IMG/VR virus record: IMGVR_UViG_3300029288_000056
Span: 224,001-288,000 of that record
Reading direction: 5' to 3' (one strand)
DNA from: a virus
Lineage: Duplodnaviria; Caudoviricetes
Length of the DNA: 64,000 nt
Shown here: positions 1 to 64,000 of the stretch, in pieces
Layout: each line of letters begins with the position of its first letter
Position numbering within the stretch: position 1 is the first letter of the stretch
Notes under the pieces: generated by a model
Told to the model about the DNA's origin: nothing
Databases searched by the model: none
The model's input: the letters and a program-made list of their open reading frames with translations, nothing else
Made by a program: the position numbers and the translations under genes

Positions 1-301
1 AGTAATCCTTTATTAATTTATCAATCTTCTCGCTTATATAAAGTAAGCGTTTTTCCATACTACTTACCTCTATAAATGTAGTCGTGTAATAACTACAACC
101 GCCGCGATTAGGCAAATCACAAGACACACAACTAGATGATAAACTCGGCGCATGAACTAGCAAATGCGGGCATTTCTGCCATCCAAATTCGGGTTGAAAA
201 TCCTTACACCTAATTGGAGTATGCTTTGCCTTGATAATTACAGTGATATCTTCAGTAGGTTCGGCCATCTTCTTTTCCTTCGTCGTCTTTTTCATGTCGA
301 T

Positions 302-329
302 ATCCTAACACACTTTCCCAAAAAGTCAA
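302..329 (-). promoter_or_regulatory. Repeated sigma70-type promoter, copy 1 (TTGACT-16-TAGGAT, extended -10 TG)
   Basis: Minus strand reads GCTTGACTTTTTGGGAAAGTGTGTTAGGAT; same motif occurs 18 times in the window. Confidence 0.8.
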
Positions 330-337
330 GCGTTATT

Positions 338-2212
338 TTACAGCATCTCCTCAAGACAGATAGTGTGAACAGTGGTTATAACGAGCCCCAAGATTTCTCT
401 GGGAGAATAACCCTTATTACACCACTGCCTTATGATGGGTTGCAGAGCATCGCCACATTGGATGTCTAACTTATTAGCATCCTCAGTATAACGATAATCA
501 TCGTCGTAGAGGCTCTTATTATCTGTGCGTTTGCGTGCCATTTTGGTGCCTCCTATTGTTTTAAACGTTCAACACCGTCGTTGTACGCTGTGATTATGTA
601 ATGGCATCTGTTATTCCGATGATAAAAACAATCGGCGTGTGACATAAACCTTTGCCCGTGGCAAGATTTAGGTAACGGATTTTGTCTATTCATAGTTAGT
701 CTCCTTTGTTTATACCCAACAACTTATCAAACGCCTCGTCTATTTGCAAGAGGGCTATTGTTATCGCTGCCACTTGCTTATTCACTAAAATAGCGCCTAG
801 TGCGTCATTTTTCTTTATATCGCCATTAGCTTCAAAAGCATTATCCCGTGTTATTTCCAGCACTCTCTTAACCTCAGGGCTAAGCATTGTTTCTCCTTTT
901 AGGTTACGCCCCGCAATCGGGGCAATCAATAAATTCAGGGCGATCTGTTTCGTGGTTGCGGTGCAGAATTCGCTTCTTATCGAAACAAGTTAAGCATGTG
1001 CCATCTGGAAGCTCACCTGTGCCACCGCATATTTTACACTTCTCACGTGTCCAAACAATTTGCATGGCATCGGGTTGACTTTCGCAAGCAGCCGATTCTT
1101 CATGTGGAGTATCAATAAAACCGCAGTCGCATTTGGGACATATCATTTATTCCCCAACTCCTTAAAGATAAGGGCCCTAACTCTCTTTATTTCTTCATCG
1201 CCCGAATTGCGATACTTAACGGCCTCCGCTTCAGAATTAAACAACACGAAGGGCTTACACTTACAAGTAACAGCCCAAGTTTCCTTATCTGATCCGAATA
1301 CCATGATAACCTTCTCAACCTTCATGTTTTTGCCACAAACAGGGCAAATACGTTTCTCCATTTTACTCCTCACTCCTTTACCCGAAGGCGGTTAGTGTTA
1401 TGTTTCAGAGCTAAATGATTCGTAAGCCTCAATATCAGCATCGCATGTCAAACCATCGACGTTGCAACAAACTTCATCTAAGTCAGCGTCGAAAAAAGCG
1501 AACCGACAACCATTAACCATGAAATTACAGATGCCATTTGTTCCTTGTCGACATTCGATCTTATAGATTTGTGCGCTCATCTATTTCCCCTATTCGTTTT
1601 GGAGTGTCGCCGGTGAGGTCGTAAATACCGAAAATGAGCCGACCATCAAATTGATGTCTGTCAAACAGCTTTTTGCCTCGCTGGAACTGCCCATACCCCA
1701 CACCGTCATCCAAGTTGAAAACGGTTAGAATTGTCCACAGGGCGGGAAGTCCCTCGATTTCGGGGTGATTACCATTTTCATAATAGGCATATATTTCCTT
1801 CTCACCTGCACCATCCATCCGAATATCCACTTTGTAATAGCCAGCCTTTTTAAGCTCAACTAGCAATTCCATTGTGTTCTTGTCAGCCATTTTTCTAGTC
1901 ATTTTCTCCATCTTGATCCTCCTATTATTTTACTTGGGTAAAACTAATCCCCGTCCAATCACAGGTGATTCGAGATTGCCCGTTCTTCTCAATTATTATA
2001 GAGAAGGGGTCGTTCGTTGCCCGAATGAATTTATACCCTTCGGGTATGTTGGATTTGATAGCCCCCAAGTAGTCCTTCCAATCCTCCCAGCCTTTTTCGT
2101 CTTGCCAACGAGTAAAAAGATAATATAGATTTTTAATCCAGTTACTACCTTTTTGCTCTATTTCCTCAACTGTCATCTTAAATCCGTTAGCCATTTTGAT
2201 CCTCCTAAACAA
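338..2212 (-). other. Run of small phage hypothetical ORFs, several with CxxC Zn-finger motifs
   Basis: Tandem or overlapping minus-strand ORFs 338-541, 696-929, 904-1146, 1143-1373, 1398-1580, 1561-1911, 1925-2212, several with GGAG-type RBS. Confidence 0.7.
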
Positions 2213-2241
2213 ATACTATCATACTTTATCGGAAAAGTCAA
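2213..2241 (-). promoter_or_regulatory. Repeated promoter (TTGACT-17-TAGTAT)
   Basis: Motif match with TGa extended -10. Confidence 0.8.
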
Positions 2242-2243
2242 GC

Positions 2244-2277
2244 AAAAAATATAGCCCTACCAGATAGGTAGGGCTAT
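2244..2277 (-). terminator. Intrinsic terminator
   Basis: ATAGCCCTAC/GTAGGGCTAT inverted repeat followed by a T-run on the minus strand, directly before a promoter. Confidence 0.8.
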
Positions 2278-2420
2278 TGCTTAAATTTTATTCCTGTTGT
2301 AGAATCTCAAAAGCTTCGGTGACCTTTTCTTTTAACCTCACTAACGCCTTAAATTTGTCTCCTTCGAGCTTGTCCATTACATAAACAAACAAGTCCTCAA
2401 TCTCTTTAAAATCTATGGGC

Positions 2421-2810
2421 CTAGAATTCTGTGTCATCTTCGTCCTCACTAGTGGGAACGTCGGCGTTACTTACAATATTCTCGTGTTCCTTGTTTGGCG
2501 CTGATAGCCACTTAACATGCTCGGCCACAATTTCGTAGGTTGAAGTCTTCTTACCTTCTGCGTCGGTGAACTCTCTCATCTGAATTCTTCCGGTAACCAA
2601 AAGCGGAGAGCCCTTATCAAGATAAGTGGCGCAATTCTCCCCTTGCTTACCCCACACTGCGATGTTCATAAAACAAGTCTCTGATACTCCCTTATGGGAA
2701 CGCGAAGAAGCTATACGCATCTTACACAACGTCTTGCCGTTGGTAGTGATTCTTACTTCGGGTTTGCGAACCAAGTTCCCACTCATAATACTGATGTTCA
2801 CGTCTTCCAT
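2421..2810 (-). CDS. ssb: Single-stranded DNA-binding protein
   Basis: GNLVRKPEVR..., WGKQGENCATYLDKGS, VTGRIQ, acidic C-terminal tail ending DDTEF. Confidence 0.95.
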   Translation of the reverse strand: MEDVNISIMSGNLVRKPEVRITTNGKTLCKMRIASSRSHKGVSETCFMNIAVWGKQGENCATYLDKGSPLLVTGRIQMREFTDAEGKKTSTYEIVAEHVKWLSAPNKEHENIVSNADVPTSEDEDDTEF

Positions 2811-2872
2811 CTAATCCTCCGTTGTTGTTTGATATCTCATATCATATAACAACTGTCTTGGGAAATAATCCC

Positions 2873-3301
2873 CTACGGAGCTATGGATACTTGTGATAAT
2901 GGGGGAACTACGGGTGCCGCGGGTGGGCCCGGTGGTGTTCCTGCGGGAGGCGTTGGTGGTATCGGGGCCGCTGGAGGTGTCGGTGGTGCGAGATCTACGG
3001 CGTCGTCAACTAAGGCAAACCACCGGTCTTCCGAACTGCGTACAAGCGCAGGGAACAGGGTCTTCTCGTCAAAATGCTGAGTAAGCATATATTGTCCAGA
3101 CGCGGCCATTAAATAAATAATTTTCCACCCTTTAACATTTCCAGATCTGCTATAGCCCGAATACTGATAAACGCGCAAAATACGATTTCCAACTGTACTT
3201 CTACCGAGCCTTATAGGTGCAACAATGCGCCTCCCACCTCCATAATTAAGGGATATGCAGTAACGTTGAGACATTGCGTCTTTTATAATATCTTCAACCA
3301 A
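2873..3301 (-). CDS. Stand-alone WYL-like domain protein with Pro/Ala-rich tail
   Basis: ISLNYGGGRRIVAPIRLG...LRVYQYSGYSRSG...GWKII pattern; PPTPPA repeats. Confidence 0.7.
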   Translation of the reverse strand: MVEDIIKDAMSQRYCISLNYGGGRRIVAPIRLGRSTVGNRILRVYQYSGYSRSGNVKGWKIIYLMAASGQYMLTQHFDEKTLFPALVRSSEDRWFALVDDAVDLAPPTPPAAPIPPTPPAGTPPGPPAAPVVPPLSQVSIAP

Positions 3302-3316
3302 TTTTGTGCCCCTATT

Positions 3317-4198
3317 TTACCAGTTTATTATCATTTTTTGAGTAGCTATCATAGTTAGCGTTTGCTCGTGTTCTTTTTCATGCGCTTTTATAGAGCCATG
3401 GCACTTTTTACATAGTGTGATTCCATTATTAACATCAAAACGTAATTCTGGAAACGCAGTAAAACCTTTAATGTGATGGATTTGTAAGTCCTTCAGTGTG
3501 CCACAATATTGGCAGTGATACCTATCACGTTTTTTAATTAATTTTTGCCACCTTCGGCACTCTAAACTAGCTCTAATTAAGTGGACATCAGAAGTAACAC
3601 CACCCTGCCAATTTGGGCTGTTTACGCCTCTATATTTTCCAGTACGTGTTTTACTCATTTTTATTTTAGACTCTTCTGAGTGACGTTTGCCTTTTCCTGC
3701 TTCGCTAATTTTTCTTTTGGTTTCATCTGAAAGACGGCGGCCTCTAGACTCGTGGCCTTTTATATATCTTGGGATACGACTATGACGTTTATGTATAGGT
3801 TTAATTTCTATCTCTTGCCCGCAACCACACTCACAAAAATGTTTCCCTTGATGCTCCTGTTTAAATCTTTCGAGCTTTTTATTGTTTATATCTATATGAG
3901 ACCTGCTTATTTTATTTCTTTGCTCCTGTGTAACAATGTGACCCATCTTAGTTTTACTTATTTTTCTACATGTCTCAATGGACATATTTTTTGTACCATG
4001 CCCTTGAATAAATCTCGGTATACCATAATATCGGTGATGAGGTTTTATGATTATTTCCCGATCACATCCACATTGGCAAAAATGCTTATTTTCGTGTTCC
4101 AATTTAAATTGTTGCCAGTACTTTTTGCCATGATGATTGAAAATAAATCTGTTTCCGGATCTAACCTCTCGACCACAACCGCACTCGCATAATTTCAT
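3317..4198 (-). CDS. HNH homing endonuclease with NUMOD3 and repeated CxCGCG modules
   Basis: Three C(E/Q)CGC repeats, SDETKRKISEA / HSEESKIKMS, PNWQGG, RDRYHCQYCG...QIHHIK...NGITLCKKCH. Confidence 0.9.
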   Translation of the reverse strand: MKLCECGCGREVRSGNRFIFNHHGKKYWQQFKLEHENKHFCQCGCDREIIIKPHHRYYGIPRFIQGHGTKNMSIETCRKISKTKMGHIVTQEQRNKISRSHIDINNKKLERFKQEHQGKHFCECGCGQEIEIKPIHKRHSRIPRYIKGHESRGRRLSDETKRKISEAGKGKRHSEESKIKMSKTRTGKYRGVNSPNWQGGVTSDVHLIRASLECRRWQKLIKKRDRYHCQYCGTLKDLQIHHIKGFTAFPELRFDVNNGITLCKKCHGSIKAHEKEHEQTLTMIATQKMIINW

Positions 4199-4239
4199 AA
4201 TATTATGATAACATAATAAGGAATTAAAATAATTAGTTT

Positions 4240-4668
4240 CTAGAAGAGCTTACTATAATCGGGCATTTCAAACTTTGGAAGAGTCCGTCGTTCAAAACAA
4301 GGGATACAAACCGTCTTCTGATGGTCTAGGCTACTGCCGTTTTTGACGACTTTCCACCAAACTCGCGTGAATTCAACACCTGACACTTCCCAGCGGCCGT
4401 CTTCAAATTCAACCAACTCCCTCACGTTATTAGGAAAGCCCAATTCCTTAGCTCTCTTTTTAGCTTCTGACGGGGAGAGTAGGCAGACTTCTCGCTGCAG
4501 TTTCTCAGTGTCGAGACCACAGACCGAACACACACCTTGGTCTCTTTGCCATACTAATTCGTTAAGACTGACACCGTTTCTGAACTTAAACTGCTCAGCG
4601 CACTCGTCAGAACAAAAGGTACGCTTCCGACCTTCTAAAGGGTCGCCGCAGAATTTACAGTATTTCAT
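4240..4668 (-). CDS. HNH-like Zn-binding protein (probably degenerate nuclease)
   Basis: CKFCG...TFCSDEC, VWQRDQGVCSVCG, terminal TVCIPC. Confidence 0.55.
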   Translation of the reverse strand: MKYCKFCGDPLEGRKRTFCSDECAEQFKFRNGVSLNELVWQRDQGVCSVCGLDTEKLQREVCLLSPSEAKKRAKELGFPNNVRELVEFEDGRWEVSGVEFTRVWWKVVKNGSSLDHQKTVCIPCFERRTLPKFEMPDYSKLF

Positions 4669-5375
4669 AACAGGTCCAATGAGTTGATCTTAGAACTGAT
4701 CCCGTGAACGAAATGATTTTGCATCATCTTAATAAAAGCCTTTTGAGTTTCTTCACTGACTTCCAAACTACCCACCTCGGAGATCGATGTCCTGAGTAGT
4801 CTGTCAAAGATTGCCGGTCCGTTCTTGAGATCGAGTACGTTGTTTCCTTTTGCACAGTCCTTACACACAATACAGGACTTGTTTATCGCATAGTAGGAAT
4901 TTCCGTTAAGGGATGCAGTACAGGAACAGGCCCTTGTGTTTATCCCGTATCCTGAGAAATGAAGAACCTTAAGCAAGAAGGCCGCCATCTCGTTAAACCC
5001 GAACGACTTCACGTCCGTGAAAGTCTTCCTGATAAGACCCCACATTTTTGGATCGGCGCTAAAGTTATGAGAGAGTTTGTCCGTAACCTCTAACATCGGG
5101 AACATATAGAACAGCCCCTCTCCCTTAACTTTACTGGGTTGAACTAACGAACCGGACTTCAGAAGGTTGAGATCGCGTTTTGGCTTAAGATAAAACTCCA
5201 CATTAACGATATTGGCCGGTTCAAGGATCAATCCGTAGGAATGGTTGTTAGACTTAACGCCCTTCGCGATCAGAGGGATCTTGCCGAAACCCTCTGAATA
5301 CAGTGTTATAATGTAGCTGGTATCGCCGTAGGAAAATCTTTTCAAAACTATCGCTTCGGTATTCTCAATCGCCAT
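4665..5375 (-). CDS. recO: DNA repair protein RecO (start re-assigned to Met at 5375)
   Basis: TEAIVLKRFSYGDTSYIITLYSEGFGKIPLIAKGVK N-terminal OB motif; CSC...CKDC Zn finger; ends INSLDLL. Confidence 0.9.
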   Translation of the reverse strand: MAIENTEAIVLKRFSYGDTSYIITLYSEGFGKIPLIAKGVKSNNHSYGLILEPANIVNVEFYLKPKRDLNLLKSGSLVQPSKVKGEGLFYMFPMLEVTDKLSHNFSADPKMWGLIRKTFTDVKSFGFNEMAAFLLKVLHFSGYGINTRACSCTASLNGNSYYAINKSCIVCKDCAKGNNVLDLKNGPAIFDRLLRTSISEVGSLEVSEETQKAFIKMMQNHFVHGISSKINSLDLL

Positions 5376-6196
5376 TAAAACAATCCCACATTCGTCGGGC
5401 AAGAAACCGTCGTCTCTACAATCTGGTTGTTGGCGTAGCAGTACTTGCAATTGTGCGTACAGGTGTTGTATGTCCCAACGTCAATAGACTCGGTGCATAA
5501 ACAAGCACCTCTTTGGCCATAATCTTTTTTATACTCAAGTGAAAGCCCGAAGATCTTGTTGATCAGATCTGTGTCGATACAGGCGCCGTGATTTACGCAA
5601 GTAATGTTTTCTGCGCAAGAAAAGACCTCGATAGGTTTGCAGACTTCAACAATTTGCTGACACATGTCGTTAGTTTCTTGATCTGTAGGGTTCACAAACT
5701 TTACGTCGCCCATTCTCTCTAAAACGAAACGATAGTAGTCCATAAAACTAATCACAAGGCGCTCCGTCTTTCCTGCCAGCTGATTAGAAATGTACTTAAT
5801 GCGGTCAATGTGGTAGTTGATAGGTGTTAGATCACTGATGATGATCGGATCGTATCTCCAAATAACCCTACTGGGGCCAATGCGGTCTGAGAGTTCTTGG
5901 AACGTCTTCAGTCTGGCCTCAAACGGTCGTAAGGTAGGTTCAAATTCCTTAGGATAGTCGTTAAGAGTAAACTGAAAATAGTAGTTGTAACCCTCGAGCT
6001 CGTTGAGCCGCCCCATTAGATTCGCAGGATCCTTGGTCCAAAAAACTATAACGTCAACCTTAGTGGTATCGACGTTGATGGTTCTTGGCTTGTGGGATTC
6101 GGGATGCAGAACGAACTTACCTTGTTTGAATGAGTCTACGAACCAATCTGCATAATGCGCGGGGATATCAGTCTTGCGGCTCGCGCTGATTATCAT
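5375..6196 (-). CDS. DUF1848 family protein (C-terminal CxxxCxYCYA; start re-assigned to 6196)
   Basis: MIISASRKTDIPAHYADWF, VFWTKDP, WRYDPI, SIDVGTYNTCTHNCKYCYAN. Confidence 0.9.
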   Translation of the reverse strand: MIISASRKTDIPAHYADWFVDSFKQGKFVLHPESHKPRTINVDTTKVDVIVFWTKDPANLMGRLNELEGYNYYFQFTLNDYPKEFEPTLRPFEARLKTFQELSDRIGPSRVIWRYDPIIISDLTPINYHIDRIKYISNQLAGKTERLVISFMDYYRFVLERMGDVKFVNPTDQETNDMCQQIVEVCKPIEVFSCAENITCVNHGACIDTDLINKIFGLSLEYKKDYGQRGACLCTESIDVGTYNTCTHNCKYCYANNQIVETTVSCPTNVGLF

Positions 6197-7183
6197 ATTT
6201 ACCCATCTCTTTTCTTGAACGTCTTTTTTCAGCCTCAAGCCATTTTTTATGCTCAAGCCATTCTTTATTTACCGGTTTAACTTTTACTTTATCATATAGA
6301 CATAAATGCAGATTAACAGTTATACTATATCCTTCACCCTTACCATTAATCCAGATGGCTTCTACATTCCACCATTGATCATCAAAGCAATCTTGTATCG
6401 CCCAAATACAATGGTTTAAAAATTCTCCAAAAATAAAATACTTGGTTAATCCTTCAAATTGAAGGTGAAATCCTTGTTTCCCTTTTCTAACATCATTGAG
6501 TTTTATTCTATGCTTTTCTAGGTGAAGTTTAAGCCAATATCTAATCTCCTCTGATTCAAAACCGGCCTGTAGTTTAGGTTTCTCAGTCATTTGGTTCCCT
6601 AATTATCGTCACGATCATCGCAAAAATAAACATAACGATGAAAACTGGTATCCAGACTGGAGAAAGGACCCAAGCCGCGATGTTAACGATCTTATCCTTC
6701 GTTTCCTCCGTCATAATGCTCCTCCTTTGTACCCTCTGTTGCATTAAACTTATATTTAGGGACTCCATTTTTGTCCACCCATGGGCTGCGTATAGTAGCA
6801 GGCTTATGCAGTTCGTACGCGAGGCTTGTGATGTCGATATACAGACAACCTTTGTCACCTTTTTCCCAATTAGACGCAACGACGTCCGAATTACTATTAT
6901 CAAGCTTCCGAACAGTGCTACCTTTCATCAAAACAGTTACCGAACCTTCGCACGGAATGATGTTGATGACTTCTACCCATCCAAGGCAGCGTATTTTTGG
7001 CGCCTCTTCCGGTTCCGGAATATAGTCTTTCAAGGCTCTTAAAGATGAGAGTATTACAAGAACGGTTTTGTTAAACTCTTGCTGATATACGTCTCTCGGT
7101 GTACCATGATCGCATAACATGAGTTCCAACTTATGTTGGGCATCTTGCAGTTTATCAAATATCTCTCTGTATTCCATCGTGTC

Positions 7184-7885
7184 CTAACAAAAAATTGCTG
7201 AGATTCCATTTGGGTATGTCTCTTTGTGATGAACCATTCCGCCCGAAAGCATTTCCATCCATTGTTCTTTTGTGGCCCTAAAACTACCAAAGGTTGTAGC
7301 CCCAGTCTCACACCAAGCACACAACTCTTCCAGCGTAGCAAAGACGGGGCTAACGGGACTACCTTCTGAGCAGTCCTCCCACAACTGGTATCCATCGCCA
7401 GCGGGTGGATCAATCGGTCGCCATTCCTCAGCTAGTCTCTGGACTTCTTCGCTTTGCCAAGTGTACCCCTCACCGTCACAATGAGGACACTCACCGTAAA
7501 CACCTAGGTGTTCCGCGCGGGCTTTTACGCATACATACTGTTCATTAAAAAAGAAGTCGTGTTTGACATACTCATTAAATTCTTCAGGTGTCGGTTTTTT
7601 CTCAAAGTCTCTCAGTCGTTTCTGTTCCCACAAAGCGTCGATCTCAACTTCGGTTAAATGATACTTCCATGCGTTGTCGTTATAGCGATGATGTGAATCT
7701 AACCAGACATATCTCGGATTATCAAAAGCATACCAGCCTTCGCTGATTTTTCGTGTTTCCTCATTATAGCCAGACCTCTCGCAATAAGGGCAATCTTGAC
7801 TACTGTACGGTGTCAAGTATCCGCTCCACACCTTGTGAAGCGGCCAGTCAAAGTCCATGGGTACACGTTTCAGCTGACGACTCAT
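7184..7885 (-). CDS. Phage hypothetical protein with CxxCxxxG fingers
   Basis: RQLKRVPMDFDWPLHKVWSGY, CPYCERSG, CPHCDGEG, GYQLWEDCSEGSPVSPVF. Confidence 0.7.
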   Translation of the reverse strand: MSRQLKRVPMDFDWPLHKVWSGYLTPYSSQDCPYCERSGYNEETRKISEGWYAFDNPRYVWLDSHHRYNDNAWKYHLTEVEIDALWEQKRLRDFEKKPTPEEFNEYVKHDFFFNEQYVCVKARAEHLGVYGECPHCDGEGYTWQSEEVQRLAEEWRPIDPPAGDGYQLWEDCSEGSPVSPVFATLEELCAWCETGATTFGSFRATKEQWMEMLSGGMVHHKETYPNGISAIFC

Positions 7886-8974
7886 TTCTACTCCTCTGTC
7901 ATTTCATCAATACGCTTTTTGAATTCCTTTTTCAAACCGAGCTCCGGCATAGTAAGCCATTTTTTAAGCATCTCAACGTCGACTAAAAAGAATGTCTTGA
8001 GCTTGTAATCACATGAGATAAAGGCTGCTTGTGGAAATTCCATTTTCACCATATCTTCGAGCTTATTGCCATCTTTGTCCAATAGACCACTTTCTGTTTC
8101 TGAAAAAATAGGCACCTCGAGGTACTCTATGTTCTCAAACATGTCCATTGGCATGTCAACCATCTCAAATGTTCTTGCTCCAATATCCGGCATAATAAGG
8201 GGAAGTTTCTTATTCATTATTTATCACCTCACCATCGTTAACTTTCATAATCTCGTCTTCTCTAAAGACACCATCAATACAAACAACTTCGTCAATAATA
8301 AAATCATGTATTGCGCAAAATCTTAGGGCGCCTTCTTTAGAATCAAAAGCACCCAATAGACTCCCAGTATAATAATCAGGACCACACTTTACAAGCCATA
8401 GCCATTTTTCATCGTTAAAATTTTCGTCTACTTCATCTATATCAACGGTAGTTCTACAACGATACTGCCCGTCGTCACGATGATACTCGTTTGTTTGTAC
8501 AATACCAACCTTAACGGCGCTTACATTTATTAAGGTCTTAAGAACTTGCTTTTGTTCTAAGTCCACTTTACTCCTCATTAGGGAAATGATTCTTAAACGC
8601 TTCAAGATACGTGTTGATCTCTAAATACAGTAAATCCCCGTAGCCGCGCTTACTCAAATCTGCCCATTTCTCAAGCACTTCTTTGGGCATTGCCACCCTA
8701 TTTTCATCGATAAAATCTATTAAAACAGAGTAAACGGATCCCTCTGTTAAATCGTTTTCCTTATCCATTTTGTTTTTCCTTTTGTTTATCCATAAACTCT
8801 TCTCTCATCTTAATATATACTAAACAATTCTTAAACTTCGGATTAATGCAATTACTTGGTGATGCGCCTTGACACCCCATGGCTAACAAGATAACTTCGC
8901 CTTCTGAATAATGTTCACAATTGATCTTATCACACTTGATTGATCCCATAACGAACTCTGGTATAATCATAATG

Positions 8975-9060
8975 AGCGGGCGGCGGGATTCGAACCCGCA
9001 ATAAGACTTTATGTCTTGCTGGGTTGGAGGCCCAGTACCATACCATTAGGTGACGCCCGC
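8975..9060 (-). tRNA. tRNA-Gly(TCC) with long variable arm, no encoded CCA
   Basis: GCGGGCG/CGCCCGC acceptor, U73, CTGGG-CCTCCAA-CCCAG anticodon arm, AAGAC-ATAAA-GTCTT extra arm, GCGGG-TTCGAAT-CCCGC T arm. Confidence 0.88.
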
Positions 9061-9888
9061 AATAATATCCACGACTCTATCAATCATACTAAGTGAATTT
9101 AAAAATAGTAAATTAATATCATTATTTTCAAGAGCTTTTTTAATCTTATATCTACGTTCTTTTTTATCGTAACCCCTAATCTCTAGATAAACATTAAGAT
9201 TCGGAAGATAGAAATCTGGATGATATTTATGCTCTTCACCATTATCATCAAAATAAACGAGATACCTATTATAATCCCTTTCCCATTTGATACCTTTCTC
9301 GTCCATTCTAATAGCGCATCTTAATTCCCAACTACTGTCCATCCAAATTCCCTTATAATACGAACCATGAATTCTACTTGTTCCTGATTTTGTTCTATAT
9401 CCCCCTGTTTTACCTTTACAACTTCTAGAAATTTTATCTTTTATTTCTTGTGTTGGTATAGGATGATAATGCGCCCCGCAAAACCCAGTTTTGTTATTAC
9501 TAAGTAGTCTTTTCCCGCAAACTATACATACTTTAAGTTCCTTCTGAGTTACTACCGTTCGACTTTTGACAGCTAATGTTTTCTTTAAAGTTTCTCCAGC
9601 TTTACGCTTAGATTCCTCTGTGGGATGTCTTCCGTTAGCACAAGACCTTGAGCGGTGTTTGCGATATCTACCTATATTAAATCGGTGCGGCGTTACCAGA
9701 ATCTCATATTCATTACCACACTTCTCGCATTTAAGTTTATATTCTTGCCGCCGTGTGAGATTTTCTTGCACTTTCTTCATATGCGCTTTTCTATTGGGAT
9801 TATAAAAGCAATTAGTCTTGTGCCCACCAAATTGCTGTCCATTAGAAAATTCTAACCATTTATTACAATGCTCACAATAATACTTCAT
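9046..9888 (-). CDS. Putative homing endonuclease (Zn fingers, NUMOD3-like repeats, C-terminal PD-(D/E)xK domain); start re-assigned to 9888
   Basis: DSSWELRCA...YHPDFYLP...YLEIRG; HPTEESKRKAG; fills the gap between two tRNA genes. Confidence 0.75.
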   Translation of the reverse strand: MKYYCEHCNKWLEFSNGQQFGGHKTNCFYNPNRKAHMKKVQENLTRRQEYKLKCEKCGNEYEILVTPHRFNIGRYRKHRSRSCANGRHPTEESKRKAGETLKKTLAVKSRTVVTQKELKVCIVCGKRLLSNNKTGFCGAHYHPIPTQEIKDKISRSCKGKTGGYRTKSGTSRIHGSYYKGIWMDSSWELRCAIRMDEKGIKWERDYNRYLVYFDDNGEEHKYHPDFYLPNLNVYLEIRGYDKKERRYKIKKALENNDINLLFLNSLSMIDRVVDIIAGVT

Positions 9889-9961
9889 CAGGGTCGGAGA
9901 GAATCGAACTCTCAATACTCACCTCGAAAGGGTGATGGCTTAACCGTTCGCCTACGACCCC
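9889..9961 (-). tRNA. tRNA-Glu(TTC)
   Basis: GGGGTCG/CGACCCT acceptor, TCACC-CTTTCGA-GGTGA, GAGAG-TTCGATT-CTCTC. Confidence 0.93.
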
Positions 9962-10736
9962 ACAACCCTACTTAGTTGCGCGATAAATAGAGCTTTTGTA
10001 TTCTTGATGTACATTGTCGATATTGCTTAGTTTAAATCCCTTGATGATCTTATCGCAAGTAGCAGCAAGAATGTCTTGCATCTTACTCCAAAGCTTCAGT
10101 GAGTGAACTATTGGAGCATAAACTTCGATCTTGCCGGGGGTGAATGTCTTTTTACGACCATTCTCGAATTCAACTTCGAATCCGTCAATCTGACCGGTGA
10201 AGATCAGTTGCGCGTCCTTACTGTTAAGGGCCTCCATTGCCAAATAGCGAGAAACAGCCTTAGGAGCACCAGCGCGCTTATCGTCAGGATTCAGATAAGA
10301 GATACCTGCACGATAAAGTCCATCAGAACCGTAAACCCACGCCACGCATGCACTGTAGTTAAACAGATCTGCGTTTGAGCCAATGTAGAAGAAACCTACA
10401 CGCTCAGCACCAAACTTGTTGCGGGTGTACTCTCTGTATGTACTTTCACCTTTTGCAACCTTTTTAGTATTCATTTTCTCTCCTTTCTTGAGATAATTAT
10501 TTTAGAATTATGCCTTTGGAAAACCATAACTTTTCATACTTAATATAATTGAAAGTGGTAAGCATGTGTCTATCTGTAATTTTCTTTTACCAGATTCGGT
10601 TTTTGCCGCTAATAGAGCCTGCTCATGAGTATAACCAGCGTTTATAAGGATGCCAGCAATTTCATCTGGAAATTCGCGAGGAAATCCATTTTTAATTTTC
10701 TTTTGTAAACTAGGTGCAAATATTTTCATAATTTTT

Positions 10737-10764
10737 AGCCTAACATACTTTTCTGAAAAGTCAA
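10737..10764 (-). promoter_or_regulatory. Repeated promoter (TTGACT-16-TAGGCT)
   Basis: Motif match. Confidence 0.75.
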
Positions 10765-10776
10765 GCGTTTTCTTTT

Positions 10777-10848
10777 AGCCCTCATCTGGACTCGAACCAG
10801 AAATAGTTGACTACCGATCAACCGTTTTGCCATTAAAACTATAAGGGC
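10777..10848 (-). tRNA. tRNA-Thr(GGT)
   Basis: GCCCTTA/TGAGGGC acceptor, GTTGA-TCGGTAG-TCAAC, TCTGG-TTCGAGT-CCAGA; C at position 33. Confidence 0.9.
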
Positions 10849-10855
10849 TTAATAC

Positions 10856-11785
10856 TTAACGATACAGGGCGCGAATCGTGCCCATTGTAGTTGTCTCAAC
10901 CGTACTGTCGGTTTGAATCTTGAGGATAGTAGCATTACTCCCCACGATGAAGCCTGATGTCTCGGAGGTGAGGCTGACGCCGAACAACGAACTGAACGAA
11001 GGAAGTTGTTCATTCAACAGCCATTGCACACCGTTGTACTCAAGAATTACGCCATCCTGACCAACACACCACCCATGTGTTGGGGTGGGGAAGCAGATGC
11101 TGTAAAGCTTTGTATAAACCGGCTGTTGCACCATGGTCCAGCTTAATCCTTCATAGTGATAAAGGTGCCCTGCATCATCGCTTGCCCAGCCATTGTTGGA
11201 GATTACGAACCACAGACCGTAAATGATGTTGCCATACTGGGCATTCTTGGTTATCCAGTTGGAACCGGTCCAATGGCGTGTTTGCCCGGCTGAACCAGAG
11301 ATCCAGAAGTCGGTGTTGTTGTTAACCCAGATGGAATGCCACTCGTAATTTCCGGGATTCGGTGTCATGTTCGTCCATGAGGAACCATCGTATTTGAGCA
11401 TAGCCTGATTTCCTACCGCATATCCGTGCTGGCTGTCAATCATCCAGATCCCGTGTAATGTGTGTGTAGTAGGACTTGGTGTGGTCTCCCACACACTACC
11501 GTTATAGTGAAGGATTATTCCGCCTTCGCCAACAGCCCATGCGTTGTTATTGTCAGTTGCACTAATCCCATAAAGCGGATAAAGACCCGGAACGGGTGAA
11601 AGACCCCAACTGGTTCCATTCCATTTGGCTATAGTTCCGTAGTAACCACACAGCCAACCATAGTTTTCGCCGCGCATCTCTACATCGTAATAATCAAAGA
11701 AGCTTGGCGCAGGGACCGAAGTCCAGTAGTATCCTGCCGTCGCAAAACATACAAACATTAAAATAAACACAAACAGTTTTTTCAT
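10856..11785 (-). CDS. Secreted beta-propeller protein (Ycf48/BNR-like repeats); start re-assigned to 11785
   Basis: AAGGAGA RBS, signal peptide MKKLFVFILMFVCFATA, repeated GWAVGxxGxILHYNGxxW blades, C-terminal VETTTMGTIRALYR. Confidence 0.85.
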   Translation of the reverse strand: MKKLFVFILMFVCFATAGYYWTSVPAPSFFDYYDVEMRGENYGWLCGYYGTIAKWNGTSWGLSPVPGLYPLYGISATDNNNAWAVGEGGIILHYNGSVWETTPSPTTHTLHGIWMIDSQHGYAVGNQAMLKYDGSSWTNMTPNPGNYEWHSIWVNNNTDFWISGSAGQTRHWTGSNWITKNAQYGNIIYGLWFVISNNGWASDDAGHLYHYEGLSWTMVQQPVYTKLYSICFPTPTHGWCVGQDGVILEYNGVQWLLNEQLPSFSSLFGVSLTSETSGFIVGSNATILKIQTDSTVETTTMGTIRALYR

Positions 11786-11807
11786 TTCACTTCTCCTTTT
11801 GAAGTTG

Positions 11808-11880
11808 CGGGGGCAACGGGATTTGAACCCGTAGTTTTCTGGCTGACAACCAGAGGCCTTGCCAATTTGGCCATACCCCC
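11808..11880 (-). tRNA. tRNA-Asp(GTC)
   Basis: GGGGGTA/TGCCCCC acceptor, TCTGG-TTGTCAG-CCAGA, ACGGG-TTCAAAT-CCCGT, G73. Confidence 0.93.
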
Positions 11881-12438
11881 AATTATTAAGCTCTTCCGTG
11901 AAGCCACAAGGGGTTGAATGGGAACACCCATTTTCCCTTGAGTTTATAAGCGTACTTGCAGCAGGGCACCCCGGGAATACAATACTCACACTGTCCCATG
12001 TCTGCACAATTGCCTTTTAAGTTCAGGCACTTCTGTTTAACTACGTCTCCATCGGCTTTCTTCATTTACACCACCCTGTCGTCTGTTATGTATGTAGCCT
12101 TCTTAATCACCGTTTCGTTGTTCCCATTTGCCTAGTTCTTCTTGGCTAATCATAGCACCGATTACTAGAAACATTCCGACCCATCCTTGCCAAGTCGCCA
12201 AGTAGTTAAAGTTGACCCCCAGCATAACGCCGTAAAGCAGGATCGTATAATTTAAAAGATACCACCAAGTACTCATTCTTCCAACCTACTTCCTAAAAGC
12301 AGGACTAGCTCACCATCAGAAGTTATACGAACGTCGTCCTTATAATCCATACAATGAAGGTAATGGCATGTACCTAACATGCTCTTTTCTTTATCGGTCA
12401 ATTCTCTTAATGTTATTTCACTCATTTATCCTCCTATG

Positions 12439-12512
12439 AGACCGCGACTGGAATCGAACCAGTGCATTGACAGATTTGCAGTCTGCCGCCTTCCCTGCTT
12501 GGCTACGCGGTC
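12439..12512 (-). tRNA. tRNA-Cys(GCA)
   Basis: GACCGCG/CGCGGTC acceptor, GCAGA-CTGCAAA-TCTGT, ACTGG-TTCGATT-CCAGT, U73. Confidence 0.93.
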
Positions 12513-12879
12513 ACAATTTCTACTGCGGGATCTTCCGCATAAACAGATCTAATATAATACTTCTGAAGGATCTTCTTCGCTTCCTCAAACTCACCGAGCT
12601 TTAGAGACTGGCTTAGCGCGACTAGATCTTCTAGTGATGCGCCCAACTCGATCGTCAGATACATTATTCTCCAACTCAGCGCCTCACTAAAGTCGGTTGG
12701 CACGTACGGTGGTTTTACCGTATCAAAGGCAAACTCGTTGGCCTTCATCGCCTCGTAGTGTTTGCAATCTTCCTGATCCTCGTCAAAAGCACAGTACCAA
12801 CCTGAGGTACCGTTCAATTTCCAGTTTTCACATATCCAACAGTTTGGCATGTCTCTCCAATGTTAATAACTTTACTGCT

Positions 12880-12907
12880 ATTTTATCACTGTTTTTGGAA
12901 AAGTCAA
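12880..12907 (-). promoter_or_regulatory. Repeated promoter (TTGACT-16-TAAAAT)
   Basis: Motif match. Confidence 0.8.
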
Positions 12908-12915
12908 GCACTTTT

Positions 12916-13632
12916 TTAGATCAATCTCTCCACTCGGTTGTACAAAACGTGAAACCGATTATCCGTGCTAAAGTGGTGTTCTATGTGGAAGTGCCCCGCA
13001 TACCACCCCGAAAAATTCAGCTTTTGGTATACCTCATCAAGAAAGTTACTTACAGGATCGTAAGCCTTCAACTCAAAGTTAGCGGGGGTTACGTTTTCCT
13101 TCTTAAAATATTCACGAACCGAATTAGGAATCGTATGTGTTAAAACAAAATCAACCGTGGGGTTTTCCTCTATCTTGGTCAGGACGTAGTTTTCTTCTTC
13201 CTTTGACAGAAGTTCTCCACTCCACCAAGAAAGGTGTTCACGCCTAAAGACCTTATCAACTGAGAGCGCACCACCGATAGTCAGTATCTTTTTACCGCAA
13301 ATGTTGTAGATCTGTCCGCGCTTCAAATGTACGATGTTACGGCTGTATCTTCCGACCAACCCCCCGCACCATCCCTCTTCGGGAAGTGCCTCAATGCGCT
13401 CATGGTTTTCGTGATTGCCGTCAATGAAGGCGACTTCATAAGGTCTATCATCGTACCAAGCGCGCCAATGTTTTTCTTCATCATTGTTCGGATCTCCGTG
13501 CCACAAAAGGCCAAAGTCTCCAAGCACGATTAGAAGATCGCCCTGCTTTCCTTCGTCCCACTTTAAGACCTTGCCGATGTCGTGACTAAAGTGAGTGTCA
13601 CCGGTCACGAATATGCGTTTAATTTCGTTCAT
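12916..13632 (-). CDS. Calcineurin-like metallophosphoesterase (start re-assigned to 13632)
   Basis: GDTH, GDFG, GNHEN, LTHT, GHFH motifs. Confidence 0.92.
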   Translation of the reverse strand: MNEIKRIFVTGDTHFSHDIGKVLKWDEGKQGDLLIVLGDFGLLWHGDPNNDEEKHWRAWYDDRPYEVAFIDGNHENHERIEALPEEGWCGGLVGRYSRNIVHLKRGQIYNICGKKILTIGGALSVDKVFRREHLSWWSGELLSKEEENYVLTKIEENPTVDFVLTHTIPNSVREYFKKENVTPANFELKAYDPVSNFLDEVYQKLNFSGWYAGHFHIEHHFSTDNRFHVLYNRVERLI

Positions 13633-14339
13633 AGCATCCTTTGTTTTGTCACGAAGTATTCCCTCATACAGTTCCCACAATAACGACAGCTCTTCTGAAG
13701 TTTTCCGCCACAAGAGTAAACCAATAGGTTAGCCAGAAATCTGTCTTCGATCAACCTCTGACCCATCTGATTAAGAACCCAGTATTCGTTTAGGGTGCGT
13801 GTTTTCCATTCGTAGTATGACTGAAAATAAGGACGGTCCAATTGATGTGAATACGCCATGTACGTCAGAACCACCGGGACGCCTCTAGTGGTGTAGTACT
13901 CAACCGCCGGCGTTACCACAGTATCAAGGTTCCACACGCTTACCCTCACTCTAACAAACATGAGGTTGTACGGGGCCGGGCTCACCCTATGAAAGGATTT
14001 CTCCGTCATGTCACCCGGGTTTACCGTTAAGACTACGGGCCCACTGAACTCCTCGATCTTTTCGGGTACAGCAGTGTTGAAGAAATAGTTCTCAAAAGTC
14101 CGCGCCACAGATTCAACGAGTTCCCTCTCATTCGAGCTATCGTTCCCATCATTGATCCTAACGATTCTATTTTCCGTCAATTCCAACGGGGGAATGTTGG
14201 GCAGGTTTTCCTTGAGCGGTTCTAGATAACTGCGGCCTGAAGCGTAAAAACAATCGTCGCAGTGATTCGGGCAAGTGCTAGTCTGTGGAATACAACAAAT
14301 TATCCCACTGTTCTTAGTCTTGGGGTTCTCGATGTACAT
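13629..14339 (-). CDS. Radical-SAM-like Fe-S protein
   Basis: CPNHCDDCF (CxxxCxxC) near the N-terminus; C-terminal CRYCGNC. Confidence 0.6.
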   Translation of the reverse strand: MYIENPKTKNSGIICCIPQTSTCPNHCDDCFYASGRSYLEPLKENLPNIPPLELTENRIVRINDGNDSSNERELVESVARTFENYFFNTAVPEKIEEFSGPVVLTVNPGDMTEKSFHRVSPAPYNLMFVRVRVSVWNLDTVVTPAVEYYTTRGVPVVLTYMAYSHQLDRPYFQSYYEWKTRTLNEYWVLNQMGQRLIEDRFLANLLVYSCGGKLQKSCRYCGNCMREYFVTKQRML

Positions 14340-14941
14340 TATCCCTCGTATTTCATGTATTTAATGATTATCTTCTGTTGTGCTGGATCAACATGATATT
14401 CCTTCTCATAGCACTCGGGACAGATTGGTGTATCTTTAATCACTTCCCACTCTTTCTTGATCAATCTGTGGCACTCTTCACACTCGAAAAACTCTTCGCC
14501 ACAATGTGGACATTGCATGGTTCCTCCTTTAACAAGCGTACAGGTATAGATGCCAGCCCCGTTCTTTGATTTTATCGTTATCCGGGCCAAGAAAAGCTAT
14601 AGCTCTGTTTAATAAATTAATCTGTTCCTCAGTGGGTTGTGTTATTCCAACTAATTTGCACTCTGGAAAATCGTATTGATCGAAACCGACTGCCGTGGAT
14701 ATTATCCCGACAACTGACCCTAAATACTCTCCCGTAGCCCAATCGGTTCCATAATCATAGACCGCGACGCCAAACTCGTCCTTCAGCCGTTTTTCTAATT
14801 CGTTAGAGATCTTTAGATACTCTTTGTAATCATCGCTAGTCTTTTTCTGATCAACCAGCCATCCCAAATTCCAATCTTCTACGCGATATCCATAAGCCAA
14901 TCCACAATTAAACTGAACAGACATGTTATCTCCTTTTTAGG

Positions 14942-14970
14942 ACTATATCATAAGTCGTTAGAAAAGTCAA
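14942..14970 (-). promoter_or_regulatory. Repeated promoter (TTGACT-17-TATAGT)
   Basis: Motif match. Confidence 0.8.
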
Positions 14971-14980
14971 GCAAAAAAAA

Positions 14981-15065
14981 TAGAGAACAGGTTGAGGTGA
15001 GATATTGGGTTTCCCGGATTTTTGGTGGAAAATTTTATCAATGTAATCCCACAAGCATTTCTCTA
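14981..15065 (-). ncRNA. Y-RNA-family RNA, short form (85 nt), followed by 8 U
   Basis: TAGAGAAATGCTTGTGGGATTACAT...ATCTCACCTCAACCTGTTCTCTA; same terminal motif as the YrlA-type copies. Confidence 0.8.
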
Positions 15066-15338
15066 ATTTAAATCAAGTAAAGCTGGATTTGTATATCTAA
15101 ACTTCAGTCTACTGACCACGGACTCCACTTCACTAATGGCGCCAGAGTTTTCAGCGTTATAACCCTTACCATAAAGCTCCGCCAAAATCCTCTCCACACA
15201 ATCGATGGCTTTCTTAAGCGGTTTCCAACCCCAGTTCTCGTAAACTCCCGTCATTGCGGAATTTGCTACTCCGCGCGCTATGATCATCCACTCGTCGTAA
15301 GTGAACTCCATAGACCATTTTTCATTGAATGTTCTCAT
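15063..15338 (-). CDS. Hypothetical protein inside the Ro60/Y-RNA locus
   Basis: 91 aa ORF; its TAG stop is the first triplet of the downstream Y RNA. Confidence 0.75.
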   Translation of the reverse strand: MRTFNEKWSMEFTYDEWMIIARGVANSAMTGVYENWGWKPLKKAIDCVERILAELYGKGYNAENSGAISEVESVVSRLKFRYTNPALLDLN

Positions 15339-15825
15339 TCTTTTTCGCCACCTCGGGATTTTTTGCCGCTAAGTCCACAAATCTTAATAGACTCATGATT
15401 TCATTCTCCATTACCTTACGATCATCTTCGGTTGCTTCTTGTCTCTTTTTAAATAGATTAAATATAACCTGTGCCTGCATCTCTGTACATTTACCAGCCT
15501 TCATACACGTATTTATTTTGTCTATTAAAAGCTGCCCCACTTCGTGTTGATCCGCAAAGTCATATCTCAATCTATCATAGTGAGTGTGAATCTTCGGCTC
15601 AAAGTCTGTGGTGCGGTCAAATTTCATATTTCTGATCGTTTTTTGCTCAAAGCTTTCCTTATTTTCTTCCGCTAGTGTATCTGCGACTTTGCGTACAAAG
15701 CTTCCCAAATCGTCTATCGCACTGATAACTTCTTTTGATATTTCGTCGCCACTTTCGATCAGTCTGTCGACACTATACTTAATCTTATCCTTAAGTTTTG
15801 CAAGTTCTTCAATAAATTCCATCAT
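15322..15825 (-). CDS. Helical hypothetical protein inside the Ro60/Y-RNA locus (start re-assigned to 15825)
   Basis: GGAGGTGA RBS before MMEFIEEL. Confidence 0.8.
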   Translation of the reverse strand: MMEFIEELAKLKDKIKYSVDRLIESGDEISKEVISAIDDLGSFVRKVADTLAEENKESFEQKTIRNMKFDRTTDFEPKIHTHYDRLRYDFADQHEVGQLLIDKINTCMKAGKCTEMQAQVIFNLFKKRQEATEDDRKVMENEIMSLLRFVDLAAKNPEVAKKNENIQ

Positions 15826-15844
15826 ATTCACCTCCGAAATAAAA

Positions 15845-15967
15845 TACCAGAACAGAATCGGCGAGATTTGCACCTCATTTCTGAGGTTGCCGGTTATTAG
15901 TCGGCCGCTTTTGCAGGGTATTCCCCTGCTGCAATTGTAATGTAATCCCTAACCAGCATTTCTGGTA
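15845..15967 (-). ncRNA. Y-RNA-family RNA with a three-hairpin, non-tRNA internal domain (123 nt)
   Basis: TACCAGAAATGCTGGTTAGGGATTACAT...ATCTCGCCGATTCTGTTCTGGTA; hairpins GCAGGG/CCCTGC, GCCG/CGGC, ACCTCA-GAAA-TGAGGT. Confidence 0.8.
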
Positions 15968-15972
15968 AAACT

Positions 15973-16107
15973 TTTCGGGACAGAGTTAGTGAGTCGTATT
16001 TACGCGCTCCACCAGTTGAGCTATCTCGGCATAATGAGCCGAGAGTGGGATTCGAACCCACAACCACGTGCTCCATAGGCAATGTATACCCACAAGCATT
16101 CCCGAAA
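15973..16107 (-). ncRNA. yrlA: YrlA-type Y RNA with circularly permuted tRNA-like domain (135 nt)
   Basis: Terminal stem TTTCGGGA/TCCCGAAA; order is T arm (GTGGG-TTCGAAT-CCCAC), loop-closed acceptor (TCTCGGC/GCCGAGA), D arm (TAGCTCAACTGGTGGAGC); adjacent to the Ro60 gene. Confidence 0.92.
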
Positions 16108-16113
16108 TATGGA

Positions 16114-16166
16114 ACGGACAATTGGTGACTAATCCGGTTGCGGTAAGATATAGCCACCAATGCCGT
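16114..16166 (-). other. Long hairpin between Ro60 stop and YrlA
   Basis: ACGGCATTGGTGGCTA pairs with TAGTCACCAATTGTCCGT. Confidence 0.6.
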
Positions 16167-16169
16167 GTA

Positions 16170-17732
16170 TTACAAATCTATACTCTCTATAACCTCAACG
16201 AACTGATCCACATCGTTTCCGTATTTCATGAACATACTTATCACGTTATATACGGAATCGCTGAACCCGCCCACGTTGAGAATTTCTTTACTGTTATGCG
16301 CTTGAGTGGACGTATTTGGCGCCAAGTCTATACAAACTAACTTTGCACCCGGATTGTGTTGCTTAAACTTCTTCCACTCATCCATCGTTGAAGTTCCTCG
16401 GTAGCTGTCCTGACTATCCACCCATGATTCGTTGTCAGATAGATAGATGCAAAGATCGCCCTTCTTGCCGTTTTGATTCAAAAAGGCCAATGCTGTGGAG
16501 CAACTTGTGCCTCCACCGCTACTACCTCCGATTTCTCTTGCGTTTGTAGCAATAGAATCTAGAGGGTTGATCCCACTCATAAGTTGTGCTCTGGTCGCAA
16601 ACTGTATAACTTCTGCAGTTGGATTCTTGCGCAAAATAGAAGCCGCAAACAGACCCGCCACGTTACAACAACTGACTTTAGAAGTAGCACTTCCTCTTTG
16701 GCCGGTCACGGGAGAACTCATAGACCCAGAGACATCAACGAACAGCCAAACCTTTCCCTCAATCTCAGGTATATTCTCCGCCGAATAGTCAAGAGCCTTT
16801 TGTAGCGCTATGGTTATCTCGCGTGGCATTTCGCTTTGCGCGAACATGTAAGCCGTAAACAGTTGATAAGGAAATGTTCTGGACTTTTTCACAAGTTCAG
16901 CATCCATCAACTGACTAACAACGTATTGCACCATTTCTTTGTCTTCAAAGACTTTGTGACGTAGAAGCGTATTGAGATTGATTCTCAATTGGTTCCAAGT
17001 CATAGTCTTTGCGAGCGCCTTCCAATGTGCATCGGTAAGGCTCAGGGACGTTAGCATCTCAAATGGAACTTCTGGAAACGCGACAGACTCCCCGTTAGTA
17101 AGAGCTTTCTTAAACAACTCGTACGCTTTTAGGTCGTCTGGTAGTAAAACGTCGTTAAACTCGCGGCCCAACACGTAGTTGATCGTATTCTCGCGTTCTT
17201 TGTTTACGGGTTTTGGGTGAACCATCTTTATAATATCAGACATTGATGGATCACTTCCTGTGACGAAAGCCACGTAAGAATCGGTCCAACTGTTGATCAA
17301 GCCGGCAAGTTGTTTCTTGAGTGAAGTACCAAAGGATTGGCGACCGAATTTATTCGAACGAATTGCTTGTACGAAGTTTCGTATCATCTTTCCGTTGGTT
17401 ACGACCTTTGGAAACGCCTTTTTAAATTGAGCCAAAGCCTCTGGAGTCTTGCAACCCGCTAGATAAGCCAATAGCGCAACCGGCATGTCCTTCATCAAAC
17501 CACGAGTCGCAGAATAGACCGCGGTCTTGGCGATAAAGGTAGGATCAACTTGAGGTAGATACTTGTAGAGATGGGCGAGTTGGTCTCCCCCACTTGCGTA
17601 GTAGGTGCCGTTAAAGCAGCCGGTTACAGCTAACTGCGCGATGGCGTGCTTTGCACTCATTGAATACGCAATTCCACCTGCGTCATTTACTGCGTCTGCA
17701 GGTTTGACACCGTTAAACACGTTCTTGTTCAT
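16170..17732 (-). CDS. rsr: Ro60 (TROVE + vWA) RNA-binding protein
   Basis: NDAGGIAY, AQLAVTGCFNGTYY, MKDMP, IIKMVHPKP, RINLNTLLRH, FPYQLFTAY, MIDAS DVSGSMS, SDNESW, VGGFSD. Confidence 0.96.
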   Translation of the reverse strand: MNKNVFNGVKPADAVNDAGGIAYSMSAKHAIAQLAVTGCFNGTYYASGGDQLAHLYKYLPQVDPTFIAKTAVYSATRGLMKDMPVALLAYLAGCKTPEALAQFKKAFPKVVTNGKMIRNFVQAIRSNKFGRQSFGTSLKKQLAGLINSWTDSYVAFVTGSDPSMSDIIKMVHPKPVNKERENTINYVLGREFNDVLLPDDLKAYELFKKALTNGESVAFPEVPFEMLTSLSLTDAHWKALAKTMTWNQLRINLNTLLRHKVFEDKEMVQYVVSQLMDAELVKKSRTFPYQLFTAYMFAQSEMPREITIALQKALDYSAENIPEIEGKVWLFVDVSGSMSSPVTGQRGSATSKVSCCNVAGLFAASILRKNPTAEVIQFATRAQLMSGINPLDSIATNAREIGGSSGGGTSCSTALAFLNQNGKKGDLCIYLSDNESWVDSQDSYRGTSTMDEWKKFKQHNPGAKLVCIDLAPNTSTQAHNSKEILNVGGFSDSVYNVISMFMKYGNDVDQFVEVIESIDL

Positions 17733-17771
17733 TTTTATTCTCCTTTTTAGGAAACAGTTATGAAAAGATTA

Positions 17772-17846
17772 AGATGGGACAGGGGTTTGCTGAGATACGG
17801 TTTTAATTTACAGTTTAAATGTAATCCCAAGCGAGCATTCCCATCT
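17772..17846 (-). ncRNA. Y-RNA-family RNA, minimal form (75 nt), upstream of Ro60
   Basis: AGATGGGAATGCTCGCTTGGGATTACAT...GTATCTCAGCAAACCCCTGTCCCATCT. Confidence 0.8.
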
Positions 17847-17889
17847 ACAACACTAACACGGATTATGCAAAATAATCCCCTATTATTTT

Positions 17890-17960
17890 CAGGAGTTAAA
17901 GGATTTGAACCCTTACCGGATGTTTTGGAGACATCCATGCTACCATTACACCAAACTCCT
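17890..17960 (-). tRNA. tRNA-Trp(CCA)
   Basis: AGGAGTT/AACTCCT acceptor, GATGT-CTCCAAA-ACATC, AAGGG-TTCAAAT-CCTTT, G73. Confidence 0.93.
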
Positions 17961-17965
17961 ATGTA

Positions 17966-18874
17966 TTACAGATCTTCTCTATCTCTGAAGCCCAAAAAGA
18001 TAGGCTCACGTGGAAGGTCCTTTGTACCGATTTTCTGATACTTGTATTTAATCATTTTTCCAACGTATCGATCTTGGTTATCCCATATCTCTTGTCGCAA
18101 CTCATGTGTTAATCCCTGCCCGGTTCCAATGTCAAACTGTATTCCCTCAAAGTCGCCTATACCGACGACTAGAAACTTTCCTAGTGTGTTTGCTGGAACC
18201 TTACCTTCCTTAGAGAATGAACGTTTAGTTCTACCAAACGCATCTTTCTCGGCCTCGTTCAGGTTGTGCATCATCTCTTCAAAACCAACAATTCTTCCCT
18301 CTGCATCCTCAAATGGCTTTATCTTCAGGAGAATTCTTTCCCTCAAAGATGAGCGGCCAAACTTATATTCCCCATCTATTTTACGGATCATAGTTCCCTC
18401 GTATCCAGACTCCAGATGTAAGACTATGATTTCATTGAGGGCTTTTTCATTCATTATTAGAGTTTCCTCCACGATTTCCAGTTTAGTATGTCCGTTTTTT
18501 TCTACAAAAGCAGAATACCAATCTGTGATGTCCTTTATTCTACTTATAAATGGCTTTGCCGGCTCGTCTTTCACATAATCAAAGATAGAATAAACAAAAT
18601 CCGGTTCGCCATCCATGGACGAAATCGCGGAAGAGCAATCTTGAAATGTCTTGCCCGCGGTAAGCTCACCGTCTAAACCGTCCGGCAGTTCTAACCCCTC
18701 CAGATAGTTTCTGATGTATGCGTTTCTAATCGGTTTGAAGGATCTACTTAAGGCTTTTCCTTGAACCATCAAGCAACGGTGTCCATCAATCTTTGGGGAT
18801 GCATAAACGGGATACTGTACATCCCTCATGTCGTGGATCGTCTCAGCTAAAAGTGGCTTTGTTATTTTTCCCAT
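17966..18874 (-). CDS. ATP-dependent DNA ligase (start re-assigned to 18874, probably leaderless)
   Basis: SPKIDGHR, LDGEL, FDY, YEGTMIR, LLKIKPFEDAE, GTG, PREPIFLGFR. Confidence 0.95.
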   Translation of the reverse strand: MGKITKPLLAETIHDMRDVQYPVYASPKIDGHRCLMVQGKALSRSFKPIRNAYIRNYLEGLELPDGLDGELTAGKTFQDCSSAISSMDGEPDFVYSIFDYVKDEPAKPFISRIKDITDWYSAFVEKNGHTKLEIVEETLIMNEKALNEIIVLHLESGYEGTMIRKIDGEYKFGRSSLRERILLKIKPFEDAEGRIVGFEEMMHNLNEAEKDAFGRTKRSFSKEGKVPANTLGKFLVVGIGDFEGIQFDIGTGQGLTHELRQEIWDNQDRYVGKMIKYKYQKIGTKDLPREPIFLGFRDREDL

Positions 18875-18880
18875 GTTTGA

Positions 18881-18909
18881 ATTATAATACAATTTAAGAG
18901 AAAAGTCAA
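18881..18909 (-). promoter_or_regulatory. Repeated promoter (TTGACT-17-TATAAT) heading the ligase-tRNA-Ro60-Y RNA unit
   Basis: Near-consensus sigma70 promoter; ATG lies 7 nt after the -10. Confidence 0.88.
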
Positions 18910-18924
18910 GCACTTTCTTACAAT

Positions 18925-18955
18925 AAAAAACCGCCTCTTTTCGCAAGAAGCGGTT
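18925..18955 (-). terminator. Intrinsic terminator
   Basis: AACCGCTTCTT-GCGA-AAGAGGCGGTT followed by a T-run. Confidence 0.8.
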
Positions 18956-20536
18956 GAACTAACATTGAATACCTTAACCGTTTAACTTGCTGTTTATCCT
19001 TTGGTCTATTCCCTTATCACATTCAGAGGTTATAATCTCTAAATCCTCGCCAAATTCTAGCAATGCCTTTTCTACCTTACTTTTGGTAGTAGGGTCTGAT
19101 TGCCAGTTCTCTGGAACGTATAATTTTATTTTCATAGTTTCTCCTATACTAACATGTCTTCTTCCGCATCATCGAAAACGAAGATAAGATTTTTTGCCCT
19201 ATCCTCAAACCACCACTCGTCTGGTTTTGGTTCGTACAAAACCCAAATATCCGCGAATATGTTTGAGCACTGCAGGTATTTAATTGACTGTATGTTTGGT
19301 ACGCCAATCATCATAATACCAATCTCGTCACGTGCCCACTTGTTTACTAAAATTTGTAACGATTCAATAACCTCGTTACTCAGTTCTTCCTCTTTATTAA
19401 GAAGAACCAAAACTCCACTTAAAGTATCAATGTTAAAAGTCATCGCTGGTGTTATACGTCTTGATACGTTCGTGCTATCGTCAAATTTCCCTATAATAAA
19501 ATCACTACACCCAAACTCGCTTATAAACCCCTTAACTTGATTTAACAACTTTAAGCGCCACAAAGTTGTTTCATCCACTATACCCTCTTTTTTCTGAGCT
19601 TACTCTGTTGCTGGTTGTTCAGTTGCGGTCGGTGCTGGTGCCGTTCCACCCTTCAGGTAGTTATTTAATCCAACGGTTATCACCGGAACTTCCTGATTAA
19701 TATACTGACTGAAATCCGCCAGAGGTTTAACATAATTTTGTTGAACACTCATAAATTGGTTATTCAGGTTGTTAATAATTTGTGCTTGCTGATTAACGTC
19801 CGTCGAACTCTTGAGTTGCATTAACAGATCGTTTATGTTTTTAATGGTCGTTGCGGATACCGCGCCAAAAGGACCAATTGACTTCTGGAACTGTGTCAGA
19901 AAGTTTTGAATATCTTGAAGAGTTTTCTGAACTTGTGGATCCACGGTTGCTGCGTTTAAAAATTCATTAAGTTTTCCCATTTTATCTCCCTTTGTAGCGA
20001 GTGTATCACACACTCTAAATTCGTTAATTAGTTTTATTTTATCAGCAACAAGACTAGCGCGATCATGCTTAAAATAGGAATACCAAAAGCGATCATCTTG
20101 AGGTATTTGAATAACGGCTTCTTAACCGCGGTAACGATAACCTCAAACAATCTGTCGTCCTCGTTAAAATAGAAGGCCGCCTTCTTGTGGACACAGTCTA
20201 CAAAGTCGTTGTGGTGGTACTCAAGAACTACTCCGCTATCATCAATGTCTTCAACCGTCGGCTTTCCGAGAGTCCTATATATATCGCCGCTTCCACAAGG
20301 AATAAGCAGTTGAAGTTCGGGGACGTAGGTCTCAGTACCGTCCTCAACATTGACGATTAGGAAAGATACCTCGTCTTTTTCGTTAATTATAAGAAACAGG
20401 TTATTGTTTGCCTCGTACTGCCTCAGGCCCTTAAAGTCGCCACCGGCTATATCCTTTAGATGCTCTTTAATCTGCGGTAAAAACTTTAAACTGTTTCCTA
20501 TACTAAAACCCCAAAAAGAAGTTGGGACCTTTAGTT

Positions 20537-21025
20537 TCACAATAAACACCTCATCTTGTTTTTAAAATCATACTCAAATTTTTTAGATTCTTCCACCGCT
20601 ATCTTTGGTAACTGTAGTATCAAGTCCATTAAGCGAGTGGACTTCTCGACTGAGGTCTTAACGATATAGTCCTTAACCTTCGTTAACCCGATACTTCTTT
20701 CGTCATAGACCTGCAGTTCGCATTTCGTGCCGACGATGTGAAAGCCGAAGCTTTTGTTTTCGGCGTAAATCTTTTGTAGCACACTCATTGCGGCCTGCTC
20801 ACGGGTAGTGTTGATATTGTTCCCGAGGATACTATCAATACTCACACGATAAAGCTCTGACAACTTAATAAGGTCCGCGGTCGTAGGTAGTAGAGTCCCG
20901 GCTTCATAGGGATGCAAATCAACACCGATACTCTCGCGTACTTGCTCCACAGATAGACCTGCTTTTTCACGGAGAGCAACTAATCCCTCCGCTATTTCCT
21001 TTAAATTATATTCTTTCATATTCAC
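20537..21025 (-). CDS. XRE-family HTH protein
   Basis: LVALREKAGLSVEQV...YEAGTLLPTTADLIKLSELYRVSIDSILG. Confidence 0.85.
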   Translation of the reverse strand: MNMKEYNLKEIAEGLVALREKAGLSVEQVRESIGVDLHPYEAGTLLPTTADLIKLSELYRVSIDSILGNNINTTREQAAMSVLQKIYAENKSFGFHIVGTKCELQVYDERSIGLTKVKDYIVKTSVEKSTRLMDLILQLPKIAVEESKKFEYDFKNKMRCLL

Positions 21026-21096
21026 CCCCGGCAGGACTCGAACCTGCAGTGCTGGTGTAGAAGACCAGTGCCTTCAATCCATTTGGCGACGGGGGC
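21023..21096 (-). tRNA. tRNA-Arg(TCT)
   Basis: GCCCCCG/CGGGGGT acceptor, CTGGT-CTTCTAC-ACCAG, GCAGG-TTCGAGT-CCTGC. Confidence 0.92.
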
Positions 21097-21295
21097 ATCA
21101 TTATATTCTACCTCTACACGCATCAACACCGAAAATCGGTGGATCGTGCCTCAAGCAAACACCTTTGGCGCAATTTGGGCAATCAAAGTTGTTACACGAT
21201 GGCACAAAGTCCTTTTCGTGGTGTTCTTTGATTTCAAAGTCTTGATACTCTTCTTCCAAACTAGAATCATCAGCGTAATACTCGTACTCTCGCAT

Positions 21296-21520
21296 CTAAT
21301 CTATACCTAAATCCTTCTCTGTTGTTACCCCATAGCTCGGGTCCCGGTAGTCAGTTGCGTAAAATCCTGATCCCTTGAATACAAGTCCGTAACTGGACGA
21401 AAAAACCTTTTTTATGTCATTCCCACATGTTGGGCATTTTACTAGTAATTCCTCACTAATGCTTCTGTGAAAATATTCGAAACGCCCACATTTTTCACAC
21501 ACATACTCGTAGACCGGCAT
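21296..21520 (-). CDS. FmdB-family Zn-ribbon protein
   Basis: MPVYEYVCEKCG...CPTCG...FKGSGFYATDY. Confidence 0.92.
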   Translation of the reverse strand: MPVYEYVCEKCGRFEYFHRSISEELLVKCPTCGNDIKKVFSSSYGLVFKGSGFYATDYRDPSYGVTTEKDLGID

Positions 21521-22047
21521 ATATCCTCCACCGATTTTCTATTAATAACATAATCAACAAAAGAAGTCAAGCACTTTTTATCAAACTCTTCAACGTATTT
21601 ACTTGCCATACTCTTTACGTCCCAACCTCGCCTTTTGCCGTCGTATACCCAGACTTTTATTCCCTTAGTAGTCAGTAGTTTAGCCTTTTTAGACGTCGGT
21701 AAGAATATATCAATTCTGTTTGAGTACTTTTTAGCAAGTCTATCCTTAACCTCTGTCATAAAAAATCCAAACTGCGGATGCCAAACTAGAACTTTCGTAT
21801 TTAACTTAACGTTATTCATCGCACAAAAACCGTATTGCATCCGTTTTCCTCTACAATCCCAATACTCGCCTTCCCACGGTCCGTATCCTGTAACCTTTAC
21901 TACACTCGGAACAAAGTTCCATCCTTCTATTTCCGGTTCTTCTATAAAGTTAATACACTTTTGAAAATACGTACTATCAATAATATCATTCTTTGCGCCG
22001 GCGGCACACATTAAACACAATAATAAGTAAAGAGTCTTCCATAGCAA
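21442..22047 (-). CDS. Secreted 3D-domain (lytic transglycosylase-like) protein
   Basis: Signal peptide; KVTGY...CA...VKDRL...NRIDIFL; paralogue of 30346-30837. Confidence 0.7.
   Translation of the reverse strand: MLWKTLYLLLCLMCAAGAKNDIIDSTYFQKCINFIEEPEIEGWNFVPSVVKVTGYGPWEGEYWDCRGKRMQYGFCAMNNVKLNTKVLVWHPQFGFFMTEVKDRLAKKYSNRIDIFLPTSKKAKLLTTKGIKVWVYDGKRRGWDVKSMASKYVEEFDKKCLTSFVDYVINRKSVEDICRSTSMCVKNVGVSNIFTEALVRNY
21542..21570 (-). promoter_or_regulatory. Repeated promoter, weak -10
   Basis: GCTTGACT-17-TATTAA. Confidence 0.55.
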
Positions 22048-22165
22048 AACTCCGCCCCCCTGAAAACGTTAAAGATAGCCTCCCTCATTATATAATAATG
22101 GTTATCAATACTTAAAAATAGAGGCTTGAAATAAATTTTCATATCAAAAATCAGTCCTAGTTTAT

Positions 22166-23377
22166 TTAACTAACTCTGTTAAATAGGATGTTTTTATCCA
22201 TCAAAGTATTATTACTTTGTTGACGCTTCACAGGGGAGATTGAGACCTCTAGCCCTCCACGTCCAGCACCGGCTAACCGTCCGGCATTTAATATATTAAT
22301 CGCTGCGTTTGTGTCCCTATCATGTTTTGCTCCGCAAACACAAGTCCATTCTCTATCTTTTAGGGTAAGATCGTTGTTGATATATCCACAAACAGAGCAG
22401 ATCTTACTAGATGGGAACCAACGGTCTATAAAAATAATAGAACCGTTTTTCCATCGTTCTTTATATCCTATCTGTCTTACGAATTCACGCATAGATGCAT
22501 CCGCAACCGCACCGGCAAGATGATGATTTTGCATCATGCCACTTATATTAAGATCCTCCAGATATACAATATTATATTTCTTACAAATTCTTGACGTGGC
22601 CTGATTAATTGTGTCATTCCTCTTATCTGCAATGCGTTTGTAAATACGTTGGACTCTTAGTTTAGCTTTTTGTCTGCGTTTACTCCCTACCTCTTTACGA
22701 GCTAATTGTCGTTGCGCTTGTGCTAATAATTTTTCCAAATGTTGTCCGTGTTTAGGATTCTCAAACTTACACCCATCACTTGTGGTCGCAAGCGTTTTTA
22801 CACCTAAATCTATACCCACTTCCCTTACTTGGTTATCGCAAGGGTTCTGGGTTTCAACTTCAACCGTAAACGAAGCGTACCACTTTCCCGCTTGTTCACT
22901 AATCGCAACTGTACCAACTAATTTTCCCTGAAAACGTAAAGACTGACACATACGTACCCACCCGAGTTTTGGAATACGCACTTTGTTATTATCAAGAGCT
23001 ATCGTGCCGGTCTCTAAGTGAAAAACCAGCCTATCTTGTTTTCTACTCTTAAACCGCGGAAACCCCGGTTTACCAGATTTATTCTTAACTCTTCTAAAAA
23101 AGTTAGTATAAGCAAAATCAAGTTGCTGTAACGCTAAACGGGGAATACTTTTAGGCACACCAGATAACCAAGTGTGAGTTGAATATTTCATTATCGTTAT
23201 TTTTGTAGCTAAAATATACGCGCCCGATGTCTTATTTGTGTTTTTGTATTCAGTCTGTTTACTTTCTAATCCAAAATTATAGGCAAAACGGTGGGCGCCC
23301 GCATACTTAACAAACTCAACTTTTTGAGTATCATTCGGTAGTAGTTGTATCTTATGAGATTTATGTATCAGTATCAT
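22166..23377 (-). mobile_element. tnpB: TnpB RNA-guided endonuclease, no adjacent tnpA
   Basis: N-terminal HTH, PGFPRFKS, RuvC GIDLG / LEDLNI / HDRDTNAAINI, SSKICSVCG Zn finger. Confidence 0.95.
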
Positions 23378-23643
23378 TTATCAAAAATGTTGGATTGACT
23401 AATCATTTTATGATCATCGATTCTGTAACAAGAAAGTTCAGAACCTTTTATCCCTTTTCTATTTCCAATTTTTATCTCTATGTTTTTATGCATTTTTGCC
23501 CAACATAGGGCCCGTCTTGCGAGATCAATATGTATACCCATATCAACAAGGGCGTCCTCGGCCAACTTGTCGTCGGTATAAGTAGTCCCGTCTATCGTTA
23601 TATTAGTGATGTCGTCTTTACGTTCAACACTAATCATAAACAT

Positions 23644-25086
23644 TTAAAAATCACCTTCCTTAAATATATCATCTGTCAACTCATCAACGTCACCCTTATG
23701 TTCTTCTACTACTCTCGGTCTTATAGTTACGCCTTGTTCGACGGATTCAAATCTCATAAACTTATCTACGAAGTTCATCTTTAATACACCCCTTGGGCCG
23801 TTTCTTTGCTTCGCGATATTTATAAACACTTCCTTGGTAGACATTGACGGATCTGTGAAGGATGCGTTATCATAATAATCAGGTCTATGTATAAAGAATA
23901 CAACGTCCGTGTCTTGTTCTAGACTACCAGAACCCCTTAAATGTATCAACTGAGGCATCTTATCTTCACCCTTAGCCGCATCTCTACTGAGTTGAGACAG
24001 TGCAACTAACGGCATGTCAAATTCCATAGGGATCCTCTTTAGATCCTTAGATATACTTGTGATGTCCCTAACTTGATCACCAGTATAATCATTTGGGTTG
24101 ACCAATTGAATATAGTCCACAAAAGCAGCCGCTATCGGTCGTCTTGATAACTCGCGTCTAATTCTACTACGTATATTCGCTGAAGTGAGAGTGGGATCGT
24201 CCACGAAAATAAAGTTGTGGAAATGCTCCTTTATCGATGCGGCCGCAGACTTAATACTGCGCCACTCTTCGTCACTTAGCCGACCAGTCTTAACGTGCTG
24301 AAAATCAACCCTTCCCATTGTAGACAACATTCTCTTTAGCAACATGTCTCTTGGTGTTTCAAAAGAAAAGAATATTGTGGGTTGATTTCCTTTGATACCT
24401 ATGTTTTCCATAAAATTAAGCGCAAGCGCTGTTTTACCAACAGACGGTCTTGCCGCTATAATTATAAATTCACCTTTTTGTAGCCCGCCAGTCTGTTCGT
24501 CTATATCACAAAACCAAGTGGCCAGTCCATTAACGCAAGAGTTGTTTTCACACAACTTCTCTATATGGATAATAGCATCGTCAACCATCTCAACAGTTAC
24601 ATCATCGTTATTATTTACATTCCGGCAACCAACATCTAAGATCTTCTGTTCTACATTAGATACAATTTTTTCGGTCTCGTCCCAATTATTCTTAAGCTTT
24701 AAGGCGGCTCTCTCAAATATACTGATATAGTTTTTAGCGTCGCTACTCTTTTTTACCAACTCTGCGTAATGAGTGATATCCCCCGACATCTCAGCATCTT
24801 TGGTCAGCTTACTGAGGTATGGCGTTCCACCGACTTCTTGCAGTTTTCCACACTGATTTAAATGTTGAGAAACACTTATTATATCAAAACCCCTCTTATT
24901 ATTATACAGGTCTGATTTATTGTACAGATCTAATATAGCCTCGTAGATAATTTGATGCTGCGATGTTGAGAAATCAGAGGGTTGTAGTATGTCAGAAATA
25001 ACAGCCATGGTGTTTCGCGAATTTTCAACTATCAACAATCCCAGAACTTGCATCTCGGCATCTATTTGTTGCGGTAAATTTGTCAT
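23644..25086 (-). CDS. dnaB: Replicative DNA helicase
   Basis: LPQQIDAEMQVLG, AARPSVGKT, VDYIQL, LSQLSR, LRGSGSLEQDTD, IAKQRNGP. Confidence 0.97.
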   Translation of the reverse strand: MTNLPQQIDAEMQVLGLLIVENSRNTMAVISDILQPSDFSTSQHQIIYEAILDLYNKSDLYNNKRGFDIISVSQHLNQCGKLQEVGGTPYLSKLTKDAEMSGDITHYAELVKKSSDAKNYISIFERAALKLKNNWDETEKIVSNVEQKILDVGCRNVNNNDDVTVEMVDDAIIHIEKLCENNSCVNGLATWFCDIDEQTGGLQKGEFIIIAARPSVGKTALALNFMENIGIKGNQPTIFFSFETPRDMLLKRMLSTMGRVDFQHVKTGRLSDEEWRSIKSAAASIKEHFHNFIFVDDPTLTSANIRSRIRRELSRRPIAAAFVDYIQLVNPNDYTGDQVRDITSISKDLKRIPMEFDMPLVALSQLSRDAAKGEDKMPQLIHLRGSGSLEQDTDVVFFIHRPDYYDNASFTDPSMSTKEVFINIAKQRNGPRGVLKMNFVDKFMRFESVEQGVTIRPRVVEEHKGDVDELTDDIFKEGDF

Positions 25087-25793
25087 TCTTTTATATCTCC
25101 TTGTTGTTTTCTAACTTTGTTAACGTCTTCATTCCAAGCAGTGTTTACAAAAGTTCCATATGCATCTTTTTGATTAATAACCGGGTTTCCTTCGAGATCA
25201 TACTCTGGAAAAATATAGTCCAAACCGGCTAATTGTATAGTTGCCCTTTTGCGAGGCTCATTAAAAATATCGTTATCTAATCTTTGGCATATCTGATTAA
25301 AACCATCTACGATATCACTTAGATACGTGCCCACTTGATCGGCTCCGAGTGTGATAGAAAATTGATCTTTAAAATCATCCTCGATTGACGTATTATATAC
25401 GTTGATGTACTTAGAATCAAATATCACACACCAATTCTTTGAGATTAATTCCTCAAATGATTCCCCGGTCGGCCTAATATCCTCTATAGATTTTTTAATC
25501 TTAGTTAGATTTTTTTCGTCCAAGTCTAAGGTATAGTTAACTATTGTCTTCATACTGTTTTTATAGTATTGCATTGTTGAAAGCAGTTTAGTTATAGCAA
25601 TACCCATACCATCACTAATCGAAGATGATGTGGATACCTCTATTTTATCACACCATTCTTTAGGGTGATTACATTCATTTGAAGCCCTAATGATGTAAAC
25701 TCCGGTGTGAGGCGATACTTTTCTGTCTCTTTTTTTACATTTTATATTCCAGTTCCTAGCGGCTAAATCGGATAAAACTTTAATATCTCTCAT
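25083..25793 (-). CDS. Hypothetical protein in the replication module
   Basis: 236 aa ORF coupled by ATGA overlaps to both neighbours. Confidence 0.7.
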   Translation of the reverse strand: MRDIKVLSDLAARNWNIKCKKRDRKVSPHTGVYIIRASNECNHPKEWCDKIEVSTSSSISDGMGIAITKLLSTMQYYKNSMKTIVNYTLDLDEKNLTKIKKSIEDIRPTGESFEELISKNWCVIFDSKYINVYNTSIEDDFKDQFSITLGADQVGTYLSDIVDGFNQICQRLDNDIFNEPRKRATIQLAGLDYIFPEYDLEGNPVINQKDAYGTFVNTAWNEDVNKVRKQQGDIKE

Positions 25794-26704
25794 TTTTTCT
25801 CCTCATGATAATCACACGGGACGGACACGTCGTATGGCATATTCCCCATCATTTTTACCTTAATCATTAACCCAGTCCCCTTGCACTTTGGGCAATCCTT
25901 ATGATTATTAACTATTTCCTCTTGTTGAGGAATGATAGATAAATACCCAAACTTCTTTAGATTCGCAAAGTTATCAAAAGAGAGGAAATGCACGAGGTCT
26001 AAGGTACTTCTTAATTTTGAATAGTAGTCGTCTTTTGTGCTATTAACACCGCGTATTGAGCTTGTGATGTGATGCAAATCAAACCCAGCTATTATAGCTT
26101 CTCTTAATATCGATTTTAACATGTTACAATCTCTAGTTATTCTTCTATCAAACTTTATTTTTAGATTCTGTGACTCATTCCAAACTCTAGTAGTTATATC
26201 AAAGAATTCTAAAATTTTTTCATTCATATGTATTTTATTCTTATTGTTGTTCTTCTTATTATTAGGTGTATCGCAACTACTTATTTCCCTTATAGTTACA
26301 TCATCGGTTGTTTGCTGTTCGTCTGTAGTTCGCCCGTTGTTCGTATGCTGTTCGCCCTTATCGCACTCAGAACTATAACAGAATAAAAGAGTTAATATAG
26401 TATAACGTTGCTTGCTGGTCGTCTGTATTGCGTTTGCGTATCGCTTTAGGAAGTTATCAACCTTTGATCTACTCCAGCGCCAATTTTCCGCCAACTTACC
26501 TAGGGTAGTTAACACGTCCCATCTTTTTAGTAAGACCCCATCTCTAACACGATCCTGTTTCTCGGCTTGGTGCATTAAGTCATAAGCCGCCTCTATCTCA
26601 GTAAACGGTTTACCACTTTTATCCAATTCCCGCCAAAGAACACCATCTCTAAAACCATTTGGCACCCTCAGATGCCCACCCATATTAGGGTTAGAAAGAC
26701 TCAA
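25790..26704 (-). CDS. Putative phage replication initiator (N-terminal winged helix)
   Basis: PFTEIEAAYDLM...LAENWRWSRSKVDNFLK, low-complexity N/K linker, position upstream of dnaB. Confidence 0.7.
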   Translation of the reverse strand: MSLSNPNMGGHLRVPNGFRDGVLWRELDKSGKPFTEIEAAYDLMHQAEKQDRVRDGVLLKRWDVLTTLGKLAENWRWSRSKVDNFLKRYANAIQTTSKQRYTILTLLFCYSSECDKGEQHTNNGRTTDEQQTTDDVTIREISSCDTPNNKKNNNKNKIHMNEKILEFFDITTRVWNESQNLKIKFDRRITRDCNMLKSILREAIIAGFDLHHITSSIRGVNSTKDDYYSKLRSTLDLVHFLSFDNFANLKKFGYLSIIPQQEEIVNNHKDCPKCKGTGLMIKVKMMGNMPYDVSVPCDYHEEKK

Positions 26705-28380
26705 AACAGCTCCTCTTGTTGTTGTTTTTTACTTTTTCTTTTTTTACCACGTTGTTTATAAATCTCGACGATTTCCTCTTGGAAATTTTCGTCGCACAAC
26801 AGGCTCTCGGAGCTCTCTTTCATAATCTCTCTCTTTTGGTCAACTTTATCCATAATGTATTTATCTATTGTATTATCACCCAATAAATAATAAACGGTTA
26901 CGGGTTTAGTCTGGCCATCTCTGTGACATCTATCCTCACACTGTCTTAATTCGCCGAAAGTCCACCACAACTCTGTCATTAAAATATTACTAGCGGCCTT
27001 AAGATTGTTCAACCCTAGGCCCGCTACTTTTATAGAGCATATAATCAACTGACAGTTTGGGTCTTGAAACTTTTCTGACTGTAAATACCTTTCGTCTTGA
27101 CTATCTTCCTGAACTATGTGAGCTGCGTCAGGAAATGCCTTAATTAAAGCCGCTGACATCTCTTTGTGATAAGTGAAGACTACTAGCTTTTCTTCTGAAT
27201 CTAAAAATTCCTTAATCCACTCTATAGCCGGCTGTATCTTACCTCTCCCAACCTCAACATACAATTTACCGACCTTTAACATTGCCGGGATAGTTTCGTC
27301 CCCATCAACATCATCGTATTCTTCAGGGTTGGTTATATCCACATAAACGTGCGCTATTTGTTTTGGAGGTAGTTCTGTTAAAACCTGATCCTTGGATCTC
27401 CTTATATATCCCCCGTAGCCCCTCAATTTTTCATTAAGCTCTCTTAGATTGGAGCTACCAGAAGTATCCCAAATCTTTTTTCTCACAGGCACAGCCATGC
27501 CTGTTTCCTCGTTCTTAACTTTCATCCATACATCTTTTTGGTAAGCGGCACAATAACGCTTTACAAATCCAAACCAACCGCCGAACTGATCTAATTTTTT
27601 TACGATTTGTAACAAGGGAATCAGTTCTGATGGCCTATTTAAGACCGGTGTTCCTGTTAGTAACCAAACATACTGGCAGAAGTTTGAAAGGTGGAGTGAA
27701 AGCTTAGTCCTCTTGGATGACGGGGTCTTAAGCCAGTGAGCCTCGTCAAAGATAAGAGACTTTAATCCTACTTCCATAAGTGGTTTTAAATATTTATCCA
27801 ACGACTCATAGTTCGTTATATACATTAAATCTTCACGGCCAATATCTGATACACTATTTATAACACAAGGCTCAAGCTCTGATGTCCATTTTTCTATCTC
27901 ATGCTGCCAATTTAGCTTAATTGTGGCTGGGCACACAACGAGTGACGGTAAAAGGTTACTAGTATATATAGCTGCTATTGCCTCTACCGTTTTACCAATC
28001 CCCATCTCGTCACCAACAATACATTTCTTATTGTCTAACATGTACTTCACGCCGGTTCGTTGATAGGGTCTCAGTGGTAAATTAAGTCCCTCAACGTTAA
28101 AAACCGGCTCAGCTATAGAATTAGACTCCTCCACTAGCTCGGAGTATCGCTGTATGTAACCCTCAATCCTATCCTTATCACTGAGTACAAATCCGTAGTT
28201 CTCAGCCATCTTCAAAATAAAGTTGGCATTTGTGTATGTTAGTGGTGCAGTCCATACCTTGCACTTAGGGTCAAACTTTCTCCCCTCCACAGACGATTTA
28301 ACGATGTCCACAAGATGCGGATCGTATGGAAACTCTATCCTTATTCCATCGTCAGATACGTCTATGTATCTAATACCCAT
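26701..28380 (-). CDS. SNF2-family helicase with N-terminal HARP-like domain
   Basis: FPYDPHLVDIVK...RKFDP...WTAP; LRPYQ, DEMGIGKT, DEAH, LTGTP, QCEDRCHRDGQ. Confidence 0.95.
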   Translation of the reverse strand: MGIRYIDVSDDGIRIEFPYDPHLVDIVKSSVEGRKFDPKCKVWTAPLTYTNANFILKMAENYGFVLSDKDRIEGYIQRYSELVEESNSIAEPVFNVEGLNLPLRPYQRTGVKYMLDNKKCIVGDEMGIGKTVEAIAAIYTSNLLPSLVVCPATIKLNWQHEIEKWTSELEPCVINSVSDIGREDLMYITNYESLDKYLKPLMEVGLKSLIFDEAHWLKTPSSKRTKLSLHLSNFCQYVWLLTGTPVLNRPSELIPLLQIVKKLDQFGGWFGFVKRYCAAYQKDVWMKVKNEETGMAVPVRKKIWDTSGSSNLRELNEKLRGYGGYIRRSKDQVLTELPPKQIAHVYVDITNPEEYDDVDGDETIPAMLKVGKLYVEVGRGKIQPAIEWIKEFLDSEEKLVVFTYHKEMSAALIKAFPDAAHIVQEDSQDERYLQSEKFQDPNCQLIICSIKVAGLGLNNLKAASNILMTELWWTFGELRQCEDRCHRDGQTKPVTVYYLLGDNTIDKYIMDKVDQKREIMKESSESLLCDENFQEEIVEIYKQRGKKRKSKKQQQEELF

Positions 28381-28381
28381 A

Positions 28382-28744
28382 TTATTCCTGTGCTATATCT
28401 ATAGTGTCTTTTCCGGCTGATGTTCTTCCCGGTTTTAATAAAACAGTGCGTTCCGCCCATTCTGTGGGATAACTAGACTTCAAAATGTTCTTCAACGCGG
28501 TTTCTTGTGTCTTGTTCGCAATCATCGGTTTAAACTGGTATCCCTTATTAACAGAACTAAAGTGAACAACAGTTCTCCATTCTCCCGCCTTTTTTCTTTT
28601 TAAAATAGGATCCCATAATTCTAAAAATTCAAAGTCCGCACTATCAATTTTTACAGGCACCGACTTACCTTTTAAATCACTGCATCTCAGCCATTTACCT
28701 TGATGAATATCTTCTACGGTGGTTGGTTTAGGTGGTATTTCCAT
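28382..28744 (-). CDS. Phage hypothetical protein (possible ssDNA-binding fold)
   Basis: KWLRCSDLKGK...ANKTQ...EWAE pattern; lies in the replication cluster. Confidence 0.45.
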   Translation of the reverse strand: MEIPPKPTTVEDIHQGKWLRCSDLKGKSVPVKIDSADFEFLELWDPILKRKKAGEWRTVVHFSSVNKGYQFKPMIANKTQETALKNILKSSYPTEWAERTVLLKPGRTSAGKDTIDIAQE

Positions 28745-30345
28745 TACATTCCCCTTTCATTTTTTCTTGGATAGTATTAGTGTATTCGATACGATTTTTT
28801 ATTTTTTCCATAATATCGCCTAAATAGATACAAAGATTTGAGTAGTTTTGTTTTGCGCCGTCTATTATATCCATACACGAGTCCATATTGCATTGTTGCA
28901 TAGCGAGATCTAGATCTTTTGTCAACGTACCAAAGGACACATCCACATTGTCTAATAAACTAACGATCTCAATAACTAATGACTTTTCAAATCCAACTAT
29001 ATCATTTTTAATTTCGATTAAAAGCTCCTCGTAAGGCATATTAGATGAATAATTTGCCCTGATTTTAATTACTAAGTCCTCGTGATTAAACTCTTCTACC
29101 AATATACTAAGGGCCTTTTCTTTTATCGCGGCACTTATTCTATCGTAACAATCAATGGATTTTTGCAGGGTGGGTGATATACCTTTTTCTTTAAACTTCA
29201 CTATCAATAGATCTGATAGTATACCATTCTTTTGCATAGAGGCGTAGTAATCCACACCGTCTATAGCAAAGCCAATAACGATACTTTCATCAGTATAGCC
29301 GTATTCTTTTCTCAGATCATTTATAAGAGAAAGAGCTATATCATCTATATCGTCTTTATACAAGTTATTCATTATCTACAATTCTTTTTACTTCTATAAA
29401 ATCACATTTAAAATATTCTACCATGTCCCCAACACTATAACCCATCGAGTTCAGCTTCTTAATTATCATATCTCTTTCACTGGTAATCTTATCTCCGTAA
29501 ATTTCTCCAATGTATTTTTCAGGGACATCGGTGATAGCCTTAATCATTCTAGATATCGGTGGCTCTATCTTCCAAACTTTTTTAAGCGCTTGCCTAACAC
29601 CGTAAACCCTCATTCCAAATCTCTCTGCAATAGCCTTCGCGGTCCACCCATCTAGATACATTTCGGCGATCATTTCCCAACGCTGATAAGCGAGATACCG
29701 GTTAGATAGACAGCCGCCATATAACTCAGGAGGGCAGGAAGGTGGTGATGTTTTTTTCAAATCCTTATATTGCCCGCGGTTCCTAATGCACGTCTGAAAC
29801 TCTATCTTATAATTAGTCATATTTCTTGGTGTAGCCATGTCGATATCACCAACATAGATAGATCTTGCTTTCTTATAGGAAATTTGATGTGCATATTTTA
29901 CTATGCCGTCCTTTTTGAGGCGACGGTGAGACAATTCAATTATCATTTATTCCTTTTTAAAACAAATAGGACATTGTCTAAAAGTTCTTTTGCCTTCAGT
30001 ATCGGTTTGTATTCCAAACTCAAGATCTATTCCGGTACCTTTGCATTTAGGGCATATTAAAGGTTTTGGCATTTCCTTGATCGACGTATCTATCTCCTCA
30101 TGTTTAAACACTTCTTGGGTCTCATCATCTATAAGATCTATAGAGCAGACTGCACCCTTAACAGTGTTAACAACCTTAACACGATTATGTCCCCTAAAAT
30201 CATCCAGAGAGATTATCTGCTTTGGAATACCTAGGTCCCTAAACAACCATGATAATTCCTTTTCGTTAAAGGCTTGTTCTTTTACCACGAAAGGTCTGGG
30301 CGAATCAAACTCAAGGACTATGATTGTGCTACATGATTTAAACAT

Positions 30346-30837
30346 TTATTCTCCTAAGACTATAAATTCATTTCCTTGTAACATAACTGACACTCTATTA
30401 TTTGGGTCCATAGATGGCACAAATATCCACGCTTTACAACCGCCGATTTGTGTTATTTTATCCATATCATCTGCGTGAACGTATATATCCACCCTATTAG
30501 TATGATTTTTTCTAATATGATCATTTTTTATCGTTAGAAAATACCCGAACTTTGGGTGCCACACTAATATAATCGCTCCATCAGGAACTCCGTTAAGTGC
30601 GCATTCACCAATAGACAGTCTTTTATCGCTGCACCCAACAAATTCACCCTCATCATAGCTATAGCCAGTTACCGAGTCTATGTAAGGAATCGGTTTCCAG
30701 TAATCATCAAAGCTCTTTTTAGGAGCATGCGCAGTATGTGCACTATTCCGATGTTTAAAGGTAAACCCCTTCACACTGGAATACGCACCCAGTAAAGACA
30801 GTACCGCTAATATAATTATGAATTTTCGCATTATCAA
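30346..30837 (-). CDS. Secreted 3D-domain-like protein, paralogue of 21442-22047
   Basis: Shared VTGY, CAxNxV, LVWHPxFGxF, NR(V/I)DI motifs. Confidence 0.7.
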   Translation of the reverse strand: MIMRKFIIILAVLSLLGAYSSVKGFTFKHRNSAHTAHAPKKSFDDYWKPIPYIDSVTGYSYDEGEFVGCSDKRLSIGECALNGVPDGAIILVWHPKFGYFLTIKNDHIRKNHTNRVDIYVHADDMDKITQIGGCKAWIFVPSMDPNNRVSVMLQGNEFIVLGE

Positions 30838-31611
30838 TTATTAGATGATAATATACTTCTGAATTCACTCGCTGTTCCCCTAAGTTCATCAAAGAATTGC
30901 TTTGAATTAGTTACAATAGTTATGGTCTCGTATATTCTAATAATCATTTTTTTCATATATTTTAGCTTTTCAATCACGGCTGTTTTTTTATGTTCATCTT
31001 CGATAAAAGCCGCGGCCCTTTTTATAGCGTCAATTTCCCATAATAAACCGTGTGATTTATAATTTCCAAAGGGCTGTTTTATTTCAAAGCCAATTATAGT
31101 GTTTATTATATCTTCAAGATATTTACTTTCGCCGGTTAAAACCATGTGCAACGAATCAATCATTGTATTCAATTCGTTAAACACCGCCTGCCACCGATGA
31201 GACAGTCGTGCAAGTAATAATTTTTGTTTATCCATTTACCCTTCCTCAAATTCCCCAGACTGGGGTGACACTAAAGCTATAAAACCTATCTCTTCCCCAT
31301 TTTTACGATAAACATTTACTTCTGTTTTATCTGTTCGGGGGATAACACTAACACTATACATGGGTGTTATTTCAATTGAGCGGCCGAGGTGTGAATAACG
31401 TATATTTGGCTTCCAAAACGCTATTTCCACATCCTCGTGTTGGGCCTTTAGTATGGATAAGTGTCTCTTCTTATCATAAGAAGCTGAGATTATCCAACTT
31501 CCTCCCTTTGGGTTACTAAGTGGTACGTCACCAACCATAAAGGGGTCACGAACCTCAATAATATCAACAAACTCTTCGTTTTCTATAAACATTTTCTCAC
31601 TCCTTGGACAT

Positions 31612-31640
31612 ATAGTAACACACTTTATCTAAAAAGTCAA
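31612..31640 (-). promoter_or_regulatory. Repeated promoter (TTGACT-17-TACTAT)
   Basis: Motif match; -35 overlaps the primase stop codon. Confidence 0.8.
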
Positions 31641-33286
31641 GCCTTTTTTCTCATCCCAACGATCTTTTTTATACCGGTTTCGAATTGGCCACTTTGCTTA
31701 GTCTCGCGAATAACAGACAAAACCTGAACAAGCTTATTAATATTGTTCAAGGACCTTTCGTCGTTTTTGTCACTAAGAGCCTCTATAGCCTTTATTACTG
31801 CCCTATGTTTTATGTTTAGCATCAACTCGTAGGGATTGGAGCCGTTAGTTCCTATCACTGAAGATAGCTCCCGTCTGTCAAATTCTATTCCGTGTATATA
31901 GTCCCATAATGGTCTGTATTGTATATCGTCAGATCTGAAAAGCACCCCTGCGGCATCCCTTAGACCGTCGTTGTTAGACATCATAAACAATAATTTACGT
32001 TCCTCATTACTATTGGATCCTGATGATCTTTTTACAGTCGTTCTGTCAAAAACGCCCTTATTTTTAACAGAATCCTTTGACACCCCCACGGCATTACAAT
32101 ATACACCTAAGAGCTCATCTCTATACACCGGATCGGGTATTGAGAGTAACACCTTTTCAATCGCTCTCCCGTAACGGCTATTACTGGCGAAATCACTATC
32201 CCTAAAATTCAAAAAGTATTCAACGGGGTTGATAGAATCCCTTATAACTTTATGGGTTTTCTTGTCACCGAATTCTCTCACAAAGTCGTCGGGATCGTAT
32301 CCTTGTTTCATTACACATACCTCAACCTCAAATCCCATTTCTAATAAAATCTTAATGCTTTTACGGTTCGCTTTTATACCAGCATCATCCGCATCAAAAA
32401 GTAACTTCACCTTATCGGTAAAACGTCTTAGTAGATACGCCTGATTCTCCGTTATATTAGAACACATTATACCGACAGCCATATCCACACCAATTTGATG
32501 AAGAGATATTACATCAAAGTAACCCTCTGTGATTACCACAAACCCGTTTCTCCTGATGGATTGCTTGGCTTGATGTAGCCCAAAGACTATACCGTCCTTG
32601 TGAAAGACCTCAGTGCTTGGTGAGTTCAGATACTTAGTAGCATTATCTCTAATAGTTCTCGCCCCAAACCCAACTAGTTTTCCAATATGATCCCTGATGG
32701 GTATGATAAGACGATTAGAAAACATCTCTACAATCTTACCGTTTTCCGTTCCATCTTCCAGTTTTTTTACTAATCCAGCGTCTATGATAACTTGATTGTC
32801 TATACTATGGTTATTGAGGTGAACAATTAAGCTGGTATTACTAGGGAAATAACCTAGCTCCCATTTATCAATATCATCGGGAGTGATGGCTCTTTTCATT
32901 AAAAAGTTTATAGCATCCGATCCGACATTTCCTGTGATTTTATTTTTAAAAAACTCATTTGCTAATTCAAGGGCCTTTGTGGTGGGTCTTTCGGGAATAT
33001 CATCTTTTATTTCAATACCAGCTTTTTTTGCTAATATTACGACGGCTTCCTTAAACGTAACATTTTCAGACTCTTGGATATAACTGAAGATGTCCCCACT
33101 CTTATCACAACCAAAACAACGCCATAGATTCTTATCTACATCTATAGATAAGGATGGTTTTGTATCTTTATGAAAAGGGCAAATACACATCATCCGCCCG
33201 TAAGACTTCTTAACGACGGTGGAAGTGGATATAAGATCCTCTATCCTGATTTTTGAGTTTATCTCTTCTCTGAGTTTTTTATTCAT
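31637..33286 (-). CDS. dnaG: DNA primase
   Basis: CPFHKDTKPS...CFGC, GFGAR, KYLNSP, TEGYFDV, FDADDAG, DPDD. Confidence 0.97.
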   Translation of the reverse strand: MNKKLREEINSKIRIEDLISTSTVVKKSYGRMMCICPFHKDTKPSLSIDVDKNLWRCFGCDKSGDIFSYIQESENVTFKEAVVILAKKAGIEIKDDIPERPTTKALELANEFFKNKITGNVGSDAINFLMKRAITPDDIDKWELGYFPSNTSLIVHLNNHSIDNQVIIDAGLVKKLEDGTENGKIVEMFSNRLIIPIRDHIGKLVGFGARTIRDNATKYLNSPSTEVFHKDGIVFGLHQAKQSIRRNGFVVITEGYFDVISLHQIGVDMAVGIMCSNITENQAYLLRRFTDKVKLLFDADDAGIKANRKSIKILLEMGFEVEVCVMKQGYDPDDFVREFGDKKTHKVIRDSINPVEYFLNFRDSDFASNSRYGRAIEKVLLSIPDPVYRDELLGVYCNAVGVSKDSVKNKGVFDRTTVKRSSGSNSNEERKLLFMMSNNDGLRDAAGVLFRSDDIQYRPLWDYIHGIEFDRRELSSVIGTNGSNPYELMLNIKHRAVIKAIEALSDKNDERSLNNINKLVQVLSVIRETKQSGQFETGIKKIVGMRKKA

Positions 33287-33626
33287 GATGTAGAATTTTG
33301 TCTAACTGAACCATTCTTCCGGGTAGTATTTCCTCTATAAATTTTTTCTTAGCTTCGACACCTAGTAATACATGATCGTATTCAAAGTGGTGTTTCGTAC
33401 ACATTGGGAGAATGTTGAGTAGTTCTAGTTTCATTTCTGGATAGGCCCCTACACCCAAGAGGTGTGCTGGTGTTATATCACAGGAATTGCACCGGAAACA
33501 CTTAATCATTGGTTTATCATCGTCATAAAAACCAACGTGATAAGGCTCAAGCGCTTTGTTTTTTACTTCTAGGTACTCTGGGCTTCTTCGCCAAGGTACT
33601 TTTTTTGATGAAGATTTTTTTGCCAA
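33279..33626 (-). CDS. HNH-like nuclease / recombination protein
   Basis: CFRC...AHLL...NILPMCTKHH. Confidence 0.6.
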   Translation of the reverse strand: MAKKSSSKKVPWRRSPEYLEVKNKALEPYHVGFYDDDKPMIKCFRCNSCDITPAHLLGVGAYPEMKLELLNILPMCTKHHFEYDHVLLGVEAKKKFIEEILPGRMVQLDKILHHE

Positions 33627-33793
33627 ATTGACACTCCCATCCTTTATAATCTGGGTCGTTGATATCTTTTACATAAAAGAGCGGGCACCTTATATTGTAA
33701 CAGCCCATCTCTTTTCTGGATGGACAATATATTTTACCAAAGTCTCCTTCACTTTCAATTATAACTAATTTTTCCTCTATCAAATCACAAACA

Positions 33794-34468
33794 TCAGTCT
33801 TGATTAACCACATAATATACACCTTCTTGTTTAATCCTATCTAACTTTCTTTTTAAACCCCAATTTTCTCTTATCATATCTTTTTTACCCAGTAACAATA
33901 ATTCCCTGTCGATGTCCCCATGACTCCACATGCAAGCATGATTTGAAAATATCACAAACTTATACACGTCACTGGGCTTAGTAAAGTCGCCCTCAATAAA
34001 GACGACATCGTTAGTTTCCCCGCCATAGCTCAGTTTGTTTGCCGTTATAACGGTAGCGCCAGCGATCTTTCTTGGTGTTTCGGTGATCAGGGTTGTTTTA
34101 TTTTTCTTTGAGATCTGTCTTATTATTTTTAACCAATCGGGTTTAGAGCACCTCAATAAGGTCCGCTGCTTTCTTAGTATGTTATTCACGGCCAACAATA
34201 TTGGATCTGCTATCAAGGGCTCATTAACCGCGAGTGTCTCGTGTATTTCCAACACTTCCCTCATATCGCGAATTTGATCGCAAACAAAACCGACGTCTTC
34301 GCATAAGATGAGAGTCTTTCTAATGTTTTCCCTTGTAGCTGGCGCATACCAAGACTTAGAATTGGGTTCGTATCTGGCGCCGCTTAACTCCTTAACCATA
34401 GCTGAAACGACCTTGTCATAGGGAAAAACAAAGAATAAGGTGTTAGAGAGAAACTCCACCATTCTCAT
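33794..34468 (-). CDS. HARP-like domain protein
   Basis: FPYDKVVSAMVKELSGARYEPNSKSWYAP resembles the N-terminus of the SNF2 gene. Confidence 0.6.
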   Translation of the reverse strand: MRMVEFLSNTLFFVFPYDKVVSAMVKELSGARYEPNSKSWYAPATRENIRKTLILCEDVGFVCDQIRDMREVLEIHETLAVNEPLIADPILLAVNNILRKQRTLLRCSKPDWLKIIRQISKKNKTTLITETPRKIAGATVITANKLSYGGETNDVVFIEGDFTKPSDVYKFVIFSNHACMWSHGDIDRELLLLGKKDMIRENWGLKRKLDRIKQEGVYYVVNQD

Positions 34469-34825
34469 TGTAGACGGTTTTCCCGTTTGTACATGTCTAG
34501 AGAATCAAATACCACTGGGTTTTTATTGGAATCGATGGCGGCCCACTTGTTGTTCGAAAGTCTGATAGGCGGACCATACAAATGGTTACTTTGTGGCGGT
34601 GTAAAGTCTAGGGACTTGATTTCATTAAGAAGGTCTGGCTGGATCGTTCCGGCCGTCACACTCTTGAAATCGTGATCCATTCCTAACTCGGATAGGGTGA
34701 AGTTCTTCACAGCCTTAAAGACGGTATCAGGATCATCATCATCATTTAGTGCGACGCGAACTTCGAGTCTTTCTGTTTGACAGTTGCCACAATTCTTAAC
34801 CGCGGTATACATTATCTCTGTTACC

Positions 34826-35350
34826 TTAAGATCTTTCATTCTCAATCTCCTTTTTGTTTATCTTACGAAGCATTTTCTTTGCTCGGTACAACCTACTTCT
34901 CGTTGTAGCAAAACATACTCCAGTTTCATTTGACACTTCGCCATAGCTTGACCCCTCTATGAGGATTCCACTAATGACTTTTTGGTGAATACCATTTAGT
35001 TTAGATGTCATCTTTTTGATGCGCTCTAGCATAATCTTATTTTCAACCTGACTGACTGAATCGTGAGACGTATAATCGTAATTATCAAAAAGGGGTGTCA
35101 ATGTGAAGACTCTACTGACCCTTTTATTATGATTATAGTTACCTATGTAGATAGTCTTCATGATCGTTTTTATCCAACCTATGAAGTTCGTGCCCTCTTG
35201 AAACTGCTCAGCGTATATGAAGGCGCGCATCAGTGTGTCTTGCAACAGGTCGTCGGCTGTGTACGTATTACGGGTGAATTTACACGCGTAGCGGTGCATA
35301 TCCTTTATTATTAAAGGTGTTATGAGAGATTCAAAGCTAGACTGATCCAT
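34826..35350 (-). CDS. ECF-type RNA polymerase sigma factor
   Basis: ADDLLQDTLMRA...NFIGWIKTIMK, SYGEVS...TTRSRLYRAKKML. Confidence 0.93.
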   Translation of the reverse strand: MDQSSFESLITPLIIKDMHRYACKFTRNTYTADDLLQDTLMRAFIYAEQFQEGTNFIGWIKTIMKTIYIGNYNHNKRVSRVFTLTPLFDNYDYTSHDSVSQVENKIMLERIKKMTSKLNGIHQKVISGILIEGSSYGEVSNETGVCFATTRSRLYRAKKMLRKINKKEIENERS

Positions 35351-35358
35351 GTTTCACC

Positions 35359-36288
35359 TTATTCTGTTTTTGTTTTAAATTGACGCGGGATAGCACATGC
35401 GGTTTTTGTAAAGACTTGCCAATCTAGGTTTTGTACAATCCTGTCGCTCAACAACTCAGTAGGAACACTAAGGTCGTTGGCCATCATGTAAATTTCCTCG
35501 GGACCCAACTCTTCTAACGGAGAGACAGCGTTATTGTTAACGATCTTCAGGTTGTGAGTATGTCCCAATACGCTCATCATTGACTGACAAAGTAACTTCT
35601 TGGACAAAATAACATTAGCCAAATTCATTTCGTGATCTGCCAGATCACAAGTGAAGGATGACCAGCTCTCTGTCATTGGAAGGTTCGAGTATACGACATT
35701 GGGATTTTGTACCAACCACTTAATCTGAAGTTCCCTAATATCCTCGTCATGCACACTAAGCTCTGTGGTCACGATTAAAACGGGGAGCTTAGTTTTTATA
35801 CAAAGCAACGACAATACGATAGCCTCTACAGATCCGTCCACTAAAACAAGAAACCCTTCACTATGAGAAGTTACTGCTATATCATTGAGCCAACCGACCA
35901 AGTAGTTAATTGTTTTTTCCGTGTTTAACAGTTGGGGCTGTTCAATCTTTCTAATCTTCGTGATGCGCGTTAGGCCATAATCGTGCTCTTGTTTACAGAC
36001 GTACCTCATAAGCTCCTTGTTGTAACCCTGAAAACCTTTCTTATATTCTACGACGTGACCGAAGAATTCAATTTTATCGCCTACACGCGGGTGAAGATCG
36101 AAAAGTGTGAGTCTACCGATCTGTAGCCAAATGTGATCAGCTAGAACTACACCGTCTTCCCCGACTAGGTTTTTTACCATCACGAACTTTTGTCCTGCGG
36201 CTTTTCCTTTTACTCCCGTCGTTATTATCTCTATTATCCCCGTCGCTTTTATCTTCTTCCCCAACAAGGGCTCCATCTCTTTTCGCAT
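35359..36288 (-). CDS. Fusion of an OB-like domain with a degenerate NAD synthetase (NadE)-like domain
   Basis: INYLVGWLNDIA...GFLVLVDGSVEAIVLSLLCIKTKLPV...SPLEEL...EIYMMANDLSVP follows the NadE pattern but lacks SGGxDS. Confidence 0.55.
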   Translation of the reverse strand: MRKEMEPLLGKKIKATGIIEIITTGVKGKAAGQKFVMVKNLVGEDGVVLADHIWLQIGRLTLFDLHPRVGDKIEFFGHVVEYKKGFQGYNKELMRYVCKQEHDYGLTRITKIRKIEQPQLLNTEKTINYLVGWLNDIAVTSHSEGFLVLVDGSVEAIVLSLLCIKTKLPVLIVTTELSVHDEDIRELQIKWLVQNPNVVYSNLPMTESWSSFTCDLADHEMNLANVILSKKLLCQSMMSVLGHTHNLKIVNNNAVSPLEELGPEEIYMMANDLSVPTELLSDRIVQNLDWQVFTKTACAIPRQFKTKTE

Positions 36289-37197
36289 GTTTAACCTTCC
36301 TATGTTGTTCTATGGATGTTCTAATTGTTGCGGAGCACATCTCGTCTTCTGTTGAGCCATCATTAATACAGCCACCATCACGACACAATGAAAAGCAATA
36401 CGGAATGTATTTGTCGCCCCAATTATCAAGGTGGACATCTATTCTTATACCTTGCTTTTCCGTGAGGGTTCTCGCTGGGTCACCCCTCCTATGTTTACAT
36501 GTCCACGTAGGTAAGCCGTCCGCATTAGTGAGTTCTAGCGGAGCCTTTGTATGTTCCCACCAAGTCTTCCAAAAGCATTTAAATCTATCATAAATGATCT
36601 CTTTTAGAGCCTTTTCAAATTTCTGCCGAGGCTCTAAGCTTTTATGCCATTCTAAAAACATGAATCTAAGTTTATAATCACGGACATTCTCACACTCTAT
36701 ATCGCTAGGAACTATCTCAACATTATCAATTCGCAATTGAGACATCTCTTTAGTCATGTAAACTTGGAAGTCTTCATAATGAGATTCGTCCAAGACCTTA
36801 GAATACATCGTAGTATTACTGTACTTCACAATGTTTTTAGGATAAATAACCCTGACGCCAACCTTCCATTTATCAGGCAGTTCAATGATATCATCCTCAA
36901 CATCTGCATTGTGGCCTACAATATTCTTTGCCAGTTTTAATACGTCATCCGATACGGTCTTTTTATTCTTGCTTCCTTTTTTACGGCCCACTACTCACCA
37001 CCTACAACAAAATTCATTTTCATAGCTTCTCCGCTTTCCACTTTATCAAGTTCTCCATCGTAGTTGATGAAATAAATCACACCATCAATCTCCCTCAAGA
37101 AAACATTTACCTTTTGTGTTCTTGCGAGATTTATCATGTTTTCCTGAAGATAAAACGTCACTTTTTCCCCATTAACTATTGCATACCAAAGCTGCAT

Positions 37198-37270
37198 TTG
37201 CGAGAGTGGGATTCGAACCCACAACTTTTGGAATATGAGTCCAACGAACCACCTATTGTTCTATCTCGCT
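37198..37270 (-). tRNA. tRNA-Met(CAT), initiator-like
   Basis: A1:A72 mismatch, A11:U24, TTGGA-CTCATAT-TCCAA, GTGGG-TTCGAAT-CCCAC. Confidence 0.88.
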
Positions 37271-37527
37271 ATTAGTGCCCGCGATAAGCTTCGAGAGCCC
37301 ATCTACCACTGATGTCCAGTTCTACTACACTGTAGTGCTCCCCGAAGTCCTTGTTGTTCTGATCAAGACCGGCCTGAAGCTCATCACACCGAATCTTTGC
37401 CGCATCAAGATCGTCGAACAGTCTGTCCGCGTAGAGTGCCGCGATCTCGGGAGTGGGAGGACCACACCATCCGTCGAAACCGTCGTAAAAGTCCACAAAG
37501 TATCTCTGCATTTTAACCTCCAATGTT

Positions 37528-37555
37528 ATTCTAACATACCTTCTAGAAAAGTCAA
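37528..37555 (-). promoter_or_regulatory. Repeated promoter (TTGACT-16-TAGAAT)
   Basis: Motif match. Confidence 0.8.
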
Positions 37556-38395
37556 GCGTTATTTTATAAGGTCGTTGAGAGAAATATCTGACTTAGCCCA
37601 TTGTTCAGCTAGTTTGGCTTCTAACTTGGGGTTCCTATCTCTTATACCATTATAAGTATGATCTAGAATAGTAAACGCCTTACCTAATCTATGATTATAC
37701 GTATCTTCCGGCATTGCTAAGATCTTCTTCTTATTCATCATACACCCCCTATTATTTAGTCTGCATTTTCCAAGCCGCAATGATTAGGATCTGATTCCAA
37801 ACAATCACCTTCTTTATTTTATCTGCTTTCGCGTCACCCATCCCTCTCCTCCTCATATAGCCAGTCTAGCCATGACTTATCATCATCACCATAAGTTCTA
37901 TCGCCGCAAGATGGAATTTCTATACTAAAAACCTTCTTACCATCAGTTACAAACCTGTTACCAGTCCATTCGTCATCAAAGGGCCAGTATTCTTTTGTTG
38001 TGTTGCCGCACTTATCTGGTTTTTCCAGTTTGTGATATTCATTTAGTTCACAATAAGCATGATCGCATGATGTATTTACAAACTTACATCTATAACAAGC
38101 CTCTTTGCCATAATCATACCCCTTGTAAGCCAAGTGTAACATCTTACATTTAGTTGAGATGGCGTGCTTTTCTGATTCATTCAAGTACCTGTAGTCCGGT
38201 AGCTCTATCATTATTCTCCTCTAAATATAGTTCTTAACGTATACTCGCTGGCAGGTTCGCACCCCATCAACCCCAGCATCAGGGTTGTTTCCTTAAGGTG
38301 TAATTCTTGGCTACATTTACAGCAATAGTCTTTGCCGTCCAGCTCTTCCCAAACTTGGATCGATTCGTCGCAAACCGAACATCTCGTTCTACTTC

Positions 38396-39688
38396 TCAAT
38401 CTCTAAAAACTCTCGCCAAAATTTCATCTACATGACAAATAAAACGGTCAAGGTTAAATATTTCCAAAACCTCATCATCACTCAATGGTAGAATATCATT
38501 TATAGTCTTTATCAAGGACTCGTTGGATTCAAGAGCCGCAAATGCTGCTTTTTGTACAATCCGATAAGCATCTTCACGGCTAAACCCCTTTTTCAATAAG
38601 TGCATAAGAATACTTTGGCTTTGATAAATATCATTACTAAGGTTTATATTATTTTCAATATTATCCTCATTAACAACTAGCCCATATATAAGTTGGGCGC
38701 ATTGATCTATCATGTAGTCAAGCAAACAAAATGCGTCTGGGAATATAACTCGTTCTGCGCTGGAATGGCTAATATCTCTTTCGTGCCAAAGTACCTGATT
38801 CTCCATCGCAGTTTGTGCGTAACCCCGCATCAGTCTTGAAAGACCACTGATGCGCTCACAAACAATTGGGTTGCGTTTGTGAGGCATCGCAGAACTACCT
38901 TTTTGCCCCGTATTAAACGGCTCTGCTAACTCTCCTATTTCTGTATGTTGTAACAAACGGACCTCAGTAGTTAGTCTTTCAAAACTACCAGCAAGTACTG
39001 CCATAGCGCACAACACGGCGGCATGTCTATCCCGAGTTACAATCTGATTCGAGATAGAAGCCATAGGTATGTTGAGTCGTTTCCCGACCGATATCTCTAT
39101 TTCGGGGCTTATTTGACTGTAATTACCTACCGCGCCACTAATCTTTCCAACTGCGGCACCTTTTATTGCGATAGCAAGTCGTTCTTTGCCACGTTTTATC
39201 TCATCCCAACAGAGTGCTAGTTTAAGACCCAATGTTGTAGGCTCAGCGTGAACGCCGTGTGTCCTACCTATAATGGGCAGATGAGCGTATTGAACTACCT
39301 TTCGTTTAAGCACATCTAAAAATCTGCATAAGCCGTTATTTAAAACATCTCCGGCCCGTTTAATAGTAAGGGCCAGTGCGGTGTCAAGGACGTCGGATGA
39401 CGTTAACCCTAGATGAAAATAACGAGCGGGTTCCCCGGCAAGTTCTGATACATGAGTAGTAAATGCGATCACGTCGTGTTGGACTTCGCTCTCTATCTCG
39501 GTGATACGACTAACATCTAAGTGACCGTCGCACGCCGCTTGAATAGCATCAGCACAACCTTCTGGCACATTGGGCGTCAACTTCTCGTGAGTGCGCAATA
39601 CCGCTAATTCAACATTCAGCCATGTGTCAAACTTGTTCTGTTCAGACCAAATCTCTTCCATTATTGGATGTGTATATCTTTTTATCAT
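38396..39688 (-). CDS. purB: Adenylosuccinate lyase
   Basis: HDVIAF, HLGLTSSDVLDTA, GRTHGVHAEPTT, GSSAMPHKRNP, WHERDISHSSAER. Confidence 0.97.
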   Translation of the reverse strand: MIKRYTHPIMEEIWSEQNKFDTWLNVELAVLRTHEKLTPNVPEGCADAIQAACDGHLDVSRITEIESEVQHDVIAFTTHVSELAGEPARYFHLGLTSSDVLDTALALTIKRAGDVLNNGLCRFLDVLKRKVVQYAHLPIIGRTHGVHAEPTTLGLKLALCWDEIKRGKERLAIAIKGAAVGKISGAVGNYSQISPEIEISVGKRLNIPMASISNQIVTRDRHAAVLCAMAVLAGSFERLTTEVRLLQHTEIGELAEPFNTGQKGSSAMPHKRNPIVCERISGLSRLMRGYAQTAMENQVLWHERDISHSSAERVIFPDAFCLLDYMIDQCAQLIYGLVVNEDNIENNINLSNDIYQSQSILMHLLKKGFSREDAYRIVQKAAFAALESNESLIKTINDILPLSDDEVLEIFNLDRFICHVDEILARVFRD

Positions 39689-40341
39689 ATCGTCCTTAGT
39701 TGGTTAATTTTACTTCCATCCCACGTATGTTCGTCGAACTCAATATCGAACTGCGGGTGCTTTAACTTACCCCTCAAATAACCGTGTTTATTGTAGCGCT
39801 TCACGATTATACCTTCTGACATTCCTGAACCGTAGTTTGAGACTTTAGGGATCAGATCAAACAATTCCTTAGGCTCGTAGTTCCCCACTGAAACAAGAGG
39901 GACCTGTTCAAGACCGTACTTGATGCAAAAAGCGTTTCGTTCATCATAATCCAAAAAGCGCTTTCCATCCCAAACATCAAAGGCTAGGAAGTAAGACGGA
40001 AGTTTATCGTAAAAGAGTGTGTGAACACAGTACAACCACTCACCGTAAACCAAGGAGCCGATTGGAAGTTTCATAAGTTGGTTAAAATTCTCATACATGG
40101 CCCACGCTAAAAAGCGTTGGTACTGTAGATGTTCAGACTGACCCACGAGGCTTCCGCGTTTTTGGAGGTGGAGGCCCTGTTTGTGCCGTATGATCCCGAC
40201 ATTCGCGCCATCCATTTTCTCCTCAACCACAACTCGCCCAGCCAGAAGTTGAGTAACCTCTTTGCTAGACAGAGTGAATCTGCCCGCAGCAGGATACTGT
40301 GGGACAGATATGCGAAAAGTTTTATCGTAGTGTCTAAACAC
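39685..40341 (-). CDS. RNA ligase family protein (nucleotidyltransferase domain)
   Basis: EEKMDGANVGI, YGEW, HTLFYDKLPSYFLAFDVWD, EGIIVK, GKLK. Confidence 0.88.
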   Translation of the reverse strand: MFRHYDKTFRISVPQYPAAGRFTLSSKEVTQLLAGRVVVEEKMDGANVGIIRHKQGLHLQKRGSLVGQSEHLQYQRFLAWAMYENFNQLMKLPIGSLVYGEWLYCVHTLFYDKLPSYFLAFDVWDGKRFLDYDERNAFCIKYGLEQVPLVSVGNYEPKELFDLIPKVSNYGSGMSEGIIVKRYNKHGYLRGKLKHPQFDIEFDEHTWDGSKINQLRTI

Positions 40342-41479
40342 TAATTTATTCCTCTATCAGTTCAAGTTCACTTTCATGCACGAGTTCGCCCATTCCACAA
40401 ATCTTACCGTAGAATACCTCGTCTTGTCTGGGGTTATCATCCGGCAGGTTGTCAGAGACCGAGCGCATGGCATAACACAAACATGCCGGGTTACCTTGCT
40501 GCCAACCCCACCAACCGCCAAATATGCCTCTGTGCTCACCCTCAATTATTATAACCGGGTGTGCTTCACCATACTTGTTCTTGAAGTACTCAGAATCCGT
40601 TTTGATTCTATATTGCTTTCGTGGCTCTATCATTGTTCCTCCGTTGTTAGTTTTCTAATTCTTTATAGTAGTTAACATGCCCATCGATTGCATCCCTAAA
40701 ATCATAATACACCACACATCTAGGATCGCCTTGAGCGACTTGGTTGAACTTGTTTAGCCACCAATCACTTACCTCAAAAATAGCAGCCTCTTTCTTTTTA
40801 CTGGTTTCTTCAATCTTAACCAAGTAGTTTTTATCGCCGCGCGATCTTAGAAATATAAGCATGGCATAATCATTGTTGTTGAACCTATCCTTTAGAAAAC
40901 CCCCATCAGCTTTGGATATATCATGAGTCTTTACGGCCTCGTCATAAAGCATAGAGGCGTCTTGAACTAGTTCCTCATATACTTGCCGATCCTCAGCGGT
41001 GATGTTCCCAATTTCGTCCTTAAAACTCATCTCAAAATCATAGTCGCGAGGATTCCACTTTTGCTTACCGATTATAACTTTTTCTATGTACGCCTTGATG
41101 TGGCTTGGGCGAACGACCACTCTTGTCCACTCGTCGGAATCGTAGCAAATCCATCCGGCAAAATCCTCCATGTTGACCAATTCTCTTTTACCATTAGGTA
41201 GCCGAATTTTTACCCAATCCCGATAAACTTCGTAAGGGTATTCCTGTCCTTCTATATGGACTGCTTTACTCATTTTGCCCCCAGTAAATTACTATCTACT
41301 CCATAAGGGCAGAGGTTGGATAAAGCATAGACACATTGTTCCCCGCCGAAACATGCAAAACTTGAGGCTGGGTTCTTAGGATTATCATTGTCGCGAATAA
41401 TCGCACAGTTTTCCTTAGACCCTCTTGACTTAGCATCATCAAGATATCTACGCTGACCTTTTGTCATTTTACCCTCCAT

Positions 41480-41571
41480 CAGGACCGCTAGGACTCGAAC
41501 CTAGAGCCTCCAAGGGATTACTCGTCAGTAATCCGTTTAAGGAGCGGGCTTACCATTAGCCCTACAGCCCT
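41480..41571 (-). ncRNA. tRNA-like RNA with anticodon loop replaced by an extended hairpin
   Basis: AGGGCTG/CGGTCCT acceptor, GGGCT-AATGGTA-AGCCC D arm, CTCC...GGAG enclosing GGATTACT-GACG-AGTAATCC, CTAGG-TTCGAGT-CCTAG T arm. Confidence 0.8.
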
Positions 41572-41637
41572 TTGCCTTTGAAGGATTCGAACCTTCTAGT
41601 TATATGCCGACAATGCATATAACCGCCATTAAGGCAA
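41572..41637 (-). ncRNA. D-armless tRNA-like RNA
   Basis: TTGCCTT/AAGGCAA acceptor, 9-bp GTTATATGC/GCATATAAC arm with 7-nt loop, GAAGG-TTCGAAT-CCTTC T arm. Confidence 0.72.
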
Positions 41638-41778
41638 CCGTTTTAATTTTACTAGGGAGATCCGGGTTGTTTACCGGGAGCTCAATTTCTGGTGATATGG
41701 CTTCAACGCCTCTTAGCTTTCGCTCCGCTCCACACATATCTCAGTTGCACCTCCGCAGTCCGTACTGCACGCTCATAC

Positions 41779-41807
41779 ATACTATCATAAGTCGCTAGAA
41801 AAGTCAA
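41779..41807 (-). promoter_or_regulatory. Repeated promoter (TTGACT-17-TAGTAT)
   Basis: Motif match; spacer nearly identical to the copy at 14942. Confidence 0.8.
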
Positions 41808-41968
41808 GCGTTTTTTACGTCGAATAAGGTCGGTTGCTTCCGATTTTTCCATTGACAATCAACACATACATGACGTTTTGCGCCGTCAATAAGACTAAAG
41901 ACGGTCTTTGCCATGATTGGCACGTCCCACGTTTCAACGTGGCCACAGGTTCTTTTAACTTTTACTTT

Positions 41969-42013
41969 CATTTACCCGCCCCATCACCGATGATGGGGAG
42001 TTCCAACAGGTAG
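41969..42013 (-). repeat. Conserved bulged hairpin, copy A (ends in ATG of a 55-codon ORF, 41804-41971)
   Basis: CTACCTGT-TGGAACT-CCCCATCATCGGTGATGGG-GCGGGTAAATG; homologous to 46835-46879. Confidence 0.7.
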
Positions 42014-42461
42014 ATAAAACTATTGTGGCATTTGCTCTTTTGTTATTTCCATACCATCTACATAATAATTTGTGATGGTAAGCTGATGGTCAGAACAAAA
42101 AGCTAGCGCCTCTGCGAATGAATCGAACTTTGCTAGACTTTTACCACGATACAACCTCCAAACAACATTATACTGCCAACTTGGGCAATCTAATCCTATC
42201 AACACCTCTATTTCTATCATTTCCCCTCCTTTCACCCCACTGGATTCGATCCACACCGACTTCATGGTGGGGTTAAACTACCGAGTCTTTGTTGAGCCGC
42301 AGACTGTGCATGTGATCTTCTCACCAGCGCAGACCGTGTGGACCCTCATTCCCTTCCCGTACTTCGCATCCTGAAAAGGGTACTTACAAGTGCAGGGTCT
42401 TATCACACTTCCACTGGGCTTTTTACTTTGCTCTGCCATTTCTTATCCCTCCTTATAAATC

Positions 42462-42490
42462 ATACTATCATAGAATACCCCGAAAGTCAA
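42462..42490 (-). promoter_or_regulatory. Repeated promoter (TTGACT-17-TAGTAT)
   Basis: Motif match. Confidence 0.8.
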
Positions 42491-42493
42491 GCG

Positions 42494-43861
42494 TTATCTT
42501 TCGGGGTATTTTTGCAGCAACTCCTTCAGACGTTCGGTCGTATTAAGGCTCGGGTCCTCCAAAACCTGTTCCAAAAGCCAATCCAAAACCTTACCGACCT
42601 CTGGCCCCGGCTTCAAAAGCATCATCGTCATTACGTCAAATCCGTTAAGGGCCAAGTCTGTAATCTTAAACGCAGCCTCGGACATTTCCTGATCCTCAAT
42701 TCGTCGTGCCAAGTCTGCGAGATCCTTAATCTTTTCAACTGCCGGTTCGGTCTCAAGGGCCTGAGCATCAGCCAAAAGAATCTTCCACAAAGACCAAACT
42801 CTTTCCTTACCGACTCTGTTGATTAACCGTCTCACACTGGCGTTAGACCAGCTTCGGTCGTACTTGCTCATGTGCTCCCGAATCAACATCAAGACACTTT
42901 CTGTCAAGTCGGTAGGTTGCTTCATTCTCATCATAATATCAAGGGCCATCTTCTCGGAAGCGATTTCGTGCTCATAGAAGTGAACCGCACCTTCCTCAAA
43001 AATGTTCCCACCCTCTACCGTCCTTGTCAGCGGCTTTCCGATGTCGTGTAGCACCGCTGCCCAACGAAGGTCGAGGTCGTTGTCCACGACGTCGCAGGCA
43101 ATCATCAAGTGGCCGAAAACGTCATGCTTATGCCACCTGTTTTGTGTTACACCAGCGCATCTACTCAGCTCTGGAAGCAACAGTGCCAAAAGACCCGTAG
43201 ACAGAAGCAGTCTAAACCCTCTTGACGGATCTGGCCCCACAATCATCTTGTTAAGCTCTTGAGTGATTCGCTCTTGAGCTACGTTTTCCATAACGCCAAG
43301 GCAAAGCCTCTTAATAGACTCAAGTGTCTCGGCCTCGATAGTGAATCCGAGGACCGTGGCAAACCGGCAGGCCCTTAGCATTCTAAGAGCGTCTTCTTGG
43401 AATCGCTTACCGGGATCTCCAACTGCCCGAACGATCATGTTTTGAATGTCTTCCATTCCGCCATGATTATCGAGAAACACGTCTTCGATCGGGTTGTATG
43501 CCATAGCGTTGATGGTAAAGTCTCGTCTCATCAGATCCTTCTCGATGGACTGACTAAATACCACAAAGTCAGGATGGCGCCCGTCAGAGTAATCACTATC
43601 TTCCCTAAAGGTCGTTACCTCGATCGGCCGTTGATCCGTCACTACGGTTACGGTTCCAAATGGTACACCGGTGGCCTTTACTCTATCACCGAAGATATCG
43701 AACACCTCAGACCAGCGTGCATTCGTAGCAATATCCCAATCGTGAACTGGGCGCGCCATAACAAGGTCTCGAACGGCTCCACCTACAAGCCAACTCTCAA
43801 AACCGTGTTGCCTCAGAGTCTTACAGACCCCAAGAACGTCGTGTGGAATTCTTTCTCTCAT
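42494..43861 (-). CDS. cca: Class II tRNA nucleotidyltransferase (CCA-adding) with HD domain
   Basis: VGGAVRD, DWDIAT, EVTTFR, DGRHP, RRDFTINAMA, EDALRMLRACRF, LHDIGKP. Confidence 0.95.
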   Translation of the reverse strand: MRERIPHDVLGVCKTLRQHGFESWLVGGAVRDLVMARPVHDWDIATNARWSEVFDIFGDRVKATGVPFGTVTVVTDQRPIEVTTFREDSDYSDGRHPDFVVFSQSIEKDLMRRDFTINAMAYNPIEDVFLDNHGGMEDIQNMIVRAVGDPGKRFQEDALRMLRACRFATVLGFTIEAETLESIKRLCLGVMENVAQERITQELNKMIVGPDPSRGFRLLLSTGLLALLLPELSRCAGVTQNRWHKHDVFGHLMIACDVVDNDLDLRWAAVLHDIGKPLTRTVEGGNIFEEGAVHFYEHEIASEKMALDIMMRMKQPTDLTESVLMLIREHMSKYDRSWSNASVRRLINRVGKERVWSLWKILLADAQALETEPAVEKIKDLADLARRIEDQEMSEAAFKITDLALNGFDVMTMMLLKPGPEVGKVLDWLLEQVLEDPSLNTTERLKELLQKYPER

Positions 43862-44802
43862 GTTATCTTTCTACTGTCAGACCTCATGTCGACAGAAATG
43901 TAATGTCCTTTTTTGTTATAACTTGAGGTTATGATGTATGTCGTTCCCACCTCATAACCCGCATCTACTTCCCAAGGGATAAAAACCTCAAACGTAATAC
44001 CCCAGTTTTTCCCTTCAACACCCCACTTGCAGATCTTGATCGGTAAGCAGTCCTTAAGACTCGTAATTGCGTCTTTCACTTGCTGCTCAATGCCGGGGTA
44101 GTCTGATACCAGTACCCCCATATCGCAACTGTCTGGCCAAATTCTGGTTTGAAGTTTCGCTACGCCTTCAAAGACAGTGGCCTCTTCTTTAAATATTCCC
44201 ATTTCGTCACCAGCTTATGTAAATTCTTGGCTTATATCCCTTAGCTACCAACTCGTCGGCAGCCGCTCCAAACTTCTCGTATTGTTCACGAAGCCACGAG
44301 ATATCCTTAGATTCAATGTTATTTCGCTTAATTCTAAATAAACAGTTTCGTGACTTACGACATGATGCATTTTCTGGTACCACGAAGCTTTTTTCTATTA
44401 ACTCATCTAACCTCTGATGAAAGAGTTTGGAGTTATAGAACGACCCCGGACCTCCGCCCAACATCAGTGTTCCGTGCTTAGTAAAGCAAGCTACAGAATC
44501 AAAGAGAAAGGTTGCATGTATGAGTACGATCTTATCGCAATCAAATATGTCGTACCCCACCCTACTTTTATGATATAGGCTAATCCAATGACGAAATGAT
44601 TTCCATACTTTGAATAATTTTTGAAAAACATTCAAAGTGTTCCATCCTTGATTTTCCCAATCACACCAATCGAACAGGTAATGGATTATATCTGCCCTTG
44701 CATCTCCACTGTATGAACCCCGCAGATATCCCATCTCGTCGTCATGGTTTTTCTCGTCCTTGTAAAGATATACGTCTATTCCCATTTTTATCACCTAAAA
44801 TA

Positions 44803-44831
44803 ATTGTAACAGAAGTGGACTGAAAAGTCAA
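44803..44831 (-). promoter_or_regulatory. Repeated promoter (TTGACT-17-TACAAT)
   Basis: Motif match; divergent from the only plus-strand gene pair. Confidence 0.8.
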
Positions 44832-44933
44832 GCTCTATTTTTAGAATTAGTTATCCCCTCATCTCTTTCTGTTATAATGGCCTTTCTCAGGGACTTTTTA
44901 CCTCAACAATTTGTTATAATGAAAGGTGATGGC

Positions 44934-45314
44934 ATGGATAATGAAGAAAGATGGAAGGATATCTCCGGTCAATTAGGCGAAATAGCGCTAAATATGGATT
45001 ATATCAAAGATAGTATGAAAGTAATGCATCAAAGAGTAGATCTACAAGAGACCATAGAAAAAAGCAATATATGGATAACAAACAATAGACGTAGTTTTAT
45101 TATAACATCGATTCTGAGTGGTACATCAGGTATAAGCGGCGTCGTGTTAATGCTTTTGAAATGTTTTACCGACCTATCGTACCCCATAGACATACCTATT
45201 TGGCTATTGTCGTTCGCTGGTGTGTACTTTATATTCTACAGAGTATCGGTTATGGTTAATAACTACATTGTAGCAAAATCTTTAAAGGAGCGAAATGCTG
45301 AGCCCCGAACTTAA
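44934..45314 (+). CDS. Two-TM membrane protein with N-terminal coiled coil (start re-assigned to 44934)
   Basis: GAAAGGTGA RBS; two hydrophobic segments; two upstream TGTTATAAT boxes. Confidence 0.7.
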   Translation: MDNEERWKDISGQLGEIALNMDYIKDSMKVMHQRVDLQETIEKSNIWITNNRRSFIITSILSGTSGISGVVLMLLKCFTDLSYPIDIPIWLLSFAGVYFIFYRVSVMVNNYIVAKSLKERNAEPRT

Positions 45315-45690
45315 AGAGCAAGTTGATAAACTGAAGCCTCTCTTGGAGTTTGAATGGTCAGATGATCAGGTGGCGGCGATCATACTATTGTCTTCCCCTT
45401 GGTCAAGCCCAAAGACGGTTTCGGAACTACTCGATATAGACTACGAGGAAGTTAGTGAGTGGAAAAAACAAAGCGCCTTCAGCGCTGACCTCAACCGAGT
45501 CGCTTCAATCGTACAAATTGCATATACGGTCTATATTGATCAAGCCGTCTTTAGGGACGCGCAAAGATCTGCATCTCTTGGAACTTCTAAGCATGAGGCG
45601 GAAGCAATTAACAGTGCCCGCGACATGTTCTATCGCAGGCACGGCCTATACAAAGAAAATCGCGATGATATTGCAAAGATAGTACAGTGA
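45295..45690 (+). CDS. HTH protein, terminase-small-subunit-like
   Basis: SPKTVSELLDIDYEEVSEWKKQSAF pattern. Confidence 0.45.
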   Translation: MLSPELKEQVDKLKPLLEFEWSDDQVAAIILLSSPWSSPKTVSELLDIDYEEVSEWKKQSAFSADLNRVASIVQIAYTVYIDQAVFRDAQRSASLGTSKHEAEAINSARDMFYRRHGLYKENRDDIAKIVQ

Positions 45691-45710
45691 CTTCCTAATA
45701 TTTAAAGTTC

Positions 45711-46832
45711 TCAAGCTACGCTCATCCCAACGGATCGCGTTAACGCTTGAAGGGCCTGCCCGGCCCTAAGAATATTTAACGCCGCATTTGCGTCTCGGTT
45801 CAGCACTAGTCCGCAGTTCGGGCACTCAAAAGTTCGCGTGGAAAGCGAAATCTGATACCGCGTTCCACAGACCGAACATGTCTGACTAGTGTTGTGGGGG
45901 CGCACTTTGATCAGTTGCCTACCAGCCTCTTCCGCTTTGTAGCCAAGAAAACCAAAGAATTGTCCCCAAGATGCATCCGCAATGCTTTTTGATAAATGTT
46001 TGTTTCGTACCATGTTTTTGATCTGCAAATCCTCGACGTAAATCCGTTGATACCGCTCAACATATCGCCGTGAGGTCTTGTGTGTGAAGTCTTTGCGCTG
46101 ATTTGCTATGCGTTCGTGTGTCTTCGCAACTTGAACTCGCGCCTTGTTTCTGCGTTTACTGCCTTTCTTCCGCCGCGAGAGGGTCCGTTGCTGCTTTTTC
46201 AGCCTCCGTGCCGACTGCTTTAGGAATCGGTTGTTTTCAACAACATTCCCATCACTATCATAAATGAAGTTTTCGATCCCAACATCTAAGCCAACTTCAC
46301 GGTCGGTGGCTGGGTACTGTCTGGGTGGAACGTTGTCGCACGAAAAAGTAACGTACCATTTTCCAGCCGCACTCTTTCTAACGGTTACGGTCTTGATCTC
46401 GCCCAAAATCGGTCGGTGAAGTTTTAACTTAAAGGTTCCCAAACGGCTTATGATGAGTTTGTTGCCCTCTAGTTTCCAGCCGGATTGAGTTAAAGTGAGA
46501 CTATCGTATCTTCCGTAACCTTTAAAACGTGGAAAACCAGCACCTCCGATTTTGATACGCCTGAAAAAGCTTTGGTAGGCCAAGTCCACTCTACCAACTA
46601 CATCTTGTAAAGTTTGAGCTGGGATCACCGTAAATTCTGAAAATACTTTTTTAAACAAGGGAAGCTCGTTCTGCTGGTCAAAACGACTTAAAGACTTACG
46701 CACACTTTTCCAGACCTTATTTCGTTGTTCGAGACAGAGATTATACAACTGACGGCAAAGTTCTAACCATCCCAATGCTTTTTCATTGGTTTCTTTAGTG
46801 CAAATCGCATAGTATTTATAAGTAAGTCTCAT
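45711..46832 (-). mobile_element. tnpB: TnpB RNA-guided endonuclease, no adjacent tnpA
   Basis: CRQLYNLCLEQR, AGFPRFKG, RuvC GLDVG / VEDLQI / LNRDANAALNIL, TSQTCSVCG. Confidence 0.95.
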
Positions 46833-46834
46833 AT

Positions 46835-46879
46835 CATTTGCCCGCCCTATCGCCGATGATAGAGATAACCTACGGGCAA
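46835..46879 (-). repeat. Conserved bulged hairpin, copy B, immediately upstream of tnpB
   Basis: TTGCCCGT-AGGTTAT-CTCTATCATCGGCGATAGG-GCGGGCAAATG; compensatory changes relative to copy A. Confidence 0.7.
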
Positions 46880-47388
46880 TACTTTACTGGTCTAAATATG
46901 GTATTTGGCTTCCAAATAGTCCATTTGTTTCATAAATTTATCATGTTCTATTTGGGCTTGAATGCGTCCAGCAATCATAAAGGTTGCCAATGCCACTAAC
47001 AACACAACCGCAACAATCTTCCACATTTTATTCTCCTTTGTTATGGGATTATACCCCAATTTATTCTTGATTGGCATTATAATGCCCGTTGTCGTCATCT
47101 GTATCAACGGAAAATTTTATCTCACAACCGCCAACTAAAACAATGATGATTTTATGAGAAATATTTGCATTACAAGTTAGTTTATAATAATAGCCAGAAT
47201 TGTAAAAGCCATACTTCTCTAATTCTTTTAACTGGGATTCTGTTTTATCGGTATGTCGTTCAATTGAAATATCAATTTGCTCATCCTCCAATAATTCATT
47301 GTTCCCTATTTTAATAATCTTGCCAACCATGACTCATATCTCCTTATTGTTTGTTGTTTTTATTTATCTATTTTTTCTGGCAACAAAT

Positions 47389-47763
47389 CTATTCTTGTGG
47401 AAAGTGATATAATAAGTTCCCTCGTTTGGGGAAGTCCCATGATTCTATTTTTAAGCATTCATAATAAAAACCAGTTGTCATTGTATCTCCGCCTAACATT
47501 AATGACTCTGATTTATGATACTTTCCAACAAATTCAATGTCAATATTCTCTCCTTTTGTAAATTCTTCAGGAAAATGAGTCGCACTTTTTATAATTATAG
47601 TGTTGTTTAATTCAAGATATGATTTGCCCCAATCAAGACTTGTTGATGGGTATTCTCCAATTGAAGTAATAGAACCTTCTAACTTAATTTTTTTAACATC
47701 AGAATTGCATCCGCCTAGCATAAACACCACCACTAACAACACTGCTATGATTACTTTCCACAT
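47389..47763 (-). CDS. Putative lipoprotein
   Basis: MWKVIIAVLLVVVFMLGGC signal peptide with lipobox. Confidence 0.65.
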   Translation of the reverse strand: MWKVIIAVLLVVVFMLGGCNSDVKKIKLEGSITSIGEYPSTSLDWGKSYLELNNTIIIKSATHFPEEFTKGENIDIEFVGKYHKSESLMLGGDTMTTGFYYECLKIESWDFPKRGNLLYHFPQE

Positions 47764-50249
47764 CTCAATTCCTTTCTGTTATTGAGCGTTATTGCTCAAA
47801 ATTGATTCTCCTATTCTTGCCAGTTTGCCAAAGGTTTGTACACTTCAACGACTTCAGGTATAGTAACGACGGATTTGATCCATTCCCAAAGGTGCCTAAA
47901 TACGATCGGTCTCAAGGCTTTGAGTTTACTGTTAAAACCGTCGCCGCGTTTGCCAATTATAATGAGGGTCGGTATGTAGTTATTATGGACATCGTGGTCA
48001 ATATGCAATTCAAAGGACTCGTCCTTTAGGCCAGTGGTAAATAGTCCTTGGATGTCCTTATCAATTTTGTCGCGATGTTCGTCAAAATCGGCGAAATTAA
48101 AGATCTTAGGAAGACGCATCATAATGTCGGTAGTCGCGTCCCCACTCACGTTCCATCCTAAATTCTTGGCAATCTGTGTCAATTTTTCTCCCTTGGTATT
48201 TGTGCATATTCCTTAGCGTCGCATGTTGAACAAGTTCCAGGCAGCCCTTGACATAACCCAGTTTTAGGCCAAGACATTCTAGGTGCGTAATCTATCCACT
48301 CTTCACAGTTGGGGCACCACCAGATACTTCTCGACTCGTTTATGGTCCTCTTCAGTGCCTCAAGTTCACGTTCCAACTTCACTGCCTTTTTACCGTATTC
48401 GAATCCACTTTGGTAATCATATTCTAAATACGCAAGGCATCTGTCGGGATTACGAAAGTACTCGGAACCCTGTGGCGTCAGTAGTTCAAGGCGATAACAA
48501 ATATTATCATATTCGCGCGACAGGTCTTTGGGGTAGGTCTTTTCGTACAAACGATCAACTTGCTCATATACATGAATCGTATGTAAGGCTCTACCGAGAT
48601 GCTCCGCTTGAGCTTCAACCTGCTCCTCTAACTTGAGGATCTTCTGATTAGCCGCAGCAAGCTCTAGTAGGGTCTCTGCTAATTTGTCGTCAGCCATATC
48701 TATCCTTTCAAATGGGCAATGCCTTGTGGCTGTTTCATAAACAGGGCGTGATGCTCGTCACAATATGACTCGTTTCCACAATGCCAACACCACCATTTAT
48801 TCTGGGTGTTCATTTCTTTTCCTTAGACCAAGAGTGCGGCGCGAAATTCGCCCGCATCTTATCTCTGTTTTCGGGGCAATGGCAGTAGGGATTGTCGCCC
48901 ACATAGGTGACCGGGACCAAGTACCCGCCGCACTTAGGACAACGTGTGCTATCCCCGTGCCTATCCTTCTTTACAATCTTATCATACAATTCCTGAGCTA
49001 CCTTTTCATCGAACCCCTCGTGATCACATTTCGAGCACATTATCTCTCCTCTATCCAAAAGAAAATAGTGAACACCAGTACCATAAAGGTACCGGCGCTA
49101 ATGAAAAATCCAAGTGGAGTTACCTGAACATACAGACAAAGCAGCGTTGCCAAGGTGATGACGAGAGCACTCGCTACCACAAAGGCCAACGCCTTCAGAA
49201 AAGATCTGGTTAAACGTTTCATTTATCCTCCGCATCCTTCTCTCTTATGACGTTAATTTCCAAAACAATCTTGTCATCTTTTCTGTCCTTATCCTTGCCG
49301 GAAATTATCAGCTCAAGTGGTCCAAAGAGTAACCATCCGTATTTCTTCTGCCATCTAAAATTTTTGAATGAAAATCTATCAACGTTACTTAAGTAACTGG
49401 TGGCACTATGACTACGATAAACCTTTCGAAGTATTATCCTCTCCGCTTCTCCGTCATTTAAATAAATTCTTTCATCTTTGTTTATTCTTCCTTTAGACTC
49501 TATTTCCTTTTCTTTATCTATTCTTTCTTGTATCAATTTATAGAGCAGTCCTATCGCTCTTATAGTATCACTAACTGAACCATTTTTTAATCCCAGAGTA
49601 ACGTCGCAGTATTTTTTATCAGAACACACAGAACAGTGATCCTTACAATAGCGTTCTATGTCTAGTAATATATACACTAGCTGCACCCGCATCTTATCCC
49701 AAGTTATGTCCATTTTTCCCCTTTTGTTCAGCGATATTTATCTCTAAATATTTTGTAAAGCAAACTGTTGACATTGAGAGATTAAAAGTATCCGTCGCTA
49801 TAAATCTAGCGTATGGCCGCAGTCTCTCTGGAAGAGTCATAATAGCCTCCAAGACTTTTGCGGCACATTCGTCAAGAATCGGGCTAATTGCTCTACTAAT
49901 TTCACACCAATCTTCAAATGGTGGATTCCAAGGTGCGTCCATTTATCCTCCGTTTGCAATTTCAGCTAACTGTCTCCAATATTTCCTAATCTTTTTGTGC
50001 ACTAAAGGTATTTGAGTCTCGGTAAGCTTACCGTATCTCATTAAACCTTTGGCACAGGACGTTAGGAACTCGGCGTCAAAAGCTGAGAATCCAACCGTGT
50101 TTCTCTCCTCAGTCCTCTCACAACTCTGTTCCGCGAAGGTTTGTCGGCTGTAAATCACCAATAAAGCCCGCTCAACAGCTTTGTTGCTGTTATCAAGCAG
50201 GTTTTGAATTGACTCTTTATCCCATTTTCTCATCTCAACCTCCAACAAC

Positions 50250-50278
50250 ATTCTATCACACTTCACCTAAAAAGTCAA
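50250..50278 (-). promoter_or_regulatory. Repeated promoter (TTGACT-17-TAGAAT)
   Basis: Motif match. Confidence 0.8.
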
Positions 50279-50280
50279 GC

Positions 50281-50310
50281 AAAAAATTAACCACCCTACT
50301 CAGAGCGGTT
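50281..50310 (-). terminator. Probable intrinsic terminator
   Basis: AACCGCTCT-GAGT-AGGGTGGTT then AATTTTTT, directly before a promoter. Confidence 0.6.
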
Positions 50311-50649
50311 TTTTGAATCAATTTCCAACTTCTGCAAGATCCCGATAAACTCTTCAAGACTAGTGTTAGCCGCGTAGGTTAACTCCATCCCTTGCATCTT
50401 GATCTTTAGCTGACCACTAACGTGTATGGGTTCTTTCGTGGTGTCGATCTTCACTGCGTCTCCTTGGTATAAGCAACGATATGCCCGCTAGTATTTCCAC
50501 AAGTTACATACCTGTCTTCCAAGTCGTGTCCCATTAACGCGCACTGTGTTCCACAAAGAAACATTGTGGGTGAAAACGGGCAGCGCTTAGCTATTCCGGT
50601 TGCGGGATCAACGACAAATTCTCCGTGCAAAATATTTTCCATACTCCCC

Positions 50650-51105
50650 CTATTGAATGTTAATGTAGTCCACCGACGGATCTGGGGTGTTCCAAATACC
50701 CCATGTCCATGGTGAAGAATTCCAAAAGCGGTTTCCCCTCAACTCTTCATTATATCGGTTAATCTCGTCAATGTATCGCGAGATCAGCTCTGACGCCTTC
50801 TTAGACTGCTCCACGCGGGTTAGGTCTATAAAACCTACCGGTGCCAAGTCCTTAGTGGCTTGCGCATTGTAGGTTTCTATAAACTTAACGTAGTTTGGCG
50901 CAGTGTTGTTGTAAAAAGCCGTCAGATGTATGGTGCTGTTGTAGCTACCGACGGCGTTGAACAGAACAACTACTAGCAGGATCGCAAATAGGAAAAAGAA
51001 AAACATAGCGACGCCTCCGCCGTCTTGATTCCACCCTTCTTGCATAGCGGCTACAGCTATCATAATGAAAAACACGAAAAACAAAATCGTTCCAATTAAA
51101 AGCAT
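50650..51105 (-). CDS. Membrane protein (two N-terminal TM helices)
   Basis: Hydrophobic segments; AAAGGAGA RBS. Confidence 0.75.
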   Translation of the reverse strand: MLLIGTILFFVFFIMIAVAAMQEGWNQDGGGVAMFFFFLFAILLVVVLFNAVGSYNSTIHLTAFYNNTAPNYVKFIETYNAQATKDLAPVGFIDLTRVEQSKKASELISRYIDEINRYNEELRGNRFWNSSPWTWGIWNTPDPSVDYINIQ

Positions 51106-51120
51106 GTTATCTCCTTTGAT

Positions 51121-51260
51121 GCGCAGGGGGAGGATTCGAACCGCGGGCTACGAACCCCGTTATATCCTTCTCCGATACTTGGCTATGCTTTCTTCTATCG
51201 TAGTTTAGAAGTCCATATAGCTGCTACCGGTGTTTTACCTAATAAACTACTCTCCCACGT
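51121..51260 (-). ncRNA. tRNA-like RNA (140 nt) with expanded anticodon arm and an insert at the T stem
   Basis: D arm TAGTTTATTAGGTAAAAC, CCGGTA...TATCGG enclosing GCTAT/ATAGC and CTTCTA/TAGAAG, GG-TTCGAAT-CC; imperfect acceptor. Confidence 0.65.
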
Positions 51261-51262
51261 AT

Positions 51263-51345
51263 TGGGCCGGGGAGGATTTGAACCTCCGTACCCGGAAGGG
51301 ATCAGATTTACAGTCTGACGCCTTTAACCACTCGGCCACCGACCC
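51263..51345 (-). tRNA. tRNA-Tyr(GTA)
   Basis: GGGTCGG/CCGGCCC acceptor, TCAGA-CTGTAAA-TCTGA, long variable arm, GGAGG-TTCAAAT-CCTCC. Confidence 0.95.
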
Positions 51346-51360
51346 ATTTTAAAACAATAC

Positions 51361-51487
51361 TAGAGAACAGAAATTGTGAGTACGTTTATGCGTTCTATCT
51401 GTTGAACTACCGCCCTTGTGGGGCGGGGGAGATTCGCACTCCCAGCTCATCCTTGAAATGGAATGTAAACCCACGAGCATTTCTCTA
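51361..51487 (-). ncRNA. yrlA: Second YrlA-type Y RNA (127 nt), ~34 kb from the Ro60 gene
   Basis: TAGAGAAATGCTCGTGGGTTTACAT...GTACTCACAATTTCTGTTCTCTA; T arm GGGAG-TGCGAAT-CTCCC, closed acceptor CCGCCC/GGGCGG, D arm TAGTTCAACAGATAGAAC. Confidence 0.88.
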
Positions 51488-51523
51488 ATACTTACCCTCG
51501 GCCACCTAGGACTACCTAGGATT

Positions 51524-51677
51524 TTAGAATATCTGGCAAGGATTCAAACCTTGCATGTGGCCTCGTTTTATGGAATTACGCTTTGCTTGTGCACTCATAA
51601 AGCGGTCCCTCCAATGGATACTAGTTCCACATCATCCTCGTCGATCGCGTCTACTCTTTCCGCCACAGACATTCTAA
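51524..51677 (-). ncRNA. tRNA-shell RNA 1 (~154 nt)
   Basis: TTAGAATGTCTG/CAGATATTCTAA, TGGCGGAAAGAGTAGACGC D arm, ~90-nt insert, GCAAGG-TTTGAAT-CCTTGC. Confidence 0.82.
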
Positions 51678-51910
51678 GAACAGGATAGGATTTACACCTA
51701 TCATGGTTTATCCTTTTTCCGATATTTCCGCACTGGCTTTATAACGAAGCTCTCACCTCTTGCCGTGCCACTTTAGGGACTTTATTGGTTGTCATCCAAC
51801 TGCACCCTCGACGGTCTCTTGCCTTGGTTTAACTGTCGCCAAAGCTCAGGACATAACCTTCAACCACTGATGTAAGTTTTCTAGCGTCTACATATTCCGC
51901 CACTGCTCTT
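51676..51910 (-). ncRNA. tRNA-shell RNA 2 (~235 nt)
   Basis: AAGAGCAG/CTGTTCTT, TGGCGGAATATGTAGACGC D arm, ~180-nt insert, GATAGG-TGTAAAT-CCTATC. Confidence 0.82.
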
Positions 51911-51915
51911 AATTG

Positions 51916-52000
51916 TTGGGTAGATTGAGACCACGCGGATTGCTAAGCCGCAACTTATCTCAATTTTTAGGCTTAGCATGCCTTATGGCAATCTGCCCAA
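51916..52000 (-). ncRNA. Structured RNA, probable pseudoknot (85 nt)
   Basis: TTGGGCAGA/TCTACCCAA outer stem, TGCC/GGCA hairpin, TGCTAAGCC/GGCTTAGCA stem whose loop TTGAGAT complements downstream GTCTCAA. Confidence 0.6.
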
Positions 52001-52013
52001 TAAGTTCTATAAT

Positions 52014-52058
52014 CGCGTGGTACTGACCAGTCAGACGGGCTTTACCCATAACCACGCG
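52014..52058 (-). ncRNA. Small three-way-junction RNA element (45 nt)
   Basis: CGCGTGGT/ACCACGCG enclosing ATGGG/CCCGT and CTGA/TCAG hairpins. Confidence 0.55.
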
Positions 52059-52064
52059 TTTATC

Positions 52065-52218
52065 TCTGTTTGGTAAGGATTCAAACCTTACACGCTACCT
52101 CTCCAAGTACACGCATTGTCGGAAACCATTGGAGCAACTTTGGGGTTGACTTGATAGCGCTCTTAGTGTAGCCTCAACCATCTACACCAGCTGCATTACT
52201 CTTTCTGCCACAAACAGA
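52065..52218 (-). ncRNA. tRNA-shell RNA 3 (~154 nt)
   Basis: TCTGTTTG/CAAACAGA, TGGCAGAAAGAGTAATGC D arm, ~100-nt multibranch insert, GTAAGG-TTTGAAT-CCTTAC. Confidence 0.82.
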
Positions 52219-52231
52219 TGTCAAAGAACTG
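52219..52231 (-). promoter_or_regulatory. boxA-like antitermination site
   Basis: CAGTTCTTTGACA directly after the promoter and before the first RNA. Confidence 0.65.
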
Positions 52232-52236
52232 ATTAT

Positions 52237-52265
52237 ATCCTAACACACTTTCCGTAGAAAGTCAA
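52237..52265 (-). promoter_or_regulatory. Repeated promoter (TTGACT-17-TAGGAT) driving the RNA cluster
   Basis: Motif match. Confidence 0.82.
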
Positions 52266-52275
52266 GCGAAAAATT

Positions 52276-52602
52276 GAGAGAAGGAAGGAATCGAACCTTC
52301 GTTTAGCTTTTATTGATTAGCAGGGTTACAATTTCAATTGGCTAATCAACTTCCAATGAGGACTAGCTGTTTCCCCTTTATTGTTCGTCTAATATGTGGC
52401 ATCTCCCGAAGAAAGAACTGTTTCGTGAATCTCTGCAGAGATCCCTATCGTCCCGCTGTCCACACTTTCAGATCTTGTAGACCCCATGCAATCCGTCCGT
52501 GATTCCAGATCGAAGGAGCGACCTTCCTTGCCAGATCGATTTTCCCCCTTAGGTGCCCCAACCCACATTAGATATAGCGGCTTCCATTTCGCCACATCTC
52601 TC
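52276..52602 (-). ncRNA. tRNA-shell RNA 4 (327 nt)
   Basis: GAGAGATG/CTTCTCTC acceptor, TGGCGAAATGGAAGCCGC D arm, GAAGG-TTCGATT-CCTTC T arm; internal helices TCTAATGTGG/CCACATATTAGA and GTTGATTAGC/GCTAATCAAT. Confidence 0.8.
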
Positions 52603-52659
52603 TTATAACGGTGACATAACTTTATACATGATCAGTCTTTATACTCTATGCCACCGTTT

Positions 52660-52672
52660 ATTTCAAAGAACG
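52660..52672 (-). promoter_or_regulatory. boxA-like antitermination site
   Basis: CGTTCTTTGAAAT directly after the promoter. Confidence 0.65.
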
Positions 52673-52681
52673 ATTTTATAC

Positions 52682-52710
52682 ATCGTAACATACTTCTGTG
52701 GAAAAGTCAA
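52682..52710 (-). promoter_or_regulatory. Repeated promoter (TTGACT-17-TACGAT) driving the 327-nt RNA
   Basis: Motif match. Confidence 0.82.
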
Positions 52711-52723
52711 GCGTTATTTCATG

Positions 52724-52804
52724 TGGTCGGGAGGGGCTTCGAACCCTCATTTCATTTCCCCTATGATATTGGAAATGCGTTCTGCCAATTGAACTACCCT
52801 CTCG
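52724..52804 (-). ncRNA. Aberrant tRNA-like RNA ending in CCA
   Basis: Normal D arm GTTC-AATTGGCA-GAAC, 7-bp CATTTCC/GGAAATG arm with 11-nt loop, GGG-TTCGAAG-CCC; 3' acceptor strand ~3 nt short. Confidence 0.6.
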
Positions 52805-53027
52805 TGTTTTAAATCTCTAAATCTTCGTCATCTAGATCGTCTTGGATCTTAAAGCCCAAACTGTTCAGGTATTCACACAATGCGTTAAGCTTAACGGAAC
52901 ACTGCCCACATTCGGAGATACCTTTGCAATATGTTGCGCGGAACTTTCTACAACCGAGAATTACTGATTCTAATTCTTCAGCAGAAAGCACATCTTCATG
53001 AATCGCCATTTTTATCCTCCTACTAAT

Positions 53028-53056
53028 ACCGTAACATAGCTCAATCTAAAAGTCAA
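53028..53056 (-). promoter_or_regulatory. Repeated promoter (TTGACT-17-TACGGT)
   Basis: Motif match. Confidence 0.7.
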
Positions 53057-54274
53057 GCGTTTTTTCTCAACCTTCTCCGTATCAAAATACTGTTGACCCT
53101 CTGTATGATTTTCAATACAATCATCCCGCCTATGATCAACCAGCACAGCACTACAGGAAGGTCTGGTCTCATTTCTTGTCCCATTTCCCGAGTACGGCTT
53201 CCCAAATCAATGTAGTCTCTCCCATTCCTTAGCTGCGTAGATCCATTTTAAACCGTCCGTAAAGTAGGCAATATCGGAATAGATTTCCGCGTCCTCATCG
53301 GTGCAAATGTCTATCTTCTCAAACAACGACCCTTGGTTGATGAGCTTAACTTCCCACACACCCATTCCCGCCTTGCCGTACTTTACTTCTAGGAGAGTAC
53401 CGTCGGAACACATCAAAAGAGCGCCCTGCTCCTTGTCGTCGGTTCCAATGTAATCCATCTCTCCGCTGACGTCGCCTTCAGATTCAATAAGGTCGTCGGA
53501 GCATCCGTAAATCTTTGTCATGATCTTCCCTTTCTGGTTTACCCATCGTGTCTAGACTAATAACTCTCACTATTGCTCTAAAAATCTTTCTTAATGTGTG
53601 TTTCTTGGGTTTTGGCGGCTCGTACTCAGCATCATTAGTGTAGGTATGGCCCCAGCCATATCCCCACTGATAACCTATCTGACTATAATAGAATTCCGAC
53701 CACACCTCAGATTCGCCTATAATAAATCCGCCAAATACACTCTCAAACATCGGTTTAACTTCCTTAACATCTTCAACCCTGTTAATCCTTAACGGGTTGA
53801 AAAACAGGTCGTATCTCGGCAGTATAACTTCCCGTCGCTTCATGTTCCAAAATGGCGGATGCTCCGAGACCTTAACGTACTCAAAGTCTTTGCCGGGAGG
53901 ATTGTCAAAAACAAACCGTACTCCGTAGATGATCTGACCATCCTTATACTCTATTAGCATCTTCCCTGTCTAATTCTCCCCCGATTTTTGTGGGAATTGA
54001 TTTTCTCTGCACAAAGCACTCACAGACTCCGTGCTTACCAGAGAGACTCGTTGTTGGACAGTCCTCTATGTCGTGAAAAACTACGCAAACATAGAAGTCT
54101 AGCGATTCGCTGCAAACACATGTACCCGTTACTGGCGAATGGCAACAATGCTTATTCACTTGTAGGTGATGAGCGCACTGACAGCAGCAGCCCCAGCCCT
54201 TTAATTCTGGGTTTTCAAGGCAACATTCATCATCTTCGTGTAGGTATTCAAATTCTATTTTCATTTATCCTCCT

Positions 54275-54347
54275 CAGGGACGGCAGGACTCGAACCCGCA
54301 TATAACTGCTTCGAAGGCAGCCACCTGATCCATTAGGCTACGTCCCC
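54275..54347 (-). tRNA. tRNA-Arg(TCG)
   Basis: GGGGACG/CGTCCCT acceptor, GCTGC-CTTCGAA-GCAGT, GCGGG-TTCGAGT-CCTGC. Confidence 0.92.
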
Positions 54348-54942
54348 ATATTACAAACGAAGTTACTCACAACGACGCTAAATCGCTTAACTACTTCATT
54401 AAACTGTTCTTTACTCTCAGGGGTGACCTCAAACATCCATTCATAATAGAGCCCATCAACCGATGTCTTTTGCCACTCGTCGTGTATTCCGTCAAATATC
54501 TGGTACACTTTTTTCCACCAAATATAAGGGATACTATCTTCTTGATTGCGATGATAAAGATTGTTTTCCACATAATAGATGAATTGTTCCATCAAACAGT
54601 CGTCAGTTGCCACACCCGTTATTAATATTCTACCGGTAAATCCGTTAGCCCCTGAGCTTTCGTTGGTACTAAAAAACGGAAGCTTGTTTAGAATCTTCAC
54701 CAACTCTATTACTGCTGGGTCCAAAGCTTCGTCGGTACAATAATCTAAACCTAAGTCGGCAGGATAGACGTTTTTATCGTCCTCTTCTTCGTAGAAGTCT
54801 ATTAACCCCTTGAGGTGGTTGTACATCGTTTCACTAAGCGCATATCTGTGTTGTACGCCATCAGATTCAATCTGAAGTAACCAATATTTTTCATCTAGAC
54901 TATTTTGTTGCTCAATAAGATACAATCCATCTACATATTCCC

Positions 54943-55308
54943 TCATTGTTTCTCCCACTTTTGGATAACCTTAACGAACGACTTACCCTCGGTGTCGGGA
55001 GCGTAAAGCTTCAGTAACATCACTGGCTTGTTAAGAGCGAACGCCATTCCTAAATCGAAGTGAGACCCAGTGCTATTAGAGTCCCAAAAAATGTCCACCC
55101 TGTCACAATCCCTCATCGCCTCGGCGTGTTCAGAGCAAATCCTAAACCCAATCGGATCAACTTGATCCACGTCCCTTGGTGGAAAGTGAACCTCAAATCC
55201 TATATCCTCTAAATTCTTTACATATTGTTCGATCTCCACAGACTGTTCATCGGTAAGTCGTCTCACCGGGCAAATGATATAGATCTTGTTTCGTTTTCTA
55301 TCTACCAC
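54943..55308 (-). CDS. Nucleoside 2-deoxyribosyltransferase-like protein
   Basis: KIYIICP, VHFPPRD, CDRV, STGSHFDLGMAFALNKPV. Confidence 0.82.
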   Translation of the reverse strand: MVDRKRNKIYIICPVRRLTDEQSVEIEQYVKNLEDIGFEVHFPPRDVDQVDPIGFRICSEHAEAMRDCDRVDIFWDSNSTGSHFDLGMAFALNKPVMLLKLYAPDTEGKSFVKVIQKWEKQ

Positions 55309-55785
55309 TAGTCCCCTTTCCTCGACGCTTTCCCACCGCTAAACATAACAAGAGTGATGATTCCCCAACCCAACATCTGCTTCAAAGACTCGTCCCCGCC
55401 TGCTAGGAACACCCAGTTCCACGCGCCAACCACGAAGTAAATGAACGCAATGAGCGCAGCAAGCCAAAGACCAAGTCCGACAATAGCCAACAATCCGATT
55501 AATGCCTTCATATCGTCTCCCCGTTTAGAAGTTTGAATATCTGGAACAGCGTATCCATATCGTCGACAACATCTACGGCCTCAAGATCATATATCCCATT
55601 GTACTCACTGAGATAACGAAAACCTATCTTGCATAGTAGATCACAAAGCTGCAGTTTTTCTCCCTCACAATGGTCGCCACATGGCTCATTCTTTTTGCCA
55701 CACTCTATCGCGCAGGCATGGCATTCATCCATCAGTGCGTGAAACTTGTCTTTCATAGCGTCACTCATGTATCCTCCTTTGCACT

Positions 55786-55814
55786 ACCTTAACACAAGTC
55801 GTCAGAAAAGTCAA
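55786..55814 (-). promoter_or_regulatory. Repeated promoter (TTGACT-17-TAAGGT)
   Basis: Motif match. Confidence 0.72.
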
Positions 55815-55817
55815 GCG

Positions 55818-56294
55818 TTATTTTCTACACCTATAACGCTCTACTAGTTCCTTAATCACACTGCGATAAATGTTCCAGTCGCCGTAGGTTACATTGATCG
55901 TTTCCCCAATGTCCAACAACAGCTTGGTGGCATTAGGATCACCGAGTGGCGGCTTTACGAGAGGCCGAGTATTCCATGCTTCCCGAGAGGGGGCGGCGCA
56001 GCCACATGTATGGCAAATTACTCCACCAGTGGTAACTTCCACATGATGATTATGTGTGATACCGTCTTTTGACCAACCGTGAGATCTGTTTAGGATCTCA
56101 CTAACGTCGTCGCTACCGCAGAGCGGACAGTTGTTTAGTTTAGGGTTCAATAACTGTTGAAGTTCAATCAACGTCACTAGTGGTGTAGTGTAACCGCAGA
56201 TACATTGAGCAACATAGAGTGGGCAATGTTCTACAAACAAAGCCTTAGCCTCTGTTAGCTTAGTGTGACAGTTTGGGCACTCGTATCGTTCCAT
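55818..56294 (-). CDS. Lar-like (restriction alleviation) Zn-finger protein
   Basis: LNNCPLCGS...VICHTCG...EAWNTRP. Confidence 0.6.
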   Translation of the reverse strand: MERYECPNCHTKLTEAKALFVEHCPLYVAQCICGYTTPLVTLIELQQLLNPKLNNCPLCGSDDVSEILNRSHGWSKDGITHNHHVEVTTGGVICHTCGCAAPSREAWNTRPLVKPPLGDPNATKLLLDIGETINVTYGDWNIYRSVIKELVERYRCRK

Positions 56295-59200
56295 TAGTCC
56301 TCCGTTATCCGGTACTTTTTAAGGTCGCAAGGTTCATCATCGAGACTACAGTCTCCACCGATGATGTTTTCATCTTCGTCGCATTCAACGTTATAGTTCT
56401 CACACCATTCCGGATTGCGGTCGTCACTAAGCATACCAACCAGATCGGGGCACTCCGATGAATAGCGACAGAGGCAAATCGGCTGATTTGCCCACGTGAA
56501 TATAAGGCCTCGTTCTTTTAACCACGCCTCCAGCTTGTCGCGGGTTTTTGTGAATTTATCCAATAACTTCGTCTCGTCGCAAACTGGCACCCAAACACAG
56601 ATACTAAGCACTTGCGCCTGAAAGTAGCGCAATACTATGTAACTGAGCGCACAACATACGTCGTCTTCGTTTACCTCTGAAAAGGTCTCTAGAATCTCAG
56701 CCGTTTCTTCTTCGGTTAAGACCCTATTGATTGCTATGTCGTTGTACAAACCCTTCCTAAAAGCGAATGGCATGATTCCTCCTATTATTTTGAGGCCCTT
56801 ATTTCGTCGATCTCCCAACAGCGGCCACCGTTCTTTTTTAGTCTAACACTGTCGCCGGTCTTCACTAGACCAAGCTTAGTGTCATGAATATGATCCCATA
56901 TTTTTCCATTTGTGCCCAAGACACAGTCCTCTTCGTCATCCACTCTCTCAACATTGACCCACACGTATTCCGTTTTAGGGGTGGAACAACCTAATGCTAT
57001 CAGTATCATAAATGCAATGATCTTTTTCATTCCTTCGCCTTAACCTTTACTTCTGCATACGCCCCAACACCGGGGTCTCGTTGATCTCCAGTCTCATCAA
57101 CCGAGATATCTATCGCGCCAAAATAGTCGTCTTTCACCAGCTCATACCCACGCTTTTCAAGGTACTCGGTGATTGCTGTTTCTAATTCCTTTTCATTAAG
57201 AGTTAGTGTTATGTCCATTTTATCTCCCTCTATTATGTCCTGTAATATTGTTGAAAATTGTTTTAACCTGCTAATTTGCCCTAAAAAATCAGGATAGCAC
57301 TTCTGTGTTATTCGAAGATCTTCTTTTATACTTTCATAGAATTGTTTGATCTTTAAGTTTTTACGATCCTCTTTTTCTAACAACTTGCGGTAGCCTTCCA
57401 TCGTTTCCAACTGTACGGTAAACCTGTTGTGCCACTGATCGCGTTCGGCAGTCAGGCGGTCTATCTCGGCATAGCATTTGTAAACATGGTCTTTTACGAG
57501 GACGGGAGTGACGTCGTCCGTTCCATCCCCAACAAAAACGTGATCACAATGGTAAAGTACATATTCTGGCATTAGCTCAAACATTTTTCTCCTCATAGTT
57601 TTGCGGTATCAGGTCTATCTCTGCGATGCCCGACAACCCAACTAACTTCTTAATCAAGGATCCTTTACAGTGGACTCTCAAAAGCATAAGCCCAGAAAAC
57701 TGTCCTTCAAGAAAACAAGTATCCGACACTCTACCGCCGCTGTCTTTGATGATTTTTTGCATCTTGGCTAAGTTCTCGGCGTTCTTGTTGTTTTTGCGCA
57801 GATTGTAGCGCATCTCAACGTCAAGACTGTAGTCTTGATCGTCAACAATGTCGTCGATGGTATTCACGCCTTGAGATTGAAATCGTCTACCTATTTTATT
57901 AACAACACCCATGATAGCTCGTCCCTTATTCTCCTTTGTTTGATTCTTCGGCTAATTCCCAGCGCCGTTGTTCTTTCCAAAGCTGCCCGTAGCGGTGGTA
58001 CATGTCTGCCCCATCATTATGTTTCCAAGTTACAGTATTGGGAATACCATAGAGGTCTTCAGCGGAGCACCGCGGGCAAGTACAACAAATTTGAACGCAA
58101 TCTCCGCAATGCTCTTCCGCCAAATACTCGGTCCAATTTTTCTTAAACTCTTCATAGTCCCATTCGGCTTCCCAAATGTCTTTATTTCCATTATCTTCCC
58201 AGCGCTTAAATATATCATCGAGCATGGCTAGTCTTTGTTCTATTTTTTCTTCGCGCCATTTTTTATCTGTATGAGCGAGCCACTCACCCTCTCTACACAT
58301 ATGAATACCGAGTAAGACATCATGGAAGATGTAGTTAAGAGTGTGCTTCTGGTAAGCAATCATATGCTCTTGTTCCGTCGGCTTGTAGGCCGGCGGCTGT
58401 AGTATACTCTTTAGTCTCTCTAGTTCATCCATTTTGTTCTTTCGGTTGATTAATTTCTCTTATCAAGTCCATCAGTTTATTTACAACCGGTACTACGTAC
58501 TTTTCACTAGCCTCTGTTTTAATGGTTAGGCCGGGCCGTAGTAGCGGGTGTTCAGCGGTTATAATGTATTTATTATTCATTATCCTCCAGTTCTTTTATC
58601 CTCTTCTCAACACTCATGAAGATCTTTACTCCCGACCAGACTACCGTTGAGATCAACGACACTAGAACCATTATGTCCCCAACCCACCAAAGATCTGGGT
58701 TGTTTTTTACTATAGTGATGGCGAAAAAGGCCAAGAAAAAGCCGCCCCAACCCCACAAGTCTATTAAAAATGTTTTCATTTAATCCCTTTCTGGAAACAA
58801 GATGTCTACTCCGTCTGCCAAAAACTTGTCCAGTTTGTCAAATTTTTCGCGGAGATCTTTGTTTTCTTTTTCTAACTTGTCCATGTGTTCCATCATGCGG
58901 TTTATTTCCTCAATCTTTTGAATCGCAACGATTCTTGGATATTTCGTGCTGGCCGTCTTTATGACTTTCTCGATAGCGTCTTCTAAAACCGCCTCTAAGT
59001 CGTACCCGTGACTAAAAGAACTATAGTCAGCATCGTCAAAGAATTTACTCGCCGGTGGGACTGTGATATGTAGGGCAACGGCGTACTCCCCGGGAAATAT
59101 CCCATCCCCTGTATTAACCTTAGGCCTCTCACTCATTACACTCCAATGGTTTAAATTTTTCTTGCAGATAGTTTTCATTCAGGGCGTCAAGATCTAAGAG

Positions 59201-60862
59201 GTACTTAGTCCAGTTTCCGTTGTGAAACTCCACGATCTTCAAATCCTCCCAACCCGTCACTTCCGTGCTCTTAATAGTCACGGGTTTACGGAGGAATCTC
59301 TTTTCTGTAGTTTCGACAGTTTTAAAGATTGGTTCACGAACTGACTTTAAAACCAATTTATCGCCGTAATACACATAGATTTCGTCGATAGACTTGTCTT
59401 TGTAAATACCCACCACAACCTCGCATGACGGGTTTTTGATATAGCCAGTAAAATACATATCGTACGCGGTTAAGTTAATTATACAGAAGTACGGTATGTA
59501 GCAATAGTGAAATCCCTTCTTGTAGTATTCCTTGATCTTCTCCACGATCTTTAAGGCAAGTTCTTTTTGTTCCTCAATATCTACCATTATATCTCCTCAT
59601 GTTCCCCAATGTGAGCAAATTATTTTCCAACCCTCATCAATATTGTAGTTTAAGTCGAGAATTTCTGTGTCTTTAACTAGACACATACCTTCAAATTCAT
59701 GGCCGCAGTTTCTACAGAAGCCTACAACCCAGTGGTACCCGCAGTCTTTACAGTCGCAGGAGAAGTCTTCTTTCCCGTTACATACTTTCGTACTGCCGCA
59801 TTTAGGACAAGGTGCGTTCATCTTTCCATCCTATCAATTCTAGTATAACGTTTCTTTTTTCTAATGAGAACTTTATGATAGCACCGTTTAACAATACGGC
59901 CTGATCTCCCATGATCACCGCGTTTGGGAAAGTCATCTTTACATACTCTTCCGCGCTAATATCTGTAGTGAACCAATAAAGCTTTTTCCCAATCACTTCT
60001 TCAAGGAACATGTCTTCGGATCTAACTTCTTTCTCGAGTGTCTCAAGTTCCATTTTAAGCTTCCAAACTTTATTAGTGAGGGTCCTTATCCTTTTTAGCC
60101 GCGTTTGGTTTACGGGGAAGTCTATACTCTCATCTTCCCCGGGTGGCTCAAGAATAGCACCACAGAAAGGGCACTCGGGTGGTGCCGCGGTAAAGAAGCT
60201 ACCGCCTCTTCCAACTAACCACTTGTCCCACATTCCTTTATCTCTGCGGCTAAATTCACTTTTCTTTTTTTCTTCTGTACCACGAAAGTATAAGTATTCG
60301 CCTTTTTCAAATGGGAGTTGAGGAAAGCACAAACTGATACCGTTTAGACCGTCCTCATGTCTTATGGGGCGCTGTTTATCCATAGAAATTATATTATCAC
60401 GTTTGTAGTGATAGGTCTTATTGAACTCGCAGTCTGGGTTTGGGCAACCGTTCATTAATGCACGTCCATCGGGTAGCCTATCCAGTTATCTAAATGCAGT
60501 CCAACTGCCCACAGTACAGCAACAAGTCCGTAAGTTAACCAGAATAGTGCAGTAAAGTATATAGGATCAAATATCAGAATGTGGAACAGGATCTTAAGGG
60601 GGCGCCACCAGTTCTTCCAGAAATACAGTTTACTTACAACCTTCTCGCACCATTCAGGGAAATCTCTTATGGGGGCGGGACAATCTTCTACAGGTGATTC
60701 AAGATATCCATCTATAGAATATGGAAGTAAAGTAATTAATGCTAAAACGGCACCAAAGATAACTATGCCTCCCGCCACTAGAAAAGCGAGTTTAACGGCG
60801 ATTAAAAGAAGCGCGCCGATAATTGCGGCAAAAAACACGAAGGGTTGTAACCAAACAGGCAT
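56294..60862 (-). other. Run of small hypothetical ORFs (includes lipoprotein 56785-57030 and membrane proteins 58573-58779, 60455-60862)
   Basis: Tightly coupled minus-strand ORFs with no recognisable family. Confidence 0.7.
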
Positions 60863-61344
60863 TAGGACTTCATCCTTTCCCCTATCATTTCTTCTATCCT
60901 TTCAACGCGCCTCTTATTCTGCATGAAAACGTTGTTTTGTATCACACTATCGACACCTGCGTTCTTCAACATTCTGGCGCAGAGTTTGCAGGGTTTACAA
61001 TCAGCCTCATCGTCCGTTTCGAGATCCCAACCCCAAATGTAAATCGTCCCACCGTACATCTCGTCACGAGACGCGGAGATTATGGCGTTCTGTTCCGCGT
61101 GAACTGCCTCACAAAGCTCGTATCGTTCGCCGGCGGGAATTTCCATCTCTTGCCGTCTACAAACGCCAGTATCGCAGCAGTTTGTTGTCCCTCGCGGGCT
61201 ACCGTTATATCCCGTAGAAACGATTTGGTCGTTATTTACAATGACAGCGCCAAATTGTCGGCGCAGGCAGGTTGATCGTTGAGCAACGGCTTTCGCTATG
61301 CCCAAGTAGTACTCTGTTTTATCTGGTCTCATCCTTTTCCTCAA
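60862..61344 (-). CDS. dCMP/cytidine deaminase
   Basis: RSTCLRRQFGAVIV, STGYNG, HAEQNAI, PCKLC. Confidence 0.95.
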   Translation of the reverse strand: MRKRMRPDKTEYYLGIAKAVAQRSTCLRRQFGAVIVNNDQIVSTGYNGSPRGTTNCCDTGVCRRQEMEIPAGERYELCEAVHAEQNAIISASRDEMYGGTIYIWGWDLETDDEADCKPCKLCARMLKNAGVDSVIQNNVFMQNKRRVERIEEMIGERMKS

Positions 61345-61617
61345 ATCCGTTACAGTTTTCTAGCCAAATAGGATCGAAGTTGTACGGCCAATTAAACCAA
61401 CCATTTCGAATCCCGTGTGGATCTCCTTTGATCTCTAATGCATTATTGCCGGTAGGTATCACAATTCCTCTAGGGTTGCCAAGCGCCGCTATAAGCTGAC
61501 CCAAGTTGTCGCCGGAACCGCTTAAAGGGTGGTCACAACGCGAATGTGCGCTACCTTGCACCTCACCGCGGTGTTTACACTTATAACAATTGTGGTCCAT
61601 TTATCCTCCTTATTAAA

Positions 61618-61646
61618 ACACTAACATAGCTCTTGAGAAAAGTCAA
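61618..61646 (-). promoter_or_regulatory. Repeated promoter (TTGACT-17-TAGTGT)
   Basis: Motif match. Confidence 0.72.
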
Positions 61647-61649
61647 GCG

Positions 61650-62051
61650 TTATTTTTCGATCAAGGGATTACTTTTGTAAAATTCCACATCAGCTTTAAA
61701 TTCTAAAAACTTAATGTGTTCTTCTTTTGTTATTTCCTTACCATCTAGCCACATTTTACCGTCTTCTGGTGAGGTGTTTTCGAACTGTATGAGATGGAAT
61801 CCATAATATCTGTCATCCTGTTTTGCAACGGCGTGAAGTTTTTTGAACTGCTGAATTTGGGCGTAAGTCATAGTTGACTTATACCGCTTTTCTTCTATTA
61901 ACATCCATCTACCGGTTTTGTAATTACTCCAAATATAGTCTAGGTTAGTAGTAACAAATCCTTTAGAGCTGTCAAGCTGCGGTTCGTTTCTCAACCATTT
62001 ACTATATTCAGTTGAGGATCCTTCGCGTAAATCGTTCTGCTGTCTTGTCAT
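61650..62051 (-). CDS. PD-(D/E)xK-like nuclease fold protein
   Basis: NLDYIW...MLIEEKR...AQ pattern. Confidence 0.55.
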   Translation of the reverse strand: MTRQQNDLREGSSTEYSKWLRNEPQLDSSKGFVTTNLDYIWSNYKTGRWMLIEEKRYKSTMTYAQIQQFKKLHAVAKQDDRYYGFHLIQFENTSPEDGKMWLDGKEITKEEHIKFLEFKADVEFYKSNPLIEK

Positions 62052-62868
62052 TATGTTCCATTCTCAAAAGTGAATTCTTGTTTACAGAAAGGGCAGTACC
62101 ATGTCTCTTCCCAATCTAATACTCCGTCCAATGATTGTCTAATTGGTCCAAATTTAGGGTACATCGGCTGATCCGGGTAAAGAGGTGTAAACTCGGCCTT
62201 TTTAGTCTCCTCATTCCACTTGCCGGGAACCGTTATATAATCGCCGTCTTCGTCTATTTGGAAATAACCGCCGTCGTATTCTGGGGTAGGCCATCCACAA
62301 GTTGGGCAAGAGTAACCAAGATCGGCCCATGTCATTCCTTCACAATCACCGCAAATATAATGATAACGGTCCTCCATCACCCCGATAGTGACGTCGTCGC
62401 AGTCCTCGCAATAGTGTTGTACTTTATCAGTCATGGAAAACCACAACCCTCTTTTCTTCGGGGATCAGGTTAACAATGTCTTTGAAGGTAGGTTTCGGCT
62501 TAAGTCCGAGGTATTCCGCAATGAGCTCTTTGGTATAAGCAAACTCGTGAGTCCAAACCGAACGGCCCAAGACCTTTTCAATAGCACGGTGAAAGACATC
62601 AAAAGGCATTGCGAGCCTGCGTTGGAAGAGCTGAAACAGCACAACCTGTTCGTCAGTCCAGTCTTTCCAGATCTCACTCTCTGCAATTGCGATGGCTTGT
62701 TCTTTAGTTATCTGTTTCATTTTTCCTCACAAAATAAGGACAGTTTTTGTCCGGTTTTTGTCCGCTCATACATCTGGGCAGATCCTCTTTAGTAAAGATA
62801 TCGTGCCACACATAAGAGCGTGCACACTTTCTGCACATTTCTACCATATTTTCGTCTGAGAACATCAT

Positions 62869-62917
62869 TTGCGGCGGAGCGGATCGAACGCCCCAATTAA
62901 TCTCTCCACTACCGCAA
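62869..62917 (-). ncRNA. tRNA minihelix-like element (acceptor stem + T arm only)
   Basis: TTGCGGT/GCCGCAA plus GGGCG-TTCGATC-CGCTC, 17-nt linker, intergenic. Confidence 0.55.
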
Positions 62918-62923
62918 CTAAAA

Positions 62924-63871
62924 CTACTTCTTCATCATTTCGTTCATGTTGAACAGGAAGTTACTTCCCGCTGGAACCATGATAACTTGAACGTTAGGGT
63001 TAAGCTTTTGAATTGCTTCCCATTGGATTACACTAGTGGACTCTTTGAGGGCGGCGTTCTTAATGCGAATAGCGTCTGCCTCTCCTTGAGCCTCGGTAAC
63101 CTTTTGCTCTGCGGTGTACTTCGCTTGGTCTGCGCGGTTCTTTGCAGTAACGACCTTTTCAAACTCAATCTGTTTCGCTTCAATAGTATCACGATAGGCC
63201 TGTGTGAACTCTATCTGGCGAATGTTAAACTCGTCGAGTATGATGTGGTTAGCTTCAAAGCGTTCCTTTAATTCGGTGTAAATCATTTGCTGTGCGTCGT
63301 AAGATGCCTTTGTGTAGAGCTCAGCTGCGGTAAACTTATTAGGTACTCGTCTTACGATAGTTCTGGTCTCTGGCTTTACGATGGTCTCTACGTAATTCTT
63401 TTCAGTACCAAGGTTTGCCAAAATCCATGGAGCTTCTTGTGGATCAATTCGGAACCGAACTGTAACGTCCAATGCGATCCTCTGCCCATCTGAGGTGTTT
63501 GCAAAGTCTTCGTTGTCTGTATACTCAGCTTGGCTTTCCTCTACATTAGAGGTTGTCTCAAAGGTCTTTTTAATTGTCGAAAACTGTACTACCTCGTCAA
63601 CAAACGGTGCCTTTGTGTGAATACCCGGTTCATAGATGGCTTCGGTAACGGCGCCGAAGTGCTTAACTACTCCAACATGTCCGGTTTCTACGGTGAAGAT
63701 CATATCGTTGATTGTGAAGGCTAACAAAAGGCCGACCACAAAAGTAACGATTGACCAGAAGATTGGCTTTCCGAACGAACTAGCCTCGTCCCAATCCTCT
63801 ACCCTTTTTAAAAGCTGCCATATTACGATCCCTATGACCAGTAACATGACGGGAAAAATAAACCATCCCAT
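62924..63871 (-). CDS. SPFH/prohibitin (band 7) membrane protein
   Basis: TM helices, VETGHVGVVKHFG, PGIHTKAPF, IEAKQ, AQGEADAI. Confidence 0.93.
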   Translation of the reverse strand: MGWFIFPVMLLVIGIVIWQLLKRVEDWDEASSFGKPIFWSIVTFVVGLLLAFTINDMIFTVETGHVGVVKHFGAVTEAIYEPGIHTKAPFVDEVVQFSTIKKTFETTSNVEESQAEYTDNEDFANTSDGQRIALDVTVRFRIDPQEAPWILANLGTEKNYVETIVKPETRTIVRRVPNKFTAAELYTKASYDAQQMIYTELKERFEANHIILDEFNIRQIEFTQAYRDTIEAKQIEFEKVVTAKNRADQAKYTAEQKVTEAQGEADAIRIKNAALKESTSVIQWEAIQKLNPNVQVIMVPAGSNFLFNMNEMMKK

Positions 63872-64000
63872 TTTAATTCCTCCTTGTTATTTTTTCTCAA
63901 TCCAACTAACTACGTATAGTGTCTGCTTTTCTGTCTCAACTCTCTGAATACCAGAGTTTACGACTAGAGGATTTGATTGTAACTTAGCGTCAAAACTCAG

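What the first reader, a model, noticed from the sequence alone, without database searches (positions are those of the whole stretch)
14981..17846. Phage Ro60 with a modular Y-RNA repertoire: one shared stem, swappable internal domains
Seen: four RNAs around the Ro60 gene, plus a fifth at 51361, share [stem]-GRAATGCT-N-GGGNNTACAT ... RNCTCRN-N-CTGTYC-[stem]. The closing stems covary (TAGAGAA, TACCAGAA, TTTCGGGA, AGATGGGA). The interiors differ: permuted tRNA (two copies), a three-hairpin junction, and two short AU-rich loops. Established: bacterial Ro60 (Rsr) binds Y RNAs, YrlA RNAs mimic tRNA and occur in some phages, and Deinococcus Yrn1 tethers Rsr to PNPase. Inference: the shared stem is the Ro60 site, and one phage Ro60 is retargeted to different partners by exchanging Y RNAs.
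Basis: partly seen in the sequence, partly recalled or inferred. Interest (0 to 1): 0.85.

Follow-up and report, generated by a model that had tools for sequence, protein, structure and literature searches.

The report
Phage Ro60 with eight Y RNAs
An uncultured 297-kb phage encodes the ring-shaped RNA-binding protein Ro60 and seven (probably eight) small RNAs that share one Ro60-type docking stem but carry different "heads"; this is a real and unusually large Y-RNA set, and similar sets of three to seven turn out to be common beside related Ro60 genes in bacteria and phages.

Summary
The motif AATGCT-N3-6-GGGNNTACAT occurs 5 times in the window, with 0 expected by chance, always on the Ro60 strand. 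The whole 297-kb genome has 7 firm copies and 1 probable copy.

The ORF at 16170-17732(-) is a full-length Ro60/Rsr. It has a vWA_Ro60 and a TROVE domain and matches D. radiodurans Rsr (2NVO) at E 4e-19.

All copies share an outer stem, an AUGCU internal loop, an inner stem, an invariant UACAUU and a 3' CUG. Both stems covary. This handle matches the Rsr-binding end of Rfam YrlA.

The heads differ:
- C and E are YrlA-type permuted tRNA mimics.
- F, outside the window, holds a non-permuted tRNA body.
- B has three hairpins and G has two.
- A, D and H are minimal hairpins.

A relative phage carries nine such RNAs behind its Ro60. Across 70 phage and 80 bacterial Ro60 loci, my models and a sequence-pattern scan found several hundred handles. 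All lie on the Ro60 strand except one pattern-scan hit.

The idea that different heads recruit different partners is the standard Y-RNA model and remains untested here. The scan has noted similar arrays on other DNA. I found no published description of them.

The parts
17772..17846 (-). Y RNA D. A minimal hairpin type of 75 nt, lying 40 nt upstream of the Ro60 start and 42 nt downstream of tRNA-Trp.
   Evidence: Motif match. Models R1 54.2 bits and R2 46.1 bits. The fold shows stem S1, stem S2 and an AU-rich loop, z -2.2.
16170..17732 (-). Ro60/Rsr gene, 520 aa, with a TROVE ring and a vWA domain.
   Evidence: Pfam vWA_Ro60 1e-16 and TROVE 3.2e-5. PHROG 850 1.4e-36. Full-length match to Rsr 2NVO at 3.9e-19 and to phiLo Ro60 9KOP at 1e-15. 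D333, S335 and S337, which fit a DxSxS MIDAS motif, are invariant among 22 homologs.
15973..16107 (-). Y RNA C. YrlA-type: handle plus T arm, a 7-bp acceptor-like hairpin and a D arm.
   Evidence: Rfam YrlA 52.8 bits, E 2.5e-10, model positions 1-114. R1 93.3 bits. Fold z -3.3.
15845..15967 (-). Y RNA B. The handle encloses a three-hairpin head. It starts 5 nt after C ends.
   Evidence: Motif match. R1 84.7 bits. Fold -43.9 kcal/mol, z -4.4, with S1 and S2 in the minimum-free-energy structure.
15322..15825 (-). ORF of 167 aa counted from the ATG behind a GGAGGTG ribosome-binding site. It lies inside the operon and its function is unknown.
   Evidence: ORF list and sequence. No Pfam or PHROG family. 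No homolog in 150 other Ro60 loci.
15063..15338 (-). ORF of 91 aa inside the operon, function unknown.
14973..15065 (-). Y RNA A (14981-15065), a short AU-rich head, followed by a run of eight T that probably ends the operon.
   Evidence: Motif match. R1 52.7 bits and R2 40.8 bits. T run and a downstream promoter-like site at 14970-14942.
51361..51487 (-). Y RNA E. YrlA-type with a deviant T loop (UGCGAAU) and a D loop that lacks GG. It lies 34 kb from Ro60, directly upstream of tRNA-Tyr.
   Evidence: Rfam YrlA 43.6 bits, E 2.2e-6. R1 91 bits. Sequence.
17889..17961 (-). tRNA-Trp immediately upstream of D, probably in the same transcript.
   Evidence: ARAGORN and Rfam tRNA 61.5 bits.

Best explanation
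These are Y RNAs of a phage Ro60 ribonucleoprotein system. The phage makes Ro60 and seven to eight small RNAs. Each RNA closes its 5' and 3' ends into the same two-helix handle: outer stem S1 of 7-8 bp, a 5' loop AUGCU opposite a 3' loop ending in CUG, inner stem S2 with core GGGAU/AUCUC, then an invariant UACAUU.

The handle is the Ro60 docking site. This is inferred from its homology to the Rsr-binding end of YrlA and from its strict linkage to Ro60 genes. The head beyond the handle varies. Two heads are permuted tRNA mimics (YrlA type). One is a tRNA body in natural order, with its acceptor stem replaced by the handle. One is a three-hairpin head, one a two-hairpin head, and three are minimal hairpins like YrlB or Yrn2.

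Four genes lie in one operon with Ro60, in the order tRNA-Trp, D, Ro60, C, B, two small ORFs, A, T-run. The others sit beside tRNA genes or alone, and F has its own promoter-like site.

The likely function is inferred, not shown. The RNAs compete for one Ro60 ring. Those with heads tether it to different factors, probably tRNA-recognising or RNA-decay and repair enzymes. The minimal hairpins mainly gate or stabilise the ring. The phage also encodes RtcB, a CCA-adding enzyme, three Rnl-type ligases and many tRNAs. The system therefore most likely serves RNA surveillance or repair during infection.
For: - Motif count: 5 in the window against 0 expected.
- Model R1 finds exactly 7 copies in the genome, at 52.7-93.3 bits. 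An eighth scores 24.6 bits with model R2 with filters off.
- S1 pairs 7 of 7 in seven of the eight copies, using five different stem sequences. The S2 core flips A-U to U-A in C and E.
- C aligns end to end with Rfam YrlA, handle included.
- F's interior matches Rfam tRNA positions 5-66 at 41.4 bits. Its D and T arms match those of YrlA-type RNAs, but in the opposite order.
- The Ro60 identity is firm.
- A phage whose Ro60 is 43% identical has nine tandem handles downstream of its Ro60. They include two YrlA types and one F type that is 77% identical to F.
- On 28 minimal hairpins from other loci, 82% of cells are paired against 58% in shuffles. There are 103 cells with changes on both sides against 32, reached by 0 of 500 shuffles. 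Slid registers give at most 56%.
- Strand linkage: R1 gives 100 of 100 hits on the Ro60 strand in phage loci. R2 gives 127 of 127, two of them the window's own A and D. Bacterial loci give 163 and 113 hits, all on the Ro60 strand. The sequence-pattern scan gives 401 hits on that strand and 1 on the other.
- RNA-repair context: RtcB, CCA-adding enzyme and Rnl ligases.
Against: - There is no expression, end-mapping or binding data.
- C and E fall below Rfam's gathering score of 69.
- The published GNCGAAN0-1G motif is not met exactly. The copies read GGGAAUG or AGAAAUG.
- A and G do not fold better than shuffles (z -1.1 and -1.2), and A's inner stem is absent from its minimum-free-energy fold.
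- The heads of A, B, D, G and H have no detectable relatives elsewhere, so a specific partner for each is unsupported.
- H overlaps a promoter-like site and is weak.
- The covariation counts were made on hits chosen by models that reward pairing, so they are partly circular.
Confidence: 0.78

Rival explanations
1. Only the tRNA-like copies (C, E and perhaps F) are functional Y RNAs. The others (A, B, D, G, H) are decaying duplicates that keep the handle by recent descent and have no role.
For: The heads of A, B, D, G and H have no homologs in other loci. A and G fold no better than shuffles. A and E share one stem sequence, and B, F and G share another, which fits recent duplication.
Against: Minimal-hairpin handles are the commonest class beside Ro60 in other genomes: 60 of 136 phage hits and 67 of 254 bacterial hits. 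Across lineages they show compensatory changes in both stems and invariant loop bases. A relative phage keeps six non-tRNA copies. Experimentally Rsr-bound hairpin Y RNAs are published: YrlB and Yrn2 (PMC4201824).
Confidence: 0.1
2. The handle is a processing or stability cassette, for example a nuclease or terminator structure used to excise small RNAs from tRNA-type transcripts, and works without Ro60.
For: In this phage E, F and D abut tRNA genes. Four copies lie 34-210 kb from Ro60. A's closing stem followed by eight T resembles a terminator.
Against: Unpaired bases (AUGC, UACA, the G before the 3' strand) are invariant while the stems vary, which is the pattern of a protein-binding internal loop. 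The handle clusters on the Ro60 strand within a few kb of the Ro60 gene in 45 of 70 phage loci and 76 of 80 bacterial loci. It is homologous to the Rsr-binding end of YrlA.
Confidence: 0.08
3. The repeats are chance or a generic dispersed repeat with no RNA function.
For: None beyond the lack of expression data.
Against: Zero matches expected by chance, covarying stems, YrlA and tRNA model matches, and conservation in distant genomes.
Confidence: 0.02

Closest known systems
Bacterial and phage YrlA Y RNAs with Rsr (Rfam RF02553; Chen et al. 2014, PMC4201824; YrlA tRNA-like domain structure, bioRxiv 10.1101/312249)
   Same: The gene sits on the Ro60 strand next to the Ro60 gene. The handle has AUGCU, a GGG-containing inner stem and a UG before the 3' strand. 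C and E carry a T arm, a closed acceptor-like stem and a D arm. Phage examples are published (22 bacteriophages).
   Different: There are seven to eight RNAs instead of one or two. Scores fall below Rfam's gathering cut-off. The GNCGAA motif reads GGGAA or AGAAA, with the normally G-C pair changed to A-U in six of eight copies. Four copies lie far from Ro60. Most heads are not tRNA-like.
YrlB (Salmonella, M. smegmatis) and Yrn2 (D. radiodurans): hairpin Y RNAs found only by immunoprecipitation
   Same: A, D and H are long hairpins with a small loop and no tRNA body, encoded beside a YrlA-type RNA.
   Different: Published YrlB could not be traced by homology beyond Salmonella serovars (PMC4201824). 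Here a single model (R2) finds such hairpins in dozens of phage and bacterial loci, often several in tandem.
D. radiodurans Yrn1 (tethers Rsr to PNPase)
   Same: F also differs from YrlA in the order of its D-like and T-like arms. The tether idea comes from Yrn1.
   Different: Yrn1's handle resembles metazoan Y RNAs, whereas F carries the YrlA-type handle. F's body matches the tRNA model closely (41.4 bits). No PNPase link is shown here.
Thermus phage phiLo Ro60 with Yrl1 and Yrl2 (PMC12135203)
   Same: A phage-encoded Ro60 with more than one phage-encoded Y-like RNA next to the gene. Binding, and a complex with host PNPase, were shown in vitro.
   Different: phiLo has two RNAs against seven to eight here. 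Its Ro60 is distant (PDB 9KOP, E 1e-15). No tRNA-like heads are reported for Yrl1 or Yrl2 in the passages I read.
Metazoan Y RNA families (human Y1, Y3, Y4, Y5)
   Same: One Ro60 and several paralogous RNAs with a conserved terminal stem and variable loops that bind different proteins.
   Different: The handle sequence is unrelated. Those RNAs are eukaryotic Pol III genes and have no tRNA mimicry.

Membership tests
Ro60/Rsr protein family | TROVE (HEAT-repeat ring) domain | tested here: met
   Pfam TROVE 23.7 bits against a cut-off of 23. PHROG 850 1.4e-36 over residues 14-499. 2NVO Rsr aligned over residues 15-502, E 3.9e-19.
Ro60/Rsr protein family | C-terminal vWA domain with a MIDAS motif | tested here: met
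   vWA_Ro60 61.7 bits, E 1e-16. D333, S335 and S337, which fit DxSxS, are invariant in 22 homologs.
Ro60/Rsr protein family | Closed ring structure that binds Y RNA on its outer surface | not tested
   No structure prediction was run. This is inferred from full-length homology to solved Ro60 proteins.
YrlA (Rfam RF02553) | Score at or above Rfam's gathering threshold of 69 bits | tested here: not met
   C scores 52.8 bits and E 43.6 bits. E-values are 2.5e-10 and 2.2e-6, with full model coverage 1-114.
YrlA (Rfam RF02553) | tRNA-like head in the order T arm, closed acceptor-like stem, D arm | tested here: met
   This holds for C and E by the model alignment and the folds. It does not hold for A, B, D, F, G or H.
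YrlA (Rfam RF02553) | GNCGAAN0-1G motif near the 5' end (PMC4201824) | tested here: not met
   The copies read CGGGAAUG (C), UGGGAAUG (D) or AGAAAUG/UAAAUG in the others. Only the GAAUG core and the following C are kept.
YrlA (Rfam RF02553) | Encoded within about 4 kb of Ro60 on the same strand | tested here: met
   C lies 63 nt downstream of Ro60. E is on the same strand but 34 kb away.
Y RNA (functional class) | 5' and 3' ends pair into a long stem that holds a conserved Ro60-binding element | tested here: met
   S1 and S2 are present in all eight copies. Covariation is seen across 28 relatives. The handle is homologous to the YrlA handle.
Y RNA (functional class) | Physically bound by Ro60 and dependent on it for stability | not testable with these tools
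   This needs immunoprecipitation or a gel-shift assay.
tRNA (RF00005), considered for F's head | Complete cloverleaf with a 7-bp acceptor stem and a 7-nt anticodon loop | tested here: not met
   The match covers model positions 5-66 only, at 41.4 bits. About 3 acceptor pairs remain, and the anticodon arm is a 4-bp stem with a 5-nt loop. F's head is a tRNA mimic, not a tRNA.

The most novel reading that the evidence does not exclude
Ro60 particles of an entire clade of bacteria and phages are many-RNA systems. One docking handle presents up to eight or nine interchangeable heads, including a tRNA body in both circular permutations. This phage uses that set to steer its own RNA-repair enzymes (RtcB, CCA-adding enzyme, Rnl ligases) or host nucleases onto different damaged RNAs, or to decoy host tRNA-cutting defences.
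Probability: 0.25. Interest if true: 0.8.

Novelty: new variant of a known kind. Interest (0 to 1): 0.6.

Why it matters
Y RNAs are understood as two-part adaptors: a Ro60 handle plus an effector head. In bacteria, however, only one or two per species have been studied, and the partner of the tRNA-like head is still unknown.

This genome, and the roughly 150 loci gathered around it, show that sets of three to nine handles with different heads are common beside this type of Ro60. The commonest head is a minimal hairpin that has no Rfam family.

The same handle carries a tRNA body in either circular permutation. That gives natural swap experiments for asking what the head recruits.

In a phage that also carries RtcB, a CCA-adding enzyme, RNA ligases and many tRNAs, the system is a candidate for RNA repair or counter-defence. 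Myxococcus phage Mx1 and cultured Undibacterium and Massilia strains offer tractable systems.

Tried and rejected
- **Ninth candidate at genome 164551-164669(-).** It has the 5' motif but no convincing 3' half, and R2 with filters off gives E > 1. Rejected.
- **Exact-motif scan of IMG/VR.** Of the 118 stretches found, only L080 and L047, each with two matches, looked like real Y-like RNAs. A strict two-sided filter passed no convincing Y RNA in any of them, so most matches look like chance at 14 specified bases.
- **MAFFT alignments of the full-length RNAs.** They misplace the 3' inner strand of A and G. RNAalifold on alignment A5 recovered only S1. I set the S2 columns by hand from a pairing matrix.
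- **First loose sequence-pattern scan.** It gave about 90 false hits in the genome. It was replaced by a tighter one with 1 wrong-strand hit in 1.6 Mb.
- **Megablast of the locus against 50,697 phage records.** No match.
- **Mx1 phage.** R1 found nothing. R2 and the Rfam YrlA model later found three weak to moderate hits 8-11 kb from its Ro60.
- **The two ORFs inside the operon and four neighbouring genes.** No homolog in the other Ro60 loci.
- **Heads of A, B, D, G and H.** No sequence relatives among 373 heads.
- **The look-up of encoding contigs.** Closed.
- **The 2020 Annual Review on bacterial Ro60.** Not held. Four literature searches found no description of arrays of more than two bacterial or phage Y RNAs.
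Full report
**What is there**

The window is bases 224001-288000 of a single 297,328-bp viral contig, estimated 94% complete. Nearly all genes and the 11 tRNA genes in the window lie on the minus strand.

The ORF at 16170-17732(-) encodes a 520-aa Ro60/Rsr protein:
- Pfam vWA_Ro60 at 1e-16 and TROVE at 3.2e-5.
- PHROG 850 "RNA-binding protein" at 1.4e-36.
- Full-length matches to D. radiodurans Rsr (2NVO, 3.9e-19), Thermus phage phiLo Ro60 (9KOP/9L5Y, 1e-15), and human and Xenopus Ro60.
- D333, S335 and S337, which fit a DxSxS MIDAS motif, are invariant among 22 homologs.

**The repeated RNA**

All are on the Ro60 strand, and none appeared in 100 shuffles. The whole genome has seven.

A covariance model built from the seven (R1) finds exactly those seven in the genome, at 52.7-93.3 bits. 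A second model (R2), built only from short relatives in other genomes, recovers D, A and G. With filters off it adds an eighth, H, at genome 30868-30928(-), with 24.6 bits and E 2e-5 in 4.2 kb. H is probable only, because it overlaps a promoter-like site. A further 5'-motif match near genome 164,600 has no 3' half and was rejected.

Coordinates, all on the minus strand:

| RNA | Position |
|---|---|
| A | window 14981-15065 |
| B | window 15845-15967 |
| C | window 15973-16107 |
| D | window 17772-17846 |
| E | window 51361-51487 |
| F | genome 140116-140244 |
| G | genome 29557-29647 |
| H | genome 30868-30928 |

**Anatomy**

Every copy has, in order:
- an outer stem S1 of 7-8 bp
- the loop AUGCU (AUGCA in H)
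- an inner stem S2 with core GGGAU/AUCUC
- an invariant UACAUU
- a variable head of 11-85 nt
- the 3' strand of S2
- a 6-9-nt loop ending in CUG (CCG in G)
- the 3' strand of S1

S1 pairs 7 of 7 in seven of the eight copies, using five different sequences. The fourth S2 pair is A-U in most copies and U-A in C and E. The outer S2 pairs are GU/AC, GUA/UGC, GGU/GCC or GCU/AGC. So both helices are kept by compensatory change, while the unpaired AUGC, UACAU and the G before the 3' strand stay fixed.

Minimum-free-energy folds show S1 plus S2 for B, D, E, F, G and H. Folding is significantly better than shuffles for B, C and F (z -3.0 to -4.4) and nominally better for D, E and H. It is not better for A and G.

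**The heads**

- **C and E** align over the whole Rfam YrlA model, at 52.8 bits (E 2.5e-10) and 43.6 bits (E 2.2e-6). Both are below the gathering score of 69. C has a canonical T arm, a 7-bp acceptor-like hairpin and a D arm with GG. E has a deviant T loop and no GG in its D loop.
- **F** is different. Its interior matches the Rfam tRNA model at positions 5-66 with 41.4 bits. The order is D arm, a short stem-loop in place of the anticodon arm, then T arm, so the handle replaces the top of the acceptor stem. Its D and T arms match those of YrlA-type RNAs from other loci, but in swapped order.
- **B** has three hairpins and **G** has two.
- **A, D and H** are minimal hairpins with AU-rich loops.

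**Gene arrangement**

The order is tRNA-Trp (17961-17889), D, Ro60, C, B, a 167-aa ORF, a 91-aa ORF, A, then eight T and a promoter-like site for the next gene. I read this as one operon from which the RNAs are cut out. That reading is inferred.

E lies directly upstream of tRNA-Tyr. F lies directly upstream of a tRNA that I read as tRNA-His, and it has a TTGACT-17-TAATAT site ending 8 nt before its 5' end.

**Relatives**

The nearest phage Ro60 proteins, at 43% identity, are in Myxococcus phage Mx1 and in a 150.9-kb IMG/VR contig.

The IMG/VR contig carries nine tandem handles directly behind its Ro60 (L122 11576-12746). Two are YrlA types and one is an F type 77% identical to F. Six have other or minimal heads.

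Mx1 has two YrlA-like hits and one handle 8-11 kb from its Ro60.

Using an alignment of 22 homologs, I collected 74 IMG/VR loci and 80 bacterial loci with Ro60 relatives at 37-53% identity. The bacterial ones include Pyrinomonadaceae, Polyangiaceae, Phycisphaerae, Undibacterium and Massilia.

| Search | Loci | Hits | On the Ro60 strand |
|---|---|---|---|
| R1, E <= 1 | phage | 100 | all |
| R2, E <= 0.1 | phage, plus the window | 127 | all |
| R2, E <= 0.01 | bacterial | 163 | all |
| R1, E <= 0.01 | bacterial | 113 | all |
| Sequence-pattern scan | both | 402 | 401 |

By the pattern scan, 45 of 70 distinct phage loci have at least one handle, 25 have at least three, and the maximum is 8. Of the 80 bacterial loci, 76 have at least one, 54 have at least three, and the maximum is 7. 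These counts cover only the few kb fetched on either side of each Ro60 gene.

I checked one case by eye: Undibacterium sp. TS12 has six in a row.

Twenty-eight minimal hairpins from different loci align well. All seven S1 pairs and five of seven S2 pairs show changes on both sides. Paired cells are 82% against 58% in shuffles, reached by 0 of 500 shuffles, and at most 56% in slid registers. Because the hits were picked by structure-aware models, these counts are partly circular. The strand and neighbourhood linkage is independent of that.

F-type heads recur rarely, in two Pyrinomonadaceae genomes assembled from metagenomes.

**What is known**

- Chen et al. 2014 (PMC4201824) found YrlA-related sequences next to Ro60 in 254 bacterial species and 22 phages. 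They assigned the 5' GNCGAAN0-1G region to Rsr binding and found a second, hairpin-type Y RNA (YrlB, Yrn2) only by immunoprecipitation. They noted that YrlB could not be traced by homology, and they expected more Y RNAs.
- Y RNAs are described as modular, with a Ro60 stem and an effector-binding head. Yrn1 tethers Rsr to PNPase.
- Thermus phage phiLo Ro60 binds two phage Y-like RNAs and forms a complex with host PNPase in vitro.
- Jumbo-phage surveys list the Ro/TROVE protein among RNA-repair genes.

I found no paper describing arrays of more than two bacterial or phage Y RNAs, or a family for the handle alone. The 2020 review was not held. Earlier notes of this scan report similar many-RNA arrays beside more divergent Ro60-like genes in other phages, cyanobacteria and giant viruses. 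These are unpublished AI notes. Here the protein is a canonical Ro60 and the handle is the canonical YrlA handle.

**Interpretation**

- **Shown:** a bona fide Ro60 gene, and seven to eight paralogous structured-RNA genes with a covarying common handle and different heads. The handle is homologous to the YrlA handle. The same design recurs beside Ro60 across many genomes.
- **Inferred:** the handle binds this Ro60, the RNAs are expressed and processed, and the heads recruit different factors or merely gate the ring.

The phage also encodes RtcB, whose Pfam match is split within one 750-aa frame, a CCA-adding enzyme and three Rnl-family ligases. This echoes the bacterial rsr-yrlBA-rtcBA operon and makes an RNA surveillance or repair role the most likely setting. 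C's 7-bp acceptor-like stem is the feature that lets RNase P cut M. smegmatis YrlA, so C may be cut and CCA-tailed. That is a speculation and can be tested.

**Local peculiarities**

- The base pair next to the loop is G-C in 25 of 28 relatives but A-U in six of the eight copies here. The motif therefore reads GAAAUGCU ... CUGUUC instead of CGAAUGCU ... CUUGUC.
- Half of the copies lie far from Ro60.

**Verdict**

The structural part of the reading is supported, and the functional part remains the standard model applied by analogy. This is a new, rich variant of a known system rather than a new kind of system. Its main value is the size and diversity of the RNA set, and the evidence that such sets are the rule in this Ro60 clade.

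Noticed in passing
L047 1325-1575 (-) and 852-871 (-) (IMGVR_UViG_3300010430_000377): A Y-type handle appears to close an insert of about 250 nt that begins with a 23S-rRNA-like word (ACGGTCCTAAGGTAGCG). A second handle lies nearby. The same contig fragment carries a tmRNA (100.8 bits) and a YrlA-like hit.
   Followed up: no
genome 291176-293347 (-), outside the window: The RtcB Pfam match is split into two pieces inside one 750-aa open frame, which suggests an intein or another insertion.
   Followed up: no
window 43427-43792 (-) and 39790-40236 (-): A CCA-adding enzyme (PolyA_pol domain, 124 bits) and an Rnl-family RNA ligase (103 bits) lie in the window. Two further Rnl-family genes lie elsewhere in the genome.
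   Followed up: partly
window 41480-41571 (-): ARAGORN calls a 92-nt 'tRNA-???' with a two-base anticodon. Rfam's tRNA model does not report it.
   Followed up: no
window 15322-15825 (-) and 15063-15338 (-): Two small ORFs (167 and 91 aa) sit between Y RNAs B and A inside the Ro60 operon. They have no Pfam or PHROG family and no homolog in about 150 other Ro60 loci.
   Followed up: partly
L122 12510-12640 (+): A GC-rich stretch that looks structured lies between the eighth and ninth Y-like RNAs of the relative phage. It matches neither model.
   Followed up: no
L273 5560-6160 (+) (Undibacterium sp. TS12): Six tandem Y-like RNAs follow rsr in a cultured bacterium. Five are minimal hairpins, and most units are preceded by a similar spacer (GTTTTGAATA or a close variant), possibly a repeated promoter or processing signal.
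   Followed up: partly
window 51488-51600 (-): Directly upstream of Y RNA E there is a T-arm-like hairpin (GCAAGGTTTGAATCCTTGC). E is thus the last non-tRNA gene of that RNA operon before tRNA-Tyr.
   Followed up: no

What the first reader, a model, noticed from the sequence alone, without database searches (positions are those of the whole stretch)
52276..52602. 327-nt tRNA-capped RNA with its own promoter, boxA and leader hairpin
Seen: tRNA-like ends enclose ~275 nt with long-range helices (TCTAATGTGG/CCACATATTAGA; a 10-bp GTTGATTAGC/GCTAATCAAT), a TCGATCTGG direct repeat and the palindrome ATCTCTGCAGAGAT. It lies between two promoters, so it may be its own transcript. It is tmRNA-sized but has a D stem and no G3:U70 alanine determinant. 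Inference: candidate new large ncRNA class.
Basis: partly seen in the sequence, partly recalled or inferred. Interest (0 to 1): 0.82.

Follow-up and report, generated by a model that had tools for sequence, protein, structure and literature searches.

The report
Giant tRNA-framed RNA in jumbo phage
A 327-base RNA gene in an uncultured 297-kb phage has ends that fold like a tRNA but carries about 260 extra bases where the anticodon and variable region should be; it matches no known RNA family and no relative was found, so its function is open.

Summary
On the minus strand, 52602-52276 has a canonical T arm, a D arm with GG, and pairing 5'/3' ends that enclose about 260 nt. It sits between two members of a ~60-copy phage promoter family. 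A boxA-like motif and a 12-bp leader hairpin lie downstream of its promoter.

It is not a tmRNA, group I intron, RNase P RNA, 6S, OLE, GOLLD, ROOL or Y RNA by Rfam 15. It is not a tRNA or tmRNA by ARAGORN. Deleting the insert does not give a canonical tRNA. The 68-codon frame is what chance gives.

The element is not isolated. The ORF-free 1.46 kb at 51346-52810 is an RNA island. It holds three smaller RNAs with a similar non-canonical tRNA frame (13-bp acceptor plus T stack), a YrlA-type Y RNA and tRNA-Tyr. The phage also encodes Ro60 flanked by four more Y RNAs, RtcB, three RNA ligases and a CCA-adding enzyme. A model of the phage's own Y RNAs finds no Ro60-binding module in the element.

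Best reading (0.45): a non-decoding RNA whose tRNA-like shell directs end processing and stability for a cargo of unknown function.

No homologue exists in any collection searched, so a "class" is unproven. This scan has noted tRNA-shaped phage RNAs on other DNA before.

The parts
52682..52710 (-). Promoter P_F (TTGACT, 17 nt, TG-TACGAT), a member of the phage's ~60-copy GCTTGACTTT promoter family
52660..52672 (-). boxA-like motif CGUUCUUUGAAAU, a few nt downstream of the predicted start. A second copy (AGUUCUUUGACAU, 52218-52230) follows promoter P_B.
   Evidence: The likeness to E. coli rrn boxA (UGCUCUUUAACAA) rests on my own knowledge.
52607..52658 (-). Leader hairpin, ending 4 nt before the RNA's 5' end. 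A look-alike hairpin (AUAAACGCGUGGU...ACCACGCGAUUAU) lies in unit E of the island.
   Evidence: (I1)
52276..52602 (-). The 327-nt tRNA-framed RNA (F)
52595..52602 (-). Acceptor 5' strand GAGAGAUG. It pairs with 52276-52283 (CUUCUCUC): 7 pairs plus one U.U.
52579..52593 (-). D arm GGC / GAAAUGGAA / GCC, with the A14, G18, G19 and A21 equivalents
52563..52572 (-). 5' strand of the long-range helix. It can instead form a local anticodon-like hairpin (loop AUCUAAU), predicted about 4 kcal/mol less stable.
52388..52399 (-). 3' strand of the long-range helix (CCACAUAUUAGA)
52429..52442 (.). Perfect 14-nt palindrome; hairpin in all predicted folds
52505..52539 (-). Two copies of UCGAUCUGG flanking the hairpin GAAGG-UCGCU-CCUUC
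   Evidence: (D5)
52312..52350 (-). Hairpin of 9 Watson-Crick pairs plus one G.U with a 19-nt loop, in the variable-arm position
   Evidence: (I2)
52284..52300 (-). Canonical T arm GAAGG-UUCGAUU-CCUUC. It is followed by one extra C and then the 7-nt acceptor strand.
52237..52265 (-). Next promoter P_B, 10 nt after the 3' end of F. It starts the B, E, C, D, Y2, tRNA-Tyr transcript.
51358..51487 (-). Context: YrlA-type Y RNA (Y2) in the same RNA island
51528..52217 (-). Context: tRNA-framed units B (52065-52217), C (51676-51909) and D (51528-51672), and the strongly folded unit E (51910-52064)

Best explanation
F is a stand-alone gene for a non-decoding RNA of about 327 nt, built as a tRNA-like shell around a cargo.

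Shown:
- It has its own strong phage promoter, a boxA-like motif and a leader hairpin.
- Its two ends form an acceptor-like stem, a D arm and a canonical T arm, with nearly all elbow nucleotides kept.
- There is one extra nucleotide between the T stem and the acceptor strand. The acceptor plus T stack is therefore 13 bp, not the 12 bp of elongator tRNAs.
- About 260 nt occupy the place of the anticodon and variable region.

Inferred:
- The shell lets RNase P cut the 5' leader.
- It lets 3' trimming and the phage's CCA-adding enzyme finish the 3' end.
- It protects both ends. The cargo is thereby delivered as a stable RNA that acts in trans, for example as a protein-binding platform or decoy.
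- The boxA-like element keeps RNA polymerase elongating through this untranslated operon.

What the cargo binds is unknown.
For: - Promoter family membership and the position between two promoters.
- An ORF-free 1.46-kb stretch on the coding strand packed with RNA genes.
- The unconstrained fold recovers the acceptor, D and T helices.
- F shares its frame layout with units B, C, D and G: 7 nt, 2 nt, a 3-bp D stem, and an extra C after the 5-bp T stem.
- A pattern built on the B/C/D/G frame finds at least 118 IMG/VR loci with covarying acceptor stems and unrelated cargos. tRNA-framed cargo RNAs are therefore a real, widespread phage theme.
- T4 species 1 RNA (rnaC) in the T4 tRNA cluster also ends in a canonical T arm closed by 5'/3' pairing.
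- The phage encodes a CCA-adding enzyme, RtcB, RNA ligases and Ro60.
- There is no hit to any Rfam family and no tRNA or tmRNA call.
Against: - No homologue of F was found anywhere, so there is no covariation or conservation evidence.
- The cargo is not unusually stable, with z-scores of -1.5 and -1.2. Unit E scores -5.4 and T4 rnaC -4.6.
- F differs from B, C and D in detail: GU instead of UG connector, a C.C instead of a sixth T-stem pair, a U.U in the acceptor, and no -1:73 pair.
- There are no expression data.
Confidence: 0.45

Rival explanations
1. Relic: a tRNA-like gene disrupted by insertion of foreign DNA into its anticodon loop. It is still transcribed but has no function of its own.
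For: - The 5-nt direct repeat CUAAU flanks the insert (nt 32-36 and 283-287 of the RNA), like a target-site duplication (read).
- The cargo is thermodynamically unremarkable.
- The element is unique.
- The island contains other tRNA fragments, for example a partial tRNA-Tyr 5' part before Y2.
Against: - P_F transcribes F before the next promoter, so its main product would be junk.
- There are no convincing terminal inverted repeats. Only GGGUU / AACCC match.
- No other copy exists in the phage. One 21-nt and one 20-nt word from the insert, each scanned in one collection, had no exact match in GTDB genomes or IMG/VR.
- Both CUAAU copies sit in 10-bp helices whose complementarity extends beyond the repeat. 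That argues for selected pairing.
- The frame was already non-canonical (13-bp stack).
Confidence: 0.2
2. Intron-containing pre-tRNA. The roughly 250-nt insert is removed either by self-splicing (a very divergent group I intron) or by a protein pathway ending in RtcB ligation, giving a small tRNA.
For: - The insert lies in the anticodon-loop region.
- With a 5' splice site after U31 and a 3' splice site after G282, the U(-1) and terminal-G rules are met. A 3-bp UAU/GUG pairing like P1 is possible (read).
- The phage encodes RtcB and three RNA ligases.
Against: - No group I or group II hit, or any ribozyme hit, appears even at E <= 10 on a 341-nt search.
- Of 1080 deletion variants only 7 give any ARAGORN tRNA. 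All have unnatural anticodons (AAU, AUG) and weak stems.
- The product would have an A.A mismatch in an all-A-U anticodon stem, pyrimidine 37 and a 13-bp acceptor plus T stack.
- There is no splicing endonuclease.
- The phage already has tRNA-Ile(GAU), and only Ala is missing.
- Sibling units carry inserts of 65-155 nt, too small to be ribozymes.
Confidence: 0.12
3. Ro60-bound Y RNA: F is a tRNA-ordered Y RNA that docks on the phage Ro60 through its long helix.
For: - F lies about 800 nt from a YrlA-type RNA.
- The phage has Ro60 with four adjacent Y RNAs.
- The 5' strand of the long helix (AAUG-UGGGUU) resembles the conserved AAUGCUYGUGGGU of the phage's Y RNAs with 4 nt missing.
- Earlier notes of this scan proposed such embedded handles in other phages. 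These are leads only.
Against: - A covariance model of the phage's own Y RNAs, run with filters off, finds five Y RNAs by their Ro-binding stem but nothing in F, B, C, D or E at E <= 10.
- Rfam YrlA gives no hit on F.
- The conserved internal loop (AAUGCU / CUGU) is absent.
- F lies 35 kb from Ro60.
Confidence: 0.07
4. tmRNA-like RNA, or a small protein gene (the 68-codon frame at 52389-52595).
For: - The size is tmRNA-like.
- The T loop GGUUCGAUUCC is the tmRNA-type sequence.
- One frame is open for 70 codons.
Against: - ARAGORN and all Rfam tmRNA models are negative.
- There is no G3:U70, and a D stem is present.
- An open frame at least this long occurs in 703 of 3000 dinucleotide shuffles.
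- The frame starts at GUG inside the D arm without a spaced Shine-Dalgarno sequence.
- There is no PHROG hit.
Confidence: 0.03

Closest known systems
Phage T4 species 1 RNA (rnaC), a stable RNA of unknown function in the T4 tRNA cluster
   Same: - Encoded among phage tRNA genes.
- Canonical T arm next to the 3' end, and 5'/3' ends that pair.
- No anticodon arm, with long extra arms in between.
- Function unknown. Its processing with the tRNAs is from my own knowledge.
   Different: - rnaC is 139 nt, has no D arm and is very stable (z -4.6).
- F is 327 nt, keeps a D arm and has its own promoter.
- The two were not compared by sequence.
tRNA-framed long RNAs of this phage (units B, C, D, G) and the IMG/VR family with the frame GGCGGAAnnnGUAGACG ... 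6-bp T stem
   Same: - Acceptor, 2-nt connector, 3-bp D stem, cargo, T arm, one extra nucleotide, then the acceptor strand. This gives a 13-bp acceptor plus T stack.
- Cargos are unrelated to each other.
   Different: - F keeps the canonical GG D loop and UUCGAUU T loop, and has a 5-bp T stem with C.C.
- Its cargo is 2 to 4 times larger.
- A scan for members with long cargo found only tandem short ones.
YrlA-type bacterial and phage Y RNAs with Ro60 (Rfam RF02553; Chen et al. 2014, PMC4201824)
   Same: - A tRNA mimic fused to a non-tRNA module.
- Present in the same phage and the same island.
   Different: - YrlA is circularly permuted relative to a tRNA and carries a conserved Ro-binding stem.
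- F has tRNA strand order and lacks that stem by model search.
tmRNA
   Same: - Size.
- tRNA-like ends enclosing a large internal domain closed by a long helix.
   Different: - F has a D stem, no G3:U70 and discriminator A after a U.U-containing stem.
- No detector or model recognises it as a tmRNA.
Bacterial tRNA genes with group I introns (tRNA-Leu of cyanobacteria, tRNA-Ile of Azoarcus; own knowledge; review PMC3984707)
   Same: - An insert of 200-250 nt in the anticodon loop of a tRNA-shaped gene.
   Different: - No group I core is detectable.
- The exons do not make a canonical tRNA.

Membership tests
tRNA (RF00005 / ARAGORN) | Recognised cloverleaf with a 5-bp anticodon stem and 7-nt loop | tested here: not met
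   There is no ARAGORN call with or without introns up to 600 nt. There is no RF00005 hit at E <= 10. Only a weak 4-bp local hairpin could serve as an anticodon arm.
tRNA (RF00005 / ARAGORN) | 12-bp acceptor plus T stack (7+5), U8 and N9 connectors | tested here: not met
   One extra C lies between the T stem and the acceptor strand. ARAGORN's own drawing of the deletion variants gives an 8-bp acceptor.
tRNA (RF00005 / ARAGORN) | T arm and D loop elbow nucleotides (G18, G19, U54, U55, C56, A58, G53-C61) | tested here: met
   Read directly from the sequence.
tRNA gene with group I intron | Match to a group I covariance model | tested here: not met
   No hit at E <= 10 in searches of 341 nt and 1101 nt.
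tRNA gene with group I intron | Exons join to a canonical tRNA | tested here: not met
   Only 7 of 1080 junction combinations give any ARAGORN tRNA, all aberrant.
tRNA gene with group I intron | U at -1 paired with G in P1, and a terminal G | tested here: inconclusive
   One junction choice (after U31 and after G282) satisfies both, but it was chosen post hoc.
tmRNA | Detection by ARAGORN or Rfam tmRNA models; G3:U70; no D stem; tag reading frame | tested here: not met
   sequence read. Only the 17-nt T arm matches.
YrlA / Y RNA (RF02553) | Match to the family model | tested here: not met
   RF02553 hits Y1 (52.8 bits) and Y2 (43.6 bits) but not F.
YrlA / Y RNA (RF02553) | Ro60-binding stem as conserved in this phage's own Y RNAs (helix, AAUGCU, GUGGGWUUACAU ... 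CUCAC ... CUGU, helix) | tested here: not met
   Model R1 with filters off finds 5 Y RNAs and nothing in 52276-52602 at E <= 10.
YrlA / Y RNA (RF02553) | Physical binding to Ro60 | not testable with these tools
   Needs pull-down or gel shift.
tRNA-framed cargo RNAs (units B, C, D, G; IMG/VR family) | Frame layout with one extra nucleotide after the 5-bp T stem, a 2-nt connector and a 3-bp D stem | tested here: met
   Anchor alignment of the ends.
tRNA-framed cargo RNAs (units B, C, D, G; IMG/VR family) | 6-bp T stem, altered T loop (UKYRAAU) and D loop without canonical GG, GGCGGAA D arm | tested here: not met
   F has C.C at the sixth position, a canonical UUCGAUU loop and GG, and a GGCGAAA D arm. 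It does not match the family pattern.
boxA antitermination site | boxA-like sequence shortly after the promoter of an untranslated operon | tested here: inconclusive
   GTTCTTTGA follows both island promoters and no other promoter of the roughly 60. NusB/NusE binding was not tested, and the consensus comparison is from memory.

The most novel reading that the evidence does not exclude
F is the first seen member of a class of large (>300 nt) phage RNAs. In this reading a tRNA shell acts as a processing and stability cassette for a roughly 260-nt functional cargo. The cargo could be a decoy for a host RNA-binding factor; it carries a third GUUCUUU boxA-like word. It could also be a ribozyme, or an insert removed by a new protein-dependent (RtcB-sealed) bacterial tRNA splicing pathway.
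Probability: 0.25. Interest if true: 0.75.

Novelty: new variant of a known kind. Interest (0 to 1): 0.5.

Why it matters
Phage tRNA clusters have held unexplained stable RNAs since T4's species 1 and 2 RNAs. Ro60/Y RNA systems show that tRNA mimicry is used to recruit or distract tRNA-handling proteins.

This phage concentrates many such RNAs:
- at least five Y RNAs;
- at least five tRNA-framed cargo RNAs;
- several tRNAs with stretched arms;
- a full RNA repair kit.

F is the extreme case, with a near-canonical tRNA core carrying 260 nt. If it is stable and functional, it would show that natural systems use the tRNA scaffold trick on large RNAs. It would also give a defined cargo to test for partners.

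If it is a relic, it is ordinary.

Tried and rejected
- **Known RNA families.** Rfam at gathering threshold found only tRNAs in the window. Rfam at E <= 10 found nothing in F.
- **tRNA and tmRNA detectors.** ARAGORN with introns up to 600 nt and with tmRNA detection was negative for F.
- **Copies within the genome.** BLAST with 9-nt words found none.
- **GenBank phages.** Megablast and blastn gave no match.
- **Exact and two-anchor patterns.**
  - IMG/VR. The single hit was a chance match inside a coding region.
  - GTDB genomes.
  - JGI metagenomes.
- **Search against the fetched loci.** nhmmer and blastn of F against 149 fetched IMG/VR loci matched only the T arm.
- **Relatives through proteins.**
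  - A flanking 158-aa ORF and DnaB gave no close relatives in IMG/VR.
  - DnaB and Ro60 against GenBank phages gave at most 43% identity.
  - A flanking 151-aa ORF and the portal protein found only themselves among 5.8 billion clusters.
- **Long-cargo members of the sibling frame.** The scan found only tandem arrays of short members.
- **Ro60 next to the IMG/VR sibling loci.** tblastn gave one weak hit in 149 loci, an insensitive test.
- **Stop-codon recoding.** This would give an amber-suppressor reading of the local CUA loop. It is rejected because all three stops are used normally.
- **Coding potential of the 68-codon frame.** Rejected.
- **Mobile-element reading.** Only a 5-nt repeat and a 5-nt inverted match support it.
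- **Hammerhead and group II domain V motifs.** Checked by eye; absent.

Full report
**Where it lies**

The window is bases 224001-288000 of a single 297,328-base IMG/VR virus record, estimated 94% complete. Genes run almost entirely on the minus strand. The record carries about 36 tRNA genes covering every amino acid except alanine.

The window encodes:
- DnaB, primase and an SNF2 helicase;
- two TnpB proteins;
- a CCA-adding enzyme;
- a Ro60/TROVE protein at 16170-17732.

The Ro60 protein is 43% identical to that of Myxococcus phage Mx1. Elsewhere the genome encodes RtcB, whose match is split by an intein-sized insert. It also encodes three PF09414 RNA ligases, but no tRNA splicing endonuclease.

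**The observation**

Read on the minus strand from 52602 to 52276, the element has these features.
- It begins GAGAGAUG-U-GGC-GAAAUGGAA-GCC.
- It ends CGAAGG-UUCGAUU-CCUUC-C-UUCUCUC, followed by A.
- The T arm is canonical, and the D loop keeps the GG and flanking A residues.
- The ends pair as GAGAGA(U)G with C(U)UCUCUC.
- The named internal features are all there:
  - the 10-pair helix with a 2-nt bulge;
  - the 9-10-bp hairpin;
  - the UCGAUCUGG repeat;
  - the 14-nt palindrome.

The unconstrained minimum-energy fold of the 328 nt recovers the acceptor, D and T helices without help.

The flanking promoters are real members of a family. About 60 copies of GCTTGACTTT with a TG-extended -10 element are spread over the genome, nearly all on the coding strand. 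The simple scan finds both of them.

Only these two promoters are followed by GTTCTTTGA, which resembles rrn boxA (consensus from my own knowledge). The leader hairpin has 12-nt arms that are 92% complementary. F is therefore its own transcription unit, and its 3' end lies 10 nt before the -35 box of the next promoter.

**What it is not**

- **Known RNA families.** Rfam 15 gives no hit to any family at E <= 10 in a 341-nt or a 1101-nt search, apart from the bare T arm. That excludes, at Infernal's sensitivity:
  - tmRNA, RNase P RNA and 6S;
  - OLE, GOLLD, ROOL and HEARO;
  - group I and II introns and the small self-cleaving ribozymes.
- **tRNA or tmRNA.** ARAGORN finds neither, even when introns up to 600 nt are allowed.
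- **An interrupted tRNA.** I removed every insert from 24-47 to 255-299 (1080 variants). Only 7 give any ARAGORN tRNA, with anticodons AAU, AUG or CUA in the summary run. The full drawings of the three I inspected all read AAU. These models have weak stems and an 8-bp acceptor.
- **A protein gene.** The 68-codon frame is not unusual, since 703 of 3000 dinucleotide shuffles have one at least as long. It has no PHROG match.
- **An amber suppressor.** The genome uses all three stop codons normally. The local hairpin with loop AUCUAAU is therefore unlikely to be a suppressor anticodon arm.

**The context changes the reading**

The minus strand from 51346 to 52810 has no ORF of 50 codons or more. 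It is filled with RNA modules. After promoter P_B come the following units.

| Unit | Coordinates | Length | Notes |
|---|---|---|---|
| B | 52065-52217 | 153 nt | tRNA frame |
| E | 51910-52064 | 155 nt | z -5.4, two very stable hairpin domains |
| C | 51676-51909 | 234 nt | tRNA frame |
| D | 51528-51672 | 145 nt | tRNA frame |
| Y2 | 51358-51487 | 130 nt | YrlA-type Y RNA, RF02553 at 43.6 bits, E 3e-8, below the gathering score |
| tRNA-Tyr | 51262-51346 | 85 nt | ordinary tRNA |

Units B, C and D, and a further unit G at genome 158.4-158.6 kb, share one tRNA frame:
- perfectly pairing but different acceptor stems;
- a Leu-type 3-bp D stem;
- a 6-bp T stem.

F has the same layout of 7 nt, 2 nt, a 3-bp D stem, cargo, a 5-bp T stem, one extra C and a 7-nt acceptor strand. 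All of them therefore have a 13-bp acceptor plus T stack rather than the 12 bp of elongator tRNAs. F differs in keeping canonical D and T loops, in having C.C instead of a sixth T-stem pair, and in a cargo two to four times larger.

A pattern built on the B/C/D/G frame finds at least 118 IMG/VR loci. These have covarying acceptor stems and unrelated cargos of about 80-110 nt. tRNA-framed cargo RNAs are thus a widespread phage theme.

A scan for members with cargo of about 270 nt returned only tandem arrays of short members.

**Test of the Ro60 / Y RNA idea**

Earlier notes of this scan on other phages proposed that such RNAs carry a Ro60 handle. These notes are leads only. I built a covariance model from this phage's two YrlA hits, whose closing helix covaries. 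I then searched the window with filters off.

The model recovers Y1 and Y2. It also finds three further Y RNAs beside the Ro60 gene, all through the shared stem (helix, AAUGCU, GUGGGWUUACAU ... CUCAC ... CUGU, helix):
- 14972-15071, E 2e-6;
- 17764-17851, E 0.002;
- 15848-15964, E 0.02.

It finds nothing in F, B, C, D or E at E <= 10. F has only a partial likeness (AAUG-UGGGUU) on the 5' strand of its long helix. F therefore fails the membership test for a Y RNA of this phage's type. A different mode of Ro60 binding cannot be excluded.

**No relatives**

F has no second copy in the genome and no blastn match in GenBank phages. Exact and two-anchor patterns gave no true match in IMG/VR, GTDB genomes or JGI metagenomes.

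The phage itself is an orphan:
- DnaB and a flanking ORF have no close relatives in IMG/VR.
- The portal protein and another flanking ORF find only themselves among 5.8 billion protein clusters.

No covariation test of the cargo is therefore possible. The cargo's folding energy is only 1.2-1.5 sd below shuffles. Two conformations lie within about 4 kcal/mol of each other: the long-range helix, or a local anticodon-like hairpin followed by a giant variable region.

**Weighing**

- **For a functional RNA.** F has a dedicated strong promoter with a boxA-like word and a leader hairpin. Its L-shape nucleotides are kept, and its frame layout is shared with siblings that are themselves part of a large family. 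Both of its 10-bp helices extend beyond the repeated CUAAU core.
- **For a relic.**
  - The 5-nt direct repeat flanks the insert.
  - The cargo is thermodynamically unremarkable.
  - The sequence is unique.
- **For an intron.** Only the position of the insert and a post hoc U / terminal-G junction support it. Against it stand the lack of any ribozyme signature and the poor exon product.

I put the shell-plus-cargo RNA at 0.45, relic at 0.20, intron at 0.12, Ro60 partner at 0.07, and tmRNA-like or coding at 0.03. The remainder is unassigned.

**Closest known thing by architecture**

The nearest match is T4 species 1 RNA (rnaC). It lies in the T4 tRNA cluster, ends in a canonical T arm closed by 5'/3' pairing, and still has no known function.

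**Verdict**

F is a real, unexplained RNA gene, and it is a new variant of the known theme of phage tRNA mimics. It is not yet a class.

Noticed in passing
window 14972-15071, 15848-15964, 15971-16106, 17764-17851 (all minus strand): Four Y RNA-like genes flank the Ro60 gene (16170-17732). One is YrlA-type with a tRNA-like domain (52.8 bits). Three are shorter and share only the Ro-binding stem, which shows compensatory changes in the closing helix.
   Followed up: partly
window 51528-52217 (minus strand): Units B, C and D are tRNA-framed RNAs of 145-234 nt. They have 6-bp T stems, altered T loops (UUUGAAU, UGUAAAU) and D loops that change in step. Unit C swaps the G18/U55 positions to U/G.
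   Followed up: partly
window 51910-52064 (minus strand): Unit E has two very stable hairpin domains (z -5.4) and no tRNA frame. Its first hairpin looks like the leader hairpin of F (AUAAACG + GUGG ... CCAC + UAUA).
   Followed up: partly
IMG/VR loci L019-L136: At least 118 viral contigs carry RNAs of 130-160 nt with the frame GUGGCGGAAUAGGUAGACGC ... GCAAGG-UGCAAAU-CCUUGC, covarying acceptor stems and diverse cargos. Some cargos hold a second internal T arm. Only 1 of 149 loci showed a weak Ro60 match by tblastn.
   Followed up: partly
window 52724-52803 (minus strand): Unit A is a tRNA-like gene (RF00005, 26.8 bits, below threshold). It has a 7-bp anticodon stem, an 11-nt loop and a poorly pairing acceptor. 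Its D arm is nearly identical to that of Y2.
   Followed up: partly
window 41480-41790 (minus strand): Behind one promoter lie three RNA features. The first is a structured leader of about 150 nt. The second is a D-armless tRNA-like RNA (41571-41637) with an 8-bp anticodon-type stem. The third is ARAGORN's 'tRNA-???' (41480-41571), whose anticodon arm is stretched to about 37 nt.
   Followed up: no
genome 158301-158574 (outside the window): A second small RNA island lies next to tRNA-Leu and tRNA-Phe. Unit G (about 145 nt) has the same frame as B and D. A 119-nt tRNA-framed RNA there contains AAAUGCU, the word conserved in the phage's Y RNAs.
   Followed up: no
window 8974-9060 and genome 134888-134975: tRNA-Gly(UCC) is 87 nt and tRNA-Thr(UGU) is 88 nt. 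Both carry long variable arms, which is unusual for these isoacceptors.
   Followed up: no
genome 291167-293419 (outside the window): A 750-aa ORF matches RtcB in two pieces (profile 1-50 and 46-425) separated by about 300 residues, as expected for an intein.
   Followed up: no
whole genome: About 60 near-identical promoters (A-rich tract, GCTTGACTTTT, TGT, -10 element) lie almost all on the coding strand. This points to host sigma-70-type transcription of most of the genome.
   Followed up: partly
window 52412-52423 (inside F): A third copy of the boxA-like word (ACAGUUCUUUC) lies inside the cargo of F. It is 83% identical over 12 nt to the leader copy.
   Followed up: no
window 22166-23377 and 45711-46832 (minus strand): There are two TnpB (OrfB_IS605 / Cas12f-like) genes in the phage. 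Their omega-RNA regions were not examined.
   Followed up: no
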